In this document: positions 1-64,000 of the stretch, in pieces
Layout: the number at the start of each line of letters is the position of its first letter
Numbering within the stretch: the first letter of the stretch is position 1
NCBI GenBank assembly: GCA_030390025.1
Contig: CM059452.1
Location: 8,556,001 to 8,620,000, forward strand
DNA: 64,000 nt
Direction of reading: 5' to 3'
Source: Squalus acanthias
Taxonomy: Eukaryota
Made by a program: the position numbers and the translations under genes
Notes under the pieces: model-generated
Told to the model about the DNA's origin: nothing
Database searches by the model: none
Seen by the model: only the letters and a program-made list of their open reading frames with translations

Positions 1-54
1 GTAAACAGAGTGAAGTGACATTGTTTAATTTAATATCGCTCTGGGCTCTTGCAG

Positions 55-158
55 GACATGGGCGAGGAGACTCCGGTTCACAGACACCGGCTGTAACCAC
101 AGAAAATGAAGGAGACGATGTTCAGTTGTATTCTAATTATACAGCCACAAGCATCAAT
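55..158 (+). pseudogene. 5' fragment of TCR V exon (truncated)
   Basis: Acceptor ttgcag| then GHGRGDSGSQTPAVTTENEGDDVQLYSNY (FR1-like, first Cys replaced by Ser); runs into a TATC microsatellite; no FR3 or RSS seen. Confidence 0.55.
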
Positions 159-229
159 CATATCTATCTATCTATCTATCCATATATATATATATCTATA
201 TATCCATATTATATGTTATATGTTATATT

Positions 230-2400
230 GTGCAGGTAGATGAGTGAAAGGCTTTCATAGAGGTAACCAGGCTGATGACTGAGAGACAGATGGACAGCGG
301 CCTGTCTGGGCCTCGGTGGCTTGTTCTCCCTGAGCAGGGGGACCAGTTTGTATTCGGGTTCCCACAGTGCGGAGACACAGAGAAAGGAATCACTGGACAC
401 CGGGAAATACAGGAGGAAAAACATACTGACTGTCTGGAGCCTGTGCACAAAGGTCACGAGCATCTGGCGCCAGTAGAACTGAAAGAAAATGAAAGTCAGT
501 TGTTGTGAATGTGGGTTGTGAGTTGTTGTTTATTTTGCAGATCAGAAAGGGTTAAATCTGCGAGCGCAAGCTGTCAATTTCCGAGCTCGAATTCATCTGA
601 TTAATGTTTCTGTCGCTGTAAGTGTTGATGTAAAAGGCTCTACATTCGCCATCAGCATCACCGCAACACATCTCGCTATAAATGAGCACTGGAAACTGCC
701 CATAGATACACTGACTGTCTGTTTTCACCCAGGATCTCAAAAGTGTAAAAGTTCCCATTATATCCGCCAGAGGGCGCCGTGCTCATATGTTTCTCGCTGC
801 TTCCTTCGCACTTAGTCCCATGTTATTCATGATATGTCGAAAACCATCAACATTTCAAACCTGTTTATATTTGTGTTGTATTCCTGGTGTTCAGTAAAAT
901 ACCTCCCCTCCCTCTTGTTCTGTCTTGCTTTCACCGTCACAATCTCTCTCCACCACGCTTATGAATGATTTCCTTATACTGCAAATCTTAAAGCAACTGC
1001 AAAGTGACATTTTTGGTAGTTTTGTAAAGCTGCAGTTTGAAAAAAATCTCTTATATATTAAAATATGTAATGGGCGACACACTCAGAGGGACAATTTTGT
1101 AACCCGAGTGAGGAGTTTCTCCCGTGTCACTAACCACTGATGGACAGCCTGGAGAGATGTATGTTGGACATCTTGGGGAGTTACGGGTTAACAGTCGAAC
1201 TTCTTTGTATCTTGGATTAACAAGCTTCCAGGCTTTCAATATCTAAACAGGATGACTTTGAAGAGTCGTAAAAAGAATGCACTGCTTTGTTTCTGAGATG
1301 TAAAGTGCTTGTGTAAGGGAATAAGTGATAGTAATGACGTCACCCATGAGTGGTTTAGTTTTAGGGTAATAAACATGGTTAGATGGATCCATTAGCTACA
1401 GAGAGCAGTTGGTACAGTATTTACTTCAAAGATGCTAGCAAATGTTCTGTCAGGAAGTCTTGTTTAAGGGACGTAGTTATGAATTAAACAAACAACAAAC
1501 TGTTTAGATGAATATTCCGTTTTCAAAGGGTCTGGGAATAGATACGTCATACAGGCTTATCTATGACATTTTCCTTTGATGTAGTCAAATATGGTGTATA
1601 AAGGATCGTGGTTTTCAACAGTATCTCAGCGTGTACTCGAAAGATACTGAAACCGAAACAGTCACTCTCTGTATACAGTTAAAGACCGATCACCTTCACT
1701 GTGCATCAATAAGGTCTGTTCCGTGTACTCCACTACGGAGTCTCGTGCTTACTCGAAACGTGTTGTTGTGAACCAGAGGAGAAAGGATGTTGACTGCTAA
1801 CAGCCACCATTTCCCTCCCCGTGTGATTAATTTCCGCGCCTCCTGTTAGTTTCAGGCAGACATTAATCTAACGGGTTCAGCAGATATTTAGGGAAGGGGC
1901 TCCTATTCCCCTCCGAGCTATTGCCAACACAGTCGGATGATGGCGGTTAGATATTATCTCGAAATGACAATATATCGGTTTGAATGTAGATGAAGATGTT
2001 CAGTTTATTTCACTCACTGTCAGTAATCAGACTGAGGTGGTTGACGGGGGTCGGGTTTGATTAACCTTCTGATGGGGACACACAAGGGGAAGATTTCCTC
2101 TGGTCTCTCTGTGGAATTCTCCTCTGAAATTGTTTTAACGAAATCGCAATCTCATTCTTTTAGAATGCGTTCACTATTTCGTTAGAAATAGCGACCAGAG
2201 GAAATCTCAAACACAGTGTGGACACCTCGGTGTAAACACGAATGTTACAGGAGAATGAAGTTAATGCTCTCGATGAGTCGTCACACACCGGCATAAAATA
2301 AACACTCAGTGTGACCGATTCGGCCCCGGTGAATATAATCCCACAATTAAGCAATGCTGAAGTTTTCCTCAGACCAAGGAATGCCCTCACTGAGTGACGG
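230..2400 (+). repeat. Segmental duplication, paralog of ~54190-55640
   Basis: Long colinear similarity, e.g. tatccgccagagggcgc and gtttcaggcagacattaatctaacggg, in both places. Confidence 0.85.
1138..1802 (+). mobile_element. Solo LTR-like insertion
   Basis: TG...CA termini, flanked by accac/gccac, internal TATAAA; absent from the paralogous site at ~55060 (aaccac|catttccc). Confidence 0.65.
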
Positions 2401-2650
2401 CTCCACAGGCCGATACTTTATGCTGTGACTGTCAGTATCTCTGATCAAACCCGCTATCAACTGGAAATTATAGAGACAAACCTTGCGGTAACACTGCCTG
2501 CGGCAGCCCCGCCCACAGCTTCCGTTCGCTGCTCTCGCTCTGACGCGCCTTGCCAGCCCTGTGTTTTTGGAGAGATTGCTGCAGCTGTTACGGGACTGTA
2601 AACAGGAGGGAGGTTTTTGTACAGTGACTGCCGCGTTTCCTCTCAGTGTG

Positions 2651-3080
2651 CGGCTCTATCGCACAGTAATACACCGCGGTATCCGCGCTCTCCGTGCTCT
2701 CAATGACCAATTGGCCGCGTTTGTCCGCAGTGGAAAGATCCAATTCAAATCGGTCCCTTCTCTCTTTGCCAGCCGATATTCGCTTTATTACCCACTCCAG
2801 TCCCTGACTGGGTCTCTGTTTGTACCAGTGCATGGCGTAAATGCTGGACATGTCATAGCTGCAGTTTATCTGCACCGAATCCCCGCTCCGGACTGTTATC
2901 GCAGCGGGAGACTGCAGCACTTGGTCCGAGAGACATCGACCTGTAAAAACATTCAGATAATAAAACACCGGAGCAACGTGAATAAAAAAACACTGCGGGT
3001 TATTGAGCACAGCTCCTGTACCTACATGGTAGCAGCACCAGAATAACGAGTGATACATTCACTTGTACCGAGTAATACAT
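2651..3080 (-). CDS. TCR alpha/delta V segment, apparently functional (leader 3026-3080, V exon 2651-2940)
   Basis: Leader MYYSVQVNVSLVILVLLP|gtaggt; V exon DQVLQSP..INC..WYKQ..DTAVYYCAIEP; RSS CACACTG-23-ACAAAAACC at 2612-2650. Confidence 0.9.
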
Positions 3081-3559
3081 CCTTGTAATTACAATGTCAA
3101 GAGGAAAGCGGCAGACAGCTCGCATCAGAAGACCCCGAACCGAGTGACGACATTGAACAGGCGGCTGATTAAAGTCAGCGCCGCCCAGTTAAAGTCTCAG
3201 TCACGTGGGTTTGCTGCTCTTGGATTGGTTGGAAATGGACATTGTTCACCCGCGGTTCACATCCGGACATGTCAGTGGTCTAATGACCAGCAAGTTCCTC
3301 TCCTCCTTGTGGAGGGAAGTGAGGTGAACCCCATCCCTTTGTGATAGTGACTCTCTAAAGGGACATTCCTGGCGCTGGGAGTTTGTAACCAAGTCAAACT
3401 CTATATAACCCTTTCCTTACAGAATGTATGGAGGCTCTGGAACTGTGCCCCACAAAGGAGTCAATACATCCAGGACAGTCTGATAATCCCTTTCCTTACA
3501 GAATGTATGGTGGCTCTGGAACTGTGCCCCACAGCAGCAACATCGGATATCCAGCCTTT

Positions 3560-3632
3560 CTCTTACAGAGCGGACAGCAGCAATACAGCTACTCATCATC
3601 TGGATTGTGTGTGAGGCATTTCTAACAGCCGA
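3560..3632 (+). pseudogene. Orphan degenerate TCR V leader exon
   Basis: Homologous to the leader region at 30528-30595, but ATG>ATA and donor GT>GC; no V exon follows. Confidence 0.5.
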
Positions 3633-3751
3633 GCTGGGCTGCTGTCTGTGTCCTTAGAGGAGAATGGTACCACATTTAGAGTCCAGGGTGCGAATGAAAC
3701 CCATGTCTCGATATTGTAACCGGGAAGCGCAGGATTATTAATGGGTTTGGT

Positions 3752-4172
3752 TAACATAAGAACATAAGAATTAGGAGCAGGAGTCGGCCCTACGGCCCCT
3801 CGAGCCTGCTCCACCATTCAATAAGTTCATGGCTGATCTTCGACCTCAACTCCACTTTCCCGCCCGATCCCCATAACCCGTGATTGCCCTAGAGTCCAAA
3901 AATCTATCTATCTCAACCTTGAATATACTCAAAGACTAAGCATTCACAGCCCTTTGGGGCAGAGAATTCCAAAGATTCACAACCCTCTGAGTGAAGAAAT
4001 TCCTCCTCATCTCAGTCTTAAATGGCCGACCCCTTATCCTGAGACTATACCCCCTAGTTCTAGACACTCCAGCCGAGGGAAACAACCTCTCAGCATCTAC
4101 CCGGTCAATCCCCTTCACAATCTTATATGTTTCAATCAGATCACCTCTCGTTCTTCTAAACTTCAGAGAGTA
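3752..4172 (-). mobile_element. CR1 LINE 3' fragment
   Basis: ORF2 C-terminus ...RRNFFTQRVVNLWNSLP; (taagaaca)n tail. Confidence 0.85.
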
Positions 4173-4179
4173 TAGATTT

Positions 4180-6290
4180 ATTCCAGGGTCAATTCATTCT
4201 CTATAATTCCGTTAGTTTTACCGTCAGGACACTGTTAACCGTGACTCCAGTGACCTTTCCCCTCCCGGGTCAGTTCACTGGTGAAATAACAATGTTGTCG
4301 GAATGATTTATAGATCCCTGATATTAGAATGATGACGTCTGCTGTGACTGAACAAACAACTGAACAGATTAAAGAATAAACTCTCCCTGTAATTTAAACA
4401 GAGTTTCAAGAACTGTCCCCTTCTGTGGTTTGTATTAAAATGCTGTTTAAATTCTATCTGTTAAGTTCTGACCTTCTTTCTGCCTGTAATGATTTATTTA
4501 AAGATCCATAATCTTCAGATGCTTGATTACCAATGAGAGAGAATGGAGGGAACAGCCTAGCGGTGCTTTTCAGGAATTTACCGCTCATCTGTATAAAGTG
4601 CCCGGGAGCAGAGCGCGGGGAGCGGGTTCTAAGCCCCCAGGGTGAGGTGCATGCTCTCGTTACCAAGAGCTCAACATCAGCAGGGCATGAAAAACTGTCC
4701 TGACAACTATCTCGCATATTAACAAATGATGAGGAGCAGAAAAAGAAACACAATACAGGCAGTTTCGATTTGTTTTTCGCCCCTTTAACATCGATTTCCA
4801 GCATCAGTAGTTAATGGCTTCAGAAATCAGATCTCAGGGTGTGTCTTTCATTCACATTTTACAATTGCTTTCCCCATCTTCCATATCCTTCCACTCTCTT
4901 GTCCTGCCCACTGGTTAGTATCAAAATTCAATCCTTCGATATGATGGATGTCTTTTTTGTGATGATTATTGCCCGATGTACCGTCCCAGCCCATTGTTGA
5001 TTTCAAACATTAATCTTCAGTTCATTCCAAAATATACACAACTGTTGGAGAAACAGCAGTTAACTCACTGCCCGGGGTCTGAGCCAAATAAAGGATATTG
5101 TGAGCTGACGCCCTCTGGTGGATATTCTGAGAAATGTTCAGATGTCGGTGGACAGGGTGTGAGGAATCCTGTGTGTATTCACTGAACTGTCTGCAATTCC
5201 TGGTTATGGGAAGCTGGGTTGGAGCGGTTCTGAATTAATATCCCGAGCAGCAGCAAATGTTTTACATCGTTCAACTACAGATTGGAAGAAGAAAGTTCAT
5301 CCGATTATAGGCAAAGCGTGGAGACAGGGGATGAGAAAGGACAGGCAGGCACGGAAAGGGCATAGAAAGGAACTACACATGGATTTGTGAATTTCATTTT
5401 TATCATTTTGAAATTACCAACTAATATAATTCTGCCAGTGGACTTCACCTTTTCATGTGGAGTGTTGTGTTTTGTCGACTTTTAGAAGGTCCCTGTGACT
5501 CTCACTGTGGAGGCTGAATTATCGCGTGTTTATCGGTGTGAGAGCGCCCTCTGGTGAGCACTAACTGGAACTCTCAGTGTGGGTTTTTGTACGGGCTCCA
5601 CTATATCTCTGCATCAATGTGAGGTCTCATGGCACAGAAATAAACGGCGGTGTCCGAGATCAGGGCATTCCTGATCGTTAGCTCGGTAATCTTGCTGCTT
5701 TTATTAAATGTAGGAGAGAATCGGTCAGTGAATTCAGGGTTCCTGTTTACTATTCCTGCATCGAGATAAAACACGTACTGTGGAGGCTGCCCGGGGTGCT
5801 GACTGTACCAGTACACATAAGGGGTAGTAGCGGTTGTTTTCAAGGTGCAGTTTAGTGTGACGTTACTTTCCTCTTCAACCGTTATTTCAGAAACCGACTG
5901 TTCCACTGCGTCTTGTTGGCTCCATTCTAATATAAAAAAATACTAATAGTCATCAACATCATCATCATCATCAGGATCATTTAACCAATTGTCATAGCTG
6001 AGTTACAGCCGTCAGGGGGAGAATGGATTTTAACTGGGGAGGAAATACTTACTGAGAAGTGATATAATGAGGAGGAGCGGTGCGAGACGGTTCCACATGA
6101 CGCTCCCTGAGTCTGTAACTCTGCAGTCCTGGAAATCCTCTGTTGGAGCAGATATACAGATCCCCGCCGCACTGCACTGCTGATCCAACCAATGCCAAAA
6201 AAGTAACAGTGGCAGTAATCTCTCCGATAACAGAAGGCGGGTTAAAGCGAGAGCAGCAAACGGAAGCTGTGGGCGGGGCTGCCGCGGGCG
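4180..6290. repeat. Inverted segmental duplication of ~27450-30250
   Basis: Reverse-complement similarity covering the V gene, its promoter and ~1.2 kb of 3' flank; the second copy carries an RTE insertion. Confidence 0.85.
5622..6098 (-). CDS. TCR alpha/delta V segment, intact (leader 6053-6098, V exon 5622-5926)
   Basis: Leader MWNRLAPLLLIISLL|gtaagt; V exon ..TLNC..YWYSQ..DTAVYFCAMRP; RSS CACATTG-24-ACAAAAACC at 5582-5621. Confidence 0.88.
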
Positions 6291-6926
6291 GTATTACTGC
6301 AAGCTTTGTCTCCATCATTTCCAGTTGGTAACGGCCAGAAACATGTGACCACGGCGCCCTCTGGCGGTCACTCTGAGAACTTTGCACTGTCAGGATAATA
6401 GATTGAGTAAAGTGTGAATTTATCTCTGGCGAACTTTCCAGCGTCCGGGTTTTGGGAGAGGCGGTTAAGACAATTTAACTGTGAAATAGGTGGAAGGATA
6501 ATATGAATGAGCTTAAAGGGAAGGGAAATTTTACTTTATTTCTGAATCTCTTTCTTTATGGCTTTCTCTTAACTTTAAGATTTATGTTTCTCACTCGTTA
6601 TTTCTCACTTTCTTTCATTTCTTTTTCCCTCCTTTCCTAATTTGCTGTCCACTACACGTATTATTACATTGATTTTTCTCTTTCTCTCATTCTTTCTTTC
6701 GTGCCTTCGCTTTGTTTTCCTCTGTCTGTGTTTCAAAATCTCTTCATTTCAGAATTTCTTTAACTCTCTCTTCTCTATTTCCTATTATTTTTCTGTGTTC
6801 ATTCCCTCTGTCCTCCGATTATTATAACCGGGCCCCTCCCAATCCCGTTACTCCAAACACAGCAGAGCGGCGCTCCCCCTCGGGGCAGGTTTCTGTGCGG
6901 ACTCTCCGCCTGTTTGTCACACTGTG

Positions 6927-7260
6927 GGCTCACGGCGCAGAGATAGGTGGCGCTGTCTGTCACTCGCGCGTCTCTCACAGTCAGGACACTGAGTTTATTG
7001 CCTCCCCCGATTGAAGCAGTGATCCTCCCGTGTTGATCGGTCCCGCTTGTGGCCATCACCAGATGCTGGAGGGTCTGATCCGGGTTCTGTCTGTACCAGT
7101 GCAGGACGTTAAACCCAGCGGTAGCGGAGCAGTTGATGGACACGATTCCCTCTTCACTAACAACCACCCGCCGAGGGAGCTGCTCCACCTCATCTTCACC
7201 GCTCACATCCGTGCAGATCAGAGTGTAAATCAGCAGGGAAACTCTGTAAATCCGGAGCAT
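6927..7260 (-). CDS. TCR alpha/delta V segment with leader apparently contiguous with V (single exon)
   Basis: MLRIYRVSLLIYTLICTDVSG-EDEVEQ..INC..WYRQ..DSATYLCAVS in one frame; RSS CACAGTG-23-ACAGAAACC at 6888-6926. Confidence 0.8.
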
Positions 7261-7434
7261 TGTCCGATCAGATGAAGAGGAGGCTGAAAGAATGGTACAC
7301 AGAGGTCGGGTTAGAACCAGGACACAGATACTATATTCAGGAGAATTAACAAGGAGACAAACTCTCGCTTCTTGTCCAACGCAGAGGTTTCTTCCTGTCG
7401 AACTAAGGAAACAAGCTGTATCTCTGGGTTTACC

Positions 7435-7850
7435 CACCCCGGGCTGCCACTCTCAGTGTTTCTCACTGACACCAGCTCACACTGTCTCTGAGCTCACACC
7501 GGGCCGCCCACACTCAGTGTTTCTCACTGACACCAGCTCACACTGTCTCTGAGCTCACACCGGGCCGCCCAAACTCAGTGTTTCTCACTGACACCAGCTC
7601 ACGCTGTCTCTGAGCTCACACCGGGCCGCCCACACTCAGTGTTTCTCACTGACACCAACTCACACTGTCTCTGAGCTCACACCGGGCCGCCCACACTCAG
7701 TGTTTCGCACTGACAGCAGCTCACACTGTCTCTGAGCTCACACCGGGCCGCCCACACTCAGTGTTTCGCACTGACAGCAGCTCACACTGTCTCTGAGCTC
7801 ACACCGGGCCGCCCACACTCAGTGTTTCTCACTGACAGCAGCTCACACTG
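7435..7850. repeat. 61-bp minisatellite, ~7 copies
   Basis: Unit cacaccgggccgcccacactcagtgtttctcactgacaccagctcacactgtctctgagct. Confidence 0.95.
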
Positions 7851-8675
7851 TTAATGGTGGGCCCTTTTTTAGACATAGTATTCGGTATCTTTTAAACACA
7901 ATCTGACAAACTATTAAACAGCAATGTTGGTTCACACTGCCCCCTTGTGGCTGTTGGCTGATTCACATTTCAACTTTCGGTGCAATGAATGTAACGTGGA
8001 TTGGTCTGTCAGGACACCGCGAGGTTTATTTTGGGCCGTTTCTACGTGTCGTGTGAAAGACAGAATGGAGACACTCTTCGGGAATTCATTCTCAATGAAT
8101 CTTAATATATTAAAACACAAAAAGGTGATTCAGCCCATCAAGTCTTCACTTCCGTTCTCGCTCCCTGCACTCTTTAATAATTCTCTCAGTACCCAATATG
8201 CTTCTTTATAAAAGAATAATTGATGGAGTCTGCGTCACTAACTGTGTCTGGCAGAGAATTCCAGCTTCTCACCTCCCTTAAACAGGAATATCTTTGAAGA
8301 ATGAACTTCAGTCCGAAGGTTTTTTCCCTCTTTCCGAGTAGTTCCGGGATGTGTCCAGGTATTGTGGGTGAGGCCGGTAACGGTCAGACAGAATCCTCAC
8401 CCATTCCTGGGATCGGATGATCAGATGTCCGGGACAAAGCAGAACAGCTCACGGAGCCTGTGTGCCGGGGCCGCGGGCAGTGATGATGAACACAGACAGC
8501 GACAATGATCAGCGGCAGCTCATTGAAACCAGGCTCTTGGTTTGATTCAGGAAATGACGGGGACTCCGTGTGCTGACAGAAACACTTCAAATTCTCCCCT
8601 TCAGTCCGAGAGCTGCAACTGAGAGGAGGCACCGGGTGAAGTGCGGGCTCCCAGTGCGGGGAGACTGCGGCCATT

Positions 8676-9477
8676 ATGGAGTTTGGGCTTTTCGTTGTTT
8701 GGGGCCTATCAACGTTGTTATTCGGTTGGTTTATTTATTTATACATCTGTGTCTGTCTGTCCATTCCACTATTGACACAAGTGTCCTCTGTTCATCGATC
8801 CCCAGGTCTGCCCACCTATCTGTCTAATTGTCTATCCACCTGTCTCTCTACTTGTCTGTCTGTTTATGTGTGTATCTCTCACTGTCTGTCTCTCTCTCGC
8901 TCTCTGTCCTTCGTCTGTCTGTCTATCTGCCTGTCGGCCTGTTTTTCTCTTTGTCCCCCTGCTGTCTGTCTGTCTCGCTGCCTCTCTGTCTGTCTTACTC
9001 TCTGTAACTGTCTGGTAATCCACCTGCCTGTCTATCTATATCTAGCCATTTATCTGATGCTTTCTCTTTCTTTCTCTTTGTCACCCTGTGTACACACAGA
9101 GAGATAGTCAGATGTATTGTTAAAGAAAGAGAAACGGGTGACCTGTTTTCTCTCTGCATCCATGGGTAACCAGGAATGTTTTCTGCAGGACTGAGTTCTG
9201 GAGACTCCGTCGATCAATGGCCAACAGAAGCCCAATATCCGGAAGGAACCTCGATGAGTATTAATTGCAACTATTCAACCTCCGAACCCAACTACTACCT
9301 CGAGCTTTATCGTCAGAACCAGAACAAGGCTCCGACTCTCATAATTCGAGTACATTCCTTTGGAAAGGACGAAGTTAACGGTCGTTTCTCTGTCATTCTG
9401 TCGAAAACTGTCGCTGTTTTCACAGTGACTGCGCTGCAGCTCGCTGACAGCGCCGTGTACTACTGTGCACTGAGGCC
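8676..9477 (+). CDS. TCR alpha/delta V segment (leader 8676-8724, V exon 9189-9477)
   Basis: Leader MEFGLFVVWGLSTLLF|gttggt; TCTG-microsatellite intron; GDSVDQ..INC..LYRQ (Trp>Leu)..DSAVYYCALR; RSS CACAGTG-23-ACAGTCACC at 9478-9516. Confidence 0.82.
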
Positions 9478-9556
9478 CACAGTGAGAAGGGCCTCGGGAC
9501 ACCTCGGACAGTCACCGTGTTCTGTGAGATCAGCTCAATGAAGCTGCTTTAAACCC

Positions 9557-9574
9557 GGCCACCAGGTGGCGCTG
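9557..9574 (+). promoter_or_regulatory. CTCF-binding motif downstream of a V RSS (one of many in the window)
   Basis: ggccaccaggtggcgctg matches the CTCF core consensus; similar motifs at 5543-5557, 28172-28186, 47288-47303 and elsewhere. Confidence 0.6.
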
Positions 9575-10160
9575 ACAGAGCGCGGACTCCCAAAGCCGGT
9601 CACTTTCCATCAACCAATACTGACCGACAATTCCTCAAAATAAATTAACGTGAAAATTCTTTTTATTTCATATTTCTGCTCATTAATGTTATCCAATCCC
9701 TTACAATTGAATAATTTCACAAGTTAGTTAAGTGTAAATGAGATGTGCACCTGGTTTTAACCCACTTCACTGATGAAGATTTCCGTGACTATTAAATAAC
9801 ATAATAATTCTGCAATTCCTGTCGCGAGCCTGCGTGTCCCGAATTTGTAATAAATGTGAAAGTAACGCAGGCCTTACAGAGACAGAGTTATAACATTTCC
9901 GAAGGGGCCATTATTATTGAATTCAGTTCCTCACAGGTGGATCCTGCGTGTGACAACACTGCCCGCGGCAGCCCCGCCCACAGCTTCCGTTTGCTGCTCT
10001 CGCTCTGACCCGCCTTGCCTACCCTGTGTTATTGGAGGGATTGCTGCCGCTGTTCCCTGTTTGGCATTGGTTGGATTAGCAGTGCAGTAGGGCGGGGATC
10101 TGTATTCCTGCGCCGACAGAGGATTTCCCGGACTTCAGAGTTACAGACTCAGGGAGAATC

Positions 10161-10570
10161 ATGCGGATCCCTCTCGCACCGCTCCTCGTCATTATATCAC
10201 TTCTCAGTAAGTATTTCCTTCCCGGTGAAATGCAATTCTCCCCCTGACTGCTGTAAACCAGATGTTAATGTGGTAAAATGCTGTTGATGATGATGACTAT
10301 TACTATTATTTTATGTTAGAATGGAGCCTCCAAGACGCAGTGGAACAGCCGGTCCCTGAAATGACGGTTGAAGAGGAAAGTAATGTCACTCTAACCTACA
10401 CCTTGAAAACAGGCTATGCTGACCCTTCTGTGTCCTGGTACAGTCACCACCCCGGGCAACCTCCACTGTACGTGGTTTATCACTATGTAGGGATAGTAAA
10501 CCGGGGCCCCGGCTTTACTGTCAGATTATCTTCTACATTCAATCAAACAAAATACGAAATAATCCGATGA
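10161..10570 (+). pseudogene. TCR V pseudogene (family of 5622-6098), 3' truncated at the satellite
   Basis: Leader MRIPLAPLLVIISLL|gtaagt; V exon from 10320 with first Cys>Tyr; ends in FR3; no YYC or RSS. Confidence 0.85.
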
Positions 10571-12761
10571 GACGGCGAATAACGTCTGAGAGACAGGGAG
10601 GTTAAATGAGTTATGTAATACAAGCAGAGACCTTATCCAGTGCAGCAATAACTGAGACAGGGTCTAGTGTAATATAAACAGAGACAGGGCTTTGTGTAAG
10701 ATAAAGTGAGACATGGACCAGTGTAATATAAACAGAGACATGTTCTGGTTTAATGTAAACAGAGATAGGACCAAGTGTAACATCAACAGAGACATTGTCT
10801 AGTGCAGTAAAAACTGAGACAAGGTCTAGTGTAATATAAAGAGAGACATGGTCGAGTGCAGTAATTACAGAGACAGGGCCTCGGGTTATATAAACGGAGA
10901 CAAAGTCTAGTCTAATATAAACAGAGATTGGGGCTACTGCAGTAATAACAGAGACAGGGCCTAGTGCAATATAAATACAGATATGGTCTCGTGCAGCAAT
11001 AAATGTGACAGGGAGTAGGGTAATATAAACAGAGACAGAGAATGTTGCAGTAATAACTGAGACAAGGAATAGTGCAGTATAAACAAAGGCAGAGACTACT
11101 GCTGTAATAACTGAGATGGGGCCTAGTGTAATATTAACACAGACATGGTCCAGTGTAATATAAACAGAGACATGGTCTGGTGTAATATAAATAGAGACAG
11201 GGCCTAGTGCAATATAAATACAGACATGTTCTTGTGCAGTAATAACTGCAACAGGGTCTAGTGTAATAGAAACAGAGAAAGAATCTAATGCAGTAATAAC
11301 TGAGACAGAGTCTAGTGTAATATAAACAGAGTCAGGATCGAGTGCAGTAATAACAGGGACACGGTCTAGAGTAATATAAACAGAGAAGCAGTCTAGTGCA
11401 GTAATAACTGAGACAGGGTCTAGAGTAATAGAAACAGAGACAGGGCCTGGTGTAATATAAACAGAGACATGGCTCAGTGCAGCAATAACTGAGACACGGT
11501 CTGGAGTAATATAAACAGAGATATGGTCTAGTGCAGTAATAACTGAGACAGGGCCTAGTGTTATTTAAACGGAGACAGTGCCTACTGCAGTTATAACTGA
11601 GACAGGGCCTAGTGTAACACAAATCGAGACAGGGCCTAGTGCAATAATAACTGAGACCGGGGCCTAGTGTAATATAAATAGAGAAAGGGCCTAGTGTAAT
11701 ATAAATATAGACAGAGCAAAGTGTAATATAAAGAGAGACAGGGTCTAGTGTAGTATAAACAGAGACAAGGCCTAGTGTATTGTAAACAGAGACACGATCT
11801 AGTGCAGTAGTAACAGGGACACGGTCTAGAGTAATATAAACACGGAAACGGTCTCGTTCAGTAATAACTGAGATAGGGCCTAGTGTTATTTAAACGGAGA
11901 CAGTGCTTAGTGCAGTTATAACTGAGACAGGGCCTAGTGTAACACAAACCGAGACAGGGCCTAGTGCAATAATAACTGAGACCGGGGCCTAGTGTAATAT
12001 AAACAGAGACAGGGCCTAGTGCAGTAATAACTGGCGCAGTGCTTAGCATAATACAAAAAAACACAGGGTATATTGCAGTAATAACTGAGACAGTGTCTAG
12101 TGTAATACAAATACAGATATCGTCTAGTGCAGTAATATAAGTGACAGATGTAATGTAATATAAAGAGAGACAGGGTCCAGTGTAATGTAAACAGAGACAG
12201 GGTCTAGTGTAATATAAACAGAGACAGGGCTTAGTGTAATATAAAGTGAGACATGGTCCAGTGTAATATAAACAGAGACATGTTCTGGTTTAATGTAAAC
12301 AGAGATAGGCCAAGTGTAATATAAATAGAGACATTGTCTAGTGCAGTAAAAACTGAGACAGGGTCTAGTGCACTAATTACAGAGACAGTGCCAAGTCTAA
12401 CATACACAGAGACAGGGTATAGTATAATATAAACAGAATCAAGATCTAGTGCAGCAATAACAGAAACACGGTCGAGAGAAATATAAACAGAGAAACGGTC
12501 TAGTGCAGTAATAGATGAGACAGGGCCTAGGGTTATATAAACGGAGACAAAGTCTAGTCTAATGTAAACAGAGATTGAAGCTACTGCAGTAATATCACAG
12601 ACAGAACCTAGTGTACTAAACACAAAGATAGAGTCTACTGCAGTAATAACTGAGACAGGGCCTAGTGTAATAGAAACAGAGACAGAGAATGTTGTAGTAA
12701 TAACTGAGACAGGGCCGAGTGTAATATAAACAGAGACATGGTCTAGTGCAGTAATAACTGA

Positions 12762-12940
12762 TGCGGAGATGCCGGTGTTGGACTGGGGTGGACAAAAGTG
12801 AGAAGTCGCACAACACCAGGTTATAGTCCAACAGCTTTATTTGAAATCACAAGCTTTCGGAGCGCTGCTCCTTCACCTGACGAAGGAGCAGCGCTCCGAA
12901 AGCTTGTGATTTCAAATAAAGCTGTTGGACTATAACCTGG
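12762..12940. mobile_element. Miniature Penelope-like element (inverted pseudo-LTR only)
   Basis: Same terminus as 15972 and 47928; 59-bp inverted arms at 12816-12874 and 12882-12940; flanked by agtaataactga. Confidence 0.8.
12872..12910 (+). ncRNA. Minimal type I hammerhead ribozyme (Penelope-associated)
   Basis: tcac-CTGACGA-aggagc agc gctcc-GAAA-gc-TT-gtga. Confidence 0.7.
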
Positions 12941-15900
12941 AGTAATAACTGAGACAGTGCCTTGTGTAATATAAACAGAGATAGAGCCTAGTGCATTTAT
13001 AACTGAGACAGGGTCTAGTGTAATATAAACCGAGATATAGTCTAGTGCAGTAATAACTCAGACAGGGCCTAGTGTAATATAAACAGAGACAGGGTCTAGT
13101 GTAATATAAAGAGAGACAGGGTCTAGTGTAATATAAACAGCGACAGGGTCTAGTTTAGTATAAACAGAGACAGGGTCTAGTGTAATATAAACAGAGACAG
13201 GGTCTAGTGTAATATAAACAGAGACAGGGTCTAGTGTAATATAAACAGAGACAGGGCCAAGTGTAATATAAATAGAGATAGGGTTCAGTGTAATCTAAAC
13301 AGAGACAGGGTCTAGTGTAATATAAACAGAGACAGGGTCCAGTGTAATATAAACAGAGACAGTGTCTAGTGTAATATAAAGAGAGACAGGGCCTAGTGTA
13401 ATATACACAGAGAAACGGTCTAGTGTAACATAAACAGAGACAGGGTATATTTCAGTAATAGCAGAGACAGGGCCGAGTGTACTATAAACAGATATAGAGT
13501 CGAGCGCAGTAATAACTGAGAGAGTGTCTAGTGTAATATAAACAGAGACAGGGCCTAGTGTAATATAAACAGAGACAGGGTCTAGTGTAATATTAACAGA
13601 GACAGAGTCTAGTGTAATATAAACAGAGACAGGGCCTAGTGTAATATAAACAGAGACATGGTCTAGTGTAATATAAACAGAGACAGGGTCTAGTGTAATA
13701 TAAACAGAGACAGGGTCTAGTTTAGTATAAACAGAGACAGGGCCTAGTGTAATATAAACAGAGACAGGGTCTAGTGTAATATAAACAGAGACAGGGTCTA
13801 GTTTAGTGTAAACAGAGACAGGGTCCAGTGTAATATAAACAGAGACAGGGTCTAGTTTAGTATAAACAGAGACAATGCCAAGTGTAATATAAATAGAGAT
13901 AGGGTTCGGTGTAATATAAACAGAGACAGGTCCTAGTGTAATATAAACAGAGACACGGTCTAGTGCAGTAATAACAGGGACACGGTCTAGAGTAATATGA
14001 ACAAGGAAACGGTCTAGTTCAGTAAAAACGGAGATAGGGCCGAGTGTTATTTAAACAGAGACAGTGCCTTGTGCAGTTATAACTGAGACAGGGCCTAGTG
14101 TAACACAAACCAAGACAGGGCCTAGTGCATTAATAACTGAGACCGGGGCCTAGTGTAATATAAACTGAGACAGGGTCTAGTGCAGTAATAACTGGCGCAG
14201 TGCTTAGCATAATACAAATAAAGACAGGGTATATTCCAGTAATAATTGAGACAGTGTCTATTGTAATACAAATACAGATATGGGCTAGTACAGTAATATA
14301 AGTGACAGGATGTAATGTAACATAAACAGAGACAGAGACTACTGCAGTAGTAACTGAGATGGGGCCAAGTGTAATATAAACAGAGACATGGTCTAGCGGA
14401 GTAATAACTAAGACAGTGCCTAGCGGAATATAAAAATGACAGGGCCGAATGTAGTAATAGCAGAGACATGGCCTAGTGTAATATAAACAGAGAGAGGGCC
14501 TAGTGTAATATAAACAGAGACAGGTTCTAGTGTAATATAAACAGAGAGAGGGCCTAGTGTAATATAAACAGAGACAGGTTCTAGTGTAATATAAACAGAG
14601 ACAGGGTCTAGTGTGATATAAACAGAGACAGGGCCTAGTGTAATATAAACAAAGACAGGGTCTAGTGTAATATAAACAGTGACAGGGTCTAGTGTAATAT
14701 AAACAGAGACAGGGTCTAGTGTAATATAAATAGAGACAGGTTCTAGTGTAGTAATAACTGAGACAGGGTTTAGTGTAATATAAACAGAGAGAGGGTCTAG
14801 TGTAATATAAACAGAGACAGGGCCTAGTGTAATATAAACAGAGACAGGGTCTAGTGTAATATAAACAGAGACACGGTCTAGTGTAATATAAACAAAGACA
14901 GGGTCTAGTGTAATATAAACAGTGACAGGGTCTAGTGTAATATAAACAGAGACAGGGTCTAGTGTAATATAAACAGAGACACGGTCTAGTGTAATATAAA
15001 CAAAGACAGGGTCTAGTGTAATATAAACAGAGACAGGGCCTAGTGTAATATAAACAGAGACAGGGCCTAGTGTAATATAAAAAGAGACAGGGTCTCGTGT
15101 AATATAAACAGAGACAGGGTCTAGTGTAATATAAACAGAGACAGGGTCTAGTTTAATATTAACAGAGACAGGGTCTAGTGTAATATAAACAGAGACAGGG
15201 GCTAGTGTAATATAAACCGAGACAGGGTCTAGTGCAGTAATAACAAAGACAGAATCTAGTGTAACATAATCAGAGTCAGGGTCCAGTGCAGCAATAACGG
15301 AGACATGGTCTAGTGTAATATAAACAGAGACAGTGTCTAGTGTAATATAAACAGAGACAGTGTCTAGTGCAGTTATAACTGAGACAGGGCCTAGTGTAAT
15401 ATAAATGGACATGCCCTGGTGCATTAATAATTGAGACAGGGCCTAGTGTAACACAAACGGAGACAGGGTATAGTGCAATAATTACTGAGACGGGGCCGAG
15501 TGTAATATAAACAGAGACAGGGCCTATTGTAATATAAGGAGTCATGTCCTGTGCAGTAATAACTGAGGCAATGCCTCGTGTAATCTAAACAGAGATTGGT
15601 CCATTGCAATTATAAATGAGACAGGATCTAGTGTAATATAAACAGAGACTGCGTCTTGTAGTAATAACTGAGACAGGGCCAATGTAATATAAACAGAGAC
15701 AAGGTCTAGTGCAGTAATAACTGAGACAGGACCTAGTGCAATATAAATAGAGACATGGTCTAGTGTAATATAAACAGAGACAGGGCCTAGTGTAATATAA
15801 ACAGAGACATGGTCTAATGCAGTAATAACTGAGACAAGGCCTAGTGTAATATAAACAGAGACTGGGTCTTGTAGTAGTAACTGAGACAGGGCCAATGTAA

Positions 15901-16057
15901 TATAAACTGAGACAAGATCTAGTGCAGTAATAACTGAGAAAGGGCCTAGTGTAATATAAGTAGAGGTCATGATGCGGAGATGCCGGTGTTGGAATGGGGT
16001 GGACAAAATTGAGAGGTCGCACAACACCAGGTTATAGTCCAACAGTTTTATTTTAAA

Positions 16058-16097
16058 TCACAAGCTTTCGGAGTTACAACTCCTTCTTCAGGTGAAG
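16058..16097 (-). ncRNA. Minimal hammerhead ribozyme in inverted pLTR
   Basis: Reverse complement reads ttcacCTGAAGAaggagttgtaactccGAAAgcTTgtga. Confidence 0.65.
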
Positions 16098-16411
16098 TGA
16101 GGAGATACAGAATCGTCAAAGCATATATAGATCGAGAACAATGCATGTGTAACTTACAATTGCAGACAACTGAATTCAATCATCCTGACTGTTTATCTGT
16201 CGAGGTGTGATAAAGTTAATCAGGTCAGCCAGGAAGGTACCACATCAAAGACATAGCAAGATACAACTGAGACAATGAGGTGGAATCGCATGGGGTCTAA
16301 CGTGTCAAAAGCTGCCGTCTGTATGTAAAACGATTAACTTTAAAATTTTTACTTTTTTACTGGGACTCAAGTACTGGGACCCTAGGGCTCAAGTTCTGCC
16401 CAACCACCAAA

Positions 16412-18554
16412 ATGGACCCCATCGGTCTCGCGGCAGACACGGAGGAATTCATCAGGAGAATGAGGCTCCGGGAATACTTCCACAAATCCCAAGATGTCAG
16501 CAACAAACCCAATGAGACAATCAATGATCCAGAACAGCAGACAGAGGGACTCGCAGTGCAGCAACCGAAGAAAAAAGAGTCAAACTGGACCCCTCCAGAG
16601 GGTCGCTGCCCCAAGCTTGACATGTATGCTCAAGCTATCAGGAGATGCATCAACGCCAGATTCATCAGCCGCACTCACAAGACAGTCCAGAATGTCACCC
16701 GAGCACAACGCAATGCCATCCACGCTCTCAAGACCAACCGCAACATCGTCATCAAACCAGCGGACAAAGGAGGAGCCATCGTCATACAGAACAGAACGGA
16801 CTATTGTAAAGAAGCATACCAACAACTGGACAACCAGGAACACTACAGACAGCTACCCGCAGATCCGACCAAAGAACACACCCGCCAACTCAATAGACTG
16901 ATCAAGACCTTCGATCCAGACCTTCAAAACATCCTACGCGCTCTCATCCCACGTACTCCCCGCGTGGGAAACTTCTACTGCCTCCCAAAGATACACAAAT
17001 CCAACACACCCGGACGTCCTATCGTCAGGCAACGGAACCCTGTGTGAGAACCTCTCTGGATACGTCGAGGGCATTCTGAAACCCATCGTACAGGGAACCC
17101 CCAGCTTCTGTCGCGACACTACAGACTTCTTACAGAAACTCAGCACCCACGGACCAGTTGAACCAGGAACACTCCTCGCCACGATGGACGTATCGGCACT
17201 CTACACCAGTATCCCCCACGATGACGGCATCGCTGCGACAGCCTCAGTACTCAACACCAACAACAGCCAATCTCCAGACGCCATCCTACAACTCATCCGC
17301 TTCATCCTTGACCACAATGTCTTCACCTTCGACAACCATTTTTTTACCCAAACACACGGAACAGCCATGGGGACCAAATTCGCACCCCAATACGCCAACA
17401 TCTTCATGCACAAGTTCGAGCAAGACTTCTTCACTGCACAGGACCTCCAGCCAACGCTGTACACCAGATACATCGACGACATTTTCTTCCTTTGGACCCA
17501 TGGCGAAGGATCACTGAAAAGACTACACGATAACATAAACAAGTTCCATCCCACCATCAAACTCACCATGGACTACTCCTCAGAATCGGTTTCATTCCTG
17601 GACACACGAATCTCCATCAAAGACGGACACCTCAGCACTTCACTCTACCCCAAGCCCACGGACAACCTCACGATGCTCCACTTCTCCAGCTTCCACCCTA
17701 ACCACGTTAAAGAAGCCATCCCCTATGGACAAGCCCTGCGAATACACAGGATCTGCTCAGACGAGGAGGAACGCGAGGGACACATATGGACGCTGAAAAA
17801 CGCCCTCGTAAGAACGGGATATGACGCTCGACTCATCGATCGACAGTTCCGACGGGCCACAGCGAAAAATCGCATAGACCTCCTCAGAAGGCAAACACGG
17901 GACACAACCAACAGGGTACCCTACGTCGTCCAGTACTTCCCCGGAGCGGAGAAACTACGCCATGTTCTTCGCAGCCTTCAACATGTCATCGATGACGACA
18001 AACACCTCGCTAAGGCCATCCCCACGCCTCCACTACTTGCCTTCAAACAGCCGCCTAACCTCAGAAGTACCATCATTCGCAGCAAATTACCCAGCTTTCA
18101 GGATAACAGCGACCACGACACCACACAACCCTGCCACGGCAAACTCTGCAAGACATGCCAGATCATCAACACAGATACCATCATCACACGTGAGGACACT
18201 ACCCACCAGGTACATGGTACATACTCATGTGACTCGGCCAACGTTGTCTACCTCATACGTTGCAGGAAAGAATGCACCGCGGCATGGTACATCGGCGAGA
18301 CCATGCAGACACTGAGACAACGTATGAACGAGCACCGCGCAACAATCGCCAGGCAGGATTGTTACCTCCCAGTCGGGGAACACTTCAGCAGTCAAGGACA
18401 TTCAGCCTCGGATCTGCGGGTAAGCGTTCTCCAAGGTGGCCTTAGGAAAACACGACAACGCAAAATCATCGAGCAGAAACTGATAGCCAAGTTCCGCACT
18501 CATGAAGACGGTCTCAATCGGGATCTTGGATTTATGTCACGATACATGACGTGA
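16412..18554 (+). pseudogene. Penelope ORF (RT/GIY-YIG), 5' truncated, frameshift near 17027
   Basis: ORFs 16412-17047 and 17184-18554 are consecutive parts of one protein. Confidence 0.85.
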
Positions 18555-18863
18555 TCCGGACTCGAGTCGTCGTTGGCTTGTTCACAGATGTGATTCCCAG
18601 TAAAAAAGTAAAAATTTTAAAGTTAATCGTTTTACATACAGACGGCAGCTTTTGACACGTTAGACCCCATGCGATTCCACCTCATTGTCTCAGTTGTATC
18701 TTGCTATGTCTTTGATGTGGTACCTTCCTGGCTGACCTGATTAACTTTATCACACCTCGGCAGATAAACAGACAGGATGATTGAATTCAGTTGTCTGCAA
18801 TTATAAGTTACACATGCATTGTTCTCGATCTATATATGCTTTGACGATTCTGTATCTCCTCAC

Positions 18864-18903
18864 TTCACCTGAAGAAGGAGTTGTAAATCCGAAAGCTTGT
18901 GAT
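18864..18903 (+). ncRNA. Minimal hammerhead ribozyme in Penelope 3' region
   Basis: ttcacCTGAAGAaggagttgtaaatccGAAAgcTTgtga. Confidence 0.62.
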
Positions 18904-19251
18904 TTAAAATAAAACTGTTGGACTATAACCTGGTGTTGTGCGACCTCTCAATAATATAAATAGAGACAGTGTCTAGTGCAGTAATAACTGAGACAAGGCC
19001 TAGTGTAATATAAACAGAGACATAGTGTAGTGCAGTAATAACTGAGAGAGGGCCCAGTGTATGATCTACGCAACTGTCTGTTTATGACACACTGAGGAAA
19101 TATTTTGGATTGAGGAATTGTTATCCTCCCTCATTGGACCTCCCAGTGACTTTCGGCCGTGAAATACAGTGACACCGAGAGTTCGCTGTCAGTCTGCCTG
19201 TGCCGTAAGACCTGCAGTTTATGTGTGGATCTTGCAATAAAGCGATCGACT

Positions 19252-19400
19252 AGTGCGGTGTTAAGACACAGAAGTATTTCCTGGAATCCCCAGCTGTCAC
19301 CTGTGTAACCGTTAAACTGACGGCTCTGTAAGTGTTGGCCAAAGATGACGTGCTGTAGCGCCATCCAGTGGCGAAAGGAGGTAACTGGAATCCTGTCTGT
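19252..19400 (-). pseudogene. Degenerate V remnant (FR3 only)
   Basis: ..RYSTSSLANTYRAVSLTVTQVTAGDSRKYFCVL followed by a decayed RSS-like sequence ending ACATAAACT. Confidence 0.45.
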
Positions 19401-19459
19401 GAAACATTGTTTCTCAATTTATTGATGAATACTGCTACGTGATTATACAGGATTATTAT

Positions 19460-19690
19460 TATGCGAAAATAACAACAGAAAACGCTGGAAAAACTCAGCA
19501 GGCCAGGCAGCATCCGTGGAGAGAGAAACAGAGTTAACGTTTCAGGTCGAAGACCTTTCGTCAGAACTGGAAAAAAGAAGGAAATGGAATAGATTTAAAG
19601 GCAGGTTTAGGGGCTGGGAAATGGGGGAGGGGATGAAAGAACAAAAGGGAAGGTCAGTGATAGGATAGAAAGCAGAAGAGATTAAGAGAC
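19460..19690 (-). mobile_element. Penelope-derived short element (second family) with hammerhead at 19532-19568
   Basis: Reverse complement reads agttCTGACGAaaggtcttcgacctGAAAcgTTaact; same family at 26099 and 46394-46880. Confidence 0.7.
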
Positions 19691-20014
19691 ATTGAGAGAC
19701 TATTGCTGAGATTTCATGTCTCAGTTTTCTGGCTTGTCCAAGTCACTAACAGAATACCTGTTCATTTGCTTAAACTAGATGAACTTCACGTTAATAATTC
19801 CACAATTGGTAATTTCAGATTGTTAATTTCGTAAAAATTGAAGTTTTTCTACATTTCTAATCATCCAATATGGAGATCAATCACAATTCAGTAACTCCAT
19901 GAATCAAAGATGATTCATATTTTGCTGCGGAGGATTAATCTGAATGTTGAATCAAAACTATATATATTCCTCATCAAGGTCATTTTTTAGCAATATTGCG
20001 CATCAAACACTCCC

Positions 20015-20700
20015 AGTCAGGAACAACATAGGTTAGATACAGAGTAAAGCTCCCTCTACACTGTCCCATCAAACATTCCCTCGGCAGGTACAGCACGGGT
20101 TAGATACAGAGCAAAGCTCCCTCTACACTGTCCCATCAAACACTCCCAGGGCAGGTACAGCATGGGTTGGTTCCAGAGTAAAGCTCCCTCTACACTGTCC
20201 CATCAAACACTCCCAGGGCAGGTACAGCACGGGTTAGATACAGAATAAAGCTCCCTCTACACTGTCCCATCAAACACTCCCAGGTCAGGTACTGCACGGG
20301 TTAGATACAGAGTAAAGCTCCCTCTGCACTGTTCCATCAAACACTCCCAGGGCAGGTACAGCACGGGTGAAATACAGTGTAAAGCTCCCTCTGCACTGTT
20401 CCGTCAAACACTCCCAGGGCAGGTACAGCACGGGTTAGATACAGAGTAAAGCTCCCTTTACACTGTCCCATCAAACACTCCCGGGGCAGGTACAGCTCGG
20501 GTGAGATACAGAGTAAAGCTCCTTCTACACTGTCCCATCAAACACTCCCAGGGCAGGTACAGCACGGGTTAGATACAGAGTAAAGCTCCCTCTACACTGT
20601 CCCATCAAACACTCCCAGGGCAGGTACAGCACGGGTTAGATACAGAGTAAAGATTCCACTACATTGTCCAATTAAACATTCCCAGGGAAGGGACAGGACG
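20015..20700. repeat. 67-bp tandem repeat, ~10 copies (also 33378-33625)
   Basis: Unit cccatcaaacactcccagggcaggtacagcacgggttagatacagagtaaagctccctctacactgt. Confidence 0.95.
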
Positions 20701-20962
20701 GGAGAGATAATCGAATTTCCGGCAGGATCAGGACCGATTATGGTGAAATTGTGAAAAAATGAACTTGTGTTTCCAAATAAACAATACATCTTGTTTTTAT
20801 TCCATTAAATGGCTCTGATGATGTACTTTACTCATTTTAATTACCTTGTTACTGATTGTACTTGTATCGCTCTCGCTTCTGAAACCCGTGGGCAGGGAGT
20901 CTCCTCGCTCCCCGGGATGAGTGAGTTCTTGTCCAGGCTCCTCACCTCTTTGTTTCACCGTG

Positions 20963-21243
20963 TCTCACCGCACTGTAATACAGCGCGGCCTCTGACAGGC
21001 GAGCCGTGTTAACGGTGAGAGTGATGGAGCCTTTCTCATGATCCACAGAAACATTAAACCTGCCCTCAACTCTTTCTTCTGTGAATGTGGAGCTGAGATA
21101 CTCGGGAGCCTGATTGTAGAACTGCCGGTACCAGAATACGAAATCATTTGGAGCGAAAGTAGCTTTGTGATGAAGCGAAATGGTTTGTCCTTCGGTTCCC
21201 GGATAAACCGATATTTGGAATGTCTCCGAGTGACAAGGAGCAG
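20963..21243 (-). pseudogene. TCR V exon, open frame but both canonical Cys lost; leader probably in the assembly gap
   Basis: ISLHHKAT..FWYRQ..AALYYSAVR; RSS CACGGTG-23-ACAAGAACT at 20924-20962. Confidence 0.75.
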
Positions 21244-21314
21244 CTGCCAAACCAAGAACAAGAATTAACATAATGATACATGCAAGGAGAATGAAACAAA
21301 GTGAGTGGATACAG

Positions 21315-21681
21315 NNNNNNNNNNNNNNNNNNNNNNNNNNNNNNNNNNNNNNNNNNNNNNNNNNNNNNNNNNNNNNNNNNNNNNNNNNNNNNNNNNNNNN
21401 NNNNNNNNNNNNNNNNNNNNNNNNNNNNNNNNNNNNNNNNNNNNNNNNNNNNNNNNNNNNNNNNNNNNNNNNNNNNNNNNNNNNNNNNNNNNNNNNNNNN
21501 NNNNNNNNNNNNNNNNNNNNNNNNNNNNNNNNNNNNNNNNNNNNNNNNNNNNNNNNNNNNNNNNNNNNNNNNNNNNNNNNNNNNNNNNNNNNNNNNNNNN
21601 NNNNNNNNNNNNNNNNNNNNNNNNNNNNNNNNNNNNNNNNNNNNNNNNNNNNNNNNNNNNNNNNNNNNNNNNNNNNNNNNN
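21315..21681. other. Assembly gap
   Basis: Run of N. Confidence 1.
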
Positions 21682-21939
21682 GTCCATCTATTTACTCTGT
21701 ATTTTGTACAACCAAACATAGAAAATCTTAGTTAATATGTTTCGATTCACTGTATCTGTACTTATCGTTAAAATATGTTGTAACTTTATCCAGATGGAAG
21801 TTTGAACACGGGAAACTAACATTTCTGACTGTCACCGGCATTTCTAAAGTACTTGATTTGAGGAAAGGTTAAGGGTGCAGCGGAGACTCGGCAGCGAACA
21901 GGATATTGTGCAGCTGGAGCCGCTCTTTGTCTCACTGTG

Positions 21940-22367
21940 TCTCCACCGCACAGTGATACACTCCGGCGTCTCTGGCCGAGGTGCCGTCTATAGAGATGGT
22001 GTTGGACTTCTTCACTCGGTCAAAGGAGAGTTTGTAGCGTCCTGTAGTCTTATTCCCCTCGAATATGGAACTGATAAATGTCGGCGCCCCAGTCAGTGCT
22101 TGTCTGTACCAGGCTACGGTATCCCCAGTACCAACGGAGAGCCGGCAGTCCAGTTCAGCCCGTTCCCCTTCCCGAGACACCACCTGCTCAGCGGGTGAGA
22201 TCCGATCCTCACACCGAACGGCTGTGAACAAAACAAACTCACTCAACAACCACAAGCTATTAAGAGATGAATGAAACAAGGCGTCTGAGCTGATAAATGA
22301 ACTCACACAACATCAACAGCACCAGGGCTCCAACTGGAAACAGGACTTTGCCGAGGTTCCTGTTCAT
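21940..22367 (-). CDS. TCR alpha/delta V segment (leader 22307-22367, V exon 21940-22221)
   Basis: Leader MNRNLGKVLFPVGALVLLML|gtgagt; EDRISP..LDC..WYRQ..DAGVYHCAVE; RSS CACAGTG-23-ACAATATCC; CRE tgacgtca at ~22546 upstream. Confidence 0.85.
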
Positions 22368-23574
22368 GACGATGAAGATGGACAAAAGGCGGATCAATCA
22401 GGGTCTGATTTCCAGACTAGACCTTGCTGCCGAGTCCCGGACTTTCAATGGTTGGGAGAGGAAGGAGAGGGGAGAGCTTCACTTTCACTCCGTGCAGTGT
22501 GGGACTGATGGGCGACATTCTCACCAATCGGCCTATGTTGTCCCCTGACGTCATTCACAGTCCCACTCGGGGATTGGTTGTCTCTCAAACCAGAGACCCC
22601 TTAAATCGTCACTGGGAAGGAATTCCACTGGTAGCTGTGTGTAACGACAGATTAAATTGTTCAGGAAGATTTGATCTCTGTCGTATTTCTATCTCAAATG
22701 GTCATCGTGGTCTTAGAATCATAGAATTTTACAGCATCATCAACTTCTTCCAAACTTTCTGTATCTGAACCCCTAAATCTTTCTCCTTCTTTACTCCTTT
22801 AAATTAATATTTACCTCATATTTCCTTCTCTTATCCGTCCTCTTTATAGTTACCGTGACGTCCGCCCGGCCTTTGGTCTCGATGCTTTCGTTGTATAAGA
22901 CAAACAGAAGCGGAAATTTTTGACTGTCCTTTCAGTCCGATATCAATGTGAAAGCTCCTGACAGACAGGCGCGCCACCTGGTGGTGGCTTTGGGTAAATG
23001 CGTATTTGTCGAATTTGTCAGACTGAGTATTCACTCTCTGAATTATTTGTATTTTGTTCCTATTTACTTTACTGTGAACAGGATGTTTACTGCAGGAGAA
23101 ATTAAACCACCACGGAGCTAAATATTGTAGTAACTTCCATTTTCATTTATTTCATTTGAAGTGACACTAAATAATAAAACTGAAAACGCCGTAAAATGTT
23201 ATTTTTTTTTTAATTCCTTCTCTGGATGTCGGCGTCGCTGGCAAGGCCGGCATTTATTGACCATCCCTAGTTGTCCTGACGACTGTCTGTAGCTTCCTAA
23301 GTGAGTATTTAATAATATGACACCACCATCTTTGATGTATCCCAGTGAAATCCCGGTTGCTGGGTAGCCCAGTCCCTCAGGGATTCCTACAAGTGCGTCC
23401 ACTTAAAGTGGCGACACCATTAACCCTTTCTTTAACCCTGTAGACCTTTGTCAGGTGACATTAAATGGCAATACTGCAATTCTGAATGTTTGTTTTCTAA
23501 AGGGAGACCCAAGATGGTGAAGTTAAAAGTCCTGATCTCGATGATTGAGACCGACAAGACTTATTGTACAGGAT

Positions 23575-23826
23575 GTCTCACCGTTACCCCGGAGTCTGGA
23601 GCCGCGGTTTCCCGCACACCGAAAATGAAATCGAACCCTCCGCTCCCGTCGGTTGTATTACCCTGATAGGCGGAGATTGGGAATTCCGGTGCCCGGCCCT
23701 GTATTTGCCGGTACCACAAAATCCTATCGCTGCTCCTGGTGGTCGCACCGCACCGGATTTGAACCGATTGTCCCTCCACCGCCGTCACCTGCTCGGTTTG
23801 GGAATCCCCTCCTCACCACGGACCCC
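23575..23826 (-). pseudogene. TCR V pseudogene
   Basis: AVEGQSVQIRC..LWYRQ; frameshift near the exon start, FR3 deletion, no YYC, no intact RSS. Confidence 0.75.
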
Positions 23827-25470
23827 TGCTAATACAAGACAAACATGCAACACGCTCAATAGGTTTATTTTACAATCCCAATCTTCATTCAGAATAGTCA
23901 AATGACAATAAAAAGGTGTCGGTGGCAAGTCGATGCATCGTATTTCAGGGTATTGGTTCTGAAATTCTGTGGATGTCGGCGTCGCTGGCAAGGCGTCTGT
24001 ATCACTAATCAATTCGATAACGGATTTTTTAATTTGTCAGCGACTGGCAAAGGCTGCCGCCTCTTATATCTTTGTTCCGCAGCATCCAATTATCAGACGG
24101 CTGACGTGTTTCTCACCGACACAGCCGATATTCGGGCTGGTTGGACTTTGTTAACGTCAAAAGCGATTGGTGTCTGTTCACCCTGGTGGGGGAAATCGGG
24201 TCCTTGAAATGACTCCGAAGCCAACCTTTCACCCTCTGGGACTCTGTGTTCAAATGCAGCCTAGACAATAGGGATGGAGGCCTCCTTTTCTGGTGGGGTG
24301 ACTGGGGAGAGCAGTTTGTCAGACAGATTAATTGATAATGTACCCGGGGCTACAGAATACAAGGAAGAACTGAACATTAGCGGTCCCGTTGAATGGACTC
24401 ACCCACCGAGAGAGAGAAATACAGACGATTATGGTCGATTAAATTTAATCTAGAAAAAGTGTGAAGTATTGTCCATGAGAAGGGACAATGAAGAACATAC
24501 ATACCTCATGAGTAGTGTTGAAATAGCTAAGTGTGAATTTAAAAGGGTGCTGGGAGTGTAAAGGGCCCACATGTGCAGGGAATGCGGTGAAGAACACATG
24601 GAATACTCGCCAGGATCTGGGGTCACTTTACAAGGGATGTTCACATTGACAGGGTCAAACGGATTTAATATCTGTTGACGCCGTTTGTTTAATTGCAGCA
24701 TTCAGCCGTACAACACACAGACAATACATGTGTGAGGAAATTACATCAATAATAATGTACCCTTTGGGAACTATGTAACTCCGATTCTCTATAAGAACTG
24801 TGTTATCCCCAGGCTCGCGAAAGGATTTGCAGTTATTAAAGCAGCTACAAGCATCTTCATCGCTGAGCTGGGATTAAACTATGGGGGTGGCAACAGATGT
24901 TGGATAATATAACAAAAGTCCAACAAATTCCGAATTGTAATTATTAATGAGAAAGGTATTTAATTCAAAACTGTCAACTGGAGGTGACAAGCTCATTTAC
25001 AGTCAAGTAATGCGTGAAATTGTGACACTGTCAGTGAATATATAAAGGAAAAAAGGAATTTCTTGTTAATTTATATTTAAAAGAATGTCAGTCTGTATTG
25101 GTTGATGCAACGTGACCGGCCGTGGGAAGCAGCTGCCTGTCAGCGCCACCTGGTGGCCGGGTTTAAGTGGTCCTCTTTGAGCTGATCTCAGAACATTGTT
25201 CACTATTTGTGCTCTCTCTGTTCTCATTTGCTTCAGGATGACGCGCCTATGCTCTGACGCATGAGCTGTACCGCTCCGCCAATCCCCATCAAAGCTGAGC
25301 CCAGAGCTTCCCTCACAGGTTCACTTTTTGAGTCCCAGAGACCCGTGTGTAACGGGCACAGTGTCTTGGTGTCGGGCCCAGATTGATACACAACAACGCT
25401 GCCTTCCCCAGGAGCTTCTCTCGGCCTGGATCTGCCGACAGTCACTTTACACAAATCGATAGGATCCGAC

Positions 25471-25975
25471 ATGAAGCTGAGCTTCACTTTAGTGATTATC
25501 TCCCTGGATTTCTTACTCACCCCTCCGTGTGAGTGTGGTCACAATCTCTGTCTATCGGGAATATTTAACATCTTATATGTATTTTTTATTGTTTATTTAT
25601 TATTATTTTATGTTATGTTATATTGTATTATATTACATTCTAAAATTATATTATATTAATTACATTGACTTAATTATATATTATATTACATACTCGTCTC
25701 AGGTGCCACTGGCAGTGAAGAGGTATTGCAGTCTCCCGAGTCAGTGGTTGTTACTGAGGGAGACACTGCATCGTTGACCTGTTCCACCACAGTCACAGGA
25801 CGGATGCTACAATGGTACAGACAATTCCCGAGGCGAACCGTGCAGCACCTGGCGACCGGTAACAGCGATCAGAGCAGGATCACGGCTCGCTTCAGTTCAG
25901 TAGAGAAGCGCAGTGCTCTGAATGTTAGCGACGCTCGAGTGACAGACACCGCCACCTATTTCTGTGCTGTGGAGA
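25471..25975 (+). CDS. TCR alpha/delta V segment, apparently functional (leader 25471-25528, V exon 25703-25975)
   Basis: Leader MKLSFTLVIISLDFLLTPP|gtgagt; EEVLQSP..LTC..WYRQ..DTATYFCAVE; RSS CACAGTG-23-ACAAAAACT at 25976-26014. Confidence 0.9.
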
Positions 25976-26098
25976 CACAGTGCAGCAAAGATCAGCAGAG
26001 ACCGTACAAAAACTGTAGGCTGTGCCATTATCAGAGCGCTGGGTGTTTTATAACACTGTCCCTGGGAACCGCCCCCAGTCTCCCAATAGGTGAAGTCT

Positions 26099-26236
26099 GA
26101 GTTCTGACGAAAGGTCATCGACCTGAAACGTTAACTCTGTTTCTCTCTTCACAGATGCTGCCTGACCTGCTGAGTTTCTCCAGCATTTTCTGTTTTTATT
26201 TCAGATTTCCAGCATCGGCAGTATTTTCTTTTTGTA
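26099..26236 (+). mobile_element. Penelope-derived short element with hammerhead at 26099-26137
   Basis: gagttCTGACGAaaggtcatcgacctGAAAcgTTaactc. Confidence 0.7.
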
Positions 26237-26617
26237 TCAGTGTCCCAGGATCCGTCTGAATTAACGGTTCTAGCAGAACAGACCATAATACTCAGCTGTA
26301 GTTTCCCCACTTCCGATAGTTTGCCCTTCCTCTACTGGTCCTTCATTATCCCGGGTTAGCTCCGAGATATTTCCACAGGAGATATCGCTTGGGGCGGGGA
26401 GATAATTCTCTGTATTTCCCAGATTGGTTCTCCGCTGATTTGGACAAAGACAAAGACACGAATACAACAGTTTGATATAGCAACCTGACAGTCTGTGGTC
26501 TTCGTGACTTTGGGATCAATCTAACCCCACAGATAAAAGCACCAAAAAGCACTTCAAGAAGGTGTAAATGCTCGCTGAGGTTTTTGTGCGGGGCTTTTGT
26601 TTTTATCTGACGCTATG

Positions 26618-26915
26618 CCTCACTGCACAGTTATAGACCGCCCCGTCCTCCATACTCAGGCCGCTTACATTTAGGTAACCGTACTTTCTAGACTTGCCAA
26701 CAGCCGCCAGATATTGCCCTGAGATTTCGACTTCCTTCAGTGCTACTGCTTTGCTATTTACCCAGCTTGGAGGCTGTGCCGGTTTCTGGCAATACAATTG
26801 CATGGCGTAAACATCTAGGACTGTATATTCGCAATCTAACTGCACCGAACCAACTTTGCATCGATCTGATAACCTGTGTTGTTTAAGATAATCCACTACT
26901 TACTGTCCAACACTG
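26618..26915 (-). pseudogene. Degenerate TCR V
   Basis: VQLDCEY..LYCQKP..EDGAVYNCAVR; RSS heptamer mutated (CATAGCG-23-ACAAAAACC). Confidence 0.75.
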
Positions 26916-27647
26916 CCGCCAATATTATTAGCAACATACCTGACTGAATTCTCACAGTGACTTGGAATTGAATGAGGCCGAGATTGAGAAGGGGTGCGGT
27001 AACCCGGGCTGTTCAGCTCATTGTTCCACCCACACACTGCAAGGGGCGGACCCATTGTGACATCACTGAGGTTACAATTGCTATTCGCTGTGGTGTTTTC
27101 ATCGCGTGACTTTCTAATTACCATGCTTGAATTTGGCGCCCTCTGCTGGTGGATTCTGTTCAATCCGATTTAGAATGAGATCATTGAGGGGGTTTAATAT
27201 TTATAGATTATATATAAAAGCATCTCTGCAAACTATTGTGTCTCAGAACTCTAGATTACAGCTGTGTAATCTCTTTATTTCCCTCCCACTCTACTCGCTC
27301 CCAGTCATTTCATCAGTGAGCAGCAGCAGGTAGACCACAGACCTCTCAAGACCCAAGGCCCTTTCCGCTCCATCATCTCCGAGTGCAGCTGAGCGGCGCC
27401 GCGCACTTTCTGTGGTTACACAGAGCTCAGAATTTGCTCAGTTTTGAGTCTGAGGCAGCCCCACCCTCAGCTTCCGTTTGCTGCTCTCGCTCTGACACGC
27501 CTTGCCTGCCCTGTGCTATTGGAGAGATGGTTGCCGCTGCTCCCTGTTTGGCATTGGTTGGATCAGCAATGCAGTGGTGTGGGGATCGGTAATTCTGATC
27601 CGAGAGAGGATTTCCCGGACTGCAGAGTTACAGACTCAGGGAGCGCC

Positions 27648-28108
27648 ATGTAAAACCGTCTCGCACCGCTCCTCGTCATTATATCACTTCTCAGTAAGTA
27701 TTACCTGCCCAGTAAAAATCCATTGTCTCCCTGACTGCTGTGACCCAGATGTTATGATTTATAAAATGATGATGATGATGACTATTATTGTTATTTTGTG
27801 TCAGAATGGAGCCGCCAAGACACAGTGGAACAACCGGTTCCTGAAATGACGGTTGAAGAGAAAATTAATGCCACACTAAACTGCACCTTGTAAAGAAGCG
27901 CTTCTACCCTTTATGTGTTCTGGTACAGTCAGCACCCCGGGCAGCTTCCACAGTACGTGGTTTATATCATTGCAGGAATAGTAAACCGGAACCCCGACTT
28001 CACTGACCGATTCTCTTCTACGTGTAATAAAAATACCAAGATTACTGAGCTAACGATCAGCAACGCCCTGATCTCCGACACCGCCATGTATTTCTGTGCT
28101 ATGAGCCC
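27648..28108 (+). pseudogene. TCR V pseudogene, inverted paralog of 5622-6098
   Basis: ATG TAA in the leader and TAA after the first Cys; DTAMYFCAMS; RSS CACACTG-24-AAAAAACCC. Confidence 0.88.
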
Positions 28109-28342
28109 CACACTGCTGCAGAGATATAGCGGATCCCGTAAAAAACCCAGTCTGAGAATTCCAGTTAGTGCTCACCAGAGGGCGCTCTCACACCGATAAA
28201 CAGAAGCGACAATTCAGTCTCCACAATGAGAGTCACAGGGACCTTCTTAAAAGGCCAATGAAACACAACACACAAGAACCGGTGAGGTCCACCAGCGGAA
28301 TTATATTAGTTGGTGATTTCAACTATCATTTATAATAAAAAT

Positions 28343-29021
28343 CACTAAGTTCTAAGCTCATGGTGTACAGAGCAGCAGATATACCCGCCGTGCTGTATGC
28401 CTCAGAGATATGGACCATGTACAACAGGCACCTCAAAGCACTGGAGAGGTACCACCAATGCTGCCTCCGCAAGATCCTGCAAATCCATTGGCAGGATAGG
28501 CGCACCAACGTCAGTGTTCGCACTCAGGCCAACATCCCCAGCATCGAAGCTTTGACCACGCTCGATCAGCTCCGATGGATGGGTCACATTGTCCGTATGC
28601 CCGATACAAGACTCCCAAAACAAGCGCTCTACTCGGAGCTCCGACACGGCAAGAGAGCCCCAAGTGGGCAGAGGAAACGCTTCAAGAACACCCTCAAAGC
28701 CTCCTTGAAAACGTGCAACATCCCCACTGACACCAGGGAATCCCTGGCCCAAGATCGCACAAAGTGGAGGAGAAGCATCCGGGAAGGCGTCGAACACCTC
28801 GAGTCTCTTCGCTGGGAGCAAGCGGAAGCCAAGCGCAAACAGCGCAAGGAGCGCACGTCAACCCAAACACCCCACCCACCCACCCCTTCAGCCACTGTCT
28901 GCCCCACCTGTGACAGAGACTGTCGGTCCCGCATTGGACTCATCAGTCACCTGAGAACACATTTTTAAGGTGGAAGCAAGTCATAATCGGTTCCGAGGGA
29001 CTGCCTAAGAAGAAGAAGAAG
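28343..29021 (+). mobile_element. RTE-clade LINE 3' fragment
   Basis: YASEIWT..QLRWMGHIVRMPDTRLPKQ..CPTC..HLRTH; (aag)n tail; ataataaaaa on both sides; absent from the paralog at ~5400. Confidence 0.8.
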
Positions 29022-30546
29022 ATAATAAAAAATACATTTCCCAAATGCATCTGTGCCTCCTTAACTCACGTTTTGTCTTTCGATGCCCTTTCCGTGCCTG
29101 CCAGTCCCTTTTCATCCCCTGTCTCCACTCTTTACTCATCATGGAATGAAATTCCATCTTCCAGTCTTAAGGTTAACGATGTAAAACCTTTGCGGCTGCT
29201 GGGTATATTAATTCAAAACCGCTCCAACCCAGCTTCCCATAAACAGGAACTACAGACAGGTCAGTGAATAAAGACAGGATTCCTCGCACCCTGTCCAGCA
29301 ACATCGGAACAGTTCTCAGAATATCCACCAGAGGGCGTCATGTCACAATATTCCTTTTCCTGGATCAGACCCCGGGCAGTGAGTTAAACGCTGTTTCTGC
29401 AACGATTGTGTAAATTTTGGAATGACTTGAAGTTTAATATTTGAAATCCTCACCGGGCTGGTTCGGCACATCGGAAAGTAATCAACACAAAAAGACATCC
29501 ATCATATTGAAGGATTGGTTTCTGATACAACCCAGTGAGAAGGGTGTGGAAGATGGGGAAAGAAAGATCAAAATGTGAGTGAAAGACACAGCCTGAGATC
29601 TGATTTCTGAAGCCATTAACTGTACCGATGACGGAGATCGATGTTAAAGGGGCGAAAGACAAACCGAAACCGCCTGTATTGTGCTTGTTTTTCTGCGCCA
29701 CATCCTTTTATAATATGAGTGAATGTTGTGAGGACAGTTTTTCACTCCCTGCTGGTGTTGAGCTCCTGTTAACGAGAACCCGCCCGACACCTCACCCTGG
29801 GGGTTTGAAGCCGCTCCCCCCGCCTCTCCTCTGCTGCCGGGAACATCGGCGGGAAAGTGCTGAAACGCGTCGACGGGCCGCTCCCTCCATTCTCTCTCAT
29901 TGAAAATTTAAAATCTGAAAATTATGTATCAGTAAATTAACCATTACAGGCACAACGAAGGTAACAAATCGTCAGATATAATTAAAACATTTTTAATGCA
30001 AACCACAGAAGGGAAACGCTGGTTAAGTTATAGGGAGAGGTAATTTTTATGTCTGTTCAATTGTTTGTTCAGCAACAGCAGATACCATCGCTCTAATATC
30101 ACAGATCTATAAATCACTCCGATAAAATAAGGAATCATTGTTAGTTCATAGGTTAACTGACCCGTAAGTGAAAGCTCACAGCAGTCACGGCTACCAGTGT
30201 CCTGACGGTGAAACTAACGGAATTCTGGAGAAAGAATTGACCCCAGAATAAACCAAATCCATTAACAATCCTGAGTTTTTTGGTCACAAACTCGACACGG
30301 GTTCAATCCCACCCCCGGTCTCTAAAAGCGGAACCACTCCCCTATAAGGACACTGACTGTAGCCCAGCTCGGGGTGTTCCCATTCACTGGCAGCCAGCTC
30401 ACCACCTACCGGTCTCACAGCACCACTGGGGACACCAGGAAGTGAGGTGAGAGCATCCTGAGACACGACAGCAGATTATTGAGGGCGGGGATTAGAACGG
30501 GTGTCTTCAAACATCCAACCCCCCTTTTACAGAGCGGACAGCGACA

Positions 30547-31010
30547 ATGCGGCTACTCAGCATCTGGGCTGTCTGGGGGGCATTTCTGACAGGTAATTTT
30601 GGACCAAACACATTGCAGCTTTTCTCTAATTTCTAACATGGTTTGAATCTGAATTTTAAACACCCGCCGGTCTGATCTTTTCCTGATTGAACATGTTTTT
30701 CAGATCTGAGTCTTGGAGATTCTGTCACTCAGCCGCTGTCCTCAGGAGTTAAGACAGAAGGAGAAGCGGTGACTTTAAGCTGTACCTTTGATACTACACG
30801 GAGCGGCTATGATTTGTTCTGGTACCGGCAACACCCAGACACACAGCCCGAGTTTATACTGAGCAAATACTCGAGCGGTGCTGAAGATAAAGCAGATTTT
30901 GCTAAAACCCGTTTCTCTGCTGAGCTCCAGACCTCGACTAAATTCACCAGTTTAACCATCTCGGGGCTGCAGCTGACTGACTCTGCTGTGTATTATTGCG
31001 CCCTGAGACT
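30547..31010 (+). CDS. TCR alpha/delta V segment, apparently functional (leader 30547-30592, V exon 30704-31010)
   Basis: Leader MRLLSIWAVWGAFLT|gtaat; GDSVTQP..LSC..FWYRQ..DSAVYYCALR; RSS CACAGTG-23-ACAAAAACT at 31011-31049. Confidence 0.93.
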
Positions 31011-31849
31011 CACAGTGATGGAAAGCAGTCTCACCCCCGTACAAAAACTGCCATTGGACTGTAGGGCGGAGCTCCTGTCTGTTGGGGTTGTGTGGAATCG
31101 CGGGCAGATGCAGCCACAATGTGCAGCGCGTGTCAGGCGCTCAAACACACACCGAGAGGAAACCAAATTAACCTCGGATCAAACTGTCACCCAACTGCTT
31201 CCAGGAGCGGCCGAGAAAACAAACTGCAGAATCAAATCGGCACGAAAGATCGATCACTGAATTAACCGACCGGTTAAACTGTCCTTTCTGCCTCTGATCA
31301 GCTGTTTTCCCTTAAAGTCATGGATCGATGTTAAAATCAGCTCCGAGAAAGAGGTTGCTGACAGCGCCAGGAACTTCCTGCTGGTCGCTCCGTTAATGGG
31401 ACAGGATCTGGTTCCCATATTCTGCCTGTGTGTGTTATTTCATCTCGTGTATTCCTTCAAAACCGAATACTTAATGTATTGGGGTGCTCGGGAAATCCTC
31501 CGACCCATTACTCTATTTTAGTTGCACTATATTTAGATGCCACTTTCCAAGATTGAAAACAGAGGTGTTGGAAACACAGAACCGAATGGGAGAGGACATG
31601 AAAGAGAAAATTAGTTGAATGTTTCGGGAGATCTGTAGAGAAAGTAGAGAGATTTCTGAACTCTTTCGCTATTCTTGCTGTTCCGGTCACTGGCTGCCTC
31701 ATTGAACTTCCGTGCGTTAGTTAACCTGCAATAAATCTGACCAAGTGCTATTGGCCTGTAAGGAGAACTCTGACTGTGTGGCAGTTTCCCCTAGGGAGGT
31801 AATAAATAGCCATTCAGTGGTTCAGTTGGCTCACACCCTGTCAGTGATT

Positions 31850-34800
31850 TAAGCAGCCATGAAGGACAGAGATTCCCACAATGCACAGCGGGCCAGAATA
31901 GGCCCAATGTAGACCACGGGCCGTCCTGCTCCCTGGGAGCACTGTTCGCACATGCGCAACTCGCCTACCGCTTCAATTGTCGCTGTCTGTATCTTTATCT
32001 CTGTCGCATATTTTCTCCTTTTTATTAAGAAAGGAAGATCGCTTCTTTCGTGGGAATTGAAGTCACATGTCACACCGCACGTCACACAAACATGGCAGTC
32101 GCCACTTTGCCCTGAACTGGATGACGCCACAATGCTTTTCGCATGTCACAGCACCGCGATTGGCTGATTTTCACATTCATTGAGGGTCAGGGATCAGGGC
32201 TGTAACCCCGGGGTTGTCAGCTCGGAAAGTCTTCAATGGGCCCTGTACCACCCGATATTCTCGGAGCCTGGGAACAGGATACAGAGCCGGGAGACACAGC
32301 GATGGTGGCTGAAGGTATTTGTCGCTTTGAGGGGAGGGAGAGAGATTGGGGCAGAGACATAGTTTAAACAGCAACTCCATCAATTTGCAATGTTCCTTCC
32401 CAGCCCTTCAGAAGGGCCGTATAATTCTTCCGTTCCTCAACCCCATCATAAATTCAACCACAGGAGACCTCGCGCCTGGACTCCAGGGATTCAGAGGGAA
32501 AGCGGCGCCGCATCAGAGGGAGAATGCAGGAAGATACTCGGGTTGGGCCAGAAACCTCTGGAGATGTTCCCGGGGCCGGGAGGCACCGAAAGAGTCCAAG
32601 GATCCGGTTAAGGTCGTGGAGCAAAACTGCAGGGAAACAGGGAGCGGAGATCTGAAGGTCATAGGCGGTACACAGCAGTGATGTTCACTGAGTTGATGGA
32701 GATGGTACAAGAAGGAATGGAGCAGAGCAGGGAGAAAGGATCCCTGGGGTGATGATCAGTGAGTTCAGGGAGTTGGTATCAGGGGGAATGGAGCAGAGCA
32801 GGGAGAAAGGTCGTCAGGGATACAGGAGACAGATGGTCAGGGTAAATGGGTGTGGCTCAGATTGGAGAAGGGTTGGAAGTGGTTACCCCAGTGCTGGGCC
32901 GACTCTTTTATTGGTCTGTGTGGAATCTAACAGAGCAGGTGGAGAGAGAGATAGTTTGTGTGTATAGCAGAAAAAGTGAAAACAGTCTATGTGTGTGTGT
33001 ACAAAAGAAAAGCTGTAGAGAGAGCCTGTGTGTCGGATAGGCCCCAGACTCTTAGAATCATTTCCAGGGTATGTGCTCCCCAGTGTGTCTGTGTCAGATA
33101 TCTAACAAGTGTGTACCTGCCGTGGGAGCGTTTGATGGAACAGTGTAGAGGGAGATTTACTCTACCATGTACTGTAATGCATCAAGCTGTGATGGAGCAG
33201 GGCCCTGCACTTTATTAGAAACTGGCATGTGACTGTTACAGGCCATAATATTAGAGGAGACTGCAATGGGCGCCTGGTCGCTGTGCAGTCATTCCGCCTC
33301 AGGGTCTTGACATAAAAAGGCACTGGTAATGGTGTCTTTACACTGATAGGACACTGGGTGGCGCAGTGGCTCCATAACTGTCCCATCAAACACTCCCAGG
33401 GCAGGTACAGCACGGGTTAGATACAGAGTAAAGCTCCCTCTACACTGTCCCATCAAACACTCGCAAGCCAGGTACAGCACAGGTTAGATATCGAATAAAG
33501 CTCCCTTTACACTGTCCCATCAAACACTTCCAGGGCAGGTACAGCACGGGTTAGATACAGAGTAAAGCTCCCTCTGCACTGTCCCATCAAACACTCCCAG
33601 GGCAGGTACAGCACGGGATAGATATCTGACACAGATGCACCAGGGAGCACAAACCCTGGGGATGATTCCCAGAGCCTGGGGCCTATCTGACACAGCCTCT
33701 CTCCAGCTTTTAGACAGTATTTGAGGGAGAGGAGATGAGGGATCGCGCGGTGTCCACAGACACATTTGGAGCCTTCTGCCTCCAGTGGGCACAACTAGAT
33801 AAAGGTTGTGATAAAATCAAATTCTAATGGAATATAATTTTAGTTTTGTTCAGGCCAAGTGTGCGAGTGGAGCCCTCCTCTCGGGTGGGCACTAGTGGAA
33901 TATATTTTTGTTTTGGAATCGCCCCTTTAAAGGAGACCCGAGTTCAAATGGTCCACACAGACCAAAGGAGCAAAGTAGGCCCAGCACTGGGGTAACCACT
34001 TCCAAGCCTTCTTCAATCTCAGCCACACCCATTAACCCTGACGCTCTGTCTCATGTTTCCCTGGCGATATTTCTCCCTGCTCTGCTCCATTCCCGCTGAC
34101 ATCATCTCCCTGAACTCACTGAACATCACCCCAGGGATCCTTTCTCCCTGCTCTCCTCCATTCCTTCTTGTACCAACTCCAGAACTCACTGAACATCACC
34201 CCAGGGATCTTTCTCTCTGCTCTGCTCCATTCTCTCTCATACCATCGACCTGAACTAAATGAACATCAATCCAGGGATCCGCAGTGACCTTCAGATCTTT
34301 GCTCCCTGTTTCCTTGAACTTTCGCACCACGTCCTTCACCGTCTCATCGGATTAGTTCGGTGACTCCGTGCCACGTGAGCATCTCCAGAGGTTTCTGGCC
34401 AGGCCCGAGTATCTTCTGGCATTTTCCTTCAAATGCGGTTCTGCTCTTCTTCGAAACTCCTAGAATTCAGGCGTGAGGTGTCCTATAGTTGAACATGACA
34501 TCGGGTTAAGAGAGGGAAGAATTAACGGACCGTCTGAAGGGAGATTGGGAATGTATGGAGTTGGTGCTTATACTCCGTCTCTGCCACAATCTCTCACCCC
34601 TCCCCCTATCCGGGGCCGCCATCCCCTCCAATATCATCCTCGTCTCACTTCCCTGTTCCCAGGCTCTCACTGACTCCGGGCTCGGTGATTCTCATGGAGT
34701 GCAGGGTCCCTTTAAGAGGCCCCGTGCTGCCCCCGCCCACTCCTCGGGTTCATAGGACTGAGTCAGGGGTCACAGGTGCCACAAACTGGGGCTCTTTAGC

Positions 34801-35205
34801 GCTGAGCGGAGGCTGGAGACGCCCCGTGATCTCCTAACCCTGAATCAATGGGGGAAACCGCCAATAACGTTGCTGTGACATGCTGAGGGATTATGGCGTC
34901 ATCAACTGCAGGGCAAACCGGCGTTGGCCATGTTTGTGTGACATACAGTCGGCTATGTTTGTGTGACGTATAACCGCTGCGCGATTGAAAAACAAATTTA
35001 CATCAGTTTCCATCAAAATAAATGCTCGATCTTAATCGATTAAAGTGAAATTCTGGCATAGGAGAGAATAAAAAAGTTGTCATTAAAAGGTTTTCTGAGG
35101 TGCAAATGTGCGGACAGTTCTCCCAGAGTGCAGCGCGGCCCGTGTCACAATGGGCCTTTTTCCCTGCCGCTGTGAATTGTGGGAGCCGCAGCCCTCCATG
35201 GCCGA
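31850..35205. repeat. Large diverged inverted repeat (arms ~31850-33165 and ~33555-35205)
   Basis: Multiple colinear reverse-complement blocks, e.g. ggagaaaggatccctggggtgatg vs catcaccccagggatcctttctcc. Confidence 0.75.
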
Positions 35206-35711
35206 GTCATTAACTCAGTGAATCCAAACCCAAACTCCTTCAGACGGGAGCTGGCCGGGTTGTTGTCCGGACAGACTGCGGGTGTCCTGTTGAGCGGAGA
35301 GAATCTCTGAGCAGATTACACACCAAATCCGGGAAATCCCAGGAGGTGGTGACCGCTCATCAACCCAAGCGTTGAAAGACGGATTGAACCAAAGAAAAGG
35401 AAATATGAAACTCTGCTGGTCCCTTTGAAAACAGGCGGACAATAAATATAACTCCTAGGGTGAAATATCACTCGGCAAAATATAAATGTTTCAGTTGAGA
35501 AAAACAATTATTTACACAGAAGGAAGTGAAAATGTGGAATAAATGCATCAAATATTTTAACTGGGGAATTGGATAGGAGACTCGAAAGATGGGAATATTA
35601 AAGGGTGTGAGGAGCGAAAAGAAAAGTGTAGACTTGATGGGATTAATCCGTTATTTCAGTAGGGTAAAACGCGAAGATTCGTCCAGAATGCATCCAAGAA
35701 GAATATTTTTT

Positions 35712-36105
35712 CTCTCTCTCCGTGCTCTGTATCACTGTGTGTCTGTAATCCCCACCATGTTCAGGTTTGTGAACTCTCTCCGTGCTCTGTATCACTGTGT
35801 GTCTGTAATCCTCACCATGTTCAGACTGTGAACTCTCTCCGTGCTCTGTATCACTGTGTGTCTGTAATCCCCACCATGTTCGGGTTGTGAACTCTCTCCG
35901 TGCTCTGTATCACTGTGTGTCTGTAATCCCCACCATGGTTATGTTCAGGTTTGTGAACTCTCTCCGTGCTCTATATCACTGTGTGTCTGTAATCCCCACC
36001 ATGTTCAGGTTTGTGAACTCTCTCCGTGCTCTGTATCACTGTGTGTCTGTAATCCCACCATGTTCAGGTTTTTGTACGGCTCTCTCCGTGCTCTGTATCA
36101 CTGTG
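35712..36105 (-). repeat. ~60-bp tandem repeat built from the supporting-V RSS (6 extra copies plus the true RSS at 36067-36105)
   Basis: Each unit contains CACAGTG, most of the spacer and, in most units, an ACAAACCTG-like nonamer. Confidence 0.9.
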
Positions 36106-36411
36106 CTGTGCGCGGACTCAGTGCACAGTAATACACAGCGGAGTCACTCAGTTGCAGTTTCGCGATGTTTAAGCGGCTGATTTTCTGCGCACCATCGACA
36201 GAAGCAGAAATTCGGCCACCGGCAGCGTTTTCTTTATTCCCCTCTCCTGAAGTGTGTCTCTGAAGCAGGTATTTCGGAGCCTTTCCTGGGGACTGACGGT
36301 ACCAGTGTACTGTGTGCTGACAGACCCCTGAATATTCGCAGTTTAAAGTAATGGTGTCTCCGGCAGCAGAGGTTTGTAGAGGCGGACCCTGGGACATCGA
36401 GAAACTGGAAT
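36106..36411 (-). CDS. NAR-TCR supporting TCR delta V exon
   Basis: Phase-1 acceptor tctcgcag|AT; TLNCEYSGVCQHTVHWYRQ (extra CDR1 Cys)..DSAVYYCALSPRT; RSS CACAGTG-23-ACAAAAACC; lies downstream of NAR-TCR J donors and has no adjacent canonical leader. Confidence 0.88.
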
Positions 36412-36559
36412 CTGCGAGATTAAAATGGGGAATTGTTATTTATTTGGCTGCTGTTTACCCGGGGACACTTGTCAATCACAGGAATAGTTCTCTCTCTCGT
36501 GGTAATGCCGTTCTACTTTTGAAGCCTGTTCCAACTTTATTCACTGTAATTGGCAAAAG

Positions 36560-36830
36560 CACCGGCGTGGGGAGGGGGTGGGCGTGGGGTAGGAGAAATG
36601 TATTTGCGCAGTGGGCCGTTATGATCTGGAATGCACTGCCTGAAAGGGTGGTGGGAGCAGATTCAATCGTAACTTTCAACAGGAAATTGAATTAATACTG
36701 GAAAAGGAAAATTTGTCAGGACTATGGGGAAAGAGCGGGGCGAGTGGGACTAATTGAATAGTTCCTTCAAAGAGCCGCACAGACAAGGTGGGCCGAATGT
36801 CCTCCTTCTCTGCTGTATGATTCTATGATT
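36560..36830 (+). mobile_element. CR1 LINE 3' fragment
   Basis: ..MIWNALPERVV..; ctatgattctatg tail. Confidence 0.65.
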
Positions 36831-37424
36831 TCTATTGAATTTCAGGTTTTATTTTTCTTCGTGAAAGATAAACCTGAAAAAAATAATAGTAAATTCTCCT
36901 CCTCACTGAGACAACCACATTCCAATGATGTTTGACCGAGAGTGACCCGGCTGTGTAATGTCACTGCGCACAGCAAGATCCAACAGAAAGCAGTGAGATT
37001 CATCAACATCGATTGAGCCAAACTGACACTGAAAATCTGTGGGTCAAAGGTCAATCTTTTACTGCAGTTTAACAGTTCACGGGAGCTCCTGTCTGCCTCT
37101 CGCTCTATTTGTCTCTTTTCTTCCATCAGTGGGGCCCGTTTGTTCCATTTCACTTTAATTTGAATTATTTACAGTTAGTTTCATTTTATTTCTACATCTG
37201 GGTCGCTCACTTTGTGCTGTTTGTGGTTTTTTGCCAGCCTGAGAACTTGTCCCAAAGTCTCTCAGTTGTCGGTTGAGTTCAGTCTGTGCAGTTTCCGCAG
37301 TGGTTTTACTGTTACTCACTGGGAACTGGCTCTTCCGGCTCTCTGACAGCTTCAATTCCTTCAGCCCATTGGCTGATTCTCTCCCGTGTTGTCCGGGCGG
37401 AGTTTTCTCTGAGTTTTACATTAA

Positions 37425-37860
37425 ACAGAATCTGCAGAACAGGAACAGGCCATTCGGCCCAACTGGTCTGTGCGGTGTTTATACTCCACACGAGCCTCCC
37501 CCCACTCTAATTACCTCTTCACACTCTGACCCCTGTATCTCTCGATTCCTTCCCCCCCCCCTGTATTTTTCAAACCTCCCCTTAAATGCATCAACGCTAT
37601 CTGCTCCAACCGCTCCGTGTGGCAGCGAGTTCCACATTCTGACTCCTCTCTGTGTGAATAAATTCTTCCCAATGTCTTTATTTGTTCTGTTAGTGACTAT
37701 CTTATATTTGTGGCCCCTTGTTCTGGACTCACCCACAATGGAAACAGTTTCCCCACGTGCACCCTATCGAACCCCTTCATCATTTTAATCACCTCCATCA
37801 GGTCTCCTCGTTTTCTTCTCTTTTCCAGAGAAAAGAGTCCCCGCCTGTTCAATCTTTCCA
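37425..37860 (-). mobile_element. CR1 LINE 3' fragment (another at ~38270-38530)
   Basis: GESRTRGHKYKI..FTQRGVRMWNSLP. Confidence 0.7.
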
Positions 37861-39194
37861 GAAATGTGTGGATTGCTGCTGATGTCTTTTCTCAGGAGTG
37901 TAAGAAATTCAAAGTTGAGAAAAGGGCCCGAGTCCAATCGCAGCCCGTCCCTCCAGTAAATCTCACTGCCCCGGTGTCGGATTGTGCTTTGAACGGCCCA
38001 GAGACCGGTGTCTCCACACCCCCGCCCGGCCGGTGAAGTCCGATATTTCTCTCCCTTTCGGTGAACTATTTCTTGCTGGTTCTAAGTGGACTTCCCTCCA
38101 GTCTGTACTTGTTCCCTAAGGTGTTCCTGCTCTCCTTTATAGGAACATTAGAACCTCGCCCTCACTCGCTCACTGCCCAGTGTTGTTTCAGTTAACAGTA
38201 ACCAGGGATACAGATAAATTACTGCAATCCGATCTCTCAAACATGAACATTAATATTACAGCGAATTACACAGAATGTAGAGCACAGAAACAGGCCATTG
38301 GGTCCAATCGGTCCATGCCGATGTTACTGCTCCACACGAGCCTCCTCCCACCCCTACTCCATCTCACCCCATCAACAGATCCTTCTATTCCTTTCTCCCT
38401 CACCTACTTATCTAGATTCCCCTTCAATGTATCGATGTTATTCGGCTCAACTGCTCCTTGTGGCAGCGAGTTCCACATTCTGACCACTCTCTGGGTAAAG
38501 AAGTTCCTCCTGAATTCGCCATTGGATTGATTAGAAAACAGTAAAAAAAAATTAACAGCTTCTGTGGTTCGAAGCTTTTACTTTTCGACTTAAACGGGCA
38601 ACGTGGAGGGAAAATGATTGTTTATATAAAAGCAATCGGAATAAATGTCAGATAAAATACAACTAATTTCAGTCACTGAGTGTCCAATAATGAAATGCCA
38701 TCTAAACCTACAGGCGGATCACTTGTATCTGAAGCCCCGCCATGTTGTGCTCCAGTATTTCTGCCGCTGTAGGTATCGGACCTGATTGGCTTGTTGATAT
38801 TAATTTTGAAATAAACACAATAATTGTGGGCAATGAAGGGGTTATTAGGACATTGGGATAAAGATTCATTCTAGAGTTGTGAAGATTATTTGGGGGGTGG
38901 GAGATGGAGTAGGGACAGAGATGGAAAAACAAGTCGAGCTGTGCTGCTTTAAGTGCTGTGTCTGTGCTGGACGCCTGCGCGCTGACTGAGAGCGATTCTG
39001 AGGGAAGGCCGAATGGATCGCTGCTTACTTCGTCCCACCCCCACCCCCACCACCCGCCCAACCTCCAAACCCCTGATTCCAGCCCCGAGTTTGTCTTTTT
39101 TTTGGATAGACAAGTTAAATAGGATGAAAGTCCCTTCCTTGTCTTAATTTAGATCGTGATCTTTTATTTTTACTTTCAAATGTATGGTAATGAT

Positions 39195-39645
39195 TTAAGA
39201 AATAACAGCAGGAGTAGGCCATACGGCCCTTCGATCCTGCTCAACCATTCAATAAGATCAAGGCTGATCAACGACCTCAACTCCACTTTCCCGCCTGATC
39301 TCCATATCCCTTGGTTCCCCTAGAGTCCAAAAACCTATCTATCTCAGCCTTGAATATACTCAACGATTCAGCATTCACAGCCCTCTGGGGCAGAGAATAA
39401 CAAAGATTCACAACCCTCTGAGTGAAGAAATTACTCGTCATCTCAGTCTTAAATGGCCTACCCCTTATCCGGAGACTATGCCCCCTAGTTCTAGACACTC
39501 CAGCCAGGAAACAACCTCTCAGCATCTACCCTGTCAATCCCCTTCAGAATCTTGTATGTTTCAATGAGATCACCTCTCATTCTTCTAAACTCCAGAGAGT
39601 ATAGGCCCATTCTACAAATCCCTCATCATAGGACAGCCCTCTCAT
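39195..39645 (-). mobile_element. CR1 LINE 3' fragment (duplicated at ~42895-43370)
   Basis: SRTRGHSLRIRGRPF..FTQRVVNL. Confidence 0.85.
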
Positions 39646-39967
39646 CCCACCTTTTCTTGAATACAACTTTTCTTGCCAGAGATTATAAAGATAGTGTTCC
39701 TACTTGTCCAAGAACAATATTAATATACAAACATGATTCATGTGATGTGAACTATGCAGCGAAGCAGTTCTCACACTAAATAATCTGTTGTGGGAAAATG
39801 GCACCTATAAATATCAACAATTATCCGTCTTGATATGTTTGGTCAGTATTACAGAATTAGCCACTTCACTGCTAAACATGATGCGATAGAACGTTTTGCT
39901 TCTAATATTCTTTACTCTTCTCTGAAGTACATTCCCACAGCCGGCATTAACTGTTCCGGCAATAACG

Positions 39968-40050
39968 TATCGGACGGGCCGCTGCAGGTATCGGACGGGC
40001 CGCTGCAGATATCGGATGGGCCGCTGCAGATATCGGACGGGCCGCTGTAT
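39968..40050. repeat. 21-bp GC-rich minisatellite, ~4 copies
   Basis: Unit tatcggacgggccgctgcagg/aga; paralog of 43689-43940. Confidence 0.9.
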
Positions 40051-40549
40051 TGTTGGGTTCACTCTCCCGGTACCTCATTCACACTGACCGGCTCGGACTG
40101 GAATCTCCTGCCCAGGATAGAGCTTTGTGACCCTCTGCCCTGCCCACAGGGACAGGCAGAGCTCCCTCAGTCACAGTTAACACCGAGAGCGGAGGTCGGA
40201 GTGTCGATAATCTGCGCTCATTTAAACCAACTGGCGATCAGAGTAAGAGAGACTCCGGGATATTCGTGGGATCCCCAGAGGTCTCCGTTATACCAATGAT
40301 GGTCCAGGTGGGGTAAACCTCCCCAGACTGCCTGCTCCGTGGGGGTCTCACACCTCCTCTCTCCGGACGAACACACGTACCCGGCCCCGGTTCATATTCT
40401 GCTCCCGAATCTAAAGCTGCAATGAAACCCCTTAGAAAACCGGTTTGTTTGATTTTGAGGGGATTCTAGTAATACTGATCACAATAATAAACTGACGGTG
40501 AACATTAACCGGGACAGTCTGTAACACGGCGGAGTTTGGAGTCACTTAC

Positions 40550-41081
40550 CGGCTTTGACAGTCACCACCGTCCCGGATCCATCCACAGTATCATGGTGAT
40601 CCTTCCGGTACGAGTACTCAGCTTTACAGTAATAGGTGGCGCTGTCTTCAACTCGCACATCCCGAATTTCCAACGAAAATGTCTTGTCTGCCTTATTAGT
40701 CGACACAACAAATCGCCCTCCGCTCGAGATCGGCTCCCGCTCTGTCCCGGTCCGGGTTTGTCTGAAGAAATCCCCACGCGTTAAAGAACGAGCGCAAAAA
40801 TCACCATCGAAAAGGCAGGTGATGGTGAGAGACTGACACTCCTCCCTGGTCACCGCTGGCGGGGTCTGTGTCACTGACTGACTGAAAGAGCCTGGAAATT
40901 AAACAGAGAGAGTTTAATGGACCATCAGAGCCGAACCACACAACGGAGCTAAAACCCAGACAGTGTCCGCAATTCGGATGGACCCGGGCAGCTTTATATT
41001 AAATCCACACAATGTCGGTTTGTTTGATCGGTACTCACGGGGTAAACAGACACACAGGGTGAAAACAAGGAGGATTCCCAT
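40550..41081 (-). CDS. NARTCR: Pre-joined NAR-TCR VDJ gene (leader 41039-41081, VDJ exon 40550-40891)
   Basis: MGILLVFTLCVCLP|R SFSQSVTQTPPAVTREECQSLTITC..FFRQ..ISSGGRFV..FSLEIRDVRVEDSATYYCKAEYSYRKDHHDTVDGSGTVVTVKA|gtaag; IgNAR-like short FR2/HV2; no RSS; TATAAA at ~41106. Confidence 0.9.
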
Positions 41082-41459
41082 CGTTCTGTTGCCTGGAGCT
41101 GATGGTTTATATGACGGGGAGCTGGAGACTGCCGCCCTGGACTGTTCTGGGAGACTGTACCTCAGAGCTGGACTGAAATACTTTATGGGACCGAGTTAAT
41201 TAGCACAGGGCGGTGTCCCAGAGGTCAGTGATGGGCCATTCGGTTCCCGGATCTCTGGCTGTGTGTTGTGTGAATAAACGACAGTTATAAACCTGCAGTT
41301 TTCTGGCCCTTCATTGGGTCTCTGAGCCCGGTGTGAAAGCTCCTTCCACATTAGTCTGATGTTCAGGGGGCAGTTGTTCTGTCAGCAGAGGCTGCCGCTG
41401 TCTTTTGTCCCACAGTAATGAGCTGGGAGATCGGTTCATGTGTTTTTATTGTGTGGTGT

Positions 41460-41635
41460 TTATTGAGGGTGGAATGTGGGCCCAGGACACCGGGAGAATC
41501 CCCCGCTCTTATTCCAATAGTGCCGGGGATTCTTTAACATCTCCATGAACGGGCTGGGGACCTCGGTTAAACCTCTGATCGAAGGACGGCGCCTCAGACC
41601 CTGCAGCACTCCCTCAGCCCAGCAACTGAGGGTCA
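41460..41635 (-). mobile_element. SINE fragment (duplicated at ~46140-46305)
   Basis: Reverse-complement similarity to the SINE at 42735-42895. Confidence 0.55.
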
Positions 41636-42734
41636 GGGTCAAATATGAGACAGTCCAGGGCCATTTTCAATATACAGGCAGATATAGACAATATACACAA
41701 AGAATAAACTCTCCCTGTAATTTAAACAAATGCTTCCTGCACCGCCCCCTTCTTTGGTTTGCTTGTAAAATCATGTTTCAATTAATTAATGATTGATTTC
41801 AAGGTCTCTAATATTCAGAGTTTACAGGGGCAGTGACAGAGAATGAAGCGACACTCGGAAGGCGAATCGACATTGCGAGAACTCTGTGCTTGGGGCTTGT
41901 TTTAAAGAGCACAATCACTACCTTGTGAAATCTGTTCATTGTGTATAAACTGTCTCTGACCCAGCAACATACTCTGATCAAATAAACCCTGTGTACAGGC
42001 CGGGATCAAAGGGTCCGGGACACTGACAGGGGAGATGTGCAAAGGGCTGCACAATATTTCAGGCAGGCACCGAAAGGGCATAAAAGGACAAAAGGCGAGT
42101 TAATGGCCACAGACGGACTGTACGTCACACAATCAAGGCCGACAGTGCGTCACAGAAACATGGTTGACATGTCCGTCACACAAAGATGGCCGTGTTGGAC
42201 AAAGCCTGGAACCGTGACCTCAGCACCGCCGGATGGGCTGCCGCAGGTTCCTAATGTCCACCTGGTTCAAAAATTGGCCATTGTTTCAGCTCTGCGCAAT
42301 ACAACAGCCCATCTCACATTTTAAATACCTTTTGCCGGCCCACCGATTCACAGTTCAGCATGGAACTGACCCGAAAAGTTAACACCTTTCAGCCACCTTT
42401 TGCTCAGAACACTGAACTGTGTCATGGGACTTGCAATAATGTATGGGGCGCTGAAGATGGCCCACGCAGAGCAATGATTACTTTGAGAACTGGATTTGCT
42501 GCTAATACTGAAGTTACTGATCTTTGCGTTTAGTCTCACAGTATATTCCATTAACTCCTTGTAGAGAACCATAATTAACATCAAAACGATGATATTGAGG
42601 GAGTTATGATGAAACACTACAATGCCGCAGTTACGCTGTTAACATCAGTTGATGCAAATATCAATTGATAAAAATTCCTGCTTTTAGAATGGTGATTAGT
42701 GTGAAAAATGTCTTATCTTGTTATCTTGTGTCTT

Positions 42735-42895
42735 GTGTGGCTCAGTGCTGGCACTCGCGCCAGTGAGTCAGAAGGTTGTGGGTTCAAGTCTAGGCTGACG
42801 CTCCAGTGCAGTGCTGAGGGCGCGCTGTACTGTCGGAGGTGCTGGGTTTTGGATGAGGCGTTAAACCGAGTCCCAGTCTGCCCTCTCAAGTGGAC
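42735..42895 (+). mobile_element. tRNA-derived SINE (Deu-domain-like)
   Basis: A box tggctcagtg and B box ggttcaagtc, followed by the cagtgctgagggcgcgctgtactgtcggaggtgc core. Confidence 0.6.
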
Positions 42896-43688
42896 ATAAG
42901 AACATAAGAACAAAAGAAATAAGAGCAGGAGTAGGCCATACGGCCCCTCGAGCCTGCTCCGCCATTCAATAAGATCATGGCGGATCTTTGACCTCAACTC
43001 CACCTTCCCGCCCGATCTCCATATCCCTTGATTCCCCGAGAGTCCTAAAAATCTATCTATCTCAGCCTTGAATATACTCAAAGACTCACCATCCACAGCC
43101 CTCTGGGGCAGAGAATTCCAAAGATTCACAACCCTCCGAGTGAAGAAATTCCTCCTCATCTCAGTCTTAAATGGCCGACCCCTTATCCTGAGACTATGCC
43201 CCCTAGTTCTAGACACTCCAGCCAGGAGAAACAATCTCTCAGCATCTACCCTGTCAATCCCTTCAGAATCTTGTATGTTTCAATGAGATCACCTCTCATT
43301 CTTCTAAACTCCAGAGAGTATCGGCCCATTCTACTCAATCTCTCATCATAGGACAGCCCTCTCATCCCACCTTTTCTTGAAATCACCTTTTCTTGCCAGA
43401 GATTATAAAGATAGTGTTCATACTTGTCCAAGAACAATATTAATATACAAACATGATTCATATGATGTGAACTATGCAGCGAAGTAGTTCTCACACTAAA
43501 GAATCTGTTGTGTGAAAATGGCACCTATAAATATCAAGAATTATCGGTCTTGATATGTTTGATCAGTATTACAGAATTAGCCACTTCACTGCTAAACAGG
43601 ATGCTATAGAACGCTTTCCTTCTTAGTTACTTTACTCTTCAAGGAAGTACATTCCCACAGCCGGCATTAACTGTTCCGGCAATAACGT

Positions 43689-43940
43689 ATCGGACGGGCC
43701 GCTGCGGGTATCGGACGGGCCGCTGCGGATATCGGACGGGCCGCTGCGGGTATCGGACGGGCCGCTGCGGATATCGGACGGGCCGCTGCGGGTATCGGAC
43801 GGGCCGCAGTGGCTATCGGACGGGCCGCTGCGGGTATCGTATCGGACGGGCCGCTGCGGGTTATCGGACGGGACCGCTGCGGGTATCGGACGGCCGCTGC
43901 GGGTATCGGACGGGCGCTGCGGTATCGGACTGGCCGCTGT
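43689..43940. repeat. 21-bp GC-rich minisatellite, ~12 copies
   Basis: Unit tatcggacgggccgctgcggg. Confidence 0.92.
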
Positions 43941-44451
43941 ATTGGGTTCACTCTCCCGGTACCTCATTCACAGAGCCTGGCTCGGACTGCAATCTCCTCC
44001 CCACGACGGAGCTCTGTGACCCCCTGCCCATCTCACAGGGATAAGCAGAGCTCCCTCAGTCACAGTTAACACAGATAGCGGAGGCCGGAGCCTCGGCAAT
44101 CTGCGCTCATTTAAACGAACTGGGGATCATAGTGATAATTCTGTATATTCATGGGACCCCCGAGGTCCCCGTTAAACCGATGATGGTCCATATGGGGTCA
44201 AACCGCCCCAGACTGCCTGCTCCGTGGAGGTCTCACACCTTCTCTCTCCGGACTCACACCCGGACGCGGACGCGATCCCGTTTCATATTTTGCTCCCCAA
44301 TCTAGAACTGCAATGAACCCCCTCCCCCTCCATTAGAAAACCGCTCTGTTTGTATTTGAAGGGGATTGAGGTGATACTGATCACAATAATAAACTGACGG
44401 TGAACATTAACCGGGACAGTCTGTAACACGGCGGGGTTTGGAGTCACTTAC

Positions 44452-44499
44452 CGGCTGTGACAGTCACCACCGTCCCGGATCCATCCACATAATAATAAC
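44452..44499 (-). CDS. NARTCR: NAR-TCR J segment
   Basis: GGTTCTTGT-23-CACTGTG (44500-44538), then YYYVDGSGTVVTVTA|gtaag. Confidence 0.93.
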
Positions 44500-44882
44500 C
44501 ACAGTGACACCGCTCTCAGTCACCCCGGTACAAGAACCACCGACACCTCAATCTGCCGGACACACATCACCAGACAGTCGGCGCTGCCCAATTATTCCAG
44601 GGATCAATAAACAATATTCCGTGTTCCACAGTCCCCGTCGGTTCAAACTGTTCTTTGTGAGACTCTGAGCTCTCAGTAAAATGGCCCAGGAACACGGGCC
44701 GGAGATGGGCGCTTCCTATCAACGGAGCAAATATCAAAGAAAGAAAACTGAAAGTAGGAAATGACAATTAAATTAAACCAGATTACAGCGATAATAAGAT
44801 CAAACCGCCAATTCGGGTTCCGGGCCCAGGGAATTTATATTTTAATTGTACACAGGTATTTGCTCAGGTCGCATCCACTGTG

Positions 44883-44895
44883 AGGTTCCAGTAAA
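44883..44895 (-). CDS. NARTCR: NAR-TCR D segment (TTTACTGGAACCT)
   Basis: Flanked on both sides by perfect heptamers with 12-bp spacers (44855-44882 and 44896-44923). Confidence 0.9.
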
Positions 44896-45285
44896 CACAG
44901 TGTTTCAAGTCAGCATCAAATCCCCCGGTACTCGGTGAGATGAGGGGACATTAGTTGCACGGCGGGGACCGCGGTTCCCGGTTCCAGCTTTTAGAACAGG
45001 ATCCCATCTGGAGTTCGGGACTTGTAACTGGGATCAGTCATTCCCAATCGCCATTTATTGACACCAATCCCGGGAAAGACGTCACCGCCCGCACACACTC
45101 AGCATTTACAAAACTCAAGGTGTTAACTGCAATAATCCAATCTGATTATAAACTAGACTGTGGGGCAGACGGTGCGAGGCGGAACTGTGGGTTTACCGGC
45201 AGATTAACTCCGCTTTTTCACTTGTTTCTGTCACAATCTGCAGCGAGAGTTTTTGTATCGCGGGAAGCCGAAGCCCATCACTGTG

Positions 45286-45760
45286 TGGTGTAGTACTCAG
45301 CTTTACAGTAATAGGTGGCGCTGTCTTCAACTCGCACATCCCGAATTTCCAACGAAAATGTCTTTTCTGCCTTATTAGTCCTCACAACAAATCGCTCGCC
45401 GCTCGAGATCCGCTCCCGCTCTGTCCCGGTCTGGGTTTGTCTGAAGAAATGTCCATTATGAAAATTATAATCCCAATAACCACCATAGAAAACGCAGATG
45501 ATGCTGAGAGACTGACACTCCTCCCTGGTCACCGCTGGCGGGGTCTGTGTCACTGACTGACTGAAAGAGCCTGGAAATTAAACAGAGAGAGTTTAATTGG
45601 CCATCAGAGCCGAACCACACAACGGGGCTAAAACCCAGACAGTGTCCGCAATTCGGATGGATCCGGGCAGCTTTATATTAAATCCACACAATGTCGGTTT
45701 GGTTGATCGGTACTCACGCGGTAAACAGACACACAGGGTGAAAACAAGGAGGATTCCCAT
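45286..45760 (-). CDS. NARTCR: Unrearranged NAR-TCR V segment (leader 45718-45760, V exon 45286-45570)
   Basis: Same leader as the joined copy; TREECQSLSIICVFYGGYWDYNFHNGHFFRQ..DSATYYCKAEYYT; RSS CACAGTG-22-ACAAAAACT at 45248-45285. Confidence 0.93.
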
Positions 45761-46393
45761 CGTTCTGCTGCCTGGCGCTGATGGTTTATATGGCGGGGAG
45801 CTGGAGACTGCAGCCCTGGACTGGTCTGGCAGACTGTACCTCAGACCTGGACTGAAATACTTTAGGGGCCGAGTTAATTAGCACAGGGCGGTGTCCCGGA
45901 GATCACTGATGGGCCGCACGGTTCCCGGATCTCTGGCTGTGTGTTGTGTGAGTAAGCGACAGGTTTAAAGAATAACCTGCAGTTTTCTGGCGCTTCATTG
46001 GGTCTGTGAGCCTGATGTGAAAGCCCCTCCCACATTTTACAGGGGGGAGTTGTTCTGTCGGCAGAGACTGCCGCCCGCCTTTGCCCCACATTAATAAGCT
46101 GGGAGGTCGGCTCATGTGTTTTTATTGAGTGGTGTTTATTGAGGGTGGAATGTGGGCCCAGGACACCGGGAGAATCCCCCGCTCCTATTCCAATAGTGCC
46201 GGGGATACTTTAACATCTCCCTGAACGGGTTTGGGACCTCGGTTAAACCTCTGATCGAAGGACGGCGCCTCAGACCCTGCAGCACTCCCGCAGTCCAGCA
46301 ACTGAGTAGCAGGTTATAACATGAGACAGTCCAGGGCCATTTTCAATATACAGGCAGATATAGACAACATACACAAAGAACAAAGCTCCCTGT

Positions 46394-46880
46394 AATTGAA
46401 ACAAATGCTTCCTTGGACAGGCACTTTACAGCTTTCTGGACTCAACATAGAGTTCAACAATTTCAGATCATAACCTCGGCCCCTATCATATATATATTTT
46501 TCATCCACACTTTTTGTCTGTGTCTTTTTTTCTTCTCTCCCACATGGCAGCTGTCTTTCATTCTGCCAGCGCAATTCACACTTCATCTAGAGCCATCCTT
46601 TGTTTCTTAACCTGTCCCATTACCATCTCCCTTTTGCCTTGAATATCTCTTAATGTCTCTTAACCTCTCCTGCCTTCTATCCTATCACAGACCTTCCCTT
46701 TTGTTCTTTCATCTCCTCCCCCCTTTCCCAGCCCCTGCACTTGCTTAAAAATCTGCTCCATTTCCTGCTTTTTTCCAGTTCTGACGACAGGTCATCGACC
46801 TGAAACTTTAACTCTGTTTCTCTCTTCACAGATGCTGCCTGACCTGCTGAGTATCTCCAGTACTTTCTGCTTTTATTTCA
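46394..46880 (+). mobile_element. Penelope-like 3' fragment with hammerhead at 46777-46813
   Basis: GIY-YIG C-terminal remnant GTLQLSGLNIEFNNFR; agttCTGACGAcaggtcatcgacctGAAActTTaact. Confidence 0.7.
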
Positions 46881-47384
46881 ATAATAATAATGTCCCCGTC
46901 GCAAATTATATAACTCTGCCTCTCTATAAGATATGAGCTATTTTCATATTCGTTAAAAATTCGTGGCAAGCAGGCCAGCGATAGGAATCGCAGAATTATT
47001 ATATTATTCAAAAGTTACCGACATCTTCCTCAGTGAATTGGGTTAAAACCAGGGGCTGAAACTAGCGGTGAGAAATAGAGCAAAACGGCAAACGATCCCA
47101 AGGTTCTGGAGGCGCACATCTCGTTTACACTTCACTAACTTCTGAAGTTATAAAACTGTAATCGAATGTATAACATTAATAAGCATAAATATGAGATCAA
47201 AAGCAATTTCACGTTAATTTATATTGAAAAAGTGTCAGTCAGTATTAGCTGATGTCAGGTGACCGGCTGTGGGAATCCGCGCTCTGTCAGCGCCACCTGG
47301 TGGTCGGGTTTAAAGTATCTCCTTTGAGCTGATCTCACAGAACACGGTTGCTGTACGAGGTGTCCCGAGGCCCTTCTCACTGTG

Positions 47385-47663
47385 GGCCTCAGTGCACAGT
47401 AGTATACGGCAGCTCACTCAAGTTGAAAAAAGCGATAATTCTGGACGTTTCCGGAATGACAGAGAAACGGTCGTTAACCTCACCCTTTCCATAGGAATGT
47501 ATTCGAATTACGAAAGTGGGAGCCTTGTTCTGGCTCTGACGATAAAACTCGAGGTATTAGCTCTCTATGGAGGTTGAATAGTTACAATTAATGCTCATGG
47601 AGGTTCCTTCCAGATATTGGGCTTCTGTTGGCCACTGATCGACGGAGTCTCCAGAACTCAGTC
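47385..47663 (-). pseudogene. TCR V pseudogene, inverted paralog of 9189-9477
   Basis: In-frame TAA in CDR1, FR3 deletion; RSS CACAGTG-23-ACAGCAACC. Confidence 0.88.
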
Positions 47664-47696
47664 CTGCAGAAAACATTCCAGGTTACCAATAGAAAG

Positions 47697-47927
47697 NNNN
47701 NNNNNNNNNNNNNNNNNNNNNNNNNNNNNNNNNNNNNNNNNNNNNNNNNNNNNNNNNNNNNNNNNNNNNNNNNNNNNNNNNNNNNNNNNNNNNNNNNNNN
47801 NNNNNNNNNNNNNNNNNNNNNNNNNNNNNNNNNNNNNNNNNNNNNNNNNNNNNNNNNNNNNNNNNNNNNNNNNNNNNNNNNNNNNNNNNNNNNNNNNNNN
47901 NNNNNNNNNNNNNNNNNNNNNNNNNNA
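47697..47927. other. Assembly gap
   Basis: Run of N. Confidence 1.
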
Positions 47928-49398
47928 TGTGGAGATGCCGGTGTTGGACTGGGGTGGACAAATGTGAGAAGTCGCACAACACCAGGTTATAGTCCAACAG
48001 CTTTATTTGAAATCACAAGCTTTCGGAGCGCTGCTCCTTCGTCAGGTGAAGTGAAGAGATGCATATAGGCACAGCATATATAGTCAGAGAACACTGCCAG
48101 ATGATTACAGTTAATCTTTCTAACTGCCCTTTATCACACCTCGGCAGAGAGATAATCACGGCAATCAAAGGTGTGGATGGTGTCCAAACAGGTCAGTCAG
48201 GAAAACATTATATCAAAGACAATGAGGTGGGGTCACAAGGGGTCAAATGTGGCAGATGCTGGGGTCTGTATGGAAAACAAAAAACTTTTTTTGCTGGAAA
48301 TCACAGCAGGTCCGGCCGCATCTGTGTAGAGAGAACAAGCCAACGACGACTCGAGTCTGGATGACTCTACGTCAGGTGGGGTTACATGTAACGTGACATG
48401 AACCCAAGATCCCGGTTGAGGCCATCCTCATGGGTGCGGAACTTGGCTATCAGTTTCTGCTCGACGATTTTGCGTTGTTGTGTGTCTCGAAGGCCGCCTT
48501 GGAGAACGCTTACCCGAAGATCGGAGGCTGAATGTCCTTGACTGCTGAAGTGTTCCCCGACTGGGAGGGAACACTCCTGCCTGGCGATTGTTGCGTGGTG
48601 TCCGTTCATACGTTGTCGCAGTGTCTGCATGGTCTCGCCGATGTACCATGCTCCGGGGCATCCTTTCCTGCAACATATGAGGTAGACAACGTTGGCCGAG
48701 TCACATGAGTATGTACCATGTACCTGGTGGGTGGTGTCCTCACGTGTGATGATGGTATCTGTGTTGATGATCTGGCATGTCTTGCAGAGGTTGCTGTGAC
48801 AGGGTTGTGTGGTGTCGTGGTCGCTGTTCTCCTGAAAGCTGGGTAATTTGCTGCGAACGATAGTCTGTTTGAGGTTAGGTGGCTGTTTGAAGGCGAATAG
48901 TGGAGGCGTGGGGATGGCCTTAGCGAGGTGTTCGACGTCATCGATGACATGTTGAAGGCTGCGAAGAACATGGCGTAGTTTCTCCGCTCCGGGGAAGTAC
49001 TGGACGATGGAGGATACTCTGTTGGTTGTGTCCCGTGTTTGTCTTCTGAGGAGGTCTATGCGATTTTTCGCTGTGGCCCGTCGGAACTGTCGATCGACGA
49101 GTCGAGCGTCATATCCCGTTCTTATGAGGGCGTCTTTCAGCGTCTGTAGGTTTCCATCGCGTTCCTCCTCGTCTGAGCAGATCCTGTGTATTCGCAGGGC
49201 TTGTCCATAGGGGATGGCTTCTTTAACGTGGTTAGGGTGGAAGCTGGAGAAGTGGAGCATCGTGAGGTTGTCCGTGGGCTTGCGGTAGAGTGAAGTGCTG
49301 AGGTGTCCGTCTTTGATGGAGATTCGTGTGTCCAAGAATGAAACCGATTCTGAGGAGTAGTCCATGGTGAGTTTGATGGTGGGATGGAACTTGTTAAA
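47928..49398 (-). mobile_element. 5'-truncated Penelope-like element; hammerhead at 48012-48051
   Basis: ORF 48382-~49398 is highly similar to the C-terminal half of 17184-18554. Confidence 0.9.
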
Positions 49399-49792
49399 CA
49401 GGGAGAGAGACCGAGTTAAACAAAGAGACAAGGGGGGAGATAGAGAGAGATAGAGACAGACAGAGAGAGAGGGAGAGAGAGAGAGCGACAGAGAGAGAGA
49501 GAGGGACAGAGAGAGAGAGAGAGAGCGACAGCGAGAGGGAGACTCACTCTCAGAGCGAGGCAAGCAAAGAGTTTGTAGGGAGACATCAGTAATTGTTCCA
49601 CAACTAACACTGATTGGTGCACAGCTGGTATCATTTCAGAGAGACCATCCAATCCTGTCCCTGGGAAACGCCCCTCGGTTTCTCCATAAGTGAAACTTGC
49701 CCCTGGTCTGCGTTTACTCGTTAATATCAGACTAGAAGGTCAACATATTTTAAATATTCTGTGATTTTCAGTCGAACTCTAAACCAGGCACC

Positions 49793-51945
49793 ATGTGCTC
49801 CCCATGTTCTTTACTGATAATAATGGCCGCGCTGCCCGGTGCGTCTATATTTAAATGGTCAGTGTTTGTTCCAAGGGTTATATTTACTCCCAGACTTTTC
49901 ACACATTCTGTATTTTGTTACAGGAACGACTGGCGAAGATTCAGTGTTCCAGGATCCGCCAGAATTAACGGCTCAGGAAGGACAGACCATAATACTGAAC
50001 TGCAGTTACTCGGCAGCGTACACTGGATCAACTCTCTTCTGGTACATTCAGTATCCCGGGGAAGATCCGAGATATTTACTGAAGCGATATAGCTCGGTGT
50101 CGGGAGACAAGTCTCCAGATTTCCCAGACCGGTTCTCTGCTGACTTGGACCAAGACAAGAAACGGTTTGTGTCTTCACGGAGGAAGACACAAAAAACCTC
50201 CCAGAAATACGAGAAAACCAAGGGTGTGGCGAGAATGAGGAACTTAAAGAAATTACTATTTGTAAAAAAACAGTACTAGCAAAATTAATGGGACTAAAAG
50301 TCGATAAATCGCAAGCACCGGATGACCTACATCCTCGGGTTTTGAAAGAGGTGGCCATTGGAATAGTGCACGCATTGGTTGTCATCTTCCAAAATTCTAT
50401 AGATTCTGGAACGGTTCCTGCAGATTGGAGGACAGCAAATGTAACTCCGCTATTTAAGAAATGAGGGAGAGAGAAAACGGGGAACTACAGACCTGTTAGC
50501 CTCACATCAGTAGTTGGGAAAATGCTGGAATATATTATAAACGTTGCAATAACTGGACACTTAGAAACTAACAGTAAGATTGGGCAGAGTCAACATGGGT
50601 TTATGAAAGGGAAATCCTGTTTAACAAACCTATTGGAGTTTTTGAGAATGTAACTAGTGGAGTAGACAAAGGGGAAGCGGTAGATGTAGTGTATTTGGAT
50701 TTTCAGAAGGCCTTCGATAAGGTTCCACACAAGAGGTTGGTAAACAAAGTTAGGGCACATGGAATTGGGGGTAATGTACTAGCATGGATTGAGACTTGGT
50801 TAACAGACAGAAAACAAAGAGTAGGGATTTTTCAGGATGGCAGGCTGTGACTAGTGGGGTACCGCAAGGATCGGTGCTTGGGCCCCAGCTATTCAAAATC
50901 TATATCAATGATTTGGATGAGGGGACTAAATGTAACATTTCCAAATTTGCTGATGATACAAAGCTAGGTGGTAGTGTCAGTTGTGAAGAGGACATGAAGA
51001 GGCTTCAAGGGGATCTCGACAGGCTCAGTGAGTGGGCGAGAACATGGCAGATGGAATATAATGTGGATAAATGTTAAGTTATCCACTTTGTTAGAAAAAA
51101 CAGAAAGACAGAGTATTTCCTAAATGGTGAAAGATTGGGGAATGCAGATGCTCAAAGGGACCTGGGTGTCCTTGTACATGAGTCACTGAAAGTGAATGTG
51201 CAGGTGCAGCAAGCCATTAGGAAGGCAAATGGTATGCTGCCTTCATTACAAGAGGATTTGAGTACAGGAGTAAAGAAGTCTTACACCAATTATATAGGCC
51301 CTTGGTGAGACCACACCTGGAGCACTGTGTACAATTTTGGTCTCCTTACCTAAGGAAGGATATACTTGCCATAGAGGGAGTGCAACGAAGGTTCAAGAGA
51401 TGGATTCCTGGGATGGCGGGACTGTCGTATGAGAAGAGATTGAGTAAACTAGGCCTGTATTCTCTTGAATTCAGAAGAATGAGAGGGGATCTCATTGAAG
51501 CGCACAAAATTATTACAGGGCTTCATAGGGTGGATGCTGGGAGAATGTTTCCCTTGTCTGGGGAGTCTAGAACCAGGGGCCACAGCCTCAGGATAAAGGG
51601 TAGGCCATTCAGGACTGAGATGAGAAGAAATTTCTTCACACAGAGGGTGGTGAATCTTTGGAATTCTCTACCCCAGAGGGCGGTGGAGGCTCAGTCATTG
51701 GGTATATTCAAAACAGGAGTCGATACATTTCTGACTAGTAAAGGCATCAAGGGATATGGCGATAGGGCCGGTGAATGGAGTTGAGGCAGAAGATCAGCCA
51801 TGATCTCATTGAATGGCGGAGCAGGCTCGAAGGGCCGAATGGCCCACTCCGGCTCCTATTTCTTATGTTGTTATGTTCTTATGTTCCTTTAAATGTCTCC
51901 GGGGCGTTTGTCCCTGACTCTGCCGTGTATTTCTGTGCGCTGAAC
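49793..51945 (+). pseudogene. TCR V split by a CR1 insertion (leader 49793-49838, V 49924-50167 + 51886-51945)
   Basis: MCSPCSLLIIMAALP|gtgcgt; EDSVFQDP..LNC..FWYIQ..DQDKKR [LINE] PLNVSGAFVPDSAVYFCALN; heptamer mutated CCCACTG-23-ACAAAAACC. Confidence 0.9.
50168..51885 (+). mobile_element. CR1 LINE, 5' truncated, degenerate RT
   Basis: [31 protein letters not shown]; (ttcttatg)n tail. Confidence 0.92.
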
Positions 51946-52734
51946 CCCACTGTTACAGGGGCGCAGTCCGTCCGTACAAAAACCAGCAAAGGACTATCAC
52001 CTCCTCTCACTGAATCAGATCTGGGACCTGGATTATGATAAACCATAAAAATAAAAAGGTAAATCAATATAATTAGATGTATGGATATCTAAGTAGACAG
52101 ACAGACAGAGAGATAAATACAGTCTCCCTATCCTCACTTTCTCTCTCAATGAACCCTTCTTCCTTTGTCTGAAAGTATCAGCCCACGCAGACAAAATCCA
52201 GCCCGTGTGGATTCCGCCAGCAGGTTCTGCGAATGTAAAACGCGGTGTGTTTCACGGCTCAGTGACGGGTTTGTTCTCGTTAGTTTGGGAGCTGAATGTT
52301 GAGATAGTTGGAAACTGGCGCTTCAGTCAACCCGAGTTACCGACTACAGTGAAGACAAGAGGTAAAACAGATGGTGAAGAGTATAAAAAGATTAACTCGG
52401 AATAGAATTTAACTTAAGCTTCGGAAGTAGAACTTGGGGACACGGGTTCAAAGGTCAATTTAGGTCTGATAGCAGGAAATTCTTCAGACACAGAGCGCTA
52501 AATGTGTGGAATCAGCTTCTAGATGGAACAACGGAGGGATAAACCTGGATATTGCAACGGGGCAGGGGAAAGGGATGTGGTGTTAGTATCTCGCTGGATG
52601 GGTAAAAGTGGCAGAATTCCTTCGCCCATGCGGAATTATCCTGTAATTTTATGAACTGTACGAAGGCAGGTCTTGGAATCAGACATTTAGTTGCCACCAG
52701 AGGGCAGTGGCAGGATGTGTTTTTTAAATTATTT

Positions 52735-52995
52735 TATGGGATGTAGGTCTGGAGTCACTTACAGGTCAGACCTGGTAAGGACGGCAGATTTCCCTTCCCT
52801 AAAGGACATTAGTGAACCAAATGGGTTTTTACGACAATCCAGTAGTTTCTTGGTCACCATTACTGATACTAGATTTATTTAATGAACTGAATTTAAATTC
52901 CCCTGCTGCCGGGTGGTGGGATTCTGAACTCACGTCTGTGGATTATCAGTCCTGGATTATTAGTCCAGTAACAGAACCACGATGCTACCGTTCCC
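52735..52995 (-). mobile_element. SINE-like interspersed repeat
   Basis: Resembles an abundant shark short repeat (ggtaaggacggcagatttcc..aaaggacattagtgaacc); recognised from memory only. Confidence 0.45.
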
Positions 52996-53554
52996 GTAAG
53001 TGTTCACTGTTGGTTTCAGTGTATGGGGCGAGTTACAAACTGAGACCATTATTCAATGACTTTATTGAAGAAACGGAGTAAAAAAATAGTTCTGGAAATA
53101 GAAGTATTAATCTCAAACGGAAGCTGTGCTTTATTCTCAATGCTTTATGAAGTATTAAAATACTGTTAATGAAAATATGCTGCATATATTTTTTAATAAG
53201 CATCTCTTCCCAGTATCACTGAGGCCATTGGCTGTTCGCGCCCTCCCATTCAAACCTGTCACTCTCTCCCCATTTCATTCATGTAAAAGGGGGCGTCTGT
53301 CTCATTTACCGCATCGTTGTGTTTAAATCCCTCCGGGACCTCTGCAGCCGCCTTTATAACGGCTGTGGGTGTTTCTAATGATCAGTGAACAGCTCTTTGA
53401 ATGGGAGCCTCCGGCTCTGACAACAGAACAACATTAACTGTTACCCTTCACTGCGTCCACCTCCCAAATTGACCCTGTTAATGGGCCAACATTGGGTTCA
53501 ATTCCGGTCCCGTTCTATGTTGCGAGGAGGAGAATTTCACCCCGTTCTCCGCTC

Positions 53555-53775
53555 CCCGCTCTGACGTCATGAATTGGAGAACAAAGGAGCTGTGAGCTGA
53601 TTGGATGAATTGGAGAACAAAGGAGCTGTGAGCTGATTGGATGAATTGGAGAACAAACGAGCTGTGAGCTGATTGGAGAATAAAGGAGCTGTGAGTTGAT
53701 TGGATGAATTGGAGAACAAAGGAGCTGTGACTGATTTGATGCCATCTGCTGCCTCTGTCAGGAATGAACCAATCG
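53555..53775 (+). promoter_or_regulatory. V promoter with CRE and tandem ~36-bp CCAAT-containing repeats
   Basis: tgacgtca followed by repeated ctgattggatgaattggagaacaaaggagctgtgag; inverted paralog at ~62805-62960. Confidence 0.55.
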
Positions 53776-53876
53776 CCCGAGAGGCCGGTTATTACTCAAC
53801 ATCTTCACAGCTCTTGACTGAAGCAATTTCAGGTTCAACCCGTTTTATTCAAATCCGTCAGCAACTCGCTGCAAAC

Positions 53877-53928
53877 ATGTTGGCTGCTACTTTTTATTCA
53901 TTCGTCACAGCTGCAGCTCTCTTAACTG
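53877..53928 (+). pseudogene. Orphan TCR V leader exon
   Basis: MLAATFYSFVTAAALLT|gtaagt; paralog of the leader at 62617-62668; no own V exon downstream. Confidence 0.7.
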
Positions 53929-55876
53929 GTAAGTTTGCAAGTTACACAACATTGTATTTCACATCTGTATCATACATTATATTTAATCGGTCACAAGAAT
54001 ATCTATAGTTTGATCCAAAGTGAAGAAAACCATCTGGAACATCCTTGAACATTGAACACTCTTTGGGGGAAACTAGATAAACACAACTGAGCCACGGCTG
54101 ACAGCTAGTACTTGTAGATTAGAGCTTAAACTGTTTATTTTAATACATATTTATCTTTGTTAATAATAAATATGTAATGTGTACGTACAAAATGCAGGCA
54201 GGTGAGTGAGAGGCCTTTATAGAAGTAACGAGGCTGATGACTGGCAAACAGATGGACAGCGGCCTGTCTGGGTCACTTGTTCTCCCTGAGTAGGAGGACC
54301 AGTTTGTATCAGGGTTACTGGGCACCGGGAAATGAAGGAGGAAAAACATGCTATCTGTCTGAAGTCTGTGTAAATGATCACGGGCATCCGGCCCCAGTTG
54401 AACTGAAAGGAAATGAAAGTCAGTTGTTGTGAATGCGGGTTGTGGGTTGTTATTGTTTATTGTGCAGATTAGAAAGGGTCAAATCCGCAAGCGGAAGCCG
54501 TGAATTTCCAAGCTCCAATTCATCTGATTAATGTTTCTGTCCCTGTAAGTGTTGAGGTACAAGGCTCGACATTCACCATCAGCGTCAACGCAACACATCG
54601 CCCCATAAATAGGCTCTGGAACCTCCCCATAGACACACTTATTGTCTGTTTTCAGCCAGTGTCCGATCAGTGTAAAAGTTCTCATTTTATCCGCCAGAGG
54701 GCGCAGTGGTTCCATGTTTCTCGCTGCTTCCTCGGGACTCGGTTCCATGTTCTTCCAGATTTCTGTAACTCCATCAACATTTAAAACCTGCTTACAGCTG
54801 TGTTTGTGTTCGTGGGGTTCAGCAAAGTTCACCCCTACTTTTTGGGCAGCTATTCAACGTCACAATCTCTCCCTACCACGCTTATAAATTATTTCCTAAG
54901 ACTGGAAATCTTACAACAACTGCGGGTGTAGTTTTTAACAGTTTCGTAAAGCTCCCGTTTGATAAAAAAATATCTAATATATTAAAAATACGCAATTTGG
55001 GCACACTCGTAGAGACAGGACAGTAACCTGAATGAGGAATTTCTCCCGTGTCAATAACCACCATTTCCCTTCCCATGTGATTAATTTCAACACAGTGGTT
55101 TAACGCCTCCTGTTAGTTTCAGGCAGACATTAATCTAACGGGTCAGCAAATATTTGGGAAAGGGGCTCATATTGCCCTCCGAGAAATTGCGAACGCCATC
55201 ACAGAATAGCGGTAATCTCGGTGACAAAATATCGGTTTGAATGTAGATGAAGATATCAGTTTATTTCACTCACTGTCAGTAATCAGACCGAGGTGGTTGA
55301 CGGGGAGTCGGGTTTGAATAACCTTCTCCTGGAGGCACACAAGGGGAAGATTTTCTCTGGTCTCTCAGTGGAAATCTCCTCTGATAGTTGCTTTAGCGAA
55401 ATCGTAAATGCGTTCACAGTTTGGGTAGAAATAGCGAGCAGAGGAAATCTTCCGCACAAAGCAGACAGTTCAGTGGAAACACGAATGTTACAGGAGAATG
55501 AACCTAATGCTCTCGGTGAGCCGTCACACATCGACAGAAATTAAACAAACACTCAGTGTGACCGATTCGCGCCTAGTAAATAAATCCCCAAACGTCAGCA
55601 AAGCTGAAGCTTTCTTCACACCACAGATTCGGCTCACTGAGTGACTGATTCCAACCTCAGATAGTTTAAACTGTGGCTCAAAGGCCTTCAGGTGACCCAT
55701 GGCCCTCATTTGAATCTCAACTGAATATATCGGCGGGTGGATTGGAGATTGCGTCATTGGAGGGAAACAATGAGACCAGGAAGTGACGTTGAACCAATAG
55801 AAGCCTCTGAAGGGGCTTAATCCGGTTCAAGATTGGGCTTTTCACCGGACCGACAGGTTCGGGCTCGGCAGCGGCC

Positions 55877-56331
55877 ATGCGGCTATTCAGCGCCTGGGTT
55901 GTGTTTATGGTGTTTATTGTCGGTAAGGATGAATCCAATCTTGTCGTTTTCAAACTAATGTGTTAATATTATTTCAGCTTTTAATACTCGGTCTTATCTT
56001 GTTCCTGAACATATGTTACAGATCAAAGTGATGGAGATTCTGTTACTCAGTCCCAGACTTCAGTCAGCAGGAGAGAAGGTGAAGCGGTGACTATAAGATG
56101 TACCTACAATACCACAGCGAGCAGCTATTATTTATATTGGTACCGGCACCAACCAGAGAAGGAGCCCCAGTTTGTAATAGGAAGACGGTCTTGGGATACA
56201 CAGGAAGAGAAAGGAGAAGGTTTCGGAATCCGTTTCTCTGCTCAGCTCCAGACCGCGACTAAATTCACCAGTTTAACCATTTTCGGGCTGCAGCTGACTG
56301 ACGCTGCCGTGTATTACTGCGCCCTGAGACT
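55877..56331 (+). CDS. TCR alpha/delta V segment, apparently functional (leader 55877-55922, V exon 56022-56331)
   Basis: MRLFSAWVVFMVFIV|gtaagg; GDSVTQS..IRC..YWYRH..DAAVYYCALR; RSS CACAGTG-22-ACAAAAACT at 56332-56369. Confidence 0.92.
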
Positions 56332-57994
56332 CACAGTGATGGAAAGCAGTATCACCCTGTACAAAAACTGCCATTGGACTGTAGGGCGGAGCTCCTGTCT
56401 GTTGGGGTTGTGTGGAATCGCGGGCAGATGCAGCCACAATGTGCAGCGCGCTGTCAGGCGCTCAAACACACACCGAGAGGAAACCAAATTAACCTCGGAT
56501 CAAACTGTCACCCAACTGTTTCCAGGAGCGGCCGAGAAACAAACTGCAGAATCCAATCGGCCCGAAAGATCGATCACAGAATGAACCGACCGGTTAAACT
56601 GTCCTTTCTGCTTCTGATCAGCTGTTTTCCCTTAAAGTCATGGATCGATGTTCAGATCAGCTCCGAGAAAGAGGTTGCTGACAGCGCCAGGAACTTCCTG
56701 CTGGTCGCTCCGTTTATTGGACAGGATCTAGTCCCTATATTTGGCCTGTGTTTGTGATTTTATTTCTACCCGTTACATTAACCCGCGGATATTTAATGTC
56801 GTGCAGCCAACTGATTTAAAAAAAACATTCCCATCAAAGCCCAACCAGTTATTATCTGGAGCCTTTCCACGGTGGAGGCGGGCATGGCCTGGGAGCGGGA
56901 GATTCATATCTTCCCCCATCTGGGGGGCGGGGGGGTGAGCGGCGGTGTGGGAGGGAATAAGAGATAAATCGGGCGCTTGGAGCAATGAATCTGTATACGT
57001 CATGATATATGTATATAAAATCGAACCGCCTTTCTACGTGTTTGTTCTGAATTCTCCTTTTCTCTTTTAGCTCCCGCAGTCTCACTCACGGAGATTCTTT
57101 CCTGAGGAGCGCCCGGCCTCAGTTTTGAAAATGAAACCCAGCTGAAGGATGAGCGGTGCTCACTGGGCGAGTGCCGGCCGCTACCGCCCCCGTCCTGGAA
57201 TCGACCGTGTCCCCCCGACCCGCCGCAGCTGGCATCTAGGACCAGGAGGAAGCAATTCAGCCCCTCGGGCCAGTTCCGCTAGTCAATCAGATCAAAGTTA
57301 TTCTCCACCTCAACTCAGTCTACTCGCTTAAGTTAAGATTCCTCGATATCCTTACATAGGAATATGAGGAGGTAATTCAACCCCTTGAGCCTGTTCCGCT
57401 ATTTAATTGCACCAAACTGATCTGTACCTCAACCCCATTTACCCGCCTTTGCTCCATATCCCTCGGTACCCTTACCCAATAAAACTCTATCTCTCTCAGC
57501 CTTGGAAGCTCCAATTGTCCCCCAGCATCCACAGTCATTTGCGTTTGAAAATTCCAGATTTCCGCTATCATTTGTGTACAAAGAATGTGGGCCTTGTCAA
57601 CAAGCCTGGTGGGAGAAGAAAACAAAATGTTATCAAAGCTTAACTTCGCTTCTGTATTTTTGGTTTAATTTTATGTTCTCTTGAATGCAACACGAGAGTA
57701 GGCACCCTGCAGCCTGGGTATTTGGTGGCACTGATTTGTCGCCGTTGTATCTGTACCTCCATGGAGACTGAGCGAAAAAATTGCAGGTAGCTCGATATAA
57801 ATTGAAGAGGAAACCAAGTGCCTCCCTCTTAAGTCCTACCTGTCAGCCACCTTCCTCGGCGCGGGTCATTTAATTTGCCTTTTCTCCCAAATCTCCAGCT
57901 CCACTTGGTGAGATGCCTCATGGGAAGAATTTGCACTCAGCAGTTCGCCCGCCATCTAGCGGTCTCCTCTGGCTATTTCATCCACAAGTCTTTG

Positions 57995-58635
57995 AAGGTG
58001 AAGAGGCTGTTAAAACAAACATGGCATTCTGGGCTTTATAAATAGAGGCATAGAGTACAATAGCAACGAAGTTATACTCAAACTTTATAAATCATTGCTT
58101 AGGCCTCAGCTGGAGTATTGTGTCCAATTCTGTGCACCACACTTTAGGAAGGATGTCAAGGCATTGGAGAGGGAGCAGAGGAAATTTACGAGAACGGTGC
58201 CAGGGATGATAGACTTCAGTCACGTGGAGAGACTGGAGAAACAGGGTTTGTTCTCATTAGAGCAGAGAAAGTTGAAAGGAGATTTAATAGGTTTTCAAAA
58301 TTATGAGCAGTTTTGACAGAGTAGATAGGGAGAAACTTTTTCCACTGATACGGGGGTCGGTAACTGGAGGACACAGATTTAAGAAAATTGGCAAATAAAG
58401 GGGAGAAGAGGAGAAATTTGTTTACGCAGTGAGTTGTTACGATCTGTAATGCACTGCCTGAAAGAGTGATCGGAGCACATTCAATAGCAACATGCAAAAG
58501 GGAATTGGATATGTACTTGAAATGGAACAAATTGCAGGGCTATGGGTAAGAAAAACGGGGAATTGCACTAATTGGATAGCTGGCACAGGTACCATTGCCG
58601 AATGGCCTCCTTCTGTGCTGTATGATTCAATGATT
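57995..58635 (+). mobile_element. CR1 LINE 3' fragment
   Basis: RPQLEYCVQF..LFSLEQRKLKGDL; tatgattcaatgatt tail. Confidence 0.8.
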
Positions 58636-58755
58636 CAGCCCACAGGAATTGCACTCTGTGTTGCAGCTCTCTCTGACCGCACTGAAACTCATCCTCCACC
58701 AAAACAGACCGCAGGCAGCTTTTGTACGAGAGGAGAACTAGGTTATATCACTGTG

Positions 58756-59222
58756 TCGAAGCGATGGGGCGAATCCACAGATGTACAGCGCTGTGTCACT
58801 ATGCTGGAGATCAGTGACGGTTAAAATAGTCAATTTTGAGGATGTGTTTAATTCAGAAGTGAAGCGATTCCCAATATTTTTTGCTTTTCCCTGACTGTTG
58901 CTGGCACTTCTCCACACGATCATTTCCGGGGGTGCATCGGGATACTTTCGGTACCAGTACAGGTCGTACCAGCCCGCTGTTGTCGAATAGCTACATTGCG
59001 TTCTGAAAGTCTGTCCCATTTTCCGGACTACAGCCGACCAATCCTGAGACACAGAATCTCCCTGACTCAGATCTGGTGGAAAGATTGAAAGTATTGATTA
59101 GAGTTTAATTGTGGGTTTAATAAGAACCCGTGCTTGACAAATGTTTGTACTATAACATCCTTTAAAAACTTACCAAATGTTAAACAGGTGAGTGTACTCA
59201 AAAGGGTGAATTTGAAATGCAT
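58756..59222 (-). CDS. TCR alpha/delta V segment (leader 59174-59222, V exon 58756-59072)
   Basis: MHFKFTLLSTLTCLTF|gtaagt; GDSVSQ..TQC..YWYRK..DTALYICGFAPSLR; RSS CACAGTG-23-ACAAAAGCT. Confidence 0.88.
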
Positions 59223-60685
59223 GATCTCCGACAATCCCCGCCAGTGTGGGCCTCTCCGGGTCGGGCTGATTTCCAATACTTTCTCCTTTGCTGGGAAGCT
59301 GATCCAGTCTTTGCACTGAGCAGCTCGCGGCAATATTCTTCAATGACAACTCACGTGCTGCAGGTTAAGCCAATTGGGACCGTTTGCTAATAGTCCTTGA
59401 GATGATTGGACATATGAGAGAGTGACCCAATGTGGTTGGATGAACAGAAGTGGAATGTTAATTCATTGTCGGGCTGCAGGTATCGCTGGCGATTATTGCC
59501 CCTCCCCAGTTGTCCAAGATGGTGACTCCAGTCCCATACCGATGTGACTGACTCTTAACTGCTTTGTGAAGGGTTCCAGGAAGCTTGTAAAAGGGCAACT
59601 TGAGACGAAAAATAAATGCCAGCCTTGCCAGAGACAGACATCACCTCACACTGATCATTGTATCTGCTCCCCTTCCTTCACCGTCTGTGGTGGTTCAATA
59701 AAGTTATATAAAATTCTCTGTGTAATCATCTTGCTTTTTCAACAAATATTGTGCCAATTTGCTGACTTGACGGGTCCTCTGTGTTCCTGATCTTCACACC
59801 AGCAGTTTGATTTTCACAATACTTCTTTTCCATTGCAGGAAGTCCCGGCAGCCAACTGGTTGGCCATATTCAATTGACTAACTTCAATGATTTGATGCAG
59901 CAAACAAAGGCGCTGCCCGAATGGAGGGCTGGGCCTTCACTGAAGATAAAGGCTGGGGTCCTGCCGCCCCCTGGTGGGTGACCCAAACATTGCACGCGGT
60001 GCTCCGGGACCGACTCTTCACAAGAAAACACCTGATAAAAATAAGAAAGGTAACTTCGCCGTATCCTGGCAATTACAGCTTAAAAAGGAAATAAATTGTG
60101 CTTGTTAGAAAAGGTGATGCTAGTAACACCAATAAAACAAGTTTCAAAATTTAAATGAAACCAAATAACCATGATGGGTGGTTTATTAACAGACAAATCA
60201 GTCTAATTGTGTAACTCAATTGTTGCTTGACCACACACCAGAACACACTGGATAAGGCTTTATTTAATGACAATGTTTTTGATGCAAATTCCTGCGCACA
60301 ATCAGCGCGTTCCCTCGATGTTATCGACCTGCCGCTGGGTTTGCCTGGTGTGTACAGCTCCTTGAACGGCTGGAACACAATGTCCAATTGTTTTGGCAGT
60401 GTTTCTGCCGCAATATCTTTAATTTATGAACTGGTATAAATTCTCTAAACACATCTTTTCAGTTTGTTCAGGATATATTCAACCCAGAAGCACCAGAGGA
60501 AATATTCCCCAATGCATATTTGTTGCTCTCGGTTTGCTGTTTATTTGGGTGTGTTTTAAATCAGCACCTTCTGGTGACAAGTTTAGAAAGTCCCCGTTTC
60601 TCCCCACACTGACCACTATCCCGCTGACCTTGTCATGTTCCGGTAGTGTGTTTGTACGAGGCTCCCTCTGGTTCCTGTCACTGTG

Positions 60686-62668
60686 TCTCTCAGCCCGCAG
60701 TGATCCACCGCGCTGTCAGACAGCCGCAGGCCGCCGATGGTAAAATTCCCCTCACTTTTCGAAGTGTTGAGAGATGCTGAAAATCGAGCCCCCAAATTCG
60801 CTGCTTTGGAAACATCCCCACCAGAAAAGATGTAGATCAAGAATGTGGGGCCTTTGTGGCGGTCCTGACGGTACAGTTGTAAGGAACAGAAATAAGCAGT
60901 GGTAGAGTAGCTGTAATTAATGGTCACCGAGTCTCCTTGAAACTGCATCGCTGTAACCGGCCCCTGGGAGACCGAATCTGCACGACTAACACCTGCAGAA
61001 ATTTAGAAATACAGAACTGTAAGCTCTTACTGTAATTTTATTATAACTAATATCATAAAGGTGAAGAATACGTGTTTTATTCGTTTGTGGGATGTGGGCG
61101 TCTCTGGCAAGGACAGCATTTATTGCCCATCCCTAGTTGCCCTTGAGAAGGTGATGCTGAGCCGCCTGCTTGAACCGTTGCAGTCCGTGTGGTGAAGGTA
61201 CTCCCACAGTGCTGTTGGGTAGGGATTTCCAGGATTTTGAACCAGCGACGATGAAGGATCGGCGATATGCTTCCAATTCAGGATGGTGTGTGACTTGGAG
61301 GGCAACTTGGAGATGATGGTGTTCCCAGGCGCCTGCTGCCCTCGTCCTTCTAGGTGGAAGTGGTCGCGGGTTTGGAGGTGCTACCGAGGAATCCTTGGCG
61401 AGTTGCTGCAGTGCATCTTGTAGATGGCACACACTGCAGCCACGGTACGCCGGTGGTGGAGGGAATGAATGTTTAAGGTGATGGATGGGGTGCCAATCAA
61501 GCGGGCTGCTTTGTCCTGGATGATGTCGAGCTTCTTGAGTGTTGTTGGAGCTGCAATCATCCAGGCAAGTGAAGAGTGTTCCATCAAATTCCTTACTTGT
61601 GCCTTGTAGGTGGTGGAAAGGCTTTGGGGAGTCAGCAGGTGAGACACTCGCCGCAGAATACCTAGCCTCTGACCTGTTCTTGTTGCCACAGTATTTATGT
61701 GGCTAGTCCAGTTAAGTTTCTGGTTAATGGTGACCCCCAGGATGTTGATAGTGGGGGATTCGGCGATGGTAATGCCATCGAATGTCAAGGGGCGGTGGTT
61801 AGACTCTCGCTTGTTGAAGATAGCCATTGCCTGGCACTTCTGTGGCGCGATGTTACCTGCCACTTATCAGCCTAAGGCTGAACGTCATTCAGGTCTTATT
61901 GCATGCGGGCATGGGCTGCTTCATTATCTGAGGAGTTGTGAATGGCGCTGAACAGTATGCAGTCATCAGCGAACATCCCCATTTCTGGCTTTATGTTGGA
62001 GGGAAGGTCATTGATGAAGCAGCTGAAGATGGTTGGGCCGATGCACTGCCCTGAGGAACTCCTGCAGCGGTGTCCTGGGGCTGTGAAATTGACCTTCAAC
62101 CACCACAACCACCTTCCTTTGTGCTAGGTATGACTCCATCCAGTGGAGTTTTTTTCCCCTGATTCCCATTGACTTCAGTTTTACTAGGACTCCTTGATGC
62201 CAGACTCGGTCAAATGCTGCCTTGATGTCTAGGGCAGTCACTTTACCTCAACTCTGGAATTTAGCTCCTTTGTCCATGTTTGGACCAAGGCTGTAATGAG
62301 GTCGGGAGCCGAGTGGTCTTGTCGGAACTCAAACTGGGCATCAGTGAGCAGGTTATTGGTGTGTGAGGGCCATTTGATAGTACTGTCCATGACACCTTCC
62401 ATCACTTTTCTGATGATTGAGAGTAGACTGATGGGACGGTAATTGGCCGTGTTGGATCTGTCCTGTTTTTTCTGGACAGGACATACCTGGGCAGTTTTCC
62501 ACATTGTCCACATGCCAGTGTTGTAGCTGTACTGGAAATAGTAAACACAGTAAAATGGAAGGTACTTTATGTTCGTGACACCTGCAAGAGGAAGATTGTG
62601 TAAAGTGTAAACTTACCATTTAAGAGAGCTGCATTTGTGACGAATGAATAAACTGAAAGAAACAACAT
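60686..62668 (-). pseudogene. TCR V, probably non-functional (leader 62617-62668, V exon 60686-60992, LINE in intron)
   Basis: First Cys>Tyr, Trp>Leu, YYC>DHC; RSS CACAGTG-23-ACAAACACA. Confidence 0.8.
61075..62540 (-). mobile_element. Degenerate CR1/L2-group LINE RT fragment
   Basis: YRPISLLS, LDIKAAFDRVWH, MFADD, LGVTINQKLNWTSHI in shifting frames. Confidence 0.85.
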
Positions 62669-63347
62669 GTTTGCAGAGAGTTGATGGCGGATTTGAACAG
62701 AACGGGTTGAACCTGTGATTGTTTTAGTCAAGAGTTGGGAAGATGTGCGTAATTTCCGGTCTTTCTGCCGCTTGACCCGTCCCTGTCAGAGTCGACACGT
62801 GACATCTAATCAGCTCACGTGTCCTTTGTTCTCCAAATCAACCAAACAGCTCACGTGTCCTTTGTTCTCCAAATTAACCAATCAACTCAGGTGTCCTTTG
62901 TTCTCCAATTCATCCAATCAGGTCAACGGTCCTTTTTTCTCCAGTTCATGACGTCAGAGCGGGAAGCGGAGAACGAGGTGAAATTGTTCTCCTCATAACA
63001 GAGAATTAGACGGGTATTAAACCCAATGTTGGCCCATTAACAGGTCAATCTCTGAGGTGTGGGCAGTGAAGCAAAATAGTTCAGATTGTTCAGTGCGAAA
63101 GCGTCCAATTAAAAGAGTTGCTGACTGAGCATGTGAACTACTCACTGCCGAAATAAAGGGGGATATTACGTTGAATGACATAGTGTCTGCAGCTAAGACA
63201 CAGGTCATTCGGCAAAACTGGTCTTTATAGTTTGGTTCCCGTTCTATTATCATATCACAATCCAGGTCCCAAATCTGATTCATTGAGAGGGGATCGGAGT
63301 CCTTTGCTGGTTTTTGTACGGACTGACTGCGCCCCTGTAACAGTGTG

Positions 63348-63770
63348 GAGTGCAGCGCACAGTGATACACGGCAGAGTCAGAGACATTTAAAAGAACCGT
63401 TTTCTTGCCTTGGTCCAAATCAGCAGAGAACCGGTTTTGGAAATCTGGAGACTTATCCCCCTGCCCCTTGCCGTATCTCTTCAGTAAATATCTCGGACCT
63501 TCCCCGGCGTACTGGTTGTACCAGAAGAGATAGGGAAAGTTATCGGATGTGGAGCAACTGCAGTTCAATATTATGGTCTGTCCTTCCTGAATCGTTAATT
63601 CAGACGGATTCTGTGACACTGAGTCTTCGCCACTCGTTCCTGTATCAAAATACAGAATGCATCAAAAGTCGGTCAGTAAATATAACCCATGGAACACACA
63701 CTGATCCTTTCCACATAGACTCACCGGGCAGCACGACCATTATTATCAGCAAGGAACATGGGGAGCACAT
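63348..63770 (-). CDS. TCR alpha/delta V segment, open frame with 15-nt FR3 deletion (leader 63725-63770, V exon 63348-63639)
   Basis: MCSPCSLLIIMVVLP|gtgagt; LNCSC..FWYNQ..LNVS-DSAVYHCALH; RSS CACACTG-23-ACAAAAACC; inverted paralog of 49793-51945. Confidence 0.8.
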
Positions 63771-64000
63771 GGTGTCTGGTTTAGAATTAGACAGGAAATA
63801 GCAGATCGCGTTAAATATGTTGACCCTTCTATTCTTATATCAAAGAGTAAAGTCAAATTAGGGGCAGGCTTCAATTATTGGGAAAATGAGAGGCTTCTCG
63901 CAGGGACAAGATTGGCTGGTCTCTCAGAACTGACACCAGCTGTGCAACAATCAGCGTTAGTTGTGGATCAATTACTGATGTCTCCCTACAAACCCTTTCC

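Follow-up and report, generated by a model that had tools for sequence, protein, structure and literature searches.

The window (the whole 64,000-nt stretch of Squalus acanthias DNA analysed) lies in a TCR alpha/delta V array of a cartilaginous fish, with many V exons and RSSs with 22–24-nt spacers in both orientations. On the minus strand, at window positions 41081–40550, it holds a leader and, after an intron of 147 nt, a NAR-TCR V(D)J exon that is in frame and from which all four RSSs are missing (Table 1). The NAR-TCR, reportedly described by Criscitiello in 2006, is said to be a doubly rearranging TCR-delta of cartilaginous fish. In the joined exon, V runs directly into J and then into a consensus donor at 40549 (−). 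The exon is open and in frame, its CDR3 region reads KAEYSYRKDHHDTVDGSG, and it encodes a cysteine in the a-b loop (residue 18), the canonical cysteine pair and an extra cysteine in CDR1. The open in-frame VDJ, leader, leader intron, TATA-like box, J donor and downstream intron described in an earlier, sequence-only reading of this DNA are all present, on the minus strand.

Table 1. Coordinates of the joined gene and the neighbouring elements of its cassette in the window
Feature	Position	Strand	Remarks
TATA-like box of joined gene	41104..41113	−	From sequence; same motif above the unrearranged paralog
Leader exon	41039..41081	−	ATG at 41081; 14 codons + 1 nt, hydrophobic; GT donor at 41038
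Leader intron	40892..41038	−	147 nt, GT-AG, retained
Germline-joined NAR-TCR V(D)J exon	40550..40891	−	342 nt, phase 1-1, open
Junction core	40595..40613	−	19 nt, between shared V end and J-templated part
J-derived part	40550..40594	−	Ends at splice donor; 3 nt trimmed relative to J of C29:7892721
Intron from J donor to supporting Vdelta	36412..40549	−	4138 nt
Leaderless supporting TCR-delta V exon	36106..36411	−	CDR1 Cys; open; phase-compatible acceptor
23-spacer RSS of supporting Vdelta	36067..36105	−	Consensus heptamer and nonamer
Upstream unrearranged NAR-TCR leader, intron and V exon	45286..45760	−	Open; no CDR1 Cys
V RSS of upstream block	45248..45285	−	22-nt spacer
D segment with its RSSs	44855..44923	−	D at 44895–44883 (13 nt); 12-spacer RSS on each side
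J RSS and J of upstream block	44452..44538	−	23-spacer RSS at 44538–44500

The unrearranged paralog at 45760–44452 has 786 nt between the end of V and the start of J, in agreement with the loss of about 790 bp and four RSSs proposed earlier for the joined gene, and its J donor lies 3370 nt above the ATG of that gene. The order of the cassette is a rearranging NAR V-D-J, the joined exon and a leaderless supporting Vdelta. All five joined copies in the assembly (see below) have an open supporting Vdelta with an RSS downstream, and all lie 3.3–5.4 kb below an open NAR block, which is unrearranged in four cases and VD-joined in one. In the 4138-nt intron above the supporting Vdelta no leader-like exon was found, and the positive controls were detected. 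A separate contig, C911, whose linkage to contig C29 was assumed, carries Ddelta with 12/23 RSSs, Jdelta segments that have 12-RSSs, and a C exon resembling that of TCR-delta. Tandem repeat arrays occupy 10614–15965, 7435–7851, 20001–20709, 33377–33626, 35714–36105 and 43680–43940 of the window; the array at 35714–36105 contains repeated copies of the supporting V heptamer-spacer.

The joined exon encodes a NAR-TCR V domain related to IgNAR. Its best sequence match in the PDB is the VNAR 8hgi_C (E=3.9e-23), the best fold matches are again VNARs (2ywy_A, TM 0.76), and an AlphaFold2 model (mean pLDDT 85.6) has the VNAR fold. The marks of NAR-TCR are a leader, a cysteine in the a-b loop, the lack of the WYR tryptophan and a position above a leaderless Vdelta with a CDR1 cysteine (PMC1845163; this and the other papers are cited for those parts of them that were accessible). 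The joined exon has its own leader, lost in two of the five copies; the a-b loop cysteine, C18, is invariant across 35 aligned sequences; and the tryptophan of the WYRK motif is absent, GDFF standing at that place. With the VNAR matches, the a-b loop cysteine and the supporting Vdelta downstream, the identity first suggested for the exon is borne out. One trait of NAR-TCR differs: the NAR domain normally arises from a somatic V(D)J rearrangement of its own, whereas here it is joined in the inherited DNA and no RSS is left, so the exon is a variant rather than a typical member. Only the supporting V rearranges, there are two NAR blocks per supporting V, and the CDR1 cysteine is additional. As predicted from the DNA, the splice phases of the joined exon and the supporting Vdelta are compatible with NAR–Vdelta splicing.

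Membership of an IgNAR cluster was rejected, as IgNAR-type V exons lie elsewhere (C29 16.7–18.0 Mb, C1516, C2561) and the next exon here is a Vdelta; the IgNAR-type exons are 43–47% identical over the full exon and have the W motif. Those at C29:16.7–18.0 Mb (L056–L058) share a contig with the TCR alpha/delta array, which is consistent with the linkage reported in PMC12227049.

The CDR1 cysteine is present in five of five joined copies versus none of the 21 other parsed NAR V exons, and in 3 of 62 NAR-like domains of fetched proteins. It follows the first canonical cysteine by 7 residues (6 in the supporting Vdelta), aligns with the CDR1 cysteine of the solved VNAR 8hgi_C and has no partner in CDR3. 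Two joined copies (L002 and L003; C29:6808998 and 7896057) have a second CDR1 cysteine, giving CxxC. A complex prediction with the joined domain and the supporting Vdelta as separate chains scored 0.01, a value that weighs neither for nor against their contact.

The junction was compared with 17 V ends, 13 D segments and 17 J starts. Over the 14 nt just before the J core the junction is identical to three germline Js, and the last seven bases (ATGATAC), previously taken as untemplated, proved to be germline J sequence, standing at the start of 3 of the 17 unrearranged J segments. The earlier match of TACCGGAA to the D core (7/8) stands, but the use of a D does not follow from it: the 11 nt after the shared V end also match the V 3' end of the paralog C29:8867482 (8/11), so these opening 11 nt of the core can be read as a V end with a D core or as a V end with the D core inside it, and D use is not established. 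Eight junction bases remain, five of which are found in a D variant. Once all paralog ends, standing in for the parent alleles, had been compared, only 3–8 nt within GGATCACC were without a template. The junction had been described as of RAG/TdT type; its breakpoints are indeed of the RAG type, but the TdT part of the claim is weakened by this small number of bases, and TdT may possibly have acted here, on thin evidence.

A 17-nt junction word gave five exact matches in the genome, all inside NAR V-J exons, and a sixth with one mismatch on another contig. With up to one mismatch allowed, the pattern reversed as a control matched 20 times, so the word alone is not rare and its rarity lies in its context. 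The neighbour at 45760 was rejected as the parent, its V exon being outside the nearest relatives of the joined exon; the nearest unjoined V exons are 5.8–6.5% apart from it.

Searching the genome itself, we found six full-length matches among the 40 of 46 candidates that were scored, and five of them carry the same junction (C29:6809482, 7896541, 8200692 and 8596600, and C3620:38667). The five copies vary at one site in the 39 nt of CDR3; their downstream introns differ by 1.8–5.4% and the DNA above them by 1.5–6.4%. A tree on 560 nt of the downstream intron places all five in a single clade (support 100/99), and the V exon tree puts them together with two pseudogenes (88/92). Trees on the upstream DNA and on the leader intron separate three copies from the other two or give no resolution. 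A single ancestral join was copied, as part of its cassette, to at least five places. The copy on the small contig C3620 could be allelic to C29:8200219, although their upstream partners differ.

Four of 23 public runs, from two studies, were examined, each being the best holder of one of the organism labels A–D; they consist of contigs rather than raw reads, one may be the assembly's own sample, and the tissues are not on record. Contigs cross the junction without any difference in all four DNA runs (40565–40642, 40565–40672, 40558–40672 and 40472–40648). Two of them reach at least 31 letters past both ends of the 19-nt core, and the other two have 29–30 letters on at least one side and satisfy the 31-letter rule at the midpoint of the core. 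Examining DNA of several individuals across the junction had been named as a check on the join, and at the level of contigs an unchanged junction was found under labels A–D. The join is germline and inherited, as the sequence-only reading had claimed, since one junction at five diverged loci and in several organisms excludes a somatic clone. When the branch length of the nurse shark NS4 light chains, 0.134 per 180 Myr (PMC2193156), is applied to the intron divergence, the copies of the join are, as a rough inference, about 35 Myr old, a figure that gene conversion would bias.

A J pattern identified 27 NAR-TCR J segments in the assembly, and all of these were read, some small contigs possibly being haplotype copies. 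Fifteen of the 27 J blocks are pre-joined (six VDJ, five VD and four DJ) and 12 are unrearranged. The joins fall into six junction types, three VD, one DJ and two VDJ, one of the last in five copies and the other in one. Every join deletes a 12/23 RSS pair, ends in coding ends and retains the unused RSSs, and the two types of complete VDJ junction keep the reading frame and have no stop. The second VDJ join (L006, C29:9032151–9032817, minus strand) was found in the assembly as a single in-frame copy, and consists of a V end (19/21 match), nine D bases, a GC-rich insert of 13–20 nt, at least 13 of them untemplated, and J. One VD join has untrimmed ends on both sides and one A in between, as expected of a palindromic P base. 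The 12/23 pairing, the breakpoints in coding ends, the P-like A and the GC-rich insert argue for repeated action in germ cells on the NAR-TCR locus by an enzyme that we infer to be RAG. Germline V(D)J joining thus reaches a shark T-cell locus, and often, as joins at the DNA level found across individuals. The copy number, the five further junction types, the layout of the cassette and the clade-specific CDR1 cysteine had been missed when the sequence was first read. A retrocopy is ruled out by the 147-nt leader intron. In marsupial V-mu-j the leader intron has been lost; the joined gene, unlike it, is a DNA-level join, as had been concluded from the retained intron.

The DJ junction was also seen as a loose end in run X2. 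Among the DJ-joined blocks (L038, L043, L047 and L055) the V exon is broken in all three that were read of the four, and among the VD-joined ones (L026, L034, L033, L039 and L042) one V exon of five is frameshifted. Both kinds of block retain the RSSs needed to complete rearrangement somatically. The second VDJ join has a diverged supporting Vdelta and no upstream NAR block within 14 kb.

Three of the five copies have an intact promoter, leader, splice sites and frame, one of them with a Val-to-Asp change in the leader core. The other two lack the leader donor and have insertions of 1.3–2.8 kb above the start; their exon is still open, with an in-frame deletion of 9 nt. In the intact copies 3 of 342 exon sites are variable versus 111 of 2641 flank sites (Fisher p=0.0008), and in the leader-dead pair 5 of 333 versus 59 of 2574 (p=0.43), with no synonymous and five non-synonymous changes. 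For CDR3 alone the difference was not significant (1/39 vs 249/2472, p=0.17). Three copies look functional, and the leader-dead two would be relics. Gene conversion may contribute to the conservation of the exon, since the leader intron and the synonymous sites are also quiet in the intact copies, two of these are near-identical from −300 to +2000 (2.3 kb), and in 3 of 136 pairs of unjoined paralogs V differs by 1.1–1.5% and the flanks by 3.0–9.5%.

Germline-joined Ig genes in sharks are established (PMC2193156). In the NS4 light chains, as here, the RSSs are fully removed and the leader intron is kept, joined genes stand beside split ones, and the joins come from several independent events, include partial joins and are stable across animals; here, however, the locus is that of a T-cell receptor and one join has been amplified five-fold. 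NS4 joints show little evidence of TdT (PMC2193156), whereas the second join here has a long GC-rich insert. V-mu-j of marsupial TCR-mu shares with our case a germline-joined V exon below a rearranging V-D-J, a duplicated cassette and a TCR-delta-derived chain (PMC7615758, PMC3457774). It is VH-like, serves as membrane-proximal support and has been ascribed to retrotransposition (PMC7615758), whereas the joined exon is of the NAR type, still has a leader intron and promoter of its own and lies above a Vdelta that rearranges. In 2023 TCR-mu was named as the only germline-joined TCR case (PMC7615758); the pre-joined TRD V-J of the newt Pleurodeles waltl adds another, a conventional Vdelta-J on one haplotype, with no leader of its own and not NAR (PMC12698447). 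Good descriptions of germline-joined TCR exons had until now come from marsupials and a single newt only.

In the literature covered, outside which the primary NAR-TCR papers lie, no main text was found to describe a NAR-TCR joined in the germline. The accessible parts of PMC5931798, PMC6795676 and PMC3457774 describe NAR-TCR as doubly rearranging or structurally only, and the supplement of PMC3964593 gave no match. The statement of the sequence-only reading that it knew of no such case holds for main texts, but Table S1 of PMC12227049 (2025) labels the white-shark gene LOC121270133 'NARTCR V(gj)V(gi)V'. The same table has the label 'IgM (gj)', and if 'gj' stands for germline-joined, as we read it, joined, tandem NAR-TCR V exons had earlier notice. 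No discussion of the NAR-TCR label was found in the accessible text of that paper. Specialists have probably already noticed a candidate, on a gene model and without discussing it. XP_041031384.1, the probable protein of LOC121270133 (on no other grounds than species and description), differs in its CDR3 and lacks the CDR1 cysteine, and the gene predictor may have produced its join by reading through an RSS.

V-J-joined RefSeq models from other sharks were not accepted as germline joins, many of them containing peptides read through an RSS (such as THSD, AVSLW and VTVV). Models with tandem NAR domains, in horn shark (P0013, XP_067869961.1) and white shark (P0012, XP_041031384.1), are leads only. 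One CDR3 is common to basking and white shark models (P0032/P0034), by a germline join or by predictor read-through.

With moderate confidence, we favour a product of the form leader-NAR-Vdelta-Cdelta, in which the NAR domain is fixed and one rearrangement is made. RAG, the presumed agent of the inherited join, would once have joined a NAR-TCR V-D-J block in place and in frame in the germ line of an ancestor, and the cassette with the joined unit was then duplicated to the five or more copies seen. On the observed layout, phases and RSS compatibility, transcription, splicing, pairing and timing might run as follows. A T cell would join the supporting Vdelta, through its 23-RSS, to Ddelta-Jdelta, and the joined gene's own promoter would yield leader-NAR-Vdelta(D)J-Cdelta after one rearrangement instead of two. 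The resulting NAR-TCR delta chain would carry its fixed binding domain at the N terminus, on a support that varies, and by analogy with germline-joined shark Ig genes it would probably be favoured in young animals. Three copies would still yield such a chain, and the leader-dead two would not. The germline-joined NS4 light chains are expressed in pups, and germline-joined heavy chains of the horned shark have been reported as not expressed (PMC2193156 and citation therein). In protein searches the CDR3 of the joined exon was found in 0 of 84 fetched proteins, and the share of the search words in RNA runs was 0.00–0.10. With an inherited, fixed NAR domain some T cells could display a ready-made binding domain. 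The ligand of NAR-TCR is stated to be unknown (PMC7615758), and a fixed domain, being a single cloneable sequence, would make that question directly testable.

The extra CDR1 cysteine is not explained by a fixed N-terminal domain. It would be if the joined exon served as an internal second NAR domain, a possible but doubtful reading in which the upstream NAR J donor is spliced to the joined exon and this to the supporting Vdelta. The delta chain produced would have four domains (variable NAR, fixed NAR, Vdelta, Cdelta), and the new cysteine would take the disulfide from the a-b loop cysteine of the upper domain, as the supporting Vdelta does. Consistent with it are the place of all five copies below an open NAR block, the 1-1 phase, the acceptor at 40892 as the first of five acceptor-like sites below the upstream J donor, the rarity of the cysteine outside the joined copies and its nearness to the position of the Vdelta cysteine. 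The proximal domain of the tandem horn-shark model XP_067869961.1 also has a CDR1 cysteine, and the leader-dead copies keep an open exon, their 9-nt deletion being in frame. However, these copies, which could act in that role only, show no constraint (p=0.43, five non-synonymous changes), which counts against an internal domain as the selected function; the cysteine aligns with that of 8hgi_C and may be an ordinary change in CDR1; and the horn-shark and white-shark support comes from gene models, not DNA. The two products are not mutually exclusive. A TCR-delta in which three V domains are stacked, a somatic NAR, a germline-fixed NAR and a somatic Vdelta, with disulfides between a-b loop and CDR1 to hold them together, and built by repeated action of RAG, with TdT, in germ cells, is likewise a tentative proposal. 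If true, it would be a shark parallel to the marsupial V-mu/V-mu-j with one more domain, and the cassette predicts such a three-V receptor in a form that can be checked.

It is unlikely that the joined exon is an accident of germline RAG that segmental duplication spread and conversion kept uniform, its expression and function being slight or absent, with at most a role as a conversion donor. The two copies without a leader donor and with insertions above the start, the broken or frameshifted V exons of DJ and VD blocks and the visible conversion-like tracts would fit such an accident, but neither of the complete VDJ junction types has a stop or is out of frame, the junction is unchanged across four organism labels, and the intact copies are constrained while the leader-dead ones are not. 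Chance fusion of V to J by a non-RAG deletion, through microhomology or unequal crossover, has precedents in the locus in deletions independent of RSSs (C559:133594, without J and intron, and C29:10230491, with a shortened intron). It is nevertheless very improbable in view of six independent junctions within coding ends, with 12/23 pairing and exactly the unused RSSs retained, and of the nine D bases and at least 13 GC-rich untemplated bases of the second VDJ join and the palindromic A of one VD join. A somatic lymphocyte rearrangement or a mis-assembly, to which the unrecorded tissues of assembly and runs, the use of contigs only and the one run that may be the assembly's sample would lend room, is contradicted by the five diverged loci and four organism labels and can hardly be entertained; the depths of the junction contigs (8.7, 229.8, 25 and 8.2), which do not equal copy number, are not below those of the other listed pieces in the same runs.

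We also noticed four broken NAR blocks (L045, L046, L044 and L040): in two of them the D 5' heptamer is interrupted by unrelated DNA, one is fused by deletion into the supporting V, and one has a J-to-Vdelta intron of about 0.3 kb. The 3' ends of NAR-TCR V exons (16–23 nt), the 5' starts of J segments (17–27 nt) and some Ds are strongly variable in length and sequence at the heptamers, and the adjacent framework is conserved. In two blocks, L024 (C29:6886965) and L035 (C29:8867482), the unrearranged V ends in a D core and heptamer, 18 nt being the same as in D with its heptamer, and a V-type spacer comes next. This suggests that recombination at the shared heptamer gave a VD join its V RSS back, which would be a way to diversify CDR3 ends in the germline.
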